In this document: positions 1 to 6,193 of the stretch, piece by piece | How the letters are laid out: each line of letters starts with the position of its first letter | Position numbering within the stretch: position 1 is the stretch's first letter | Virus record (IMG/VR): IMGVR_UViG_2693429700_000016 | Direction: 5' to 3' (one strand) | Length of the DNA stretch: 6,193 bases | From: a virus | Lineage: Duplodnaviria; Heunggongvirae; Uroviricota; Caudoviricetes | The notes under the pieces: model-generated | Seen by the model: the letters and a program-made list of their open reading frames with translations, nothing else | The model's database searches: none | Told to the model about the DNA's origin: nothing | Position numbers and translations under genes: made by a program

Positions 1-79
1 CATATTCATCCTGACTTTCCAGAACCATACGAATCGCCCGCTGACGGACTTCGGGGGAAAAACGAGTATTTTTAGTCAT
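1..79 (-). CDS. IS3-family transposase OrfA, N-terminal fragment (continues past window edge)
   Basis: Own translation of minus strand from ATG 79-77 gives MTKNTRFSPEVRQRAIRMVLESQDEY with no stop to position 1. Candidate ribosome-binding site AGAGG upstream (revcomp of ~87-91). Confidence 0.8.
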   Translation of the reverse strand, partial: MTKNTRFSPEVRQRAIRMVLESQDEY

Positions 80-108
80 CCTGTTTACCTCTTTCTCAGG
101 GAGTTTAG

Positions 109-133
109 TCTCCAGGATTTCCGGGGCGGTTCA
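109..133 (-). repeat. IS terminal inverted repeat (IRL-like)
   Basis: TGAACCGCCCCGG..TCCTGGAGA shares a 13-nt identical terminus and the TCCTGGAGA block with the opposite-polarity copy at 6070-6094. Confidence 0.75.
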
Positions 134-140
134 GGCTGGT

Positions 141-572
141 GTGATTCTGCTGGGCTTTATGCGTCGGGAGTTAAATCTGTCTAACTCATCTGTGCTTGGG
201 GCCTGTCAGAAACTCCAGGAGGCTGTTGGCTTACCGAATCTGGCACCGCGCTATGCCATTGATGCTCCTGCTGACGCGCCTGATGGCTCAAGCCGCCCCA
301 CGCTGTCACTGAGTGCACTGCTGAAGCAGTATGGTATCTGCCTGACAGCTAATCAGGCATATCACCAGATGGCGAAGCTGGGGATCGTTGAACAACGCGA
401 ACGATACAGCCGTACCGCGATTAACAACATCAAAAAATTCTGGTCGCTGACGGCGAAAGGCTGCATGTTCGGCAAGAACATCACCAGTCCTGCAAATCCG
501 CGCGAGACGCAGCCGCATTTCTTCGAATCCCGATTCCCTGAGCTGTTAAAGCTGCTCGATACCGTTCATTGA
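141..572 (+). CDS. Hypothetical phage protein, probably 5'-truncated by the IS insertion (possibly the C-terminal part of a larger regulator; function not recognised)
   Basis: ORF with GTG at 141 (next ATG at 159), only 8 nt from the IS terminus. In-frame upstream sequence is IS DNA. Stop TGA 570-572 overlaps the start region of the next gene, suggesting coupling. GC-rich coding composition. Confidence 0.5.
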   Translation: MILLGFMRRELNLSNSSVLGACQKLQEAVGLPNLAPRYAIDAPADAPDGSSRPTLSLSALLKQYGICLTANQAYHQMAKLGIVEQRERYSRTAINNIKKFWSLTAKGCMFGKNITSPANPRETQPHFFESRFPELLKLLDTVH

Positions 573-573
573 G

Positions 574-1569
574 GTGACCGTGAGAGCACTACTGACCCCT
601 GAAATTGCCCCGCGTATGGGGATCGTATTGTTCAGGCCAGGTTCAGAGCTGATGCCCCTGTTTATGCAGGGGCGTGTCCTGCTGGAGCCTGAGCCGGAAC
701 GTTACTCATCTTTCGCCAGTGGTGCCGTTCCGGCGGCATCACAACCGCTGGCGGATGATCCTGCCGTTCGGGCCGTGTTCCGCAATGAGGCAGTGATCCG
801 TCGTGCTGGTGGCGTGGAATGTCTTGAAAGCTGGTTACTTCGTGAAAAAGGCTGCCAGTGGCCTCATTCCGACTGGCACAGCGAGAACATGACCACAATG
901 CGACACGCTCCGGGCGCAATCCGTCTGTGCTGGCACTGCGATAACCAGCTGCGCGATCAGTTCACGGAATGGCTGGAATCAATGGCAACGGATAACTGTG
1001 CCCGCTGGGTGTTGTCTGTTGTGCGTCGGGATCTCGGTTTTGATGACAGTCACGTTGTGACAATGCCGGAACTGTGCTGGTGGTTGATTCGTAATGATCT
1101 GGCGGATGCCTTACCGGAAAGTGCAGCCCGTAAGGCACTGAGATTACCGAAGCCTGTTGTGCCATCTGTCACCCGGGAAAGTGACCTTGTGCCTTCGGTT
1201 CCTGCCACCAGCATCATCCAGGATAAAGCGAAAAAGGTGCTGGCGCTGAAAGTGGATCCGGAGTCGCCGGAGTCTTTTATGTTACGCCCAAAACGTCGCC
1301 GCTGGGTTAATGAAAAGTACACGCGCTGGGTTAAGACGCAACCGTGTGCATGTTGTGGAAAGCCTGCTGATGATCCCCACCACCTGATAGGCCACGGTCA
1401 GGGTGGAATGGGTACAAAAGCGCATGATCTCTTTGTGTTGCCTTTGTGCAGAAAGCATCACGACGAGCTGCATGCGGATACCGTGGCATTTGAAGAGAAG
1501 TATGGCTCCCAGCTGGAGCTGATATTTCGTTTTATCGATCGTGCGCTGGCAATTGGCGTGCTGGCCTGA
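574..1569 (+). CDS. DUF968-like prophage protein with C-terminal HNH-like Cys/His motif
   Basis: 331-aa ORF. C-terminus has C-x2-C-G ... D-P-H-H ... P-L-C-R-K-H-H-x-E-L-H spacing typical of HNH/zinc-finger nucleases. Position immediately upstream of Q is typical of DUF968 genes (ydfU-like) in E. coli prophages. Start is GTG at 574 or GTG at 580 (GAGG at 571-574). Confidence 0.7.
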   Translation: MTVRALLTPEIAPRMGIVLFRPGSELMPLFMQGRVLLEPEPERYSSFASGAVPAASQPLADDPAVRAVFRNEAVIRRAGGVECLESWLLREKGCQWPHSDWHSENMTTMRHAPGAIRLCWHCDNQLRDQFTEWLESMATDNCARWVLSVVRRDLGFDDSHVVTMPELCWWLIRNDLADALPESAARKALRLPKPVVPSVTRESDLVPSVPATSIIQDKAKKVLALKVDPESPESFMLRPKRRRWVNEKYTRWVKTQPCACCGKPADDPHHLIGHGQGGMGTKAHDLFVLPLCRKHHDELHADTVAFEEKYGSQLELIFRFIDRALAIGVLA

Positions 1570-1587
1570 TTTTTGTGGAGTAAGTTG

Positions 1588-1932
1588 ATGCGTGATATGT
1601 ATGAAGTATTGGACCGCTGGGGAGCATGGGCTGCAGCAGACAACAGTGGTGTGGACTGGCAGCCGGTAGCAGCAGGCTTCAAGGGGCTTTTACCTCATGG
1701 CAAAAAGTCACGGATTCAGTGTGATGATGACGAAGGCATTATGATAGACAGTTGTGTGGCTCGGTTGAGAAGGTATAAACCAGAGGAATATGAGCTCATC
1801 ATAGCCCACTTTGTTATTGGTATCTCATTACGCACTATTGCCAAAAAGAGAAGGTGCTCTGATGGCACTATTAGGAAGGAGTTGCAAACCGCAATCGGTT
1901 TTATAGAGGGGGTTGTAAGTATACTTGTGTAA
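1588..1932 (+). CDS. Q: Late-gene antitermination protein Q (short quuD-like family)
   Basis: N-terminus MRDMYEVLDRWGAWAA...AAGFKGLL...CDDDEG...CSDG resembles DLP12 QuuD-type Q proteins from memory. GGAG at 1577-1580 precedes ATG 1588; the ORF track's TTG at 1573 is less likely. Stop TAA 1930-1932. Confidence 0.8.
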   Translation: MRDMYEVLDRWGAWAAADNSGVDWQPVAAGFKGLLPHGKKSRIQCDDDEGIMIDSCVARLRRYKPEEYELIIAHFVIGISLRTIAKKRRCSDGTIRKELQTAIGFIEGVVSILV

Positions 1933-1940
1933 AATAATAA

Positions 1941-1959
1941 AAGGCGGTAGTACCGCCTT
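1941..1959. terminator. Perfect hairpin (AAGGCGGTA / TACCGCCTT) between convergent Q and cassette; likely intrinsic terminator for the minus-strand cassette
   Basis: Inverted repeat 1941-1949 / 1951-1959. On the minus strand it is followed by a U-rich tract (revcomp of 1929-1940 = TTTTATTATTTT). The plus-strand downstream tract is not U-rich. Overlaps the stop codon (1958-1960) of the last cassette gene. Confidence 0.55.
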
Positions 1960-2572
1960 AATGATCGAATCGTTGTATGTTTTCATGGAATCTACAAAAG
2001 TGAATAGATATTTTGAATAGTAAAATGTAGAAACCAACTTGACTTAAAGTTATGGCTTTGCATTTATCATTCAAGAGTTTTTGTAATTCTTCCGTTGGTA
2101 ATTGGTATACATCATCAAGAAAAACGATGCATTCTTCTAAGTTGTCTGATTCAGGAAGATAAAAAATATTAGTAATTAACTGCTTCCTTATAGCATCAAT
2201 TTTGCTATCTATTGAAGTCTTAGAAACTCCGTTGGAGAGAAGAATAGCTTCGAACTTAGATAAACTTACTAACGGAGCAAAGACTGCACGCATTGGCACA
2301 TCACGATTATTACTTGTATCTATATCGCAACTGTTGCTTAATATAATTCCTCGTGTTTTTTTAGTCCCTTTAATTGAATATACTGTAAGCTCCTTAAATA
2401 TATCTCCCTGAAGTGCAGCATTTTTCAGATCATCATGATAATTGGTAAGGTAGTAGTTAGTGTTTTCAGGGAAATCTCTAAGTGCATTTATTAGCCCTTC
2501 TTTTTGAGGAGCTGTTAAATAATATGGGATTTGATCTTTGAATTTCTCGATATCAAAAATGTTATTACTCAT
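1958..2572 (-). CDS. Cassette gene C: hypothetical protein (~204 aa), no recognisable motif
   Basis: Long ORF in strongly AT-rich DNA. ATG at 2572-2570 (alternative GTG at 2575-2573) lies directly after the TAA stop (2578-2576) of gene B, suggesting translational coupling. Ends at the terminator hairpin. Confidence 0.7.
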   Translation of the reverse strand: MSNNIFDIEKFKDQIPYYLTAPQKEGLINALRDFPENTNYYLTNYHDDLKNAALQGDIFKELTVYSIKGTKKTRGIILSNSCDIDTSNNRDVPMRAVFAPLVSLSKFEAILLSNGVSKTSIDSKIDAIRKQLITNIFYLPESDNLEECIVFLDDVYQLPTEELQKLLNDKCKAITLSQVGFYILLFKISIHFCRFHENIQRFDH

Positions 2573-2575
2573 CAC

Positions 2576-2920
2576 TTAATCCAAGTATAAATCCCACAGT
2601 GAAGCATGAACGACTTTATTTATTTCACTGCCTAAAGACACCTGGTTTGTTGATAATTTTTCATAAAAGTTTGTCATCGAGACTGCAAGTCTTTGATCAA
2701 CTGAGATTGTGCTCCCTGCTTTATATGTTTGTGTGATGGAATGAACTGAATCGGTAGTTGAAGACTTATACTCCAAAGCGTGATTTTTGACGATTAAACT
2801 TTGTTGAGGACCATGCTGTTGATTTTGGGCAATGTCTGTTAATGCTGTTATATGCAGACCATATAAAACCAAAGTTAATACTTGAAGTTGAGCTCGATAA
2901 ACATGATGAGACGGATACAT
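2576..2920 (-). CDS. Cassette gene B: small hypothetical protein (114 aa) with hydrophobic N-proximal segment
   Basis: ATG at 2920-2918 preceded on the minus strand by GGTGGT about 7 nt upstream (revcomp of 2921-2935 = AAATGGTGGTATGAT). Residues ~10-30 (AQLQVLTLVLYGLHITALTDIA) are hydrophobic. Stop abuts the start of gene C. Confidence 0.6.
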   Translation of the reverse strand: MYPSHHVYRAQLQVLTLVLYGLHITALTDIAQNQQHGPQQSLIVKNHALEYKSSTTDSVHSITQTYKAGSTISVDQRLAVSMTNFYEKLSTNQVSLGSEINKVVHASLWDLYLD

Positions 2921-2935
2921 ATCATACCACCATTT

Positions 2936-3685
2936 CTATTTGTAGGATGGTTCTAGTTCTTGAATTGTTGACTCTTTAAGGCAACTAAAGAAAGCTAATT
3001 TATTACAGGAGTGAAGATCATCAAGAATTTTTTTGGGTTCGTTTTTAAACTTATCTATTTCATCAGTATTAGTGATTTGCCTAATACTGTCTATGTCTAG
3101 GATTAGTCCTTTTTTATTAAATTCTCCATTATCTGACATGACTAAAGCATGAGATAATATTTGAATTATATTTAGAAATGCGCCTTCATTTTTATCGATT
3201 CTGATATTGATCGGATAATTAGACATAGACTCGCCAGCCATATTTAAGCTGACGTTTAGCTTATCAAATAAATTAGAATCGTCTTCTTTTGGGAAAAAAT
3301 CTACATACTTTAATGAGTAGCGGATGATGTTGTCATTTAAATTTAATTTGTTAAGCTCATTTAATACATGAATGATTTTTTCTCTAAAATGACTCCACCC
3401 TTGATATTTGGTGCTGGTGGATACAACAACACCATGGTCACTTAGTCCAATATAGTACCCTTCGATTTCGAGGCGACTGACAACTGCGTAATGTAATTGT
3501 TCATCTCCCTCACGAACATTTTTAGGTATTTGACTGGGTGGTAAACTAATTACTGGTTTTGTACAACCTAGAGCGTGAAAAAGAAACCCTGGAACTATTT
3601 CCGATATTTGTGTTTCTTTAGAAAAACGCATTTCGAAAGCAGCTTCGATTACTGGTTGTTTTGATAGAGATGTTGGAATGAGCAT
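2936..3685 (-). CDS. Cassette gene A: hypothetical protein (249 aa); N-terminal P-V-I-E-A-A-F-E-M-R-F motif resembles TIGR04255-type proteins of unknown function (recognition from memory, unverified)
   Basis: 750-nt ORF, AT-rich codon usage, ATG at 3685-3683, stop TAG 2938-2936 is 15 nt upstream of gene B start. The motif PVIEAAFEMRF plus later IIRYSLKYVDFF and GLILDIDSI blocks fit my memory of that family. Confidence 0.7.
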   Translation of the reverse strand: MLIPTSLSKQPVIEAAFEMRFSKETQISEIVPGFLFHALGCTKPVISLPPSQIPKNVREGDEQLHYAVVSRLEIEGYYIGLSDHGVVVSTSTKYQGWSHFREKIIHVLNELNKLNLNDNIIRYSLKYVDFFPKEDDSNLFDKLNVSLNMAGESMSNYPINIRIDKNEGAFLNIIQILSHALVMSDNGEFNKKGLILDIDSIRQITNTDEIDKFKNEPKKILDDLHSCNKLAFFSCLKESTIQELEPSYK

Positions 3686-3912
3686 TTAAAACCCATAGTA
3701 TGTTTTATGAGCTGATTGGATTTTGAGCATAGCTACCGCACGAATCTTCGAGGAAGATCCAAACATGTGCCTAATGTCGCATCATGCTCAAGGCGGCATA
3801 AATTTTGTTTACTGAGTATAAGATTAACAACCATTAACTTCCATCAAAAATGCTAACGCGTACGCAAAAACTATTGTATCGTGTTAAGAGTGGTCACTTC
3901 GCCACACAGCTT
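3686..3912. promoter_or_regulatory. Divergent control region: expected site of the cassette promoter (minus) and possibly the phage late promoter/qut (plus); exact elements not resolved
   Basis: Non-coding, compositionally intermediate stretch between the cassette start and the lysis leader. Only weak sigma70-like hexamers found by eye, e.g. TTAACA 3824-3829 with AAAAAT 3846-3851. Positional inference only. Confidence 0.3.
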
Positions 3913-3942
3913 AAACCCGCCGTCGAGCGGGTTTGTCGTTTC
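3913..3942 (+). terminator. Hairpin AAACCCGC-CGTCGA-GCGGGTTT followed by GTCGTTTCT: candidate tR'-like intrinsic terminator or late-leader structure upstream of S
   Basis: 8-bp GC-rich stem (3913-3920 / 3927-3934) with 6-nt loop and U-rich tail on the plus strand. Flanking GGTCACTTCG (3892-3901) recalls the lambda pR'-tR' leader from memory. Confidence 0.4.
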
Positions 3943-4085
3943 TGGACCCGGCTATTTGTTGAGCCTGGTCTATACCGCAGTTATCCATTGGCTCGGCCTC
4001 TTTTACGTTTCCGCTTCTGATTTGCGGTACATGATGTTCCCTCAATTTGCACCTCCTGTATTGGCGAGGTGAGAGATAACTACAA

Positions 4086-4412
4086 ATGCCTCATAACCCA
4101 AATACCTGGCTGGAGTTGGTCCAGAGCTGGTGGCGTGGAGACACACCGCTGGGCGCAGTGATTATGTCGATTGTTATGGCTGGTTTACGTATTGCCTATT
4201 TTGGCGGTGGTGGCGGCTGGAAGCGAAAAACACTCGAAATTCTACTCTGTGGTGCTCTGACGCTGACTTTTGCATCCGCTCTTGAGTATGTCGGATGGCC
4301 TAAATCACTATCTGTTGCCATTGGTGGTGGGGTGGGGCTGATCGGTGTCGATGCTATTCGTGGGGCTGCAATGCGAGTAATCGGTAACAAATTTGGTGGC
4401 TCTAAGGAGTAA
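4086..4412 (+). CDS. S: Holin (class I, lambda S-like three-TMD architecture, but a divergent allele)
   Basis: 108 aa. Three hydrophobic segments (about residues 22-39, 49-69, 75-91). Shares the LR..Y.GG...K and IG.D.I pattern with lambda S from memory. Immediately upstream of R; stop TAA 4410-4412. Confidence 0.8.
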   Translation: MPHNPNTWLELVQSWWRGDTPLGAVIMSIVMAGLRIAYFGGGGGWKRKTLEILLCGALTLTFASALEYVGWPKSLSVAIGGGVGLIGVDAIRGAAMRVIGNKFGGSKE

Positions 4413-4415
4413 TTT

Positions 4416-4892
4416 ATGCAGGTACTAAATTCCCAGCGTAAAGCTTTCCTCGATATGGTGGCTTGGTCAGAAGGAACGGATAACGGACGACAACCGACAC
4501 GTAACCACGGTTATGACGTTATTGTTGGTGGTGAACTCTTCACTGATTACTCCGATCACCCTCGCAAACTTGTCACGCTAAACCCGAAACTCAAGTCAAC
4601 AGCCGCCGGACGTTACCAGCTTCTTTCACGCTGGTGGGATGCTTACCGTAAACAGCTTGGCCTGAAAGATTTTTCTCCAGAAAGCCAGGACGCTGTAGCT
4701 CTGCAGCAGATTAAAGAGTGTGGCGCTTTACCGATGATTGATCGCGGTGATATTCGTCAGGCAATTGACCGTTGCAGCAATATCTGGGCTTCACTGCCGG
4801 GTGCTGGTTATGGTCAGTTCGAGCATAAGGCTGACAGCCTGATTGCAAAATTCAAAGAAGCAGGCGGAACGGTCAGAGAGATTGAGGTATGA
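4416..4892 (+). CDS. R: Endolysin R (lambda-type lytic transglycosylase)
   Basis: 158 aa. Sequence [81 protein letters not shown]... is near-identical to lambda R as I remember it. AAGGAG at 4404-4409. Confidence 0.95.
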
Positions 4893-5350
4893 GCAGAGTA
4901 ACCGCGATTATCTCCGCTCTGGTTATCTGCATCATCGTCTGCCTGTCATGGGCTGTTAATCATTACCGCGATAACGCCATTACCTACAAAGCCCAGCGCG
5001 ACAAAAATGCCAGAGAACTGAAGCTGGCGAACTCGACAATTACTGACATGCAGGTGCGCCAGCGTGATGTTGCTGCGCTCGATGCAAAATACACGAAGGA
5101 GTTAGCTGATGCGAAAGCTGAAAATGATGCTCTGCGTGATGATGTTGCCGCTGGTCGTCGTCGGTTGCACATCAAAGCAGTCTGTCAGTCAGTGCGTGAA
5201 GCCACCACCGCCTCCGGCGTGGATAATGCAGCCTCCCCCCGACTGGCAGACACCGCTGAACGGGATTATTTCACCCTCAGAGAGAGGCTGATCACTATGC
5301 AAAAACAACTGGAAGGAACCCAGAAGTATATTAATGAGCAGTGCAGATAG
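4889..5350 (+). CDS. Rz: Spanin inner-membrane subunit Rz (i-spanin)
   Basis: 153 aa. ATGA start/stop overlap with R. N-terminal TM segment ([16 protein letters not shown]) then coiled-coil-like region; near-identical to lambda Rz from memory. Confidence 0.95.
5109..5291 (+). CDS. Rz1: Spanin outer-membrane lipoprotein Rz1 (o-spanin), embedded in the +1 frame of Rz
   Basis: 60 aa. Lipobox VVGC and proline-rich [13 protein letters not shown]. Fully nested inside Rz as in lambda. Confidence 0.9.
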
Positions 5351-5381
5351 AGCTGCCCATATCGATGGGCAACTCATGCAA

Positions 5382-5675
5382 TTATTGTGAGCAATACACA
5401 CGCGCTTCCAGCGGAGTATAAATGCCTAAAGTAATAAAACCGAGCAATCCATTTACGAATGTTTGCTGGGTTTCTGTTTTAACAACATTTTCTGCGCCGC
5501 CACAAATTTTGGCTGCATCAACAGTTTTCTCCTGTCCAATTCCCGAAACGAAGAAATGATGGGTGATGGTTTCCTTTGGTGTTACTGCTGTCGGTTTGTT
5601 TCCAACAGTAAACGTCTGTTGAGCACATCCTGTAATAAGCATTGCCAGAGCGGCAGAAAACAACATTTTTTTCAT
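5382..5675 (-). CDS. bor: Bor-family outer-membrane lipoprotein (lambda bor-like)
   Basis: Minus-strand ORF; start chosen at internal ATG 5675-5673 (MKKMLFSAALAMLITGCAQQTFTV...) with AGGA about 8 nt upstream. Lipobox ITGC. Near-identical to lambda Bor from memory. The ORF-track N-terminal extension (5676-5723) is probably not translated. Confidence 0.9.
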   Translation of the reverse strand: MKKMLFSAALAMLITGCAQQTFTVGNKPTAVTPKETITHHFFVSGIGQEKTVDAAKICGGAENVVKTETQQTFVNGLLGFITLGIYTPLEARVYCSQ

Positions 5676-5858
5676 CTTATTATCCTGCATTGTTAAAAAC
5701 GGCAGAATCCTATGTGACAACAATTAAACGATAGTTAAATGGATTGATGAAATTTAAAACTATATAGGTGTACGGTCAGACTATTGGAGGTAGTCAGGAT
5801 TTGAATGTCAGTCTGTTGTCGGCATTCTGGCAATGCAATTTGGATAAAGCGGGGATTA

Positions 5859-5978
5859 AAAAGATAGAGGCGAGCCGGTCAGGTAGAAATGAATCAGGCT
5901 CAAAGTGAAGCGGAAAAGGTCTGTGGCACAAACTGATACAGCCATAATTACAGCCTGATGATTTGTGGAATGAAACAT
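5859..5978 (-). CDS. Small ORF (40 aa, hydrophobic) with strong ribosome-binding site; hypothetical
   Basis: Minus-strand ATG at 5978-5976 preceded by AAGGAGGT with a 5-nt spacer (revcomp of 5979-5995 = AATTAAGGAGGTTCAAC). My translation: MFHSTNHQAVIMAVSVCATDLFRFTLSLIHFYLTGSPLSF, stop at 5859-5861. Below the ORF-track length cutoff. Confidence 0.3.
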
Positions 5979-6069
5979 GTTGAACCTCCTTAATTAATGT
6001 TATTCGAGTGAGGAAGGCATTCTGTCCTTCTATAGTGTCCAGTAAATCAAACAGGAAACTTGTCCAACG

Positions 6070-6094
6070 TGAACCGCCCCGGGTTTCCTGGAGA
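6070..6094 (+). repeat. IS terminal inverted repeat (IRR-like)
   Basis: TGAACCGCCCCGGGTTTCCTGGAGA; partner of 109-133. Confidence 0.75.
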
Positions 6095-6111
6095 GTGTTT
6101 TATCTGTGAAC

Positions 6112-6193
6112 TCAGGCTGCCAGATCATCGTTTCCGATGGAAGCATAATAAGCTTTTTCTGCTTCTGCCGGAGGAGTATGGCCCAGCCTTCCC
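6112..6193 (-). CDS. IS3-family transposase OrfB, C-terminal fragment (partial)
   Basis: Minus-strand frame gives ...GRLGHTPPAEAEKAYYASIGNDDLAA then stop at 6114-6112, about 42 nt inside the IS terminus. The TPPAEAEKAYY tail looks like IS3-family integrase C-termini. Frame choice is my judgement. Confidence 0.5.
   Translation of the reverse strand, partial: GRLGHTPPAEAEKAYYASIGNDDLAA

Follow-up and report, generated by a model that had tools for sequence, protein, structure and literature searches.

The hairpin that lies between the convergent ends of the Q antiterminator gene and a three-gene cassette is very probably the Rho-independent terminator of that cassette, a low-GC antisense cargo operon that appears to have been inserted into the gap of a few nucleotides between Q and the late promoter pR'. 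The sequence comparisons indicate that separation of Q from pR' by cargo is a layout common in related phages and is not new in fact, as DLP12 and PA-2 illustrate. The window is the entire 6,193-nt stretch of viral DNA that was analyzed (IMG/VR record IMGVR_UViG_2693429700_000016). It is the late-control region of a lambdoid E. coli prophage, and chromosomal prophages in several complete genomes are 98-99.9% identical to it. Its features are listed in Table 1. To the right of the cassette, a 400-nt noncoding stretch is followed by the holin, endolysin, and Rz/Rz1 genes and then by a convergent bor gene. A search of the whole window against Rfam at E values up to 1 matched no family, thus the pR' leader is not a catalogued RNA. 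A tRNA scan of the window found none.

Table 1. Features of the window. Promoter, terminator, and binding elements are predictions.
Feature	Coordinates	Strand	Details and support
Truncated KilA-N-type regulator gene	141-572	+	
DUF968/HNH gene	574-1569	+	
Q antiterminator gene, 114 aa, short Q21/933W family member	1588-1932	+	Pfam PF06530, PHROG 79
Predicted intrinsic terminator of the cassette	1931-1959	-	Stem 1959-1952/1948-1941, loop 1951-1949, U-tract 1940-1931
Cassette gene C, 204-205 aa, no known family	1958-2575	-	PHROG 4575, E = 1e-96
Cassette gene B, 114 aa, no known family	2576-2920	-	PHROG 5728; syntenic homologues
Cassette gene A, 249 aa	2936-3685	-	NCBIfam TIGR04255, E = 2.6e-27; PHROG 5464; syntenic homologues
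Candidate cassette promoters, diverging from pR'	3802-3844	-	Weak consensus matches, 8/12 each
Predicted late promoter pR' and candidate Q-binding element	3845-3882	+	Conservation, dyad co-variation, phage 21 layout
Conserved initial transcribed region, GTTAAGAGTGGTCACTTCGCCACACAGCTTAAA	3883-3915	+	
Predicted tR' terminator, 9-bp stem then TCGTTTCT	3912-3945	+	Top terminator-like site in the window; kept in all aligned relatives
Late lysis genes	4086-5350	+	Pfam PF05106, PF03245; RefSeq annotation of identical prophages
S holin	4086-4412	+	
R endolysin	4416-4892	+	
Rz	4889-5350	+	
Rz1	5109-5291	+	

Results

A predicted one-way terminator fills the gap between Q and the cassette

The palindrome at 1941-1959 reads AAGGCGGTA-G-TACCGCCTT, with perfect 9-nt inverted arms (1941-1949 and 1951-1959) flanking G1950. 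It folds into a hairpin with an 8-bp stem containing five G-C pairs and a 3-nt loop. The folding energy of the minus-strand hairpin is -11.7 kcal/mol (z = -3.7), a value equaled by 1 of 200 shuffled sequences. A 56-nt plus-strand fragment has a total energy of -14.1 kcal/mol (z = -3.1; 2 of 200 shuffles) arising from the hairpin plus two small adjacent stems. The Q stop codon, TAA, occupies 1930-1932, and the stem begins at the ninth nucleotide past it. At the other side, the stop codon of gene C (1958-1960, minus strand) has 2 nt in common with the stem. The hairpin exactly fills the 25-nt convergent gap between the two stop codons, and it is the sole G+C-rich island within an A+T-rich stretch.

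The U-tract, UUAUUAUUUU at 1940-1931, is found on the minus strand only and extends into the Q stop codon. The plus strand past the stem reads AAUGAUCG and has no U-tract. A terminator consensus scan called the hairpin on the minus strand only, where it is among the two best sites in the window. On this strand the hairpin has the sequence attributes of an intrinsic terminator, a G+C-rich stem-loop of 5-14 bp with an adjoining U-rich tract, and it lacks the U-tract on both strands that characterizes bidirectional terminators. Because both the U-tract and the scan call are confined to the minus strand, the hairpin is, by sequence, the one-way intrinsic terminator of the cassette and is not shared. 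The preliminary description of this DNA correctly located a perfect palindrome after Q that overlaps the gene C stop codon and placed the U-tract on the cassette strand, but its proposal that the terminator is shared with Q does not agree with the plus-strand sequence. The hairpin is most likely an unremarkable terminator belonging to an inserted cassette, and we infer from these features that it terminates transcription. A ribosome terminating at the gene C stop codon, which lies within the stem, could hinder hairpin formation and cut termination efficiency.

Equivalent hairpins recur at the junction in relatives

The folding energy of 70-nt segments at the junction is not above the background of the locus, and hairpins of similar energy are common in its GC-richer coding DNA. 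Because this measure fails to separate junctions from coding DNA, perfect-stem hairpins were counted instead. The strict count required a perfect stem of at least 7 bp with at least four G-C pairs and a loop of 3-8 nt, and the background in these loci was 0.05 such hairpins per 90 nt. A strict hairpin is present within -20 to +70 of the Q stop codon in seven of nine cargo-bearing relatives, and in the remaining two the hairpin at this place is imperfect. When the cut-off was relaxed to stems of at least 6 bp with at least three G-C pairs, a perfect junction hairpin was found in 22 of 33 cargo types, most of them beginning 2-15 nt past the Q stop codon. The junction hairpins of the relatives have no common sequence or core motif, and many have T-tracts. 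These are on the cargo strand in some relatives and on the Q strand in others, as in mEp460 (T-tract on the plus strand). In cdtI and a Klebsiella phage, A- and T-tracts flank the hairpin on both sides, giving T-tracts on both strands.

Mosaic boundaries of the insertion

The Q protein matches PF06530 with E = 1.2e-44 over profile positions 1-112 of 118, a match along the full length of the profile, and its match to the Q21 chains 6p18/6jnx is weak (E = 0.0014). Alignments of phages with nearly the same Q and other cargo (mEp460, SfII, and Stx2a_WGPS2) to the window cover 132 to 1898-1922 and resume at 3845/3846. The left homology break falls inside the last 4-12 codons of Q, and the right joint is at 3845. 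The Q tails of these phages are alike in amino acids but not in nucleotides. Since homology decays at 1898-1922, the mosaic joint is inside the 3' end of Q rather than 25 nt past it, the distance to foreign DNA given in the preliminary description.

The GC content of the cassette is 28-37% versus 50-60% in the flanking phage genes, and the cassette is absent from phages sharing the same Q. This patchy presence in close phages together with deviant base composition is that of a moron. Of 5426 complete E. coli genomes, 92 carry the cassette, and in each of them it is at least 99% identical and adjoins Q. Copies this similar provide no covariation test of the stem. Plasmid CP085522, which has an 89% match to the cassette, was dropped; the alignment contains 279 gap positions and 16 features are annotated in 41 kb. 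This is likely an error-rich assembly and thus also offers no covariation test.

The cassette genes

Genes A, B, and C keep their order in distant Proteobacteria and Desulfobacterota, where they occur in about 25 genomes. Gene C is 38-50% identical in these genomes and has the invariant motifs SNSCD and HFCRFHEN. Judged by this conservation, A-B-C is an autonomous, conserved operon, both old and mobile, in distant bacteria. A conserved or canonical terminator (hairpin with T-tract) was not found after gene C in 21 distant homologous operons, which assigns the hairpin to the phage-borne copy and not to the ancestral operon. Searches with A, B, and C against Pfam (E up to 10), PADLOC, NCBIfam, and, as both single sequences and profiles, the PDB sequences returned nothing except TIGR04255, an uncharacterized family. 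Specifically, gene C had no Pfam, PADLOC, or PDB match, gene B had no PDB match, and the PHROGs of B and C are of unknown function. No PADLOC match places any of the three in a catalogued defense family. The flanking open reading frames of 20 distant loci included four phage-integrase matches, one DRT2 locus, and single HipA and CHAT proteins; the remainder are housekeeping genes. The candidate promoters for the cassette are TTGTTA-17-CAAAAT (from 3830) and TGGAAG-17-TATACT (from 3843). They are not conserved elsewhere because the DNA they occupy is cargo-specific.

A predicted late promoter on the far side of the cassette

The segment 3845-3945 is the sole noncoding block common to all relatives, and it holds a weak -35, a dyad, a -10, a leader, and a terminator. 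The predicted pR' consists of an A-tract (3846-3850), the -35 CTAACG (3853-3858), the dyad GCGTACGC (3858-3865), and the -10 TATCGT (3877-3882). In an alignment of eleven phages, the left part (the A-tract, CTAACG, GCGTACGC, AAAAA, and TATCGT) is semi-conserved. It is followed by the near-invariant core TGTTAAGAGTGGTyACTTCGCCACACAGCTTAAA and a strong terminator (3912-3935 plus a T-tract). In the sample of loci selected by Q similarity, described below, the leader is conserved but not invariant, and its most constant part is G-TAAGAGTGG. The predicted -35 matches the consensus at three of six positions, the spacer is 18 nt here and 16-19 nt across classes, and a strict promoter scan of the window did not call this site. 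The -10 was assigned because of its conservation pattern. Directly beside GTTAAGAG, 12 of 13 reference sequences have the hexamer TAnnnT, and the remaining one has CAGTAT. A2 and T6 are kept in all 13, and positions 3-5 vary. TAnnnT is also found in 65 of 65 loci tallied from the Q-similarity sample.

Transcription is predicted to start at about 3889, giving a short pR' transcript of about 55 nt. The start site is ambiguous by a few nucleotides due to a second -10-like motif, (T)AAGAGT at 3885-3891. This motif is similar to TAAGCT, the pause element of phage 21, but lies too close to the conserved -10 for its register to fit, and the leader yielded no convincing sigma-dependent pause element placed as in phage 21. 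An alternative -10, TATTGT at 3872-3877, suits the phage 21 geometry, yet it is not conserved in other Q classes and was rejected. The RNA predicted here is distinct from StxS, the small RNA from pR' of 933W-type phages, which belongs to a separate 258-nt unit. The block has no counterpart in reference lambda, and apparent 'lambda' matches are hybrid phages.

The predicted tR' is followed by the late genes beginning with S at 4086. In the window this unit does not directly follow Q, with 1920 nt between the Q stop codon and the predicted -35, whereas it does in cassette-free relatives. In Stx2_EH2201 and PPyecE_EH1910, the part of the block corresponding to 3860-3945 begins 16 nt past Q, and the block counted from its predicted -35 begins 7 nt past the Q stop codon, as it does in phage 21. 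These data bear out the preliminary description, which had reasoned that pR'/qut could not directly follow Q and could lie past the cassette within 3686-4085, and which had proposed the comparison with cassette-free relatives as a check: the block at 3845-3945 is the only noncoding stretch that travels with this Q type. A pR'/qut at 1850-1960 would have contradicted it, and no promoter-like site was found on the plus strand from 1800 to 1990.

The gap between Q and the block is a cargo slot

The position of the block was determined in two samples. A scan with the leader core found 120 viral contigs, and for 97 of them the retrieved DNA includes a Q homologue upstream of the core. In 14 of these the block adjoins Q, at 4-45 nt, and in 83 it is 625-2460 nt away. 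The intervening DNA from this sample and the reference loci forms 33 clusters, and 31 of them are coded antisense to Q. The second sample comprised 80 loci picked only by similarity to the window's Q, a choice that introduces no bias as to the block. In 76 of the 80 loci, GCGTACGC and TAnnnT occur with a constant 19-nt offset, 630-3756 nt past the Q stop codon, and in none does the block adjoin Q. For three of the remaining four, the DNA downstream is shorter than 1.6 kb. There are at least 24 cargo clusters between Q and the block in this sample. The Stx phages Stx2a_WGPS2 and Stx1_14040 also have an antisense cassette between the same mini-Q and the block. The literature accessible to us, to which access was limited, contained no account of the size or strand bias of the slot, of the dyad/helix classes, or of the three-gene cassette.

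The dyad changes with the Q recognition helix

A short dyad is located between the predicted -35 and -10 at the same position in every class, and it changes together with the Q recognition helix across eight classes (Table 2). The co-variation is indirect but consistent, and it makes the 8-bp dyad a candidate Q-binding element.

Table 2. Dyads of the late promoter block and the helices of the cognate Q proteins.
Dyad	Q helix	Persistence
GCGTACGC	TIRKELQ	At least 17 cargo types
GCGGTCCGC (cdtI type)	IRIE(I/M)Q	At least 12 cargo types
TTTACGTACGTAAA	YIGKRLQ (DLP12 type)	
TTTACAATCGTAAA	WVGRLLQ	
GGAATTCC	(Q/H)(I/V)LKRLQ (phiP27 type)	
TGTTATAACA	QVVIRLQ	
GCGGGCCGC	RVRIVIQ	
TTCGTTACGAA	A 133-aa Q	

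Discussion

The arrangement suggests the following model. In a lysogen, the cassette would be transcribed leftward from its own promoter near 3800-3845, and transcription would halt at 1931-1940, at the Q stop codon. The hairpin would prevent, or at least limit, antisense transcription into Q and the early region. The pR' promoter would fire rightward from the adjacent conserved block, and its transcripts would end at tR' in the absence of Q. After induction, Q made from the early transcript would act on its site 1.9 kb away. With the Q-responsive unit at this distance from Q, the protein would have to find its target in trans. Once loaded onto RNA polymerase, Q would take it past tR' into S-R-Rz. 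The cassette would be a moron-like unit whose expression is Q-independent.

A shared, bidirectional terminator that also ends the Q transcript and insulates the cassette from rightward early transcription is an unlikely role for the hairpin. The perfect palindrome does fold on both strands, and among the relatives the junctions of cdtI and the Klebsiella phage with tracts on both sides, and of mEp460 with its plus-strand T-tract, are what such a role would predict. In the window, however, the sequence after the stem on the plus strand is AAUGAUCG and there is no scan call. In addition, the polymerase that reaches Q from pR in the textbook model of lambdoid phages is N-modified and resistant to terminators. 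The recurrence of a palindrome at the Q-proximal end of most cargo types, each differing from the next, in a slot that holds many alternative cassettes would also fit a recombination or insertion structure that mobilizes the cassette in the manner of an integron attC site. We consider this highly improbable. No integrase or recombinase is encoded in or beside the cassette within the window, and the junction hairpins are without a common core, many of them having terminator-typical T-tracts. Scanned for terminator-like hairpins with a T-tract, the distant cassette homologues have none after gene C. Homologous recombination within Q and the conserved pR' leader would suffice for exchange.

There is very little to be said for pR'/qut overlapping the 3' end of Q or the hairpin (1850-1960), with late transcription crossing the cassette antisense and the 3845-3945 block reduced to a mere terminator or an unrelated small-RNA gene. 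The weak hexamers in 3845-3890, and a leader conserved beyond the needs of a promoter, would be accommodated by this arrangement. It is opposed by the lack of a promoter-like site in 1800-1990, by the variation of the Q 3' end between cargo types, by the dyad at 3858-3865 that follows the Q helix class, and by the block abutting Q in cassette-free phages as in phage 21. It is just as hard to credit that the palindrome is a chance feature without function. The locus does contain many hairpins of like total energy in its GC-richer coding DNA, but this one fits the convergent gap exactly, its U-tract is on the strand that a cassette terminator requires, and nothing else in the A+T-rich stretch around it is rich in G+C. 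Equivalent hairpins recur at the junction far above background. A cassette terminator therefore remains the preferred reading of the hairpin.

The results can be joined in a broader reading that we put forward tentatively, as possible rather than probable. In a clade of short (113-143 aa) Q proteins of the Q21 family, the gap between the Q stop codon and pR' would be a dedicated, fast-turnover antisense slot that has held at least 33 cassettes, usually with their own hairpin, and Q would routinely act 0.6-3.8 kb from its gene. Recognition would involve a single dyad, placed at about -31 to -24 and occurring in at least eight specificities co-evolved with the helix, a geometry unlike the tandem repeats of Q21. 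The TIGR04255 cassette would be an uncatalogued defense or exclusion system. Apart from this reading, the layout shows that Q and its cis target are separable by kilobases of foreign antisense DNA without losing their pairing, and it bears on the control of Stx and lysis genes in phages with this Q type. New prophage cargo, possibly including defense systems, may be sought at the Q/pR' joint. The eight pairs of Q helix and dyad are a ready specificity set for how short Q proteins may read DNA. For annotation, the late promoter and Q site are best placed at 3845-3945, not behind Q, and the hairpin is best labeled as the predicted cassette terminator.

Comparison with known systems

Phage autonomous units known as morons (bor and lom of lambda; gp15 of HK97) consist of a promoter, a gene, and a terminator placed between phage genes. 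The cassette resembles them in its deviant GC content, absence from sister phages, predicted terminator, candidate promoter, and expression that is presumably independent of the lytic program. It differs in being a three-gene operon and in splitting a regulator from its cis target instead of lying between two structural genes. Bidirectional intrinsic terminators are likewise palindromic hairpins in very short convergent gaps, but here the U-tract is on one strand only.

Phage 21 is the characterized member of the Pfam family to which the window's Q belongs (PF06530), and the elements predicted in the window follow its order of -35, Q site, -10, leader of about 50 nt, intrinsic terminator, and lysis genes. 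In the phage 21 genome (OL657228), the Q stop codon is at 1630-1632, the -35 at 1639-1644, the Q-binding element at 1647-1662, and the -10 at 1662-1667. The start is at 1674, the pause element TAAGCTG at 1675-1681, and the terminator ends at 1723, 50 nt past the start. Published structures locate the Q21 site between the -35 and -10 (PMC6606751; bioRxiv 10.1101/651190). The gap from the Q stop codon to the -35 is 6 nt in phage 21 compared to 7 nt in the cassette-free relatives, whereas the window has 1.9 kb of antisense cargo between Q and the promoter. The proteins also differ, with 114 residues in the window's Q compared to 162 in phage 21 Q and weak similarity between them (E = 0.0014). In place of the two TGAGCA direct repeats of phage 21, the window has one 8-bp dyad as its candidate Q site.

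The 933W-type Stx phages (Q - pR' - tR' - tRNAs - stxAB - S) also have cargo in the interval from Q to the lysis genes. Their stx genes are downstream of pR'/tR', co-oriented, and Q-dependent (PMC7547250). The cassette, by contrast, is upstream of pR', antisense, and should be Q-independent.

The closest layouts are those of DLP12 of E. coli K-12 (quuD - nmpC - essD) and phage PA-2 (Q - lc porin - lysis genes), which have the same order and the same block. In DLP12, the mini-Q belongs to the same clade, the cargo gene is convergent, and a hairpin lies 34 nt past the Q stop codon. Its conserved block (GTTAAGAGTGG at position 3924 of locus L015) is 175 nt before essD. It differs from the window in having a porin gene as cargo and a Q and dyad of another class (TTTACGTACGTAAA). 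As cited in PMC7918800, control of the DLP12 lysis operon by Q has been reported (Rueggeberg et al. 2013). The primer coordinates in PMC7918800 imply that a published RpoE (sigma-E)-dependent start lies within cargo-specific DNA, about 350 nt before the block. Thus, more than one promoter may feed the late operon, and cargo can add inputs upstream of tR'.

The antisense cargo cassette and its copies

The A-B-C operon, three antisense genes between the Q gene and the predicted late promoter pR', is conserved across distant Proteobacteria and Desulfobacterota, where its occurrence is scattered and its neighborhoods are varied (loci L016-L040). The ORFs flanking the cassette at 20 loci included four phage-integrase matches, one HipA and one CHAT, and DRT2 was found at one locus. 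The SNSCD and HFCRFHEN motifs are invariant in gene C. The cassette had no match in PADLOC, Pfam or PDB sequences, and it is a candidate for an uncatalogued defense or exclusion system. The sole diverged copy of the cassette region is carried by plasmid CP085522, with 89% identity over the cassette query and 87% identity with 279 gap positions over a wider alignment. This 'plasmid' is 41 kb with 16 annotated features; it probably represents a phage genome assembled with many errors, not a genuine cassette variant.

Locations of the compared features
Feature	Sequence	Position	Strand	Description
A-B-C cassette	window	1958-3685		TIGR04255 protein, 114-aa protein, 205-aa protein
Dyad-symmetric element, short	window	3858-3865		fixed position between predicted -35 and -10 of pR'
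Region of the predicted pR' transcript	window	3883-3945		~55 nt
orfA start (IS, left end)	window	79	minus	MTKNTRFSPEVRQRAIRMVLESQDEY
IS terminal repeat (right end)	window	begins near 6062
Q C-termini compared	window	1898-1932
Q C-termini compared	L012	3105-3485
Q C-termini compared	L004	1956-2339
Stx phage layout	L007 (Stx2a_WGPS2)	2035-7236
Stx phage layout	L008 (Stx1_14040)	970-5256
Diverged cassette copy	L014 (CP085522)	2501-4377
Sigma-E-like promoter	L015 (K-12 DLP12)	about 3543-3576		GAACT-N17-TCACT; nmpC-proximal DNA

Boundaries and related layouts

IS3-family (IS629/IS1203-like) sequence occupies both window ends (1-131 and 6062-6193). The left IS end at 131 truncates a KilA-N-type gene, and the match to most other E. 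coli prophages begins at 132. The Q proteins beside window-class cargo are 113-116 aa long, with ...G(V/I)xSxL as their C-terminal end. In cassette-free and DLP12-type Q proteins the chain extends by another 7-13 residues (VRLEMDDWLLKK and similar). This tail is located at the mosaic joint and appears dispensable.

Some Shiga-toxin phages have, in order, this mini-Q (a short Q21/933W-family antiterminator), an antisense two- or three-gene cassette, the conserved pR' block and stx. Toxin expression in such phages should be dependent on a Q that acts across the cargo. The DLP12 sigma-E-like promoter is consistent with the DLP12 start site that primer coordinates in PMC7918800 imply; promoter and start site both precede the conserved block with its terminator.

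The pR' leader and the candidate Q site

The 5' part of the predicted pR' transcript (GTTAAGAGTGG...CACACAGCTTAAA) is strongly conserved among the Q specificity classes, to a degree that exceeds the demands of a promoter or a terminator. The transcript could contain a signal for pausing or for loading Q, or it could serve lysogens as a small RNA. The transcript had no Rfam match; StxS of 933W-type phages offers an analogy for the small-RNA reading. In eight classes, co-variation links the dyad to the recognition helix of Q (loci L044-L163), and this pattern suggests a symmetric Q site at the dyad. Q21 binds tandem repeats, whereas the candidate Q site here is symmetric.

Follow-up and report, generated by a model that had tools for sequence, protein, structure and literature searches.

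A low-GC three-gene cassette in a variable slot between Q and the late leader of a lambdoid prophage

A minus-strand operon between Q and the late leader

The window, by which we mean the whole 6,193-nt stretch of viral DNA that was analysed, carries three late-region features on its plus strand. The first is an antiterminator gene Q of the Q21-type family (1588..1932), identified by PF06530 (E=1.4e-44) and by the RefSeq annotation of an identical locus. The second is a conserved late-region leader (3846..3935; GTTAAGAGTGGTTACTTCGCCACACAGC), and the third is a lysis cassette (4086..5350), recognized from the PF05106 holin family, the RefSeq annotations of matching loci and the list of open reading frames. 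The lysis cassette comprises holin S (4086-4412), endolysin R (4416-4892) and Rz (4889-5350), the last with an Rz1-like open reading frame embedded at 5109-5291. The late leader is kept across eight alleles and is also found in DLP12 of K-12, where it matches positions 577199-577274, and its end, by terminator scan and RNA folding, is formed by a terminator-like hairpin (3912-3935) and a T-run. We infer that 3846-3935 is a Q-dependent late promoter/terminator module resembling pR′-tR′; inspection of 3846-3890 did not place a late promoter.

Between Q and this leader lies a tightly packed operon on the minus strand, consisting of its own leader (3845-3686), three genes here termed A, B, and C, and a terminator (1959-1941). 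Gene A (2936..3685) encodes 249 aa of the TIGR04255 family, gene B (2576..2920) encodes 114 aa and belongs to phrog_5728, and gene C (1958..2575) encodes 205 aa from a GTG start, or 204 aa from the ATG at 2572. The gaps between the genes are 15 nt and 0-3 nt. The intrinsic terminator of the operon (1931..1959, minus strand), placed by terminator scan, RNA folding and motif positions, consists of an 8-bp stem, AAGGCGGU/ACCGCCUU (1959-1941), followed by UUUAUUAUUUU (1940-1931), and takes up the 25 nt that separate the stop codon of Q from that of C, the two genes being convergent. Its predicted fold has an energy of -11.7 kcal/mol (z = -4.3), and none of 200 shuffled sequences was equally stable.

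The cassette-specific 5′ leader and putative promoter region spans the 160 nt from the start of A to the point where homology with other alleles resumes (3686..3845, minus strand). Within it lies a conserved element (3722..3750, minus strand) formed by an 8-bp stem-loop, GGAUCUUC-CUC-GAAGAUUC (3750-3732), with the invariant CGTGCGGTAGC directly after it (3732-3722). Across seven distinct enterobacterial leaders, 89% of the cells in the stem alignment were paired and six of the eight pairs showed compensatory changes; registers slid along the same alignment reached at most 50%, and 1 of 500 shuffles was as good. Further variants of the stem-loop were seen besides the seven leaders compared. No universal leader motif was found across all 85 loci, and since leaders are conserved only within subfamilies, we limit the stem-loop claim to the enterobacterial subfamily. 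An Rfam search of the whole window (E <= 1) returned nothing, and the leader (3686-3845) contained no tandem or direct repeats. A consensus scan of its minus strand found no sigma-70 promoter; a weak TGGAAG-17-TATACT candidate was spotted by eye only.

Occupancy of the slot and distribution of the module

Comparison with related prophages placed the operon in a position where the cargo differs from one phage to the next. Thirteen alleles share the flanks, each with a different cargo: SfII, cdtI, PhiR49_1, EC20017429, 504237, 50EVA, H10407, R6, 2013C-4225, 779, NA3664, FDAARGOS_1262, and the window itself. In each relative, at least one gene of the slot cargo runs antisense to Q. The alternative cargos include TIR, caspase plus TIR, KAP NTPase, HEPN plus DUF262, PDC-M53, and a porin, with the TIR, caspase plus TIR, and HEPN plus DUF262 identities being annotations. 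The SfII cargo matches the PDC-M53A/B models, the H10407 KAP NTPase matches PDC-S20 and PifA-like models, and the OmpD gene of PhiR49_1 occupies the very same slot. Because every relative examined carries a different cargo, and several of these have immune-type domains, the slot is a cheap place to mine for candidate defence genes. Our literature searches on a Q-lysis hotspot found only papers of general or tangential interest and no description of the slot, which is no proof that none exists.

The junctions of these alleles fall within the conserved flanks. Blastn end points and a junction alignment define a left mosaic junction zone inside the 3′ end of Q (1898..1923), where homology ends at 1898 for SfII, at 1910 for two alleles (L005 and L006), and at 1923 for a further one (L007); the last 10-35 nt of Q vary among alleles with different cassettes. 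On the right, blastn start points and the alignment define a zone at 3836..3859, with homology resuming at 3836, 3845, 3846, 3854, or 3859 in seven alleles. No direct or inverted repeat of at least 10 nt pairs the two borders of the block, and none of A, B, or C matched a recombinase, transposase, or integrase family. Breaks of this kind, within conserved flanks and without flanking repeats, point to cassette swapping by recombination rather than site-specific insertion, and from this anatomy, read from the sequences, we infer that exchange occurs by homologous recombination in the conserved flanks.

The A-B-C cassette is present in 92 of 5,426 complete E. coli genomes, with all 92 copies at least 99% identical and in a single context, and most prophages that share both flanks lack it. 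A search of 50,697 phage records with the cassette returned no match. Prophages of Klebsiella and Yersinia have diverged orthologues in this slot (46-65% amino acid identity), and the order and sizes of A, B, and C recur in Klebsiella, Yersinia, Pantoea, Symbiobacter, Allochromatium, and Magnetomoraceae, with an ICE- or plasmid-like element as the carrier in Pantoea. Among 80 further loci across phyla, A lies directly upstream of C at 79. From Enterobacterales to Desulfobacterota, outside phage contexts too, the module stays together as a conserved unit. These results bear out the preliminary description of the block as horizontally acquired cargo: it is foreign, horizontally moving DNA in a lambdoid prophage, with Q on one side and the lysis genes on the other. 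Its further claim, that the acquisition was recent, agrees with the near-identity of the 92 E. coli copies in one context but not with the diverged orthologues in the same slot.

In many distant genomes, the module forms a small solitary island beside housekeeping genes, integrases, or toxin-antitoxin genes. The 133 immediate neighbours in these genomes are mostly housekeeping genes, with five integrases and two resolvases, and a census of neighbour families there showed no clear defence-island enrichment, defence families appearing as single-member matches only. Given this predominance of housekeeping neighbours, it is only for the prophage slots of enterobacteria that guilt by association is a good argument.

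The cargo has much in common with the morons of lambdoid phages, of which bor and lom are examples elsewhere in lambda. Like those morons, it is an extra transcription unit that some relatives have and others lack or replace with different genes, and its base composition is distinct and its terminator its own. It also shares the Q-lysis interval with the stx genes of Stx phages, placed there by PMC6266700, and with the nmpC/ompD porin genes of DLP12 and PhiR49_1. On the late strand, stx follows pR′ and depends on Q, whereas the cargo described here is antisense and upstream of the conserved leader, and is therefore probably Q-independent. It also differs from the stx and porin morons in being a three-gene module that includes neither a known toxin nor a known porin. 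In its fixed position amid conserved genes, its many immune-type cargos, and its probable flank-mediated exchange, the slot resembles the prophage and satellite defence hotspots of P2 and P4 (bioRxiv 10.1101/2021.01.21.427644), but it belongs to another phage family and another position (Q/late leader in SfII/e14-like lambdoids), and most of its occupants are only candidate systems.

Predicted proteins and candidate functions

The A protein scored 96.2 bits against TIGR04255 (NCBIfam cut-off 30), covering positions 2-251 of 252, and is predicted to adopt a double TBP-like alpha/beta fold, for which fold comparison gave neither an interpretable match nor an assignable activity. B is fast-evolving, with a hydrophobic N-terminal stretch, a conserved C-terminal portion of ~45 aa, and 23-31% identity in an alignment of eight loci. 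A word-based homologue search with B returned only B itself, so its homologues were collected from the loci, and B was detectable at 68 of 80 distant loci. C is the most conserved component of the cargo (~50% identity across phyla), and its predicted structure has a MazF/Kid/CcdB-fold core, an SH3-like barrel, with N- and C-terminal extensions. Many invariant polar residues of C lie in the loop after beta-2 (S80, N81, C83, D84, N89, and R91). Both structure models of the cargo proteins were confident.

Sequence searches gave little to set beside these models. Neither Pfam nor PADLOC-DB v2 (at E <= 0.1) contained a match for A, B, or C, PDB sequence searches with the three proteins yielded nothing useful, and 50 C homologues run against Pfam gave scattered noise only, with no match to PF02452 or another Pfam family for C or 49 homologues. 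Alignment of the C profile with a genuine PemK protein by hhalign gave a probability of 0.14, which is no signal. As C has no sequence-profile similarity to PemK or MazF, the toxin call is based on the predicted fold only. Literature searches with TIGR04255, the RefSeq accessions, and the PHROG ids found no paper mentioning the family, and those on a MazF-like three-gene system found general or tangential papers only.

Set against the MazF, PemK, Kid, and CcdB toxins, C has double their length, contains inserted helices and extensions, and lacks sequence or profile similarity to them; A-B-C has three genes rather than the two of those systems, and no recognizable MazE-like antitoxin. In type III toxin-antitoxin systems (ToxIN, CptIN), the antitoxin is an RNA made up of tandem repeats that directly precede the toxin gene. 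The cargo differs from these in that its leader is free of tandem repeats and two protein genes stand between the leader and C. Type II Gabija (Liu-DS1), a defence system that has been validated, offers a precedent in its MazF-like effector GajC, in which the MazF-like domain, interrupted by helices, is the presumed nuclease and the beta1-beta2 loop is essential (PMC13069673). By their descriptions, GajC and the predicted C would both have a MazF-like domain with helices as presumed effector; type II Gabija pairs GajC with the UvrD-type helicase GajB, whereas the cargo is without a helicase or ATPase.

The best overall explanation of these data, and in our judgement a highly probable one, is a swappable accessory cassette in the Q/late-leader slot, with a toxin-antitoxin-like or abortive-infection function suggested for its genes. 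Under this explanation, 1924-3845 would be a moron-type accessory cassette in an SfII/e14-like lambdoid prophage, filling a hypervariable slot with Q on its left and, on its right, the conserved late leader followed by the lysis genes. The slot would always be occupied, as in the relatives examined, with cargo being swapped through its two conserved flanks, the late leader and the 3′-terminal part of Q. The cassette would form a complete minus-strand transcription unit, from the leader with its stem-loop and CGTGCGGTAGC through A, B, and C to the terminator. Given that the operon is convergent to Q and has its own terminator, we propose that the repressed prophage expresses it and that late transcription is not needed for this.

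That A-B-C itself is a toxin-antitoxin-like or abortive-infection module is about an even call, to which the invariant polar residues of C and the GajC precedent lend weight. In such a module, C with its MazF fold would act as toxic effector, probably by cleaving RNA, A and/or B would restrain or activate it, and the whole might protect the lysogen against other phages. We would put at somewhat below even the stronger proposal that A-B-C makes up an immune or abortive-infection system of three components that has not been described before, and that the Q/late-leader slot is a rich, unexploited defence hotspot. Such a system would have a MazF-fold effector controlled by its double TBP-like-fold partner A, might be regulated through the structured leader (the stem-loop plus CGUGCGGUAGC), and would have spread across Proteobacteria, Desulfobacterota, and beyond. 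What makes the module worth attention is that three compact genes are kept in order and size across phyla, as a candidate new tripartite toxin-antitoxin or defence system.

The cargo could also be a selfish addiction or toxin-antitoxin module, or a lysogen-fitness factor, that stabilizes its carrier and has no role in phage defence. The predicted MazF/CcdB fold of C would fit such a role, as would the small solitary islands near housekeeping, integrase, or toxin-antitoxin genes in many distant genomes, the ICE- or plasmid-like carrier in Pantoea, and the lack of the module from PADLOC. We nevertheless consider it rather unlikely, because the other occupants of the Enterobacterales slots bear TIR, caspase, KAP NTPase, HEPN, and PDC-M53 domains, and because three strictly conserved components, with C at ~50% identity across phyla, exceed a typical two-gene addiction module. 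Addiction and defence roles are, moreover, not mutually exclusive.

Border heptamers and base composition

The preliminary description proposed that the heptamer AAGGCGG, noted at both borders of the block, was the remnant of a single site split by the insertion. Both positions, 1941-1947 and 3790-3796 on the plus strand, are correct, and the minus strand carries a third copy, at 1953-1959. The left copy and this inverted copy are the two arms of the terminator of the cargo operon, that is, of one hairpin, leaving just two independent occurrences. The right copy lies within the leader of the cargo, 105 nt upstream of the start codon of A and 40-55 nt inside the junction, in cassette-specific sequence, and is absent from the orthologous cassettes of Klebsiella, Yersinia, and Pantoea. 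The heptamer is expected 0.5 times in the whole window, and three copies were reached in 3 of 200 shuffles. A fairer test takes every 7-mer of 1933-1960 and looks for it on both strands of 3700-3860; of the dinucleotide-shuffled versions of the right zone, 31% had one or more 7-mers in common with the left. The equivalent flanks of seven orthologous cassettes share between zero and nine unrelated 7-mers, with AAGGCGG in none. With this shuffle rate, and with the motif missing from the orthologous flanks, the repeat is no more than chance: the border motif consists of a terminator stem and, in the leader, a single 7-mer that matches by chance.

The alternative cassettes examined each differ after the Q stop, and three have an evident GC-rich hairpin of their own, none containing AAGGCGG. 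An artificial join of Q and the leader, standing for the empty site, found no place with at least 80% coverage, and hence no empty-site allele, in the 5,426 complete E. coli genomes at megablast sensitivity. A recent site-specific insertion that split such a hairpin and left one copy at each border would account for the heptamer near both ends of a compositionally foreign block. It is very improbable, and already largely refuted, given that the left copy and its inverted partner are the cargo's own terminator, that the right copy sits well within cassette-specific sequence and is lacking in orthologous cassettes, that other cassettes differ after the Q stop, that the empty site was not found, that the cassette has neither flanking repeats nor an integrase or transposase, and that chance so often supplies a shared 7-mer. 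The junction motif is an artefact, a terminator hairpin read as a scar.

The compositional island itself is real, and ordinary. GC content is ~0.54 to the left, 0.35 in the block, and 0.48-0.50 to the right; the cargo operon (1958-3685) has a GC content of 0.333, compared with 0.531 for 134-1932 and 0.504 for 3859-5350, and a GC3 of 0.26-0.28, compared with 0.44-0.56 in the surrounding phage genes. A two-breakpoint fit improved on a single segment by 81 lnL units, with a first break after 1687 (2-lnL interval 1676-1916) and a second after 3887 (3707-3917). GC windows and the likelihood fit thus agree with the preliminary description that a discontinuity is present, but its edges had been misplaced and are less sharp than claimed. 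The fall, said to occur within a few nucleotides after the Q stop, is stepwise and begins within Q at ~1690, from 0.58 (1601-1700) through 0.42-0.43 (1701-1932, the 3′ two-thirds of Q) to ~0.30 from 1950. The recovery, said to occur at ~3700, comes only at ~3850-3890: GC content is still 0.33-0.36 over 3751-3900 and first reaches 0.52 at 3851-3950.

The weakest alternative, that the low-GC block is native phage DNA of drifted composition or non-functional AT-rich filler, draws on the mosaic nature of lambdoid late regions and on the low GC of the 3′ part of Q itself (0.42), but is next to impossible and already refuted by the distribution data, as conservation of the three reading frames as one block extends from Enterobacterales to Desulfobacterota, including non-phage contexts, both structure models are confident, and the cassette is missing from most prophages with both flanks and from all 50,697 phage records.

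The A-B-C operon has a GC content of 0.30-0.41 in all hosts checked and lies 15-22 points under its flanks in six of seven other hosts, the sole exception being an AT-rich host with flanks at 0.37. Since the operon is low in GC in nearly every host, its low GC is a trait intrinsic to the module and not a clock. The block is AT-rich relative to the host (GC 0.33), and silencing of such AT-rich DNA by H-NS is plausible on general grounds. The six hosts with the GC contrast include one genome of 63% GC.

The antisense cargo operon and its borders

The window covers the part of an SfII/e14-like lambdoid prophage that encodes late control and lysis. Its plus strand carries a truncated KilA-N gene (141-572; 143 aa vs about 269 aa in intact relatives), a DUF968/HNH gene (574-1569), the antiterminator gene Q (1588-1932; Q21-type family PF06530), holin S (4086-4412), endolysin R (4416-4892), Rz (4889-5350) and, embedded in Rz, an Rz1-like ORF (5109-5291). 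Between Q and the lysis genes lie three minus-strand cargo genes: A (3685-2936; 249 aa, TIGR04255 family), B (2920-2576; 114 aa) and C (2575-1958; 205 aa, with a MazF/CcdB fold by predicted structure). The data presented here show that A-B-C is an autonomous antisense operon, insulated by a terminator, in a hypervariable prophage slot that extends from the Q 3′ end to a conserved late leader.

On the minus strand, 1959-1941 forms a hairpin with an 8-bp stem and a 3-nt loop (-11.7 kcal/mol, z = -4.3), the stability of which was matched by 0 of 200 shuffles, and UUUAUUAUUUU lies directly 3′ of it; together they are a predicted canonical intrinsic terminator. This element occupies the 25-nt gap between the convergent stops of C and Q, and is therefore part of the cargo operon and not an ancestral phage site. 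Sequence after Q is different in each of four other prophages with an alignable Q 3′ end, and three of the four evidently form their own GC-rich hairpin at the terminator position: SfII (AAGCCCCTGTAGGGCTT), strain 504237 (AAAAGCCACCGTAGTGGCTTTT) and strain 50EVA (GACGGCCATATTGGCCGTC).

The 7-mer AAGGCGG had been read in the preliminary description as the remnant of a site split by insertion. It is present at both borders (1941-1947 and 3790-3796), with an additional inverted copy at 1953-1959 that pairs with the left copy as the two arms of the terminator hairpin. The right copy falls within the 5′ leader of the cargo itself, 105 nt ahead of the start codon of A. AAGGCGG is absent after Q in all four other prophages with an alignable Q 3′ end, and it is not among the 7-mers (0-9, unrelated) that the corresponding flanks of orthologous cassettes have in common. 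As the left copy is a terminator arm, the right copy is inside a cassette-specific leader, and the chance of any 7-mer from 1933-1960 recurring in 3700-3860 is 31%, the insertion-junction reading is wrong.

We mapped the junctions by comparing the window with seven alleles, related prophages with common flanks and other cargo. Left homology ends at 1898, 1910 or 1923, within the last 10-35 nt of Q, or at 1634 for three alleles whose Q 3′ half differs. Because the Q 3′ codons differ between alleles, the recombination boundary lies within the terminal part of the Q reading frame. The last ~10 codons (1898-1932) vary in nucleotides between alleles with different cassettes, and a hydrophobic Q tail is retained (...GFIEGVVSILV, ...GVIEGILLIIKPL, ...GFVDGCLAMLAYSMA, ...GFIDAVIYIIHG). 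Homology resumes only at 3836-3859, so the right AAGGCGG is 40-55 nt within sequence specific to the cassette. The block is not bracketed by any direct or inverted repeat of at least 10 nt. To the right of the junction, a ~90-nt leader common to all alleles terminates in a terminator-like hairpin (3912-3935) and a T-run; judged from the general lambdoid layout (PMC6266700), it is a putative Q-dependent late promoter/terminator module. The cryptic E. coli K-12 prophage DLP12 (NC_000913.3 577199-577274) retains a 76-nt stretch of it (3859-3934) at 88%, and thousands of E. coli genomes conserve it too, without annotation in those records.

The enterobacterial operon leaders have a common stem-loop (3750-3732, minus strand) followed by an invariant CGTGCGGTAGC (3732-3722). 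The stem sequence varies among the E. coli, Klebsiella and Pantoea types, with pairing retained: in an alignment of seven sequences, representing about four lineages, bases pair in 89% of cells and compensatory changes occur at 6 of 8 pairs; slid registers reach at most 50%, and 1 of 500 shuffles was equally good. This pattern is suggestive of a structured leader, which together with CGTGCGGTAGC could function as a cis-acting regulatory RNA or as a structured operator. Other A-B-C subfamilies have their own strongly conserved non-coding leaders 60-150 nt upstream of A (loci L046, L078, L082 and L092-L096 from Rhodobacterales; L054, L083, L068, L059, L041 and L071). One example reads TATTGACTC...GAGTCCTGCGCGCTTG...GATTCGTGCGCGGGTTACACT...GATTCGACGTGGAGG; another has a CCCCGTGTTACTTGAACGGGG hairpin, then GTCTGATAAC. 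The Symbiobacter and Allochromatium leaders are near-identical though their hosts are distant.

Slot occupants, base composition and spread

The slot holds other cargo in every related prophage examined, with at least one cargo gene antisense to Q in each. Its occupants are two genes matching PADLOC candidates PDC-M53A/B (SfII), two hypothetical genes (cdtI, and likewise 2013C-4225), an OmpD porin (PhiR49_1), a nucleoid-associated (NA37) protein and partner (EC20017429 and 50EVA), a 427-aa hypothetical protein (504237), a KAP NTPase matching PDC-S20 and PifA-like models (ETEC H10407), a HEPN-like nuclease and DUF262 protein plus a plus-strand cytosine methyltransferase (R6), caspase + TIR (779), a lone TIR protein (NA3664) and a 248-aa hypothetical protein (FDAARGOS_1262). 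To look for an empty-site allele, we searched 5,426 complete E. coli genomes with a query in which Q plus the hairpin was fused artificially to the conserved leader; no site covered 80% or more of it. Insertion into a target site does not fit, since the slot pattern, with varying occupants and conserved flanks, lacks that signature. From the junction anatomy we infer instead a hotspot in which recombination in the conserved flanks exchanges one cargo for another. The Q-to-leader slot of SfII/e14-like prophages could be mined systematically as a defence-type hotspot.

The compositional island noted in the preliminary description exists: the operon has a GC of 0.333 (GC3 0.26-0.28) between flanking phage genes at 0.531 and 0.504, and a two-breakpoint segmentation gains 81 lnL units over a single segment. 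Its edges were misplaced. The drop is not a sharp one just past the Q stop, as GC has already dropped to 0.42 over the 3′ two-thirds of Q and the best left break falls after 1687 (support interval 1676-1916); nor does GC recover right of about 3700, as 3751-3900 is still at 0.33-0.36 and the best right break falls after 3887 (3707-3917). The operon is at 0.30-0.41 GC whatever the host. Seven other hosts were checked: in six, among them Allochromatium (flanks 0.63), it lies 15-22 GC points under its flanks, and the seventh is an AT-rich Magnetomoraceae genome whose flanks are themselves at 0.37. Low GC is thus a property of the module and cannot be used to date its acquisition.

The cassette occurs in 92 of the 5,426 E. 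coli genomes, with identity of 99% or more and one Q/S context throughout, and there forms a single lineage; it matches 0 of 50,697 phage records. The Q-lysis slot also houses diverged orthologues in prophages of Klebsiella (65% identity for A, 63% for C) and Yersinia (46% for A, 50% for C). The proposal of recent acquisition is half right: the uniform E. coli lineage fits it, but these diverged orthologues do not. As a moron cassette in an interval already known for morons, the island is genuine but unexceptional. What still makes it interesting is its uncharacterised module of three genes, along with the slot itself as a hotspot of defence type.

The A-B-C module and its putative role

The order and sizes of A, B and C (about 250, 115 and 205 aa) are constant between hosts, and A-B-C is a rigid module. 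A scan of species-representative genomes found 144 C relatives in Alpha-, Beta- and Gammaproteobacteria, Desulfobacterota, Myxococcota, Bacteroidota and Muiribacteriota. Among 80 fetched loci with C relatives, A is immediately upstream in 79 and B is detectable in 68. Conservation runs from C (48-63%) through A (32-65%) to B (23-31%), a protein that is hydrophobic over an N-terminal stretch and conserved over ~45 C-terminal residues. C83, H192, C194 and the nearly invariant H197 of protein C are conserved across 87 homologues, and the HFCRFHE motif lies in its C-terminal helix. Speculatively, the four residues could be a metal site tying this helix to a putative active-site loop, in a structure model of low confidence over the last 15 residues.

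The module resides on an ICE- or plasmid-like element in Pantoea and, in a second Klebsiella case, in another prophage slot, the nin region. It adjoins group II introns, ParE, BrnT and JetB in Ca. Symbiobacter and MazEF in Allochromatium, and is near a PIN toxin in a Magnetomoraceae genome. Housekeeping genes make up most of its immediate neighbours in distant genomes, so that guilt by association is strong only for the enterobacterial prophage slots; 133 neighbours include 5 integrases and 2 resolvases, with defence families as single-member hits only. A, B and C are all without an entry in PADLOC v2, and the family is unmentioned in any paper found.

Expression of A-B-C would come from the lysogen, independent of Q-driven late transcription. 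C would act as the toxic effector, probably by cutting RNA, with A and/or B holding it back or setting it off, and the outcome would be a toxin-antitoxin-like abortive-infection response. We give even odds to A-B-C being a toxin-type module with C as effector; a role specifically in anti-phage defence is a tentative reading, somewhat short of an even chance. GajC of type II Gabija, a MazF-like effector in a validated defence system, is a precedent for such an effector in phage defence (PMC13069673).

Outer flanks of the prophage fragment

3′ of Rz, a second antisense moron of lowered GC (5351-6068, 0.41) carries a minus-strand Bor/Iss-like lipoprotein gene (5382-5675); strain 50EVA has an iss annotation at this position. 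Positions 1-133 and 6069-6193 are the ends of one IS3-family insertion sequence in the same orientation, matching the two ends of the element at 2985-4295 of comparison locus L005; the N-terminus of its transposase is readable on the minus strand of the left end, and the left copy cuts off the KilA-N gene. The 5.9-kb prophage fragment is therefore IS-bracketed, and resembles a remnant shaped like a composite transposon.

Follow-up and report, generated by a model that had tools for sequence, protein, structure and literature searches.

Among the described systems that come closest to the locus presented here are the tripartite TAC systems, in which the C-terminal tail of the labile partner is functionally critical. 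CmdTAC is an anti-phage system that is carried on a prophage or island. Another relevant case is type II Gabija, a validated anti-phage system, the effector of which, GajC, has a MazF-like barrel that is split by a helical insertion (PMC13069673). As to the positions of defence systems in phage genomes, the site next to the portal gene of P2 is the old/tin hotspot, which has been validated as a defence hotspot, and from the P2 hotspot comes also the hp+hp+hp system of Rousset (Rst_3HP), the three genes of which protect against phage P1 (PMC9122126).

The DNA analysed here, in the following called the window, is a stretch of 6,193 nucleotides from a virus of the Caudoviricetes (IMG/VR record IMGVR_UViG_2693429700_000016). 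It belongs to an E. coli prophage and carries a cassette of 1.9 kb that is a real, widely spread mobile module, and this cassette looks like an undescribed TA-type or anti-phage system. Its minus strand encodes three co-oriented ORFs, termed A, B and C (Table 1), which are located between the antiterminator Q gene and a lambda-family holin gene (4086-4412). The stop codon of A is separated from the start of B by 15 nt, with an RBS-like GGTGG 8 nt upstream of the ATG of B, and the stop codon TAA of B (2576-2578) directly abuts the GTG/ATG of C, for which the RefSeq annotation uses the ATG at 2572 (204 aa). A terminator scan together with the sequence revealed a hairpin with T-run on the minus strand (1959-1941) that overlaps the stop codon of C, with 9 nt between it and the stop codon of Q, which is transcribed convergently. 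The GC content is 0.28-0.37 over positions 1900-3500 and 0.49-0.60 in the flanks, or, when the cassette is compared with the remainder of the window, 0.333 versus 0.494. The preliminary description of this DNA had thus been right about the tight spacing of the three genes, about their own terminator and about the low GC content (33% versus 49% in the phage DNA), and its view that the cassette is foreign is supported by this GC content and by the absence of the cassette from sister prophages with the same backbone. Other morons in the window encode envelope proteins (Bor/Iss).

Table 1. Features of the cassette and of its surroundings (positions in the window)
Feature	Position	Strand	Description
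Antiterminator Q gene	1573..1932	+	Convergent with the cassette; context
Intrinsic terminator of the cassette	1941..1959	-	GC-rich hairpin AAGGCGGTACTACCGCCTT, then TTATTATTTT; terminator scan
Gene C	1958..2575	-	205 aa from GTG 2575, or 204 aa from ATG 2572; candidate toxin/effector
Gene B	2576..2920	-	114 aa, ATG start; small, fast-evolving protein
Gene A	2936..3685	-	249 aa, ATG start; constant first gene of the operon; standalone TIGR04255-family protein
Cassette-specific upstream region	3686..3850	-	About 165 bp; travels with the cassette; presumably promoter and 5' UTR
Promoter-like site and terminator hairpin	3824..3935	+	TTAACA-N16-AAAAAT at 3824-3851, then conserved hairpin at 3912-3935; promoter/terminator scan

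A, B and C are real genes under purifying selection, and they form a strictly conserved operon. Three ORFs of such lengths are improbable by chance, because stop codons are frequent at 33% GC, and a chance origin is further contradicted by the PHROG families to which all three products belong (E=1e-59 to 1e-132), by the dN/dS values of 0.03-0.16 that were found for A, B and C alike, and by the operon order that is kept across phyla. A promoter scan gave no strong minus-strand promoter upstream of A (3686-3850), and the best sigma-70-like match that was found there by eye is weak (TTGTTA-N17-CAAAAT, 3830-3802, 8/12 positions). At its 33% GC, the cassette may be silenced by H-NS in E. coli.

The order and the sizes of A, B and C are kept in Yersinia, Serratia, Klebsiella, Allochromatium, Trinickia and Candidatus Symbiobacter, and the genes are separated by no more than 15 nt, or overlap (0-15 nt), across the loci. 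When loci were collected through A, B and C were present at 25 of the 33 genome loci (Ignavibacteria, Bacteroidota, Desulfobacterota, Proteobacteria), and when viral contigs with upstream sequence were collected through C, all of them contained A and B (47/47). It had been proposed that the cassette is one coherent unit, which is well supported by this strict synteny, and the conserved order and sizes across phyla as well as the dN/dS range in each single gene count for a three-component module. Among complete E. coli genomes, about 1.7% have the cassette, with clinical carbapenemase-producing lineages being among them, and it is found also in Klebsiella, in Salmonella/Citrobacter, and in Yersinia and Pseudomonas phages, with the copies in Pseudomonas phages being detected by tblastn only; a megablast search of the cassette against the INPHARED phages gave no match. 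At 12 of 12 loci, the GC content of the cassette is 8-23 points below that of its flanks, which counts for mobility.

The positions of the copies vary. A Q gene (PF06530) adjoins the cassette also in prophages of Yersinia, Serratia and Klebsiella, while the cassette directly follows cI on the same strand in Pseudomonas phage VW-6S, abuts the portal gene in the P2-like phage Dobby, and is located in the nin region of a Klebsiella prophage. Outside prophages, the operon is found beside genes for RecC, glycosyltransferases, integrases, group II introns or Wadjet, and chromosomal copies adjoin genes of PemK/MazE, ParE, BrnT, group II intron or retron-type RTs, or Wadjet. The operon is horizontally mobile and resides at prophage hotspots for accessory and defence genes. 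Of the 143 ORFs closest to the copies, most are prophage genes in a heterogeneous mixture and only a handful match defence models, a count without control set that speaks at most weakly for a defence role.

As to the insertion site in this prophage, the cassette had been described as antisense to the late transcription of the phage and as occupying the stx locus, and both statements probably need correction. In alignments with sister prophages, the common backbone restarts at about position 3850, and many E. coli genomes match the window only from 3846 on. The promoter-like site at 3824-3851 spans the junction of cassette and backbone, with its -35 element in cassette-side DNA, and the backbone from about 3850, including the terminator hairpin at 3912-3935, is kept in five prophages that have different cargo. 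The region 3824-3935 resembles a late promoter pR' that is followed by a short 6S-like leader and tR'. Because the backbone resumes at about 3850 and the promoter-like site straddles the junction, the cassette is probably located between Q and the late promoter, convergent with Q and outside the late unit, and thus not antisense to the late transcript. The position of stx is downstream of pR'/tR', which is probably not where the cassette is found. The idea of a variable cargo locus proved correct, as this antisense site of the shared backbone is occupied in sister prophages either by a TIR-TM gene (PADLOC E=1.7e-57) or by an HNH/PDC-M68A-like gene (E=7.5e-27). The site is a prophage defence hotspot in the sense of a variable site at which related phages hold known or candidate defence genes. 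The three-gene cargo of another sister prophage (L018) was compared with the cassette and is unrelated. The Q allele in the window is unlike that of the sister prophages and may have been acquired together with the cassette.

A is the only one of the three proteins with a match in the NCBIfam scan, the Pfam scan gave no family for A, B or C, and the search of PADLOC-DB 2.0.0 (2023), which had been suggested as a check, gave 0 families at E<=1 for the three proteins. The family of A is TIGR04255 (96.2 bits at an NCBIfam cutoff of 30, E=2.6e-27), with residues 7-244 aligning to positions 2-251 of the 252 model positions. The RefSeq annotation assigns A to this family as well, and the earlier tentative link of A to a family of unknown function has thereby become a firm one. 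TIGR04255 comprises about 2,000 50%-identity clusters across bacteria. A has a conserved set of polar residues and a predicted TBP/AdoMetDC-like two-repeat alpha/beta fold, whereas sequence and profile searches of the PDB with A gave chance matches only. Neither TIGR04255 nor the three RefSeq accessions occurred in any paper text found by the literature search, and the accessions are absent from the DefensePredictor supplements. These contain only a neighbour-name entry in Table S3, according to which a TIGR04255 protein directly beside a gene shifts the prediction toward 'defensive' by a mean SHAP of +1.62 (n=9). At two loci (L028 and L032), another gene pair stands in the place of B and C, with a HEPN-like product of the third gene (Pfam, E=7.8e-4; PADLOC model HEPN_IX, E=6.9e-5), and at two further loci (L034 and L051) the pair downstream of A is of yet another, third type. 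Exchangeable pairs like these are what a constant sensor that is combined with different toxin modules would look like.

In the case of C, the preliminary description had recognised no toxin or enzymatic motif. The sequence scans agree with this, but the structure model goes beyond it and matches the MazF/Kid/CcdB toxin fold with its SH3-like barrel, and so C has a predicted toxin fold. The idea of an effector gains a concrete basis by this match. C is highly conserved. In addition to the predicted barrel core, it has a helical extension at the N-terminus, a pair of inserted helices and, at the C-terminus, the invariant motif HFCRFHE. There was no Pfam match of C at E<=1, and thus none to PF02452 (PemK_toxin), which was also matched by 0 of 57 C homologues among the 18 families that came up at E<=10. 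The profile search of PDB sequences with C gave chance matches only and no MazF, and when C was compared by hhalign with an alignment of 6 MazF/Kid sequences, the probability was 2%, which is why a sequence-level claim of MazF membership was dropped. Read by eye, the C alignments have K, R, Q, L or F before the invariant G75 and a hydrophobic residue after the 'FAP' motif, and on this reading the catalytic residues R29 and T52 of E. coli MazF seem to have no conserved counterparts. The conserved polar residues of C (N80, C82, D83, N88, K187, H191, C193, R194, E197 and R201) are largely outside the MazF core, and the chemistry of C may for this reason differ from that of MazF.

B belongs to phrog_5728 (E=4e-59), and in an alignment of 8 loci, a variable linker joins its moderately hydrophobic N-terminal segment (residues about 12-30) to a C-terminal region of about 40 aa that is acidic and conserved and ends with LWDLYLD. 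The hydrophobic stretch and the C-terminal motif are present in 30 or more homologues, and the dN/dS of B is 0.09-0.16. No Pfam or NCBIfam domain was found in B, including the RHH, AbrB, HTH or Phd/YefM DNA-binding domains by which type II antitoxins regulate their own operons, and its N-terminus is the hydrophobic stretch instead of a DNA-binding fold. A word-index search with B returned its own cluster only.

With middling confidence, we regard the cassette as a mobile three-component TA-like module that is carried as prophage cargo, most likely for abortive infection or for defence of the lysogen against superinfection. C would be the effector, a toxin of the MazF/Kid/CcdB fold that most likely would act as endoribonuclease and less likely as a gyrase-type poison. 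B would be the cognate neutraliser or adaptor of C, the acidic and Trp-containing C-terminal tail of which may dock on C, like the tails of MazE, Kis and CcdA do on their toxins. A, with its TBP-like fold, would be a sensing or regulatory partner that holds the B-C pair or releases it upon a phage cue or upon a falling supply of labile B, and the freed C would then arrest the cell. That C is toxic, that B and A act in these ways and that such a trigger sets C free are inferences, as is an anti-phage activity of the cassette, which is deduced from its position and by analogy only. Besides synteny, selection, location and mobility, this reading is favoured by the exchangeable pairs downstream of A, by frameshifted copies of C beside B, by the precedent of the split MazF-like effector in type II Gabija and, as a hint, by the SHAP value for TIGR04255 neighbours. 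Against it speak the seeming loss of the MazF catalytic positions in C, the missing DNA-binding domain and the hydrophobic N-terminus of B, the few defence matches among the neighbour ORFs, the lack of a strong promoter in the scan upstream of A, and the possible silencing by H-NS.

A toxin-fold C with a small upstream partner would also be expected for a plain addiction or stabilisation TA module that keeps a prophage or island because its loss kills the cell, with no dedicated anti-phage role. To this would fit that the cassette occurs on diverse mobile elements and next to further TA pairs, and that a frameshifted C is tolerated where B is kept: C is frameshifted beside B at four loci (L029, L040, L049 and L073), and no locus with an intact C and no B was seen among the loci surveyed. 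Such a module is nevertheless an unlikely explanation, as three genes with a strictly conserved 250-aa first gene exceed the needs of addiction, and as the cassette occupies sites where sister phages have bona fide defence genes. TA modules in such places have in many cases proved to be defence systems.

More doubtful is a role in the envelope, in superinfection exclusion or lysogenic conversion, in which B would be exported or membrane-anchored and A and C would act with B at the membrane, for example by a block of DNA entry or by a surface change, and C would not be a toxin. The N-terminus of B could indeed signal export or membrane anchoring, which would ill fit a cytoplasmic antitoxin, as every B homologue has about 15-17 hydrophobic residues at the N-terminus with a few basic residues before and acidic ones after them. 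In VW-6S, the position directly downstream of cI is that where lambda has exclusion genes such as rexAB, and the other morons of the window are of the envelope type. That B is membrane-like, as had been noted at first, holds for the presence of the hydrophobic stretch, but its strength is borderline (Kyte-Doolittle mean 1.2-2.1 over 17 residues), and the short segment contains much Gly, Ser and Thr. Moreover, no signal peptide or transmembrane segment is visible in A or C, C models as a cytoplasmic toxin-type fold, and the alternative partners of A include the HEPN-like protein, which is of a cytoplasmic RNase type. A benefit for the phage itself, by counter-defence or by regulation of the lysis-lysogeny or late-gene switch, would explain why in four enterobacterial genera the cassette is always next to Q genes of one family and why it adjoins cI in VW-6S, and would fit a Q allele that seemingly moves together with the cassette, but this is very improbable, since the same operon occurs outside prophages and at the other prophage positions, nin region and portal gene, and since sister prophages are functional although their cargo at this site is unrelated.

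The preferred reading as a three-component TA-like defence module can be extended, albeit only tentatively. TIGR04255 proteins might define an unrecognised, phylum-spanning family of tripartite immune/TA modules, in which a TBP-fold sensor A and a tail-anchored B-type adaptor would control interchangeable toxins (C, HEPN-like and others), and which would be spread by temperate phages via accessory hotspots; C would then be a new MazF/CcdB branch with its own Cys/His active or metal site. If the cassette is a defence or abortive-infection system, this would provide a first function for TIGR04255, a divergent and larger branch of the MazF/CcdB toxin superfamily, and a further case of a constant sensor with swappable effectors, and the site after Q and before the late promoter would be a defence hotspot of lambdoid prophages. 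Given its spread in E. coli including clinical lineages, the cassette could influence the host range in phage therapy.

When compared with known systems, the cassette is distinct from type III TA/Abi systems such as ToxIN, AbiQ and CptIN, which use a tandem-repeat RNA as antitoxin, whereas the cassette has two protein partners instead. An RNA-antitoxin model was rejected, as the region 1900-4100 contains no repeat families beyond chance 12-13-mers and has no Rfam match. Like the cassette, Rst_3HP consists of three genes, shows no recognisable domains in its products and resides at an accessory hotspot of prophages, but the two are not the same system, as the Rst_3HP proteins of E. coli E1114 have about 335, 350 and 225 aa and are unrelated by inspection. 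From MazEF, Kis-Kid and CcdAB, the cassette differs in that its proteins have no detectable sequence similarity to them, in that C has double size with the N-terminal helical extension, the inserted helix pair and the HFCRFHE motif, and with the catalytic Arg and Thr of MazF seemingly not being conserved (alignments read by eye), and in that B lacks DNA-binding domains of the AbrB or RHH type and a strictly linked third gene, A, is added. HigBA-SecB TAC and CmdTAC/PD-T4-9 have a SecB-like chaperone as third component, which the cassette does not have, but they likewise are three small genes in one operon with a toxin and a labile partner, these roles being putative in the cassette. In type II Gabija, GajC partners with the helicase GajB, whereas the cassette encodes no helicase/ATPase and the partner proteins are unrelated, but GajC is similar to C in its MazF-like barrel with a helical insertion, as predicted for C by its structure model.

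The window is a piece of a lambdoid prophage in which three genes of the minus strand, A, B and C, form a cassette between the genes of the antiterminator Q and the holin. Their open reading frames agree exactly with the preliminary description, and spacing, terminator hairpin and base composition confirm it: 15 nt separate A from B, GGTGG precedes the start of B, the start of C directly adjoins the stop codon of B, and the GC content is 0.333 in the cassette versus 0.494 in the remaining window. The bor/iss gene, 3' of Rz/Rz1, is a second antisense moron, at which local GC falls to 0.36-0.43. At the two extremities of the window, positions 1-135 and 6065-6193 match opposite termini of an element of the IS3 family (IS1203/IS629-like, about 1.31 kb), one terminus on the left and the other on the right, so that the 5.9-kb prophage fragment is flanked by IS copies. 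The whole window was found in none of the complete E. coli genomes, the best coverage being 80%.

Features of the window and of the A-B-C cassette
Feature	Position	Strand	Remark
KilA-N gene, truncated	141-572	+	143 aa vs 269 aa in sister prophages
DUF968 gene	574-1569	+	
Antiterminator Q gene	1573-1932	+	
Terminator	1959-1941	-	GC-rich hairpin and T-run; overlaps the C stop codon
Gene C	1958-2575	-	205 aa from GTG; 204 aa from ATG at 2572 (RefSeq start)
Gene B	2576-2920	-	114 aa
Gene A	2936-3685	-	249 aa
Upstream DNA of the cassette	3686-3850		~165 bp
Holin gene, lambda-family	4086-4412	+	
GH24 lysozyme gene	4416-4892	+	
Rz gene	4889-5350	+	
Rz1 gene	5109-5291	+	embedded in Rz
bor/iss lipoprotein gene	5382-5723	-	serum resistance

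The hedged idea of a foreign, possibly anti-phage cassette has largely been borne out, but its placement antisense to late transcription and at an stx-type locus has to be revised. The DNA preceding the holin gene was aligned for the window, an identical cassette copy (strain ACN002) and four sister prophages, which share the KilA-N/DUF968/Q...holin backbone and differ in cargo. Sequence common to the window and the sisters begins at about 3850. A promoter-like site on the plus strand (TTAACA-N16-AAAAAT, 3824-3851) spans this junction with its -35 element in cassette-side DNA, a conserved terminator hairpin (3912-3935) lies inside the common block, and together they resemble a late promoter followed by a short leader and tR'. 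Provided that this promoter is real, the cassette and its upstream DNA are situated between it and Q, and the cassette is thus convergent with Q and probably outside the late operon, whereas the stx position is 3' of pR'/tR'. Over most of its length, the window's Q allele is unlike that of the sisters, and Q and the cassette may therefore have been acquired jointly. The best minus-strand promoter candidate of the cassette is weak (TTGTTA-N17-CAAAAT, 3830-3802) and overlaps the plus-strand site face to face, so that the two promoters, if both are real, could interfere with each other.

The site after Q is a hotspot. Where the window has the cassette, sister prophages carry, likewise antisense, a gene for a TIR-TM protein (PADLOC PDLC03016, E=1.7e-57), for a protein of HNH type that matches the candidate system PDC-M68A and endonuclease effectors of CBASS type (E=7.5e-27), or for an unknown protein of 339 aa, in this case with a methyltransferase further downstream, and the Q-holin interval of DLP12-type prophages holds a porin gene. 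In E. coli SH19PTE6 (NZ_CP073768.1, locus L018, 2319-4477), Q is followed by another antisense set of three genes, encoding "hypothetical" proteins of 365, 140 and 211 aa. By hhalign this set is unrelated to A and C and was rejected as a relative; it may be a further uncharacterised cassette, and its 211-aa protein weakly matches the PADLOC candidate PDC-S54 (E=7e-6). Klebsiella prophages that carry the A-B-C cassette seem to vary at a second accessory site: in L005 and L007 (12737-14524) it holds an antisense gene for a 595-aa DUF7380 and EMARD_N protein, which is broken by an IS5-type element in L008, and in L006 there is a DUF5677 protein instead.

The cassette is a real, mobile operon under selection. 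It is present at at least 99% identity in 92 of 5,426 complete E. coli genomes, in prophages that vary downstream of it, and homologues of A with 46-65% identity in Yersinia, Serratia and Klebsiella belong to the same A-B-C set, with Q on one side and lysis genes on the other. C is conserved unusually well, with 45-50% identity in Allochromatium, Trinickia, Candidatus Symbiobacter and a magnetotactic deltaproteobacterium. Around C homologues, proteins of about 249 and 113 aa and C are found in succession in very different surroundings: next to PemK/MazE and RecC, flanked by two integrases beside a filamentous prophage, amid group II intron reverse transcriptases, ParE and BrnT toxins and Wadjet genes, or in the nin region of Klebsiella prophages. 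A profile of A, run against 100,044 species genomes, detected 33 loci in Ignavibacteria, Bacteroidota, Desulfobacterota and Alpha-, Beta- and Gammaproteobacteria, and in 25 of them A, B and C are co-linear. In IMG/VR, a search with C detected 48 loci; upstream sequence is included in 47 of these, and every one of the 47 contains A and a B-type ORF. Cassette GC is 8-23 points below that of the flanks in 12 of 12 loci. Comparison of Klebsiella-type copies gave dN/dS values of 0.03-0.06 (A), 0.09-0.16 (B) and 0.03-0.11 (C), which are rough because dS is saturated.

The full operon also occurs in two sequenced phage isolates, the Pseudomonas phages VW-6S and Dobby. In VW-6S (L103, MF975720.1) it lies immediately 3' of cI on the same strand, as do the rexAB genes of lambda. 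In the P2-like Dobby (L101, NC_048109.1) it abuts the portal gene, a position taken in P2 by the cos-proximal old/tin locus, which Rousset et al. (PMC9122126) showed to be a hotspot for anti-phage systems. The deposited annotation looks wrong in both phages: in Dobby (1090-2176), A is deposited from 1483 (123 aa) and the ORF matching the A profile begins at 1090, and in VW-6S (3939-5001), part of B is deposited as a 46-aa "integrase" and A begins 114 nt upstream of its annotated start. Among the 143 nearest neighbour ORFs of about 60 loci, CI-type repressors, Q, DUF968 and integrases are the commonest matches and a few match AbiEii, a defence-type reverse transcriptase, methyltransferases, PDC-S05/S48 or CapH, a survey that has no control set and thus lends weak support.

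A belongs to TIGR04255 and matches it over the full length (96 bits, cutoff 30). An exhaustive profile search gave 2,036 representatives of 50%-identity clusters at E<=1e-3, and the best 150 of them are, with few exceptions, standalone proteins 245-255 aa long. Protein A can be read as an alpha/beta fold of two repeats that resembles TBP. Among the residues conserved throughout the family are E18, R20, R122, S124, K126, Y127, D199, Y94 and W97, and as several of them alternate along predicted strands, they probably line a single face of the sheet. B evolves fast, and all homologues retain a moderately hydrophobic N-terminal stretch (Kyte-Doolittle 1.2-2.1 over 17 residues), a variable linker and, at the C-terminal end, an acidic conserved segment, F..v..FY..LS..Q..LG.EFE.vL..NLWDLY; B might be exported. 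C has no match in Pfam, NCBIfam or PADLOC, and none of its 469 homologues contains a Pfam domain. Sequence and profile methods gave no support for its predicted MazF/Kid/CcdB-type fold; the catalytic Arg and Thr of MazF seem not to be conserved in the alignments, and C has an invariant polar set of its own (QGD, SNSCD and a C-terminal HFCRFHE..R).

In eight genome loci, A is not followed by the canonical B-C pair; two of these are uninformative (L047, a contig edge; L052, only a fragment of A). The protein encoded in L033 and L050 resembles C but is divergent (E=6.5e-9 with the C profile). In L028 (6752-7618) and L032 (8117-8983), A is followed by a 169-aa protein and a 118-aa HEPN-like protein (Pfam HEPN E=7.8e-4, just under the gathering threshold; PADLOC HEPN_IX E=6.9e-5); in L032 an IS-type transposase separates a truncated A from this pair. 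In L034 (6731-7782) and L051 (6680-7770), a 185-211-aa protein with a hydrophobic N-terminus precedes an unknown protein of 151-165 aa. The constant component is A. Such a conserved first gene, combined with exchangeable pairs of which two have folds of the RNase-toxin type, is consistent with a sensor or regulator that is linked to interchangeable effectors.

No model of PADLOC-DB 2.0.0 matches the cassette, no mention of "TIGR04255" or of the RefSeq accessions was found in literature text, and all public records name the proteins only "TIGR04255 family protein" or "hypothetical protein". The one published system of "three hypothetical proteins" that was found, from the P2 hotspot, was rejected as the same system, its proteins being larger and unrelated. 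The only trace is in the DefensePredictor supplement, where such a protein as immediate neighbour shifts the model to "defensive" (mean SHAP +1.62, n=9). With defence databases covered up to 2023, the cassette is provisionally regarded as undescribed.

The best-supported reading, held with moderate confidence, is a tripartite toxin-antitoxin-like module carried by prophages for abortive infection or exclusion. C, by its predicted fold, would be the toxin, most likely an RNase, since MazF, Kid, ToxN, AbiQ and CptN are all RNases, CcdB being the exception; B would neutralise C or serve as its adaptor via the LWDLY tail, and A would be the sensing or regulatory partner. It is rather unlikely that such a module is purely addictive, and exclusion at the level of the envelope, with B at its centre, is improbable. 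A function serving the phage itself is very improbable and fits poorly with chromosomal cassette copies outside prophages. The interpretation is now sharper than in the preliminary description, with a putative toxin-fold effector, a constant TIGR04255 partner and a spread over phyla and phages. It is cheap to test and, if true, would provide the orphan family TIGR04255 with a function. The cassette does not constitute a new category, but joins the toxin-antitoxin-like or defence cassettes at prophage hotspots.

Follow-up and report, generated by a model that had tools for sequence, protein, structure and literature searches.

A conserved three-gene module of temperate phages and bacterial chromosomes, and its last gene as a candidate toxin-like effector with a predicted MazF/Kid/CcdB-like fold

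Gene C, the last gene of a three-gene operon in an E. coli lambdoid prophage remnant, is proposed here to encode the toxin-like effector of a mobile A-B-C module. Judging from a predicted structure and from the gene context, we put at roughly one in two the probability that C is expressed in the lysogen, held by B, triggered by A and ends in abortive infection or post-segregational killing. The core of the protein (about residues 55 to 175) is predicted to adopt the β-barrel fold of the MazF/Kid/CcdB toxins, a relation that is invisible to sequence methods. The picture of the A-B-C module is that of a self-contained mobile three-gene island, repeatedly carried by phages as lysogen-side cargo.

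The window, that is the whole stretch of 6,193 nucleotides analysed here (IMG/VR record IMGVR_UViG_2693429700_000016), is a piece of this prophage remnant. On its plus strand we found a DUF968/HNH gene (574-1569; ORF list, Pfam and RefSeq context), a Q-family antiterminator gene (1573-1932; Pfam match), a lambda-type holin gene (4086-4412; Pfam match), a GH24 endolysin gene (4416-4892) and Rz (4889-5350), with Rz1 nested inside the latter at 5109-5291. An accessory island or "moron", to which as a whole no strand was assigned, occupies positions 1933-3900. It is an antisense insert between Q on one side and the putative pR'/tR' region and the holin gene on the other, and its GC content of 30-38% contrasts with 50-58% in the flanking phage genes. 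Foreign composition, an own terminator, variable presence and a site between conserved phage modules, the features by which a moron is recognised, were all found for it.

The island carries three tightly packed open reading frames on the minus strand. Gene A (2936-3685; 249 aa), a member of the TIGR04255 family, is the first gene of the operon, followed by gene B (2576-2920; 114 aa), identified from the ORF list and a match to PHROG 5728, and by gene C (1958-2572; 615 nt, 204 aa), which runs from an ATG at 2572-2570 to a TAA at 1960-1958. Only 3 nt separate the stop codon of B (TAA) from the ATG of C; an alternative GTG start of C lies one codon upstream, at 2575. The RefSeq coding sequence WP_001542079.1 is identical to the C reading frame. 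A terminator scan and RNA folding placed an intrinsic terminator of the operon on the minus strand at 1931-1959. Its hairpin has a stem of 8 bp, five of them G-C pairs, between 1959 and 1941, followed by a U-rich tract, UUAUUAUUUU, and folds with a dG of −11.7 kcal/mol (z = −3.65). The stop codon of C shares the first two bases of this stem, the other end of which (1941) lies 9 nt past the stop of the convergent Q gene. The non-coding region upstream of the operon on the minus strand (3686-3900) is where we presume the promoter to be, and a promoter scan of that strand of the region gave no strong sigma-70 match. The initial annotation, made from the sequence of the window, had described a gene for 204 residues at 1958-2572 with AT-rich codon usage that closes an operon and ends inside a terminator hairpin. 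All of this was borne out: the gene is on the minus strand and in RefSeq as the same coding sequence, GC content was 31-36% across 1950-3750 as against 50-58% in the flanks, C is the last of three co-oriented packed genes, and its stop overlaps the terminator stem.

Within E. coli the cassette was present in 92 of 5426 complete genomes, every copy being full length and at least 99% identical, and two alleles differ at 8 of 1728 nucleotides, six of these differences being synonymous. In both of the E. coli contexts that we inspected, ACN002 and WCHEC005784, the cassette lies antisense between Q and holin, and the same slot is used in enterobacterial viral contigs whose C protein is 64-65% identical. 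As an observation in its own right, the E. coli cassette shares its prophage remnant, which is bracketed by IS1203, with iss, a gene for serum survival; the strains concerned are avian and extraintestinal pathogens.

Beyond E. coli, the family of C is large yet unnamed. C matches PHROG 4575, labelled as of unknown function, with an E value of 1e-96, whereas the Pfam, NCBIfam and PADLOC models returned nothing for it at E ≤ 1. A word-indexed search of a database clustered at 90% yielded 469 homologs of about 200 residues each, all of them labelled "hypothetical". Members of the first set from Allochromatium, Trinickia, Candidatus Symbiobacter and Desulfobacterota retained about 45-50% identity. 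When 1.84 billion cluster representatives at 50% identity were searched exhaustively with HMMER, 986 clusters were recovered at E ≤ 1e-3, of which 399 also passed E ≤ 1e-30; nearly all were stand-alone proteins of about 200 residues. As far as sequence comparison goes, the 469 homologs, the 986 clusters and the mostly synonymous allele differences place the C reading frame far beyond chance. C had been called orphan-like at the outset. This description has to be given up in view of the 986 clusters, of PHROG 4575 and of the strictly conserved three-gene module to which C belongs. The accompanying remark that C lacks a Walker, HNH, PD-(D/E)xK or HEPN motif holds at the level of profiles, there being no Pfam, NCBIfam or PADLOC match at E ≤ 1, and no homology of C to a housekeeping or phage structural family, which had been named as refuting its role as an effector candidate, was found.

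The three genes travel together. Scoring of open reading frames with HMMs showed that 84 of 85 genome loci contain A, B and C, co-oriented and in this succession; the lone exception is a contig of 1.7 kb that breaks off within the cassette. The loci fetched from species-representative genomes were 80 of the 121 loci with a relative. All 31 IMG/VR viral contigs had the trio as well, and in the phage database A and C occurred in exactly the same 4 records. The arrangement extends to distant relatives: a gene for 248-249 residues and then one for 112-118 residues come before C in Allochromatium, in Trinickia and in a Desulfobacterota MAG of magnetotactic type, and a divergent member of the module keeps the order with proteins of 243, 100 and 193 residues. 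A overlaps B by about 8 nt in relatives of the module, and B and C abut, overlap or lie a few nucleotides apart. Wherever a locus could be evaluated, B immediately preceded C, and in one alphaproteobacterial MAG the two are naturally fused in one uninterrupted frame. The module was intact in 74 of 81 non-redundant genome loci. Of the six decayed ones, five had damage in C, four in A and none in B, numbers that are too small for statistics.

In Pseudomonas phage VW-6S and in 4 viral contigs the trio directly follows, in the same orientation, a gene for a CI-like S24 repressor, which is the place that rexAB has in lambda. The P2-like Pseudomonas phage Dobby has the trio abutting its portal gene, and this site resembles the hotspot of P2 phages that was shown to hold defence systems (PMC9122126). 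In these slots, as in that between Q and holin, the trio sits where lysogen-expressed protective genes sit in phages. These are strong contextual hints that the trio protects temperate phages or makes their hosts dependent on them. Elsewhere its neighbours comprised integrases, resolvases, filamentous-phage genes and genes for PemK/MazE, PIN and HipA proteins. The 201 flanking chromosomal reading frames were heterogeneous, many of them housekeeping, and about 10 of the 201 matched models of defence genes, namely type I, IIG and II restriction-modification, MADS, Mza and two PDC candidates. The association of the trio with defence islands is a modest one.

The company of the regulatory genes cI and Q could also be read as a sign that the trio has a task in the life of its own phage, be it the control of lysis and lysogeny, counter-defence or non-toxic exclusion, with a toxin fold re-used for regulation. 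We consider this highly improbable: most copies of the trio are chromosomal and have no recognisable phage neighbours, unrelated phage types carry the module at different positions, as cargo and not as core, and no more than the above-mentioned 92 of 5426 complete E. coli genomes have the cassette.

Another reading, rather unlikely in our estimation, is that of a pure addiction module which stabilises a prophage or other mobile element, C being the toxin, B a labile antitoxin and A an accessory protein, without any role in defence. The fold of Kid and CcdB is the classical fold of plasmid-addiction toxins, the module occurs in many non-defence chromosomal contexts beside integrases and resolvases, and the enrichment of defence genes around it is only modest, all of which would fit. 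However, it is defence genes that typically occupy places such as those after cI, between Q and holin or at the P2-like hotspot, and three components are unusual for a plain addiction module. This reading overlaps with the toxin-like effector reading preferred here since many toxin-antitoxin systems do both jobs.

The structure of C was predicted with AlphaFold2 from an alignment of 37 sequences (pLDDT 82.7, pTM 0.75). The core, approximately residues 50 to 180, was modelled mostly with pLDDT above 90, whereas the terminal segments, which are conserved, were of low confidence (pLDDT 51-72 for residues 1-40 and 49-60 for residues 191-204). When the model was examined for its fold, an SH3-like β-barrel core with a C-terminal helix was found, as in MazF and CcdB. 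Foldseek against predicted viral structures gave weak matches only, the second of which was a "PemK-like protein". To this barrel the model adds a helical region at the N-terminus, which contains the motif QIPYYLT, a helical insertion at about 104-135 and a long C-terminal helix (178-197).

Conservation was evaluated on 148 divergent representatives with a median identity of 35% to the protein of the window. Eighteen residues were conserved in at least 95% of them, among them the polar set Q55, G56, D57, S79, N80, C82, D83, N88, Q131, K187, H191, R194 and R201; R90, S189 and E197 were conserved in at least 85%. The region of the C-terminal helix thus carries K187, S189, H191, R194, E197 and R201, and from helical periodicity K187, H191, R194, E197 and R201 would lie on one face of it. 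A zinc site formed by C82, H191, C193 and H196 was considered as well and dropped because C193 and H196 are not conserved in the family as a whole. According to the model, C is about twice the usual size of a protein of the MazF/CcdB fold and probably has an active or binding site of its own.

The relation to the MazF/CcdB fold could not be recovered from sequence. Pfam gave no link of C to PemK or CcdB at E ≤ 1, and searches of PDB sequences with the C profile, with A, with B and with the A profile returned matches at chance level, MazF not being among them. Alignment of C by hhalign with small profiles of MazF, Kid, EndoA and PemK gave probabilities of 0.4% and 0.65%; only 3 PemK-like reading frames were available among the fetched loci to enrich the MazF-family profile. 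With permissive settings, a register was obtained that is not significant and yet fits the fold: ahead of strand 1, QGD of C pairs with RGD; the partners on strand 2 are GIILSNS and RPxLVxS, those on strand 3 are FAP and VxP, and the C-terminal helix aligns with its counterpart, residues 104-135 or so being an inserted helical hairpin. In this non-significant alignment the catalytic arginine of MazF falls on residue 74 of C, which is variable (K/R/T/L/Q/A), and the position of the threonine is not conserved either. An RNase activity of C is thus put forward by analogy only. We did not file C as a MazF protein, since its sequence profile and its type of antitoxin do not fit, although its fold does. 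From the model, C nevertheless probably works like a toxin of the MazF superfamily.

A toxin of this fold need not be a nuclease. C might act as CcdB does, binding to DNA gyrase or some other essential protein and so poisoning it. We regard this as very unlikely, given that C has no sequence similarity to CcdB, that a non-enzymatic binder has no need of a near-invariant set of Cys, His, Arg, Glu and Lys residues, and that most members of the MazF/CcdB fold are RNases. Nor does C combine membership of the CcdB sequence family with a CcdA partner.

The gene upstream of C supports the toxin-like effector reading. C is coupled in translation to a small acidic protein encoded upstream, an arrangement usual for toxins, and MazE and CcdA have acidic tails that bind their toxins. 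Among the Pfam, NCBIfam, PADLOC and PHROG families, B matches PHROG 5728 alone, with an E value of 3.8e-59, and the median pI of its family is 4.6. The N-terminal half of B is variable, and its last 45 or so residues are conserved across the family, with the acidic consensus F..LL..QEPLGAEFE..VL..NLWDLYES, which reads NQVSLGSEINKVVHASLWDLYLD in the window. By analogy, this acidic C-terminal tail resembles the toxin-binding tails of MazE and CcdA, and B is a putative antitoxin or adaptor that binds C. Pfam returned no match for B at E ≤ 1, hence no recognisable DNA-binding antitoxin domain; in this and in its variable N-terminal half B departs from the classical type II antitoxins. No transmembrane segment was predicted in A, B or C (maximal Kyte-Doolittle average over 19 residues below 1.5), and a role as membrane protein was set aside when the prediction for B turned out negative.

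Gene A is the best-classified member of the trio. Its product is named as a TIGR04255 family protein in RefSeq and scored 96.2 bits on that model against a cutoff of 30, residues 7-244 aligning with positions 2-251 of the 252 of the profile. The AlphaFold2 model of A (pLDDT 94, pTM 0.90) showed an alpha+beta fold with no close solved relative, and this fold gives no clear function. E18, R20, R58, R122, K126, Y127 and N228 are invariant in A, and D197 and D199 nearly so. A is a putative sensor or regulator; that it might be an enzyme or a ligand-binding sensor is a lead only.

Catalysis could instead fall to A, acting for instance as an ATP-dependent kinase or an enzyme of ligase type, and the SH3-like barrel of C would then serve for binding, as an adaptor or for specificity. 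We hold this distribution of roles to be unlikely. C had initially been proposed as an "effector or specificity component", and the two halves of this proposal fared differently: the MazF/Kid/CcdB fold and the coupling to the small acidic protein B speak for the effector at the level of the fold, and nothing was found in support of a specificity component.

For C as a toxin-like effector, the following sequence of events would be plausible. The operon would be transcribed in the lysogen from a promoter of its own or, in phages of the Pseudomonas type, from the cI promoter. The conserved acidic C-terminal segment of B would keep C inactive, as MazE and CcdA do with their toxins. A would sense or relay a trigger, for example the arrival of a second phage or the loss of the element. 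C, once freed, would arrest the cell, and the likeliest means is RNA cleavage at an active site unlike that of MazF. RNA cleavage is favoured here because nearly all MazF/ToxN-fold proteins carry it out, and as a step of its own it is a tentative proposal, made by analogy, with the odds somewhat against it. All this would end in abortive infection or post-segregational killing, to the benefit of the prophage.

A bolder version of this proposal may be considered, in which A-B-C is an unrecognised and widespread abortive-infection system, C a new catalytic variant of the MazF/CcdB fold and A a new infection sensor or modifying enzyme. We hold this to be possible, though short of an even chance. 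The catalytic site of C would then be rich in Cys, His, Arg and Glu, be assembled from the loop of strand 2 and the C-terminal helix, and replace the Arg and Thr of MazF.

Should the trio be a working immunity or addiction module, a function would be obtained for three unnamed families, TIGR04255 together with PHROG 5728, PHROG 4575 and PHROG 5464. These families amount to roughly a thousand clusters at 50% identity in Pseudomonadota, Desulfobacterota and some Bacteroidota. The few systems that temperate phages carry in the Q|lysis slot and in the one adjacent to cI would gain a further member. In E. coli, the cassette may under the same assumption help to retain the virulence block linked to iss.

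The endoribonuclease toxins MazF, PemK and Kid (PF02452) have about 110 residues, whereas C has about 200 and does not belong to their family by sequence. C differs from them also by its N-terminal helical region, its helical insertion and its extended C-terminal helix, and by an invariant residue set of its own; the catalytic Arg and Thr do not appear to be conserved in it, going by the non-significant alignment. B, for its part, differs from the MazE and Kis antitoxins in that Pfam detected neither a MazE/AbrB nor an RHH domain in it at E ≤ 1, and the A-B-C module differs from MazF modules by an obligatory third gene, A. With CcdB of the CcdAB module of the F plasmid, C shares no sequence similarity; it is larger, has a conserved polar set that looks catalytic and belongs to a three-gene operon. 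In the type III systems of ToxN, CptN and AbiQ the antitoxin is a tandem-repeat RNA encoded upstream of the toxin, whereas here the upstream gene B encodes a conserved protein. A type III system was ruled out, there being no Rfam match and the sole tandem repeat being a 25-nt array with a score of 32 inside gene B. Toxin-antitoxin-chaperone (TAC) systems, finally, have as third gene a SecB-like chaperone, which the trio does not have.

Among defence systems, PADLOC-DB v2.0.0 contained no family that matched A, B or C at E ≤ 1; the 3HP models are presumably part of PADLOC v2. A literature search by family name, accessions and PHROG identifiers found no publication on the A-B-C trio. It is absent from the papers on Tai and on type II Gabija, and its accessions and its motif do not occur in the text of the DefensePredictor paper or in the parts of its supplements that were covered. 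Rst_3HP, found in the P2 hotspot of E. coli E1114, likewise consists of three genes for unannotated proteins in a phage hotspot (PMC9122126). It was ruled out: its proteins have about 333, 365 and 226 residues as compared with 249, 114 and 204 here, their sequences are unrelated, and the IPYYLT motif does not appear in the supplementary sequences of that work (PMC9122126).

With RexAB of lambda, one of the prophage defence cassettes expressed in lysogens, the trio of VW-6S and of the 4 viral contigs shares the co-oriented site downstream of cI. In E. coli the trio is an antisense low-GC moron in an accessory slot of the late region. There is no relation of sequence or fold between the two systems, and RexB is a membrane protein, whereas A, B and C are predicted to be devoid of transmembrane segments.

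A precedent is offered by GajC of type II Gabija (Liu-DS1; PMC13069673). It is a split MazF-like protein into which a helical segment is inserted, and anti-phage defence in E. coli depends on it. GajC is the proposed nuclease effector of this validated E. coli defence system (PMC13069673). C, too, has a predicted MazF-like core with a helical insertion, the likeness being drawn from the description of GajC. The partners differ: GajC works with GajB, a UvrD-type helicase, while C is accompanied by a TIGR04255 protein and a protein of 114 residues. Type II Gabija itself was ruled out for the operon, which has no helicase gene and matched no PADLOC model of Gabija. If the trio does provide immunity or addiction, C would represent a second rebuilding, after GajC, of the MazF fold for defence.

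In one locus, L039 (7668-8615) from an uncultured alphaproteobacterial metagenome-assembled genome (MAG), a single uninterrupted reading frame of 315 amino acids spans both B, the small acidic putative antitoxin or adaptor, and C, the putative effector with a predicted MazF/CcdB fold. This frame may be either a natural fusion or the product of a lost stop codon. The presence of B and C in one frame argues for a physical partnership of the two proteins.

Several other loci were interrupted or damaged. A 1.8-kb insertion separates A, the TIGR04255 family member of the trio, from B in one of them (L079, 5851-7654), and A and/or C are frameshifted or truncated in six more (L013, L044, L080, L083, L084 and L085), B being intact in all six. 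Since these loci stem mostly from MAGs, assembly errors may contribute to the observed interruptions. Further copies of C were found on a 41-kb E. coli plasmid (CP085522.1, around 31207-31604), where the gene is degraded into two pieces (66% coverage, 56% identity), and at full length, with 33% identity, in a 15-kb record from Phocaeicola, a member of the Bacteroidota (OY726032.1, 9658-10245).

The trio is also carried by the Pseudomonas phages Dobby (L086, 1090-2786) and VW-6S (L087, 3939-5600), and it was mis-called in both deposited annotations. For Dobby, A was annotated from position 1483, whereas its reading frame actually starts at 1090; for VW-6S, A was shortened and B was labelled a 'XerC integrase' of 141 nt. 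In Table S3 of the DefensePredictor supplement (PMC13092281), 'TIGR04255 family protein' figures among the neighbour product names with positive values.

At the left edge of the window, the left IS1203 insertion has cut a KilA-N domain gene, whose 3' portion remains as a plus-strand reading frame of 143 amino acids (141-572). The match of other genomes to the window starts only at base 132, and in other genomes an uncut KilA-N gene of about 270 amino acids lies ahead of the DUF968 gene. The IS-bracketed block holds, together with the trio, a lipoprotein gene on the minus strand (5382-5723) that RefSeq annotates as iss, for increased serum survival, and that is homologous to bor. This gene is virulence-associated in avian and extraintestinal pathogenic E. 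coli.

Upstream of the holin gene, the plus strand carries a promoter-like site (3824-3851) and, after it, a hairpin rich in G+C that has a T-rich tail (3912-3950). These two elements probably constitute pR'/tR', the late promoter and its terminator, which are the target of the antiterminator Q. With this assignment, the trio would sit between Q and Q's target, and this slot is the place of the Shiga toxin genes in Stx phages.

Follow-up and report, generated by a model that had tools for sequence, protein, structure and literature searches.

Gene B of the 6,193-nt stretch of viral DNA analysed here (the window) is a real, widely conserved gene that occupies the middle of a translationally coupled three-gene cassette. 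We propose that its 114-aa product would be the small middle subunit of this cassette, between a TIGR04255 family protein (A) and a protein with a MazF/CcdB-type fold (C), and that it may serve a toxin-antitoxin-like or abortive-infection module as an antitoxin-like adaptor docking onto C and/or A. This reading is drawn by analogy with known toxin-antitoxin pairs, and we put its probability at roughly 0.4. The genes of the cassette and their signals are located in the window as follows.

2936-3685, minus strand: gene A, TIGR04255 family, 249 aa; stop codon TAG at 2938-2936
2931-2926, minus strand: Shine-Dalgarno-like GGTGGT, within the 15-nt spacer between A and B (2921-2935)
2576-2920, minus strand: gene B, 114 aa; start codon ATG at 2920-2918, stop codon TAA at 2578-2576
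1958-2572, minus strand: gene C, the third gene, 204 aa
1941-1959, minus strand: intrinsic-terminator-like hairpin and T-run, directly 3′ of the C stop codon

RefSeq annotates B at identical coordinates (WP_125282403.1, hypothetical protein). The ribosome-binding site that an earlier note on this sequence had recognised in GGTGGT, one mismatch from GGAGGT, is present, and its spacing from the B ATG reads as 5 nt (ATGAT) instead of the ~7 nt then given. The B stop codon is followed by GTG and then by ATG. RefSeq begins C at the ATG (2572), so that the claim of a C start immediately after the B stop holds if the GTG is used (0 nt) and is off by a 3-nt gap with the RefSeq start. B is a full-length member of phrog_5728 (E 3.8e-59, residues 1-114 aligned to profile positions 4-119 of 119). 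The E. coli alleles of B carry two synonymous changes in one case and one synonymous change plus G21S in the other, SNPs too few for estimating selection on B.

The window covers part of an E. coli lambdoid-type prophage, in which the minus-strand A-B-C block sits between the antiterminator gene Q and the holin and lysis genes.

141-572: truncated KilA-N gene, C-terminal part only, apparently cut by the left insertion sequence
574-1569: DUF968 gene
about 1588-1932: antiterminator Q
4086-4412: holin
4416-4892: lysozyme
4889-5350: Rz
5109-5291: Rz1 lipoprotein gene, embedded in Rz
5382-5678, minus strand: bor-like lipoprotein gene, on the opposite strand to Rz

The GC content of the block is 30-36%, against 50-57% in its flanks, and the sequence of the block matches that of E. 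coli ACN002 at 100% identity; RefSeq has all three genes there, and an intact KilA-N gene lies upstream of DUF968. The terminator-like hairpin after C (AAGGCGGTACTACCGCCTT then TTATTATTTT; 8 pairs, 5 of them G-C) probably marks, at 1959-1941, the 3′ end of an A-B-C transcript. Two overlapping terminator-like hairpins also lie at 3912-3950 on the plus strand, ~150 nt upstream of the holin gene, and bring to mind the short late-leader terminator that Q of lambdoid phages acts on; if they are that terminator, the cassette lies between Q and the late promoter region. Rfam, tRNA and repeat scans revealed no RNA families, tRNAs or tandem repeats, which ruled out a ToxIN-type RNA antitoxin array.

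At the edges of the window, 31-nt inverted repeats (109-139 and 6064-6094) belong to insertion-sequence ends (1-139 and 6064-6193) that bracket the prophage fragment and that we take to resemble IS3. A transposase-like ORF begins at 78 and reads leftwards, and homology of the prophage to other E. coli genomes starts at position 132. The end sequences have over 47,000 matches in E. coli genomes, and the whole window is contiguous in no complete genome searched (best coverage 81%).

To follow B beyond the window, we used the 81 loci with an identified C ORF among 86 loci (6 enterobacterial prophage loci and 75 of 80 genome loci), which cover Gamma-, Beta- and Alphaproteobacteria, Desulfobacterota and Muiribacteriota. 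A B-size ORF (92-141 aa; 97-127 aa once over-extended starts are trimmed) ends just before the C homologue in every one of them, and A lies upstream of B in 78. The earlier note had named a lack of conservation in syntenic loci as a reason to discard B; the ORF is kept in 81/81. phmmer with the window B detects 50 of the 81 locus Bs (49 excluding the window's own). The same A-B-C arrangement, with an A of ~250 aa and a C of ~200 aa, recurs in prophages of Kluyvera, Citrobacter, Klebsiella and Yersinia, and the cassette is also found in Bacteroidota (a Phocaeicola plasmid and a Williamwhitmania genome locus, the latter one of five loci where C was missed by the motif filter) and in the Pseudomonas phages Dobby and VW-6S. 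A tblastn search of phage records with B gave no match at E up to 1e-3, and the phage copies were located via A. Among complete E. coli genomes, 92 of 5,426 (about 1.7%) carry the cassette; all 92 carriers have it in full at 99% identity or more, with all three genes annotated and no partial versions.

The junctions between the genes are conserved as well. At 60 of 78 loci there is an 8-nt overlap between the stop codon of A and the start of B, which fixes the first B residues as M-N/S-x; the B start codon is ATG in 76 of 78, overlapping the A stop; and B and C are generally separated by -2 to 11 nt. The E. coli and Kluyvera cassettes have, in place of the 8-nt overlap, a short spacer that brings a ribosome-binding site of its own. 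The architecture of the cassette and its translational coupling are features of the family. The view of B in the earlier note as a small protein of an accessory module is borne out; the module is of the moron or defence-island type, and B is genuine and translationally linked to its neighbours.

These data also dispose of the explanation that B is a non-functional chance ORF or a decaying remnant. Functional annotation of B was found nowhere, a word-indexed search with B returned only its own 90% cluster, and a single-sequence phmmer search recovered just 14 relatives among 1.84 billion representatives. That small number points to a fast-evolving family: 217 relatives come up with a family profile (all of them lacking Pfam domains and informative names), a PHROG family exists, and the position and size of B in 81/81 loci across phyla, its conserved C-terminal motif, its start codon and its intact annotation in 92/92 E. 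coli carriers refute the chance-ORF explanation, to which we give a vanishingly small probability. C itself has a large family (469 matches).

Several single loci deserve mention. Gene A is apparently fragmented in two of the genome loci (L015 and L083) in which B and C are intact; two cases are too few for significance, and may hint at which component is dispensable. In phage VW-6S (MF975720, locus L096) the B homologue is a 105-aa ORF at L096 3228-3545, of which GenBank annotates only a 141-nt 'integrase, XerC' fragment (L096 3405-3545), and for the A homologue of phage Dobby the annotated start is internal (1483 instead of 1090). Both annotations look like errors.

The surroundings of the cassette differ between hosts. 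It occupies the Q-lysis gap or the nin region in enterobacterial prophages, adjoins CI in VW-6S, is flanked by the integrase and portal genes in the P2-like phage Dobby, and is also found in small genomic islands adjoining integrases. One copy shares its island with Wadjet components, toxin-antitoxin genes and reverse transcriptases. Among 127 immediate neighbours at 35 diverse loci, phage integrase was the commonest family (6 cases), few restriction-modification genes were seen, the remainder were unrelated housekeeping genes, and no fourth conserved partner gene was found. The cassette is a self-contained, horizontally mobile three-gene module in prophage cargo positions and small islands.

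We scanned A, B and C together with 24, 52 and 91 members of their respective families against Pfam, PADLOC and NCBIfam, and the only match was TIGR04255 for A. The product of A, the first gene of the cassette (RefSeq WP_000907077.1), matches this NCBIfam model with E 2.6e-27 and 96.2 bits (cut-off 30), residues 7-244 aligning to profile positions 2-251 of 252, and belongs to phrog_5464 (E 3.4e-132). It has no Pfam, PADLOC or meaningful PDB sequence match. For B, neither the window protein nor 52 relatives gave a Pfam or NCBIfam match, and a PDB sequence-profile search returned no meaningful match and no antitoxin among its results.

The product of C, a member of phrog_4575 (E 1e-96), has a MazF/CcdB/Kid-type fold core with N- and C-terminal extensions, as found by two methods. 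Kinship to MazF at the sequence level could not be demonstrated: Pfam PemK and CcdB are absent in the 91 members scanned, the PDB sequence-profile search gives no meaningful match, and an alignment of the C profile to a small MazF/Kid/ChpBK alignment has a sensible register at an hhalign probability of 1.1%, which is not significant. Using the register from hhalign and manual alignment, we find K or R at the equivalent of MazF Arg25 in 80 of 91 sequences (88%) and I, V or L at the equivalent of Thr48. The catalytic Arg/Thr pair of MazF is therefore not conserved in C across the 91 sequences, and C may be no RNase, or no toxin. A different set of polar residues is invariant (Q55, G56, D57, N80, C82, D83, N88, Q131, K187, S189, H191, C193, R194 and R201) or nearly so (S79, R90 and E197 in 90/91; K172 in 89/91; H196 in 87/91), much of it in the motifs SNSCD at 79-83, N88/R90 and K..S.HFCRFHE...R at 187-201. 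Judged from these residues, the polar cluster could be an active or metal site newly formed on an old scaffold.

An AlphaFold2 (AF2) model of B, built with a 111-sequence alignment, and the conservation of the family divide the protein into three parts.

B residues ~10-31 (2828-2893, minus strand): weakly hydrophobic N-proximal helix, Ala/Gly-rich across the family
B residues 32-73 (2702-2827, minus strand): polar linker, predicted disordered (pLDDT ~40)
B residues 74-114 (2579-2701, minus strand): C-terminal helical hairpin, ending SLWDLYLD

AF2 places the N-proximal helix at residues 6-31 with low confidence (pLDDT ~55) and the two hairpin helices at 74-91 and 97-113 with pLDDT ~80. The linker is poorly conserved and consists of 44% S/T/N/Q/P/G across the family. 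Pairwise identity over 75 loci is 23% in the N-terminal helix, 16% in the linker and 39% in the hairpin. The earlier note had called everything outside the hydrophobic stretch polar and devoid of a recognisable motif; on the contrary, the last ~40 residues are the best-conserved part of B and carry the family-wide motif F..(V/I)..FY..L...Q..LG.EFE.VL..NLWDLYE(S). On the model, hairpin 74-114 is a probable protein-binding module. The family is strongly acidic (median pI 4.3), and the last 42 residues are net negative in 181/181 homologues (mean -6.6). The window B is the least acidic of the family, with a pI of 6.6 and a net charge of -1 against a family median of -7 to -8.

A hydrophobic stretch of about 20 residues, as the earlier note had reported, does exist in B at residues ~12-30 (LQVLTLVLYGLHITALTDI), interrupted by Q13, T16, Y20, H23, T25 and T28. 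Its suggested role as a membrane anchor fared less well on hydropathy, as B fails to reach the standard membrane-helix thresholds, a 19-residue Kyte-Doolittle mean of at least 1.6 and an insertion energy of about 0 or less. Insertion energies were obtained by a position-dependent scan with a length term of 0 at 19 residues. The embedded Rz1 and bor-like genes, ordinary lambdoid features, served among the hydropathy controls.

B (window): best 19-residue Kyte-Doolittle mean 1.47; insertion energy +1.3 kcal/mol
Rz membrane anchor (control): 2.63; -2.2 kcal/mol
Holin helix (control): 1.77; +0.3 kcal/mol
Rz1 signal peptide (control): 1.96; +0.5 kcal/mol
Bor signal peptide (control): 1.38; +1.6 kcal/mol
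Buried helix of soluble protein C (control): 1.44; +1.3 kcal/mol

Because the values of B fall among those of the signal peptides and of the buried C helix, we call the hydrophobicity of the segment marginal. It is compatible with a signal-peptide-like helix, an oligomeric membrane helix or a buried protein-protein helix, and a stand-alone membrane anchor is at best weakly supported. A lipoprotein was considered and rejected: B has no lipobox, and the Cys of some relatives is a Tyr in the window B.

In the adaptor reading that we favour, the conserved C-terminal hairpin, acidic in nearly all relatives, would dock onto a partner, most probably the downstream toxin-fold protein C and possibly also A. 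The flexible, fast-evolving linker would join the hairpin to the N-proximal Ala/Gly-rich helix, which may serve for self-association, as a second contact or as a marginal membrane tether, and the effector would be set free once B is released or lost, as might happen on phage infection. We infer that B binds C or A, that C is toxic and that the cassette is a toxin-antitoxin or abortive-infection module; the proposal is made because B is small, acidic, partly disordered and fast-evolving, lies upstream of a toxin-fold gene and has a conserved hairpin. In MazF/CcdB/Kid toxin-antitoxin families the small antitoxin gene stands directly upstream of the toxin gene, and B likewise directly precedes, and is tightly coupled to, the MazF/CcdB-fold gene C, with a single terminator-like hairpin after C. 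Mean pairwise identity across 75 matched loci is lower for B (27%) than for A (39%) or C (46%), so that B evolves faster than either neighbour, and the context of the cassette is mobile and defence-like.

Other observations pull against the adaptor reading. Canonical MazE, Kis and CcdA antitoxins have a DNA-binding domain; B has none, its N-terminus in the AF2 model being a single hydrophobic helix, and hhalign of the B profile to MazE, CcdA and Kis gives probabilities of at most 0.1%. C has no detectable sequence kinship to MazF and does not keep the catalytic pair. The window B is a barely acidic outlier, the N-termini of some homologues look like textbook signal peptides, and housekeeping genes make up most of the immediate neighbours of the cassette, restriction-modification and integrase genes being few. 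The earlier note had left it at an effector or a regulator. The regulator is the likelier of these roles and the effector the less likely, since the hairpin is the most conserved part of B and the downstream product has the toxin fold.

The marginal segment bears on two competing explanations. One is that B is a single-pass inner-membrane protein, a membrane-tethering subunit or a membrane-perturbing effector. The segment lies at the same position in nearly all 181 homologues, is not amphipathic (Eisenberg moment 0.03-0.09), reaches an Eisenberg 21-residue mean of at least 0.42 in 82% of them, forms the 26-residue helix of the AF2 model, and carries in relatives the small-xxx-small motif A-G-x-x-A typical of membrane-helix packing. 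A few homologues are clearly hydrophobic (e.g., L065 at -0.24 and L043 at +0.37 kcal/mol). Yet the Eisenberg mean attains the 'monomeric membrane helix' level of 0.68 in 3%, the Kyte-Doolittle threshold is reached in only 24%, and over 181-184 sequences the median insertion energy is +2.0, with 1% of homologues below 0 and 9% below 1 kcal/mol. Ala makes up 30% and Gly 10% of the segment, the true anchor of Rz is far more hydrophobic whereas the buried helix of C equals B, and the bias in flanking charge is weak (family mean K/R 1.03 on the N-side and 0.71 on the C-side; the N-side count is the higher in 43% of homologues, the C-side count in 18%, and the two are equal in 39%). The lower conservation of the segment marks the hairpin as the main selected feature, and we regard a membrane-inserted B as unlikely. 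The slight N-side positive excess fits a second explanation, that B is exported by a Sec-type signal peptide and that its mature acidic form has a periplasmic or envelope function, such as superinfection exclusion or envelope sensing. The hydropathy of B lies within the range of the Bor and Rz1 signal peptides, and homologues such as L049, VW-6S and P. peli resemble textbook signal peptides, with Ala-x-Ala-type sites by eye in L049 (MQTRYSILLASVTASALLPSVALS/ET) and VW-6S (...LVLCSMSAIA/DT) and an alphaproteobacterial site also judged by eye (...AAIA/AGQ..WP). The polar region ahead of the hydrophobic core is, however, long (~12-15 residues), and at least 25% of homologues lack K/R before the core, some having acidic residues there. 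Export would also remove the hairpin to the periplasm and so separate it from A and C, which have no export signals and between which B is translationally coupled, and an intracellular location accounts more easily for a cytoplasm-style binding hairpin with a toxin-fold partner. We consider export improbable.

The linker and the polar cluster of C bear on a third explanation, in which B is a bait or decoy substrate and the system would be switched on when a phage factor, or C through its conserved Cys/His site, cleaves or modifies the linker. A long, disordered, fast-evolving linker between two conserved ends would suit such a role, as would an invariant polar cluster in C (C82, D83, H191 and R194 among it) that is unlike the MazF active site. 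The idea is purely inferential, however; C has no protease-like fold match, and C193 and H196 are replaced by S and Q in the Phocaeicola homologue. A bait function thus appears very improbable to us.

The antitoxin-like adaptor reading invites comparison with the type II antitoxins MazE, Kis/PemI and CcdA. Like them, B is a small protein encoded upstream of, and coupled to, a MazF/CcdB-fold gene, is partly disordered, and evolves faster than its partner. MazE, Kis and CcdA end in acidic Trp-containing tails, and B has an acidic, aromatic-containing C-terminal region (...NLWDLYES). B differs from them in lacking sequence similarity and in having an N-terminal hydrophobic helix instead of an AbrB-type or ribbon-helix-helix domain. 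Its conserved C-terminal module is predicted to be a folded helical hairpin, not an extended tail, a third gene (TIGR04255) precedes it, and its partner C is without the MazF catalytic residues. B is therefore not a member of the MazE, Kis or CcdA families.

Tripartite modules (paaR-paaA-parE, omega-epsilon-zeta and toxin-antitoxin-chaperone) likewise comprise three co-transcribed genes on mobile elements or prophages and combine one toxin-type fold with a small, for B presumably labile, middle or upstream partner. In contrast to the cassette, none of them is known to contain a TIGR04255 protein, and they have no sequence or Pfam link to it. Kiwa (KwaA/KwaB), RexAB and Zorya resemble it as prophage or defence-island cassettes that pair a hydrophobic component with soluble partners; they have several strongly hydrophobic membrane helices, whereas B has one marginal segment. 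No family of PADLOC-DB v2.0.0 matched A, B or C at E up to 1. The MazF-like protein of 'type II Gabija GajC' belongs to a different system. The three PHROG families of A, B and C (phrog_5464, phrog_5728 and phrog_4575) are all labelled 'unknown function', so membership gives a name and not a mechanism. In the library searched, no paper names TIGR04255 or the three protein accessions, and its papers found under MazF-like, tripartite and prophage defence yielded no description of the cassette.

It is conceivable, though in our estimate rather unlikely, that TIGR04255-B-C forms a tripartite toxin-antitoxin or abortive-infection system that spans phyla and has not been described before, with A as sensor, C as effector and B as a labile adaptor or antitoxin. 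In such a system B, possibly membrane-tethered, would couple the sensor A to the MazF-fold effector, and in C an invariant Cys/His/Arg cluster of its own would stand in place of the MazF active site. If this were true, the complete E. coli genomes noted above, as well as relatives across several bacterial phyla and temperate phages, would carry an unrecognised three-protein module built on a toxin fold with an altered active site. It would be a new defence or addiction system for the prophage locus between Q and the lysis genes, would give the TIGR04255 family its first functional context, and would offer an example of an antitoxin-like partner without a DNA-binding domain. For gene B alone the gain is modest, namely a name, a domain map and a testable partner. 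The greater interest lies in its context, an uncharacterised cassette of a TIGR04255 protein, a small acidic protein and a MazF-fold protein that recurs across phyla and phages.

Follow-up and report, generated by a model that had tools for sequence, protein, structure and literature searches.

A TIGR04255 family gene of a lambdoid prophage heads a conserved three-gene cargo module with a candidate toxin-antitoxin-like function

What a gene carrying the function-less PGAP label TIGR04255 does in the late region of a lambdoid prophage, on the strand opposite to that of the Q antiterminator and holin genes, is the question raised by the 6,193-nt window (the whole stretch of DNA that was analysed). 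An earlier note, made from the sequence, had placed this gene (gene A) in the family and had suggested that it is prophage cargo co-transcribed with two partner genes (genes B and C). Here, we follow up these suggestions, and the analysis turns the label into a predicted 1.9-kb operon with a fixed architecture, invariant residues, and a strong candidate effector. The features of the window are as follows.

574-1569, plus strand: DUF968/HNH gene (window ORF)
1573-1932, plus strand: Q antiterminator gene (window ORF)
1941-1959, minus strand: intrinsic-terminator-like hairpin and T-run, AAGGCGGTACTACCGCCTT TTATTATTTT (terminator scan and direct sequence reading)
1958-2572, minus strand: gene C, 204 aa, ATG at 2572, with an alternative GTG at 2575
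2576-2920, minus strand: gene B, small protein of 114 aa, second cistron
2936-3685, minus strand: gene A, TIGR04255 family protein of 249 aa, first cistron, ATG start
3732-3760, minus strand: leader element, hairpin GGATCTTC-CTC-GAAGATTC (3760-3742) and then invariant CGTGCGGTAGC (3742-3732)
3815-3820, minus strand: -10-like box TATACT, about 130 nt upstream of the A ATG (alignments)
4086-4412, plus strand: holin S (window ORF)
4416-4892, plus strand: lysozyme, named glycoside hydrolase family 24 by PGAP in matching genomes
4889-5350, plus strand: Rz
5109-5291, plus strand: Rz1
5382-5723, minus strand: bor gene

Layout of the cassette and the sequence upstream of gene A

Genes B and C follow A on the same strand, as the earlier note had it, and the trio lies antisense to the Q and holin genes in the interval between them. 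The GC content of the cassette is 33.3%, compared with 52.0% in its flanks in the window. B starts 15 nt past the A stop and is preceded by GGTGG, and C starts immediately past the B stop. The terminator-like hairpin at the end of C is located between C and the converging Q gene. An Rfam search of the window gave zero matches.

The ribosome-binding site of A is indeed weak, GGG in 'tactatgggttttaaATG' being the sole purine-rich element upstream of the gene, and the 14-codon frame that had been noticed there, MLKIQSAHKTYYGF (3730-3686, minus strand), does end with TAA directly before the A ATG. This frame is the tail of a 26-codon ORF (3766-3686, minus strand), which was absent as a conserved feature from the Yersinia, Pantoea, and Klebsiella copies. 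Because it is not conserved in related loci, the upstream ORF is probably incidental, and the use of the weak ribosome-binding site together with this ORF as a regulatory device was ruled out, neither being conserved.

Every copy from the enterobacterial clade, whether in a prophage or in an island, has the leader hairpin and the CGTGCGGTAGC element. The sequence of the stem differs between lineages, and five of its seven pairs still pair through changes on both sides; the E. coli leader was predicted to fold with -32.1 kcal/mol (z = -2.56). This element may act as a regulatory RNA or an operator, or it may mark the boundary of the cassette. Farther upstream, the conserved TATACT box, at about which similarity to the Pantoea island copy starts, was tentatively assigned as the cassette promoter; the assignment is tentative because the two-hexamer promoter scan missed the site, for which no convincing -35 element was found.

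Two further features of the plus strand lie just 5' of the holin gene, a promoter-like site at 3824-3851 and a terminator-like hairpin at 3912-3950, which may represent the late promoter that depends on Q and the terminator belonging to it. Should the site at 3824-3851 be the late promoter, it would have the cassette between itself and the Q gene; the cassette would then not lie past the late terminator, where stx genes sit. Transposase-like fragments were also observed at both ends of the window (2-79 and 6115-6192, both on the minus strand). One is the N-terminus of an HTH_Tnp_1-type protein, by a weak match (E = 0.0011) under the Pfam cutoff, and the other, with a C-terminal peptide ending in GRLGHTPPAEAEKAYYASIGNDDLAA before the stop, presumably resembles the end of an IS3-family transposase. 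The prophage segment may thus be flanked by insertion sequences in the source genome.

Family membership of gene A and conservation of the trio

The profile search against NCBIfam that had been proposed as a check gave a full-length match of A to TIGR04255.1, far past chance, with an E value of 2.6e-27 and a score of 96.2 bits, three times the curated cutoff of 30. The match spans A residues 7-244, corresponding to profile positions 2-251 of 252, and the blocks on which membership had been proposed, PVIEAAFEMRF, IRYSLKYVDFF, and GLILDIDSI, are residues 11-21, 121-131, and 193-201, respectively. The length of A, 249 aa, fits the size of the family (about 250 aa), and its occurrence is sporadic, as in the family: 92 of 5,426 complete E. 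coli genomes have the identical cassette, and a pattern scan for partner C, using one genome per species, found it in 149 of 185,579 species, scattered over several phyla. In those 92 E. coli genomes, PGAP labels A as 'TIGR04255 family protein' and B and C as 'hypothetical protein', so that the name is not new for A. The divergent A homologues all exceed the cutoff as well (49/49); since they score just 69-153 bits, they may be one branch of a wider family. A also matches PHROG 5464 ('unknown function'). For TIGR04255 itself, an uncharacterised subfamily model (NCBIfam 'sporadTIGR04255'), our searches found neither a function nor a genomic context on record; the present analysis places a large clade of it as the first gene of a fixed three-gene operon.

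The existence of this three-gene module is near-certain. When loci were collected by their C gene, A was directly upstream on the same strand in 79 of 80 genome loci and in 47 of 48 IMG/VR viral contigs, the latter set including loci with very divergent A. The lone exceptions were a 1.7-kb genome contig cut off upstream and a viral contig cut at its end. B was detected between A and C, by a 7-sequence profile, in 73 of the 80 genome loci, and in 45 of the 48 viral loci. Distant C homologues, namely, those of Allochromatium, Candidatus Symbiobacter, a magnetotactic Desulfobacterota member, and Klebsiella-type prophages, were all preceded by an A homologue of 249-251 aa and a B homologue of 114-118 aa. 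Most of this sampling was anchored on C, and the claim covers a large clade of TIGR04255. From the side of A, the neighbourhoods of family members, which the earlier note had pointed to as a place to look, carried B-like and C-like genes in every context found (9/9), including those of Yersinia, Pantoea, two Bacteroidales clades, and the Pseudomonas phages Dobby and VW-6S, and the trio was present on a 15-kb Phocaeicola plasmid, of which A is 27% identical to that of the window. The A-anchored viral scan recovered E. coli-type loci only. Thus, the family does have a defined context, and it is broader than had been proposed, the trio being kept across phyla and mobile-element types.

The arrangement of the genes is also conserved. 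In 71 of 100 distinct trios, B begins, with its ATG, exactly 8 nt before A ends, and B and C are mostly 1-11 nt apart; the sizes are about 250 aa for A, 110 aa for B, and 205 aa for C. The gene spacing, the single terminator, and the widespread 8-nt overlaps are consistent with the suggested co-transcription, and, as judged from these sequence features, the trio is predicted to be an operon with translational coupling. In several metagenome-assembled genomes, A or C is split (L023, L054, L094, and L118); because this could reflect decay or long-read frameshift errors, no inference on tolerated gene loss was drawn. One Arenicellales genome (L093, 5851-7654) has an insert of about 1.8 kb separating A from B. 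The E. coli plasmid p4D31-5 (CP085522; L174, 3950-4700) has a degraded, stop-ridden copy of A, which is either a pseudogene remnant or the product of an error-rich assembly. GenBank annotation was found to be faulty in two phages, A being called too short in both Dobby (MK034952; L095, 1090-2786) and VW-6S (MF975720; L096, 4983-6644), in the latter of which part of B is named 'integrase XerC'. N-terminally extended A homologues were considered as domain fusions and set aside, as they look like mis-called starts instead.

The taxa bearing C are Alpha-, Beta-, and Gammaproteobacteria, Desulfobacterota, Myxococcota, Bacteroidota, Muiribacteriota, and Binatota. Throughout the 149 species with C and all other loci fetched, the hosts that were identified are diderm (Gram-negative-type) bacteria, with none from Firmicutes, Actinobacteria, or archaea. 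This spread could reflect transfer barriers or an envelope-related function.

Predicted properties of the three proteins

C is the best-conserved member of the trio, with 469 homologues of 42-100% identity found by word search. It is predicted to have a MazF/CcdB-type fold, that is, the beta-barrel-like fold with a C-terminal helix of MazF, PemK, and CcdB, preceded by an N-terminal helical extension; the models of two of the proteins were built on shallow alignments of 16 and 24 sequences. The invariant polar cluster of C consists of S-N-x-C-D, N-x-R, and H-F-C-R, and the C-terminal helix carries the motif S-x-H-F-C-R. The conserved residues R90, S79, and N80, in a loop before strand 95-103 (pLDDT <50), could parallel the functional residues of these toxins, which are a catalytic Arg and Thr/Ser at the beta1-beta2 loop in MazF and gyrase-binding residues near the C-terminus in CcdB. 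Searches at the sequence level were negative: C and 24 homologues had no Pfam match at E <= 1, PemK/MazF and CcdB included, hhalign of the C profile with E. coli MazF gave a probability of 0.1%, a profile search of PDB gave nothing significant, and there were zero NCBIfam families and only PHROG families of 'unknown function'. On the hhalign and Pfam results, homology of C to MazF was rejected at the sequence level. We therefore keep C as MazF/CcdB-like at the level of the predicted fold only and do not class it as a member of these families.

B consists of a moderately hydrophobic N-terminal segment, a variable Ser/Thr/Asn-rich linker, and a conserved acidic C-terminal helix, in that order. 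The helix ends in LWDLY (...SLWDLYLD at the C-terminus in the window) or, in Bacteroidota, HFWDML, and the net charge of the last 35 residues is -2 to -7 in nearly all sequences, one having a charge of 0. B matches PHROG 5728 ('unknown function') and no Pfam, NCBIfam, or PADLOC family. The classification of B as a membrane protein was downgraded, since the mean 19-residue hydropathy of the N-terminal segment, 1.39 (at least 1.6 in 11 of 48 sequences), is too low for a confident transmembrane helix and the homologues have no positive-inside signal. A membrane anchor is thus doubtful, and a role of B as a two-ended adaptor appears at least as likely.

In the AF2 model of A (pLDDT 87, pTM 0.84), eight strands are flanked by helices, and the arrangement is pseudo-duplicated. 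Foldseek found no close relative among solved structures, TBP and AdoMetDC alone being returned at TM about 0.3; a profile search of PDB gave nothing significant, and a permissive Pfam scan of 39 homologues gave no consistent match. Across 114 homologues, the conserved polar residues are E18, R20, R58, R122, S124, K126, and D199, together with D83 and K229; the alignment of diverse A sequences was too variable for deriving DNA patterns. In the model, E18 and R20 are on strand 1, R122, S124, and K126 on strand 5, and D199 on strand 8, and their alternation along the strands suggests that the conserved Glu, Arg, Lys, and Asp residues share one charged face of the sheet. Such a face would point to ligand or nucleic-acid binding or to catalysis.

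Candidate function and the slots occupied by the trio

No match to A, B, or C was found at E <= 1 in PADLOC-DB v2.0.0, in which the TIR cargo of a sibling prophage in the same slot, used as a positive control, matched TIR-TM at 1.7e-57; as this is a 2023 release, there may be a more recent named system for the trio. A literature search for TIGR04255 and for the RefSeq accessions and PHROG ids of the trio found no mention. Compared with MazEF, Kid-Kis, and CcdAB, the trio is without sequence homology, C is twice as long and has the N-terminal helical extension and a Cys/His signature absent from MazF and CcdB, B is without a recognisable DNA-binding domain, and a third, larger, and obligatory gene, A, stands ahead of the pair. 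Tripartite systems of the HigBA-SecB type (toxin, antitoxin, and chaperone) have three co-transcribed genes, as is predicted for the trio, and in both a third protein could control a labile antitoxin, the latter carrying a hydrophobic or aggregation-prone segment. The trio differs from them in gene order and in all three families, and A has no SecB-like match among its structural neighbours; a chaperone role for A would be speculation. In contrast to the type III toxins ToxN, AbiQ, and CptN, C is not preceded by tandem RNA repeats, and the leader hairpin of the trio is upstream of A, clade-specific, and without an Rfam match.

Prophage exclusion cargo, such as lambda RexAB, P2 old/tin, TIR-TM, and 3HP, follows the same genomic logic in that it occupies accessory slots, and none of these has a sequence relationship to the trio. 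The 3HP system ('hp+hp+hp'), of which the validated construct pFR109 encodes proteins of about 335, 345, and 225 aa (Rousset et al, 2022; PMC9122126), was ruled out as the identity of the trio, the invariant motifs of which are absent from all supplementary sequences of that paper. A MazF-like Gabija variant was likewise ruled out. We class the trio as a candidate toxin-antitoxin-like or abortive-infection cargo module, the three families of which are apparently uncharacterised in the literature searched.

The positions of the trio bear on this class. In phages and prophages, it is present in the Q-holin interval (E. coli and Yersinia), where the B- and C-like genes follow A; in the nin region of Klebsiella-type prophages, on the strand opposite to that of the early operon; immediately past cI in VW-6S, in the same orientation as cI and in the position that rexAB has in lambda; and adjoining the portal gene in the P2-like phage Dobby. 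The Dobby site is the cos-proximal gpA-gpQ hotspot of P2-like phages, which has been shown to hold anti-phage systems (Rousset et al, 2022; PMC9122126). In Pantoea, the trio is in an integrase/ArdC/umuDC island. In one Bacteroidales clade, it is cargo of a small integrative element found at varied insertion sites, where it directly follows the integrase gene, and the sequence collection indexes one protein of this clade in 2,712 blocks. In a second Bacteroidales clade, the trio was seen in four backgrounds: three in which its neighbours are a type IIG restriction-modification enzyme and a PLD/SNF2 helicase, and one in which it lies next to a Schlafen/AlbA_2 gene. Conflict-system genes near the trio in other places include MazEF, ParE, BrnT, JetB/C, reverse transcriptases, and a PIN protein. 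In 71 of 72 genomes, the module has a lower GC content than its flanks, the mean difference being 12.9 points.

We give an even chance to a reading in which the trio is a conflict module of toxin-antitoxin-like type, most likely shielding the lysogen from other phages through abortive infection. This reading fits best because the operon is fixed and mobile, resides in exclusion or defence slots, and has a protein of predicted toxin fold after a small acidic protein; the tight operon geometry predicted from sequence, with the putative antitoxin ahead of the putative toxin, also fits the type II or tripartite toxin-antitoxin pattern. We infer, rather than observe, the roles of the three proteins. 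C would be the effector that arrests growth, with RNA as its target as in MazF or a protein as in CcdB. The neutralising tether would be B, whose acidic C-terminal helix may sit in the substrate groove of C like the tails of MazE and CcdA and whose N-terminal hydrophobic helix may dock on a partner. A would be a sensor or regulator controlling the release of C, with its sheet face possibly binding a phosphate-bearing ligand, nucleic acid, or phage protein. An independent but indirect hint in favour of defence comes from DefensePredictor, in Table S3 of which a TIGR04255 neighbour one gene away raises the defence score (mean SHAP 1.62, n = 9), the values being 1.43 for AAA ATPase and 1.49 for DEAD-box helicase neighbours (PMC13092281). 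The accessions and motifs of the trio are absent from the searched part of the supplementary text of that paper, in which the sequences of the tested proteins are complete. A more specific form of the abortive-infection reading is tentative, and we would lean against it: that the trio is a new and widely distributed tripartite system in which A, a new sensor fold, detects a phosphate-bearing or nucleic-acid cue by its charged sheet face and in this way governs the freeing of C from the acidic B. An effector site in C that contains Cys/His and is unlike that of MazF or CcdB, as this form implies, is a possibility to be held with the same reserve.

Among the alternatives, a pure addiction module, which stabilises prophages, integrative elements, and plasmids by post-segregational killing and has no phage-defence role, appears unlikely. 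Both the MazF/CcdB-fold prediction for C with a small acidic B and the copies beside the integrase of the small Bacteroidales element and on the 15-kb plasmid would suit it, as would the lack of a clear excess of defence genes right beside the trio. A crude sample, based on crude gene calls, covered 150 ORFs from the immediate flanks of the trio in 38 genomes; the commonest families in it were integrases, resolvases, and Rep proteins, about five proteins had PADLOC matches, and many neighbours were housekeeping genes. Defence-island enrichment is thus weak in this sample and was not relied on for the abortive-infection reading. Pure addiction does not account for the repeated presence of the trio in phage slots where exclusion or defence genes expressed by lysogens are known to lie, and many chromosomal copies beside housekeeping genes have no obvious target for stabilisation; besides, addiction and defence are not mutually exclusive. 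Even as an addiction module alone, the trio would count as a new tripartite toxin-antitoxin family.

It is less probable still that A is an active enzyme, such as a kinase or ligase that depends on ATP or a protein that modifies nucleotides, with B and C as its substrate, regulator, or immunity partners, in which case the module would not be built around C as a toxin. Phosphagen and protein-arginine kinases (McsB), Glu-Cys ligase, and TBP/AdoMetDC are like the model of A in that helices cover one side of a two-layer antiparallel sheet, the units follow a pseudo-duplicated beta-alpha-beta3-alpha order, and conserved charged residues alternate on the strands; the scores are in the twilight range, however, and A has no conserved catalytic motif, so that the resemblance is a fold-level lead, not membership. 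Quite improbable is a module that serves the phage, for instance through counter-defence, entry-step exclusion of close relatives, or control of the lysis-lysogeny decision, with no host-level immunity. The trio is frequent in prophages and isolated temperate phages, and its place directly after cI in VW-6S would be in keeping with such a role, but most of the 80 C-anchored genome loci are without phage genes among the immediate neighbours, the trio is also found on integrative elements, on a plasmid, and beside restriction-modification genes, and its position varies among phages, unlike that of a core regulatory function.

If the trio is a defence or toxin-antitoxin system, TIGR04255 becomes annotated, its clade that is very frequent among Bacteroidales of the human gut included; a system missed by both PADLOC-DB v2.0.0 and Pfam is added, with a MazF/CcdB-fold toxin under three-component control. 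Should the more specific form of the abortive-infection reading be true, this would be the first function for TIGR04255 and a new effector branch of the MazF/CcdB fold.

The suggestion that the cassette is prophage cargo is borne out by its base composition, its antisense placement between Q and holin, and the presence of other cargo in sibling prophages. Like a moron, it has an unlike base composition, its own terminator, and the character of a replaceable insertion, the promoter being tentative. Sibling E. coli prophages have the same DUF968/Q and holin/lysozyme flanks and other antisense cargo in the interval, at the following loci, equivalent to about 1940-4080 of the window.

L155, 1494-2309: the TIR-domain protein that matched TIR-TM of PADLOC
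L156, 1467-3333: a three-gene operon encoding 363 aa, a 105-aa STAS-like protein, and 153 aa

The Q-holin interval of this prophage group is thus a cargo-exchange hotspot, and, if the reading of the trio is true, it is marked as one worth mining. The STAS-like three-gene operon had zero PADLOC matches and may be another candidate system. In further relatives, an OmpC-like porin is annotated beside a QuuD-type Q gene.

Follow-up and report, generated by a model that had tools for sequence, protein, structure and literature searches.

We predict that the gap in front of the holin gene (positions 3686-4085) joins two unlike parts, an upstream region private to the neighbouring cargo cassette and a late control module cognate to the phage's own Q protein, the latter with a weak sigma-70 promoter, a Q site and a terminator. 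We hold this reading to be probable because the module pairs with the type of Q, keeps its position in phages without cargo, is conserved, and has a transcription start in its K-12 homologue. The window (the whole stretch of 6,193 nt that was analysed) comes from an SfII/SfIV-like E. coli prophage and covers its segment from Q to the lysis genes; 92 complete E. coli genomes carry positions 1500-4500 with an identity of at least 99%.

The upstream neighbour of the Q gene is a DUF968 gene (574-1569). The Q gene itself (1588-1932, plus strand) encodes a QuuD-like short antiterminator of 114 aa that matches Pfam PF06530 (E=1.2e-44), and is followed on the minus strand by a three-gene cargo cassette (1958-3685; ORFs of 205 aa, 114 aa and 249 aa, the last a TIGR04255 protein). 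Next come the cassette-specific upstream region (3686-3843, minus strand), which matches identical prophage copies only, the late control module (about 3843-3946, plus strand), which is common to relatives of the PF06530 short Q, and a leader of 140 nt from the terminator to the holin (3944-4085, plus strand) that includes the ribosome-binding region GAGGTGAGAG (4066-4075). The holin gene (4086-4412, plus strand; TIGR01594 holin_lambda, E=1.8e-35; PF05106) is the first gene of the lysis/late operon, and genes for the endolysin, Rz/Rz1 and Bor come after it (from window ORFs and profile matches).

The gap had been described as non-coding, and it carries no annotated gene in RefSeq copies of the prophage; an ORF scan returned only mechanical ORFs of 44-63 aa. 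The Rfam 15 covariance models, run over the whole window, gave zero matches in 3686-4085 at E values up to 5. Similarity searches show the gap to be composite, dividing a cassette-linked part (3686 to about 3843) from a Q-linked part (from about 3843 rightward).

The left part resembles identical prophage copies alone and no other locus; it presumably provides the minus-strand cassette with its promoter and 5' leader. The first-pass annotation had expected the upstream signals of the cassette on this strand of the gap, and they can be placed in its left part, in DNA exclusive to cassette copies. Two candidate minus-strand promoters, TTGTTA-17-CAAAAT (3830 down to 3802) and TGGAAG-17-TATACT (3843 down to 3815), are both weak, with a score of only 8/12. 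The first cassette gene encodes the TIGR04255 protein (249 aa, E=2.6e-27), and its ATG (3685) abuts the stop of a 14-codon upstream ORF that we read from the sequence (3686-3730, minus strand; ATG at 3730-3728, stop TAA at 3688-3686). The cassette has a GC content of 0.28-0.37 and is confined to 92 E. coli genomes, where it is always whole and at least 99% identical; it is absent from phage records. PADLOC gave zero matches for it. Upstream of the first cargo gene, a 16-mer on the minus strand (GCATAGCTACCGCACG at 3727-3742, CGTGCGGTAGCTATGC on the coding strand) is common to four otherwise different cargos, those of the window and of loci L014, L028 and L109.

Several signals in this part were considered and rejected. 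Motifs of the form TGAGCAT are repeated because the upstream ORF and the TIGR04255 gene both begin with ATGCTCA. The shorter TGAGC lies at 3679, 3708 and 3724 on the plus strand and at 3786 on the minus strand, making four copies within 131 nt (P<0.001 for this motif), but some 5-mer occurs four times in 29% of shuffles. The Q21-type QBE octamers AATGAGCA (3677-3684) and TTTGAGCA (3722-3729), 45 nt apart in cassette-specific DNA, are reverse complements of the ATGCTCA contexts and are explained by these gene starts. An 8-nt inverted repeat, TTGAGCAT/ATGCTCAA, does exist with its left arm at 3723-3730 as first recorded, its right arm lying at 3784-3791 and not at 3783-3790. As an operator or RNA helix it is at chance level, since dinucleotide shuffles contain at least one perfect 8-nt inverted repeat in 60% of cases, and in 36% with the arms within 100 nt. 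Nor do relatives lend the repeat support, since every cassette copy found is nearly identical. The sole match of a promoter scan, TTAACA-16-AAAAAT on the plus strand (3824-3851), is not conserved among relatives and was set aside.

Rightward of this boundary the sequence has many relatives. Short QuuD-like Q proteins are common in prophages of E. coli, Shigella and other enterobacteria, including DLP12 of K-12. The window Q is 46% identical to K-12 QuuD and 25% identical to Q21, and matches the Q21 structures 6p18/6jnx distantly (E=0.0014). Positions 3845-4085 are 86-91% identical to the Shigella phages SfII and SfIV, whose minus-strand cargo after Q differs from that of the window. Positions 3859-4071 are about 73% identical to DLP12-like late regions (434B, PA-2, 'Lambda_4C10' and K-12 DLP12), where the match sits just upstream of an S21-type holin and the cargo is the porin gene nmpC/lc. 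The leader (3944-4085) follows the same pattern, at 91% to SfII and about 73% to the DLP12-like regions, despite the different holin families downstream. As these matches cross changes of both cargo and holin, the shared DNA goes with the type of Q and not with either neighbour.

This pairing was found throughout the loci collected. A scan of one genome per species yielded 26 loci with relatives of the window Q (55-93% identity) in many enterobacterial genera, and the module is carried by all 25 that have enough DNA. Among 143 loci with the module, 120 have a window-type Q upstream on the same strand; in 22 of the remaining 23 the available upstream sequence is shorter than 2.3 kb, and one, with 4 kb, has no detectable Q. 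The window-type core ACGCGTACGC accompanies a window-type Q in 120/120 loci. The DLP12-type core (TTACGTACGTAAAAAA; TACGTACGTA) accompanies a QuuD-type Q in 97/97 loci having a detectable Q, TTACGTACGTAAAAAA being present in at least 120 contigs, 97 of them with such a Q. Over both groups, the type of core matches the type of Q at 217/217 loci. The order of Q, module and holin/lysis genes, on the strand of the latter, is the same in the window (1588-1932, 3853-3943 and 4086) and in the 120 and 97 related loci, and the genes downstream of the modules belong to several families of holin, endolysin and spanin. Five phages (L175, L258, L219, L251 and L199) are cargo-free. In these, only 27-72 bp separate Q from the beginning of the module, and a hairpin with a T-run and then the lysis genes lie downstream of the module; pR' and tR' have this same location in lambda and phage 21.

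The anatomy of the module was worked out from 108 non-redundant relatives. At its centre is the invariant core CTAACGCGTACGCAAAAA (3853-3870, plus strand), a putative Q-binding element that contains the palindromes ACGCGT (3856-3861) and CGTACG (3859-3864). Within it, TAACGCGTACGCAAA (3854-3868) is invariant or nearly so (at most 2/108 differ), and the flanks are less constant, with the leading C3853 in 77/108, the fourth A of the A-tract in 91/108 and further A's to 3870. The core doubles as a weak plus-strand -35, CTAACG (3853-3858), and on the minus strand carries the -35 TTGCGT (3867 down to 3862). Downstream of it is TATCGTG (3877-3883, plus strand), of the form TAnnnTG, in which T3877, A3878, T3882 and G3883 are invariant and the inner positions are free; the -10 of the late promoter is most likely this element. 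TAnnnT was a selection criterion for the 108 relatives, and the IMG/VR loci were found by the core 15-mer AACGCGTACGCAAAA alone, which is present in at least 120 IMG/VR contigs; in 118/120 contigs retrieved with it, and therefore unselected for TAnnnT, the whole element including TAnnnT is present. A second -10-like hexamer, TATTGT (3872-3877), overlaps the first, and TAnnnT occurs at that place in 70/108 relatives.

Just beyond lies TAAGAGTGGT (3885-3894, plus strand), a nearly invariant stretch at -4 to +6 with an information content of 1.2-2.0 bits per position among the 108 relatives, which we regard as a candidate pause or Q-loading element. It includes the -10-like AAGAGT (3886-3891), itself nearly invariant (the second A is altered in six relatives), which spans -3 to +3 of the start mapped in the K-12 homologue. 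Its AAnnnT pattern is that of AACGAT in lambda. Conservation elsewhere is found at TAT (3872-3874, moderate), in an A-tract (3847-3850) and at A3839, T3843 and A3844. In PA-2 a CRP site is annotated across the homologous GTGGTTACTTCGTCACAC; we discarded it because by eye it matches TGTGA-N6-TCACA poorly, and an RpoE-type promoter in the module was discarded for wrong spacing (AAACT-TCTGT with a gap of 7 nt).

Two readings of the start were drawn from the sequence beforehand, one with TAnnnT as the -10 and a start at 3889, the other with a start near 3878. The available start-site table for E. coli MG1655 is numbered on U00096.2, and we take the offset to U00096.3 to be +777 in this region, giving 577229 for 576452 and 576858 for 576081. 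The conversion can be checked internally: under it, each of the two starts sits 7 nt beyond a TAnnnT hexamer. The Cappable-seq table lists plus-strand starts at 576081 (score 90), 576452 (score 1.7, enrichment 4.8) and 576907 (PMC4782308). Between 576081 and 576907, no plus-strand start other than 576452 is tabulated (PMC4782308). Position 577229 (L034, position 5230) is an A exactly 7 nt after the homologous TATGCT and corresponds to A3889 of the window; it had been derived from the sequence prior to the start-site look-up. The study reportedly comprises 16,359 starts across its whole data set, and with this figure the chance of an exact coincidence computes to about 0.2%. The 576452 signal is weak (against a threshold of 1.5) and belongs to a 46%-identical Q system. 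The K-12 table has no plus-strand start at 576440-576449, the positions predicted by a start near 3878.

The promoter of the window, CTAACG-18-TATCGT, is weak, with a -35 of only 3/6, and a simple consensus scan did not call it. Cargo-free relatives have TTTACG-16-TATTAT, a respectable sigma-70 promoter with TAnnnT as its -10. We favour the reading in which TAnnnT is the -10 and transcription starts at about 3889, because the K-12 start fits it and none is listed for the other, and because the promoter of the cargo-free relatives is good. The late-leader start of the window is accordingly placed, by homology to the mapped K-12 start, at 3889 on the plus strand. Those parts of the Adams 2021 Term-seq and SMRT-Cappable-seq supplements that we consulted have no entry for further starts or 3' ends in the region.

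The leader is predicted to end early. The hairpin with a U-tail noted in the first-pass annotation was recovered, comprising AAACCCGC (3913-3920), the loop CGTCGA, GCGGGTTT (3927-3934) and the tail GTCGTTTCT to 3943, and the scan classed it as terminator-like. We list it as an intrinsic terminator analogous to tR' (3913-3943, plus strand), with a stem of 3913-3920 paired with 3927-3934, followed by UUUGUCGUUUCU; its U-tract is interrupted in the window. In 69/108 relatives, a hairpin with a T-run is found at a distance of 35-80 nt beyond TAnnnT, compared with 13/540 shuffles (2.4%) and 0/108 upstream control segments. The stems vary in sequence, with compensatory changes in 4/5 pairs (RNAalifold). 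The hairpin exceeds chance, then, because its position is kept at this rate against the shuffles and its pairs change in a compensatory way. It also belongs to the minimum-energy fold. The hairpin at 3913-3943 is most likely the terminator of a late leader of about 50 nt, with termination predicted from the structure.

RNAalifold on the whole leader gave the terminator only, because the length of the linker varies. A second hairpin, P1 (3884-3914, plus strand), has an outer helix of 3884-3888 with 3910-3914 and an inner helix of 3890-3893 with 3902-3905. In the alignment, 83.6% of P1 cells are paired, compared with 31-45% when the partners are slid; the pair 3887-3911 is AU in 86, GC in 4 and UA in 2, and is never broken; and the covariation score was attained by 0/500 shuffles. 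The 5' arm of the outer helix occupies 3884-3888, just ahead of the mapped start (-5 to -1), and a start at 3889 leaves this arm unexplained. The outer helix could form only in RNA arriving from upstream, and would fit a start further upstream.

A conserved hairpin, a terminator and a weak K-12 start under standard culture are also what a small-RNA gene would show, and the module might then serve mainly to make a transcript of about 50 nt ending in a hairpin terminator, 6S- or oop-like, with a function of its own that is independent of Q. We think this highly improbable. The Rfam search returned no match, the leader fold is no more stable than its shuffles (z=-1.2), and conservation is strongest in the DNA upstream of the start rather than in the body of the RNA. 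A small RNA would, moreover, leave the pairing with Q type unexplained.

Phage 21 offers the closest comparison in architecture. Its annotated genome marks pR', the QBE, the pause element TAAGCTG 12 nt after the QBE, and a terminator. Its Q (Q21; structures 6P18 and 6P1A) likewise belongs to PF06530, and a conserved element lies between -35 and -10, with the core of our module in the position of the QBE; a TAnnnTG element is close by, the terminator is within about 50 nt of the start, and the lysis genes come next. In contrast to the window, the Q of phage 21 has 162 aa rather than 114 aa, the QBE consists of two direct 8-bp repeats (ATTGAGCA and AATGAGCA) rather than the CGTACG palindrome and A-tract, and the promoter follows directly after Q, whereas cargo intervenes here. 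TAnnnTG is a downstream pause site in phage 21, and by the start in the K-12 homologue a promoter -10 in the module. Positions 1900-2320 of the phage 21 record (L007) have no similarity to the module, and the adjacent QBE subsites ATTGAGCA and AATGAGCA with TAAGCTG are not present in the gap.

These likenesses allow the module to be read on the plan of phage 21 itself, with AAAACT (3867-3872) as the -10, a start near 3878 and TAnnnTG as a sigma-dependent pause element. The TAnnnTG pattern is that of TAAGCTG, which occurs as this exact sequence in L043 and L136; the distance from the core to TAnnnT is 10 nt, compared with 12 nt from QBE to pause element; and GCAAAAACTAT resembles GCAACACTAT of phage 21. 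A3868 is invariant and T3872 is present in 90/108 relatives, and the covarying outer helix of P1 would require an RNA that starts at or before 3884. The K-12 start, however, is listed 7 nt after TAnnnT and not where this plan would put it, AAAAnT has no usable -35, and TTTACG-16-TATTAT of the cargo-free phages is a good promoter with TAnnnT as its -10. We therefore consider the phage 21 plan unlikely, and retain TAnnnT as the -10 in what follows.

A partial likeness to the lambda pR'-tR' leader had been proposed. The shared GGTCACTTCG at 3892-3901 is indeed also present in the lambda 6S leader (L006, 861-870), but there is no extended similarity. Compared with lambda 44,550-45,186, the gap shares only the 11-mer TGGTCACTTCG (E=0.08), which lies at about +73 in lambda and at about +3 here, and the blastn listing, with 40 of 80 matches, contains no lambda record. 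The module is unrelated in sequence to the late regions of lambda, 82 and 21, to which alignment had been suggested, with the one 11-mer in common with lambda and nothing with 21. The logic and map place are alike, with Q, a promoter with a Q site, a terminated leader and then S, R and Rz, whereas lambda Q belongs to an unrelated family and the lambda leader is 194 nt, compared with about 50 nt here.

A further feature of the family is the slot between Q and the module. The first-pass annotation had suggested that a foreign cassette separated Q from its target; the separation is real, at 1.9 kb from the Q stop (1932) to the core (3853), and is no accident of this cassette, as 120/120 loci with a window-type Q have cargo between Q and module. 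The slot is therefore a standing feature of the family. In these 120 loci it measures 621-3588 bp (median 1.6 kb) and is never empty. Its contents are AT-rich (GC 0.29-0.44) and amount to 96 different sets of genes; 95 of these lie on the minus strand. Ten cargo proteins were tested, among them Kiwa KwaB (E=1.9e-136), PDC-M53A, which is the cargo of SfII, and a HEC-04/AriA/PtuA-type AAA ATPase, whose neighbour gene appears by eye to encode a C5 methyltransferase. Moron sites, such as that of stx in Stx phages and the P2/P4 defence hotspots, are likewise fixed slots for many unrelated accessory or defence genes. Unlike these, the slot described here is upstream of the late promoter and its genes are on the opposite strand, so the cargo is outside the Q-dependent transcript. 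In Stx phages, stx lies downstream of pR'.

The start codons of the cargo are a median of 61 nt from the core, a distance that leaves too little room for a promoter of the cargo's own. On the minus strand, TTGCGT-17-TAnnnT (TACAAT, TAGAAT and others) is present in 68/108 relatives, compared with 0-14 at neighbouring offsets. Judged from these motifs, the module of most relatives seems to come with a divergent promoter of its own that serves the resident cargo. The window is an exception, with the cassette ATG 170 nt from the core and a degenerate ATGGAA at the minus-strand -10 position (3839-3844).

Such a promoter raises the question of whether the block is anything more than an outward promoter of the cargo slot with an insulating terminator, or a 'boundary sequence' for exchange, with Q acting elsewhere, for example at an upstream promoter like essDp. 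The frequency of the minus-strand motif and the nearness of the cargo starts are in keeping with this, as is the literature on DLP12. There, a strong plus-strand start lies 370 nt upstream, to which Q-responsiveness is assigned in the sections of the paper that we consulted (PMC7918800). For a Q-like factor and for essDp as an RpoE-dependent promoter, the same sections refer to Rueggeberg 2013 and 2015, and they describe primers spanning -121 to +650 (PMC7918800). By primer arithmetic from these sections, essDp would start near K-12 576,874, about 355 bp upstream of the module (PMC7918800). So placed, essDp lies near 576,858, where Cappable-seq has its strong start, in DNA exclusive to DLP12-like regions. 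The window has no homology to that stretch (K-12 576,858-576,874, as placed from those sections), its DLP12-like similarity beginning only at 3859.

The DLP12 upstream DNA likewise has no counterpart in most relatives. The block, furthermore, is retained directly after Q in cargo-free phages, the core tracks Q type at every locus where both could be typed (217/217), and the plus-strand TAnnnTG, TAAGAGTGGT and terminator exceed the needs of a minus-strand promoter. A role confined to the cargo is, in our estimate, quite improbable. The homologous module of K-12 DLP12 (quuD-nmpC-essD), PA-2 (lc) and 434B is 73% identical and has a minus-strand porin cargo, with differences in the core (TACGTACGTA; TTTACGTACGTAAAAAA) and its 16-nt spacer, in Q (46% identical) and in the holin, which is S21-type. 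For the Q site of DLP12, the comparative data would favour the module over essDp. The 434B record, from the same annotation series as phage 21 and with a late region of the DLP12 type, has no late promoter marked, and our literature search on QuuD antitermination found no paper.

The expectation that the gap holds a Q-dependent late promoter with its qut site is upheld as to location, by the conserved Q-linked module, and the dependence on Q is predicted. Polymerase would start at about A3889 from CTAACG-18-TATCGT, as mapped in the K-12 homologue. Q would bind the CGTACG palindrome and A-tract in the spacer, as suggested by their position, their invariance and the cognate pairing; this would put the Q element between -35 and -10, like the QBE in phage 21 and the corresponding site in lambda. 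The early segment TAAGAGTGGT, perhaps through its -10-like AAGAGT, may hold the polymerase for the loading of Q. Unmodified polymerase would then stop at 3913-3943 after a leader of about 50 nt, and Q-modified polymerase would be expected to pass the terminator and the 140-nt leader into the genes for holin, endolysin and spanin.

A bolder, tentative extension, which we consider possible but doubtful, is that the palindrome acts as a two-way switch. In the lysogen it would provide the -35 (TTGCGT) for defence cargo, and binding of Q would shut this promoter, replace sigma region 4 at the late promoter, whose own -35 is poor, and load Q at initiation, with TAnnnT as both -10 and loading site. 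Such a switch would differ from those of lambda, 21 and 82 in having no separate promoter-proximal pause for the loading of Q.

We regard the module as a version of a textbook phage switch that has not been described before. Antitermination by Q is a textbook system, and to our knowledge target sites are defined for three Q types only (lambda, 21 and 82); we propose a consensus target for the short QuuD-like Q proteins, defined from sequence and testable. For K-12, we suggest that the promoter of the lysis cassette is at 577,229, where the literature places none. The slot between Q and the late promoter, with at least 96 gene sets, Kiwa and further defence systems among them, is a place to seek new defence systems, and the TIGR04255 cassette of the window is one of the candidates there.

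An inverted repeat of 31 nt (84% complementary) is present at both ends of the window, at 109-139 and 6064-6094. Its copies look like outward-facing terminal repeats of the IS3 family, and minus-strand positions 83 to 1 carry the apparent beginning of an IS orfA (MTKNTRFSPEVRQRAIRMV...). Thus, the 5.9-kb segment from Q to Bor appears to lie between two IS copies. The prophage has probably been rearranged.

The hairpin directly 3' of the Q stop codon (1941-1959) is a good terminator for the minus strand only, on which it marks the end of the accessory cassette. It is not followed by a T-run on the plus strand, so early transcripts leaving Q may continue antisense into the cassette. At the late module, which comprises the presumed promoter, the putative Q site and a terminator, the usual GC-rich terminator is absent in some relatives (L010, L049, L111, L136, L025, L026 and L146), which have a different downstream sequence in common (AAAATCGATCT...TCAACGATAT).

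The K-12 DLP12 late region (L034) has a strong plus-strand Cappable-seq start (score 90) at position 4859, genome position 576,858, with TATTAT 7 nt before it and the nmpC start codon, on the opposite strand, just downstream. RNA from this start would extend over 370 nt to reach the module with its terminator. Within the module, the outer helix of the P1 hairpin (3884-3888 / 3910-3914) displays compensatory changes (TTAGG/CCTAA, CTATG/CATAA), and its 5' arm is upstream of the start site mapped to A3889 by homology to K-12. Covariation in a helix with one arm before the mapped start argues for a further start upstream, read-through RNA or a function at the DNA level.

The 140-nt leader just 5' of the holin start codon (3944-4085; also in L002, L004 and L005) is homologous across phages, although the holins behind it come from different families, lambda S type in some and S21 type in others. 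This combination suggests that the start codon is a recombination joint. Three loci (L150, L063 and L097) have a methyltransferase-like gene between the module and the holin, with a DPPY motif and, by eye, the appearance of a DNA methyltransferase; it would be co-transcribed with the late genes.

The slot between Q and the late module (1933-3852 in the window; L001 and L008-L154 among the comparison loci) holds 96 distinct, AT-rich gene sets, all but one of them (95 of 96) on the minus strand. Four otherwise different cargos (the window, L014, L028 and L109) share a 16-mer, GCATAGCTACCGCACG (3727-3742 in the window), upstream of the first cargo gene. Read on the coding strand, it terminates with an ATG that begins a short upstream ORF, the length of which varies among the cargos. 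The slot contents include Kiwa (KwaB), PDC-M53A and an AriA/PtuA-like ATPase, the last adjoined by a probable C5 methyltransferase gene. The slot has the look of a hotspot for defence genes in this prophage family. The window's own cassette (1958-3685, minus strand) encodes a TIGR04255 protein of 249 aa and proteins of 114 and 205 aa, the latter two with no family assigned, and PADLOC returned no match for it. Because of its location in the defence slot, we consider this cassette a candidate for an undescribed defence system.
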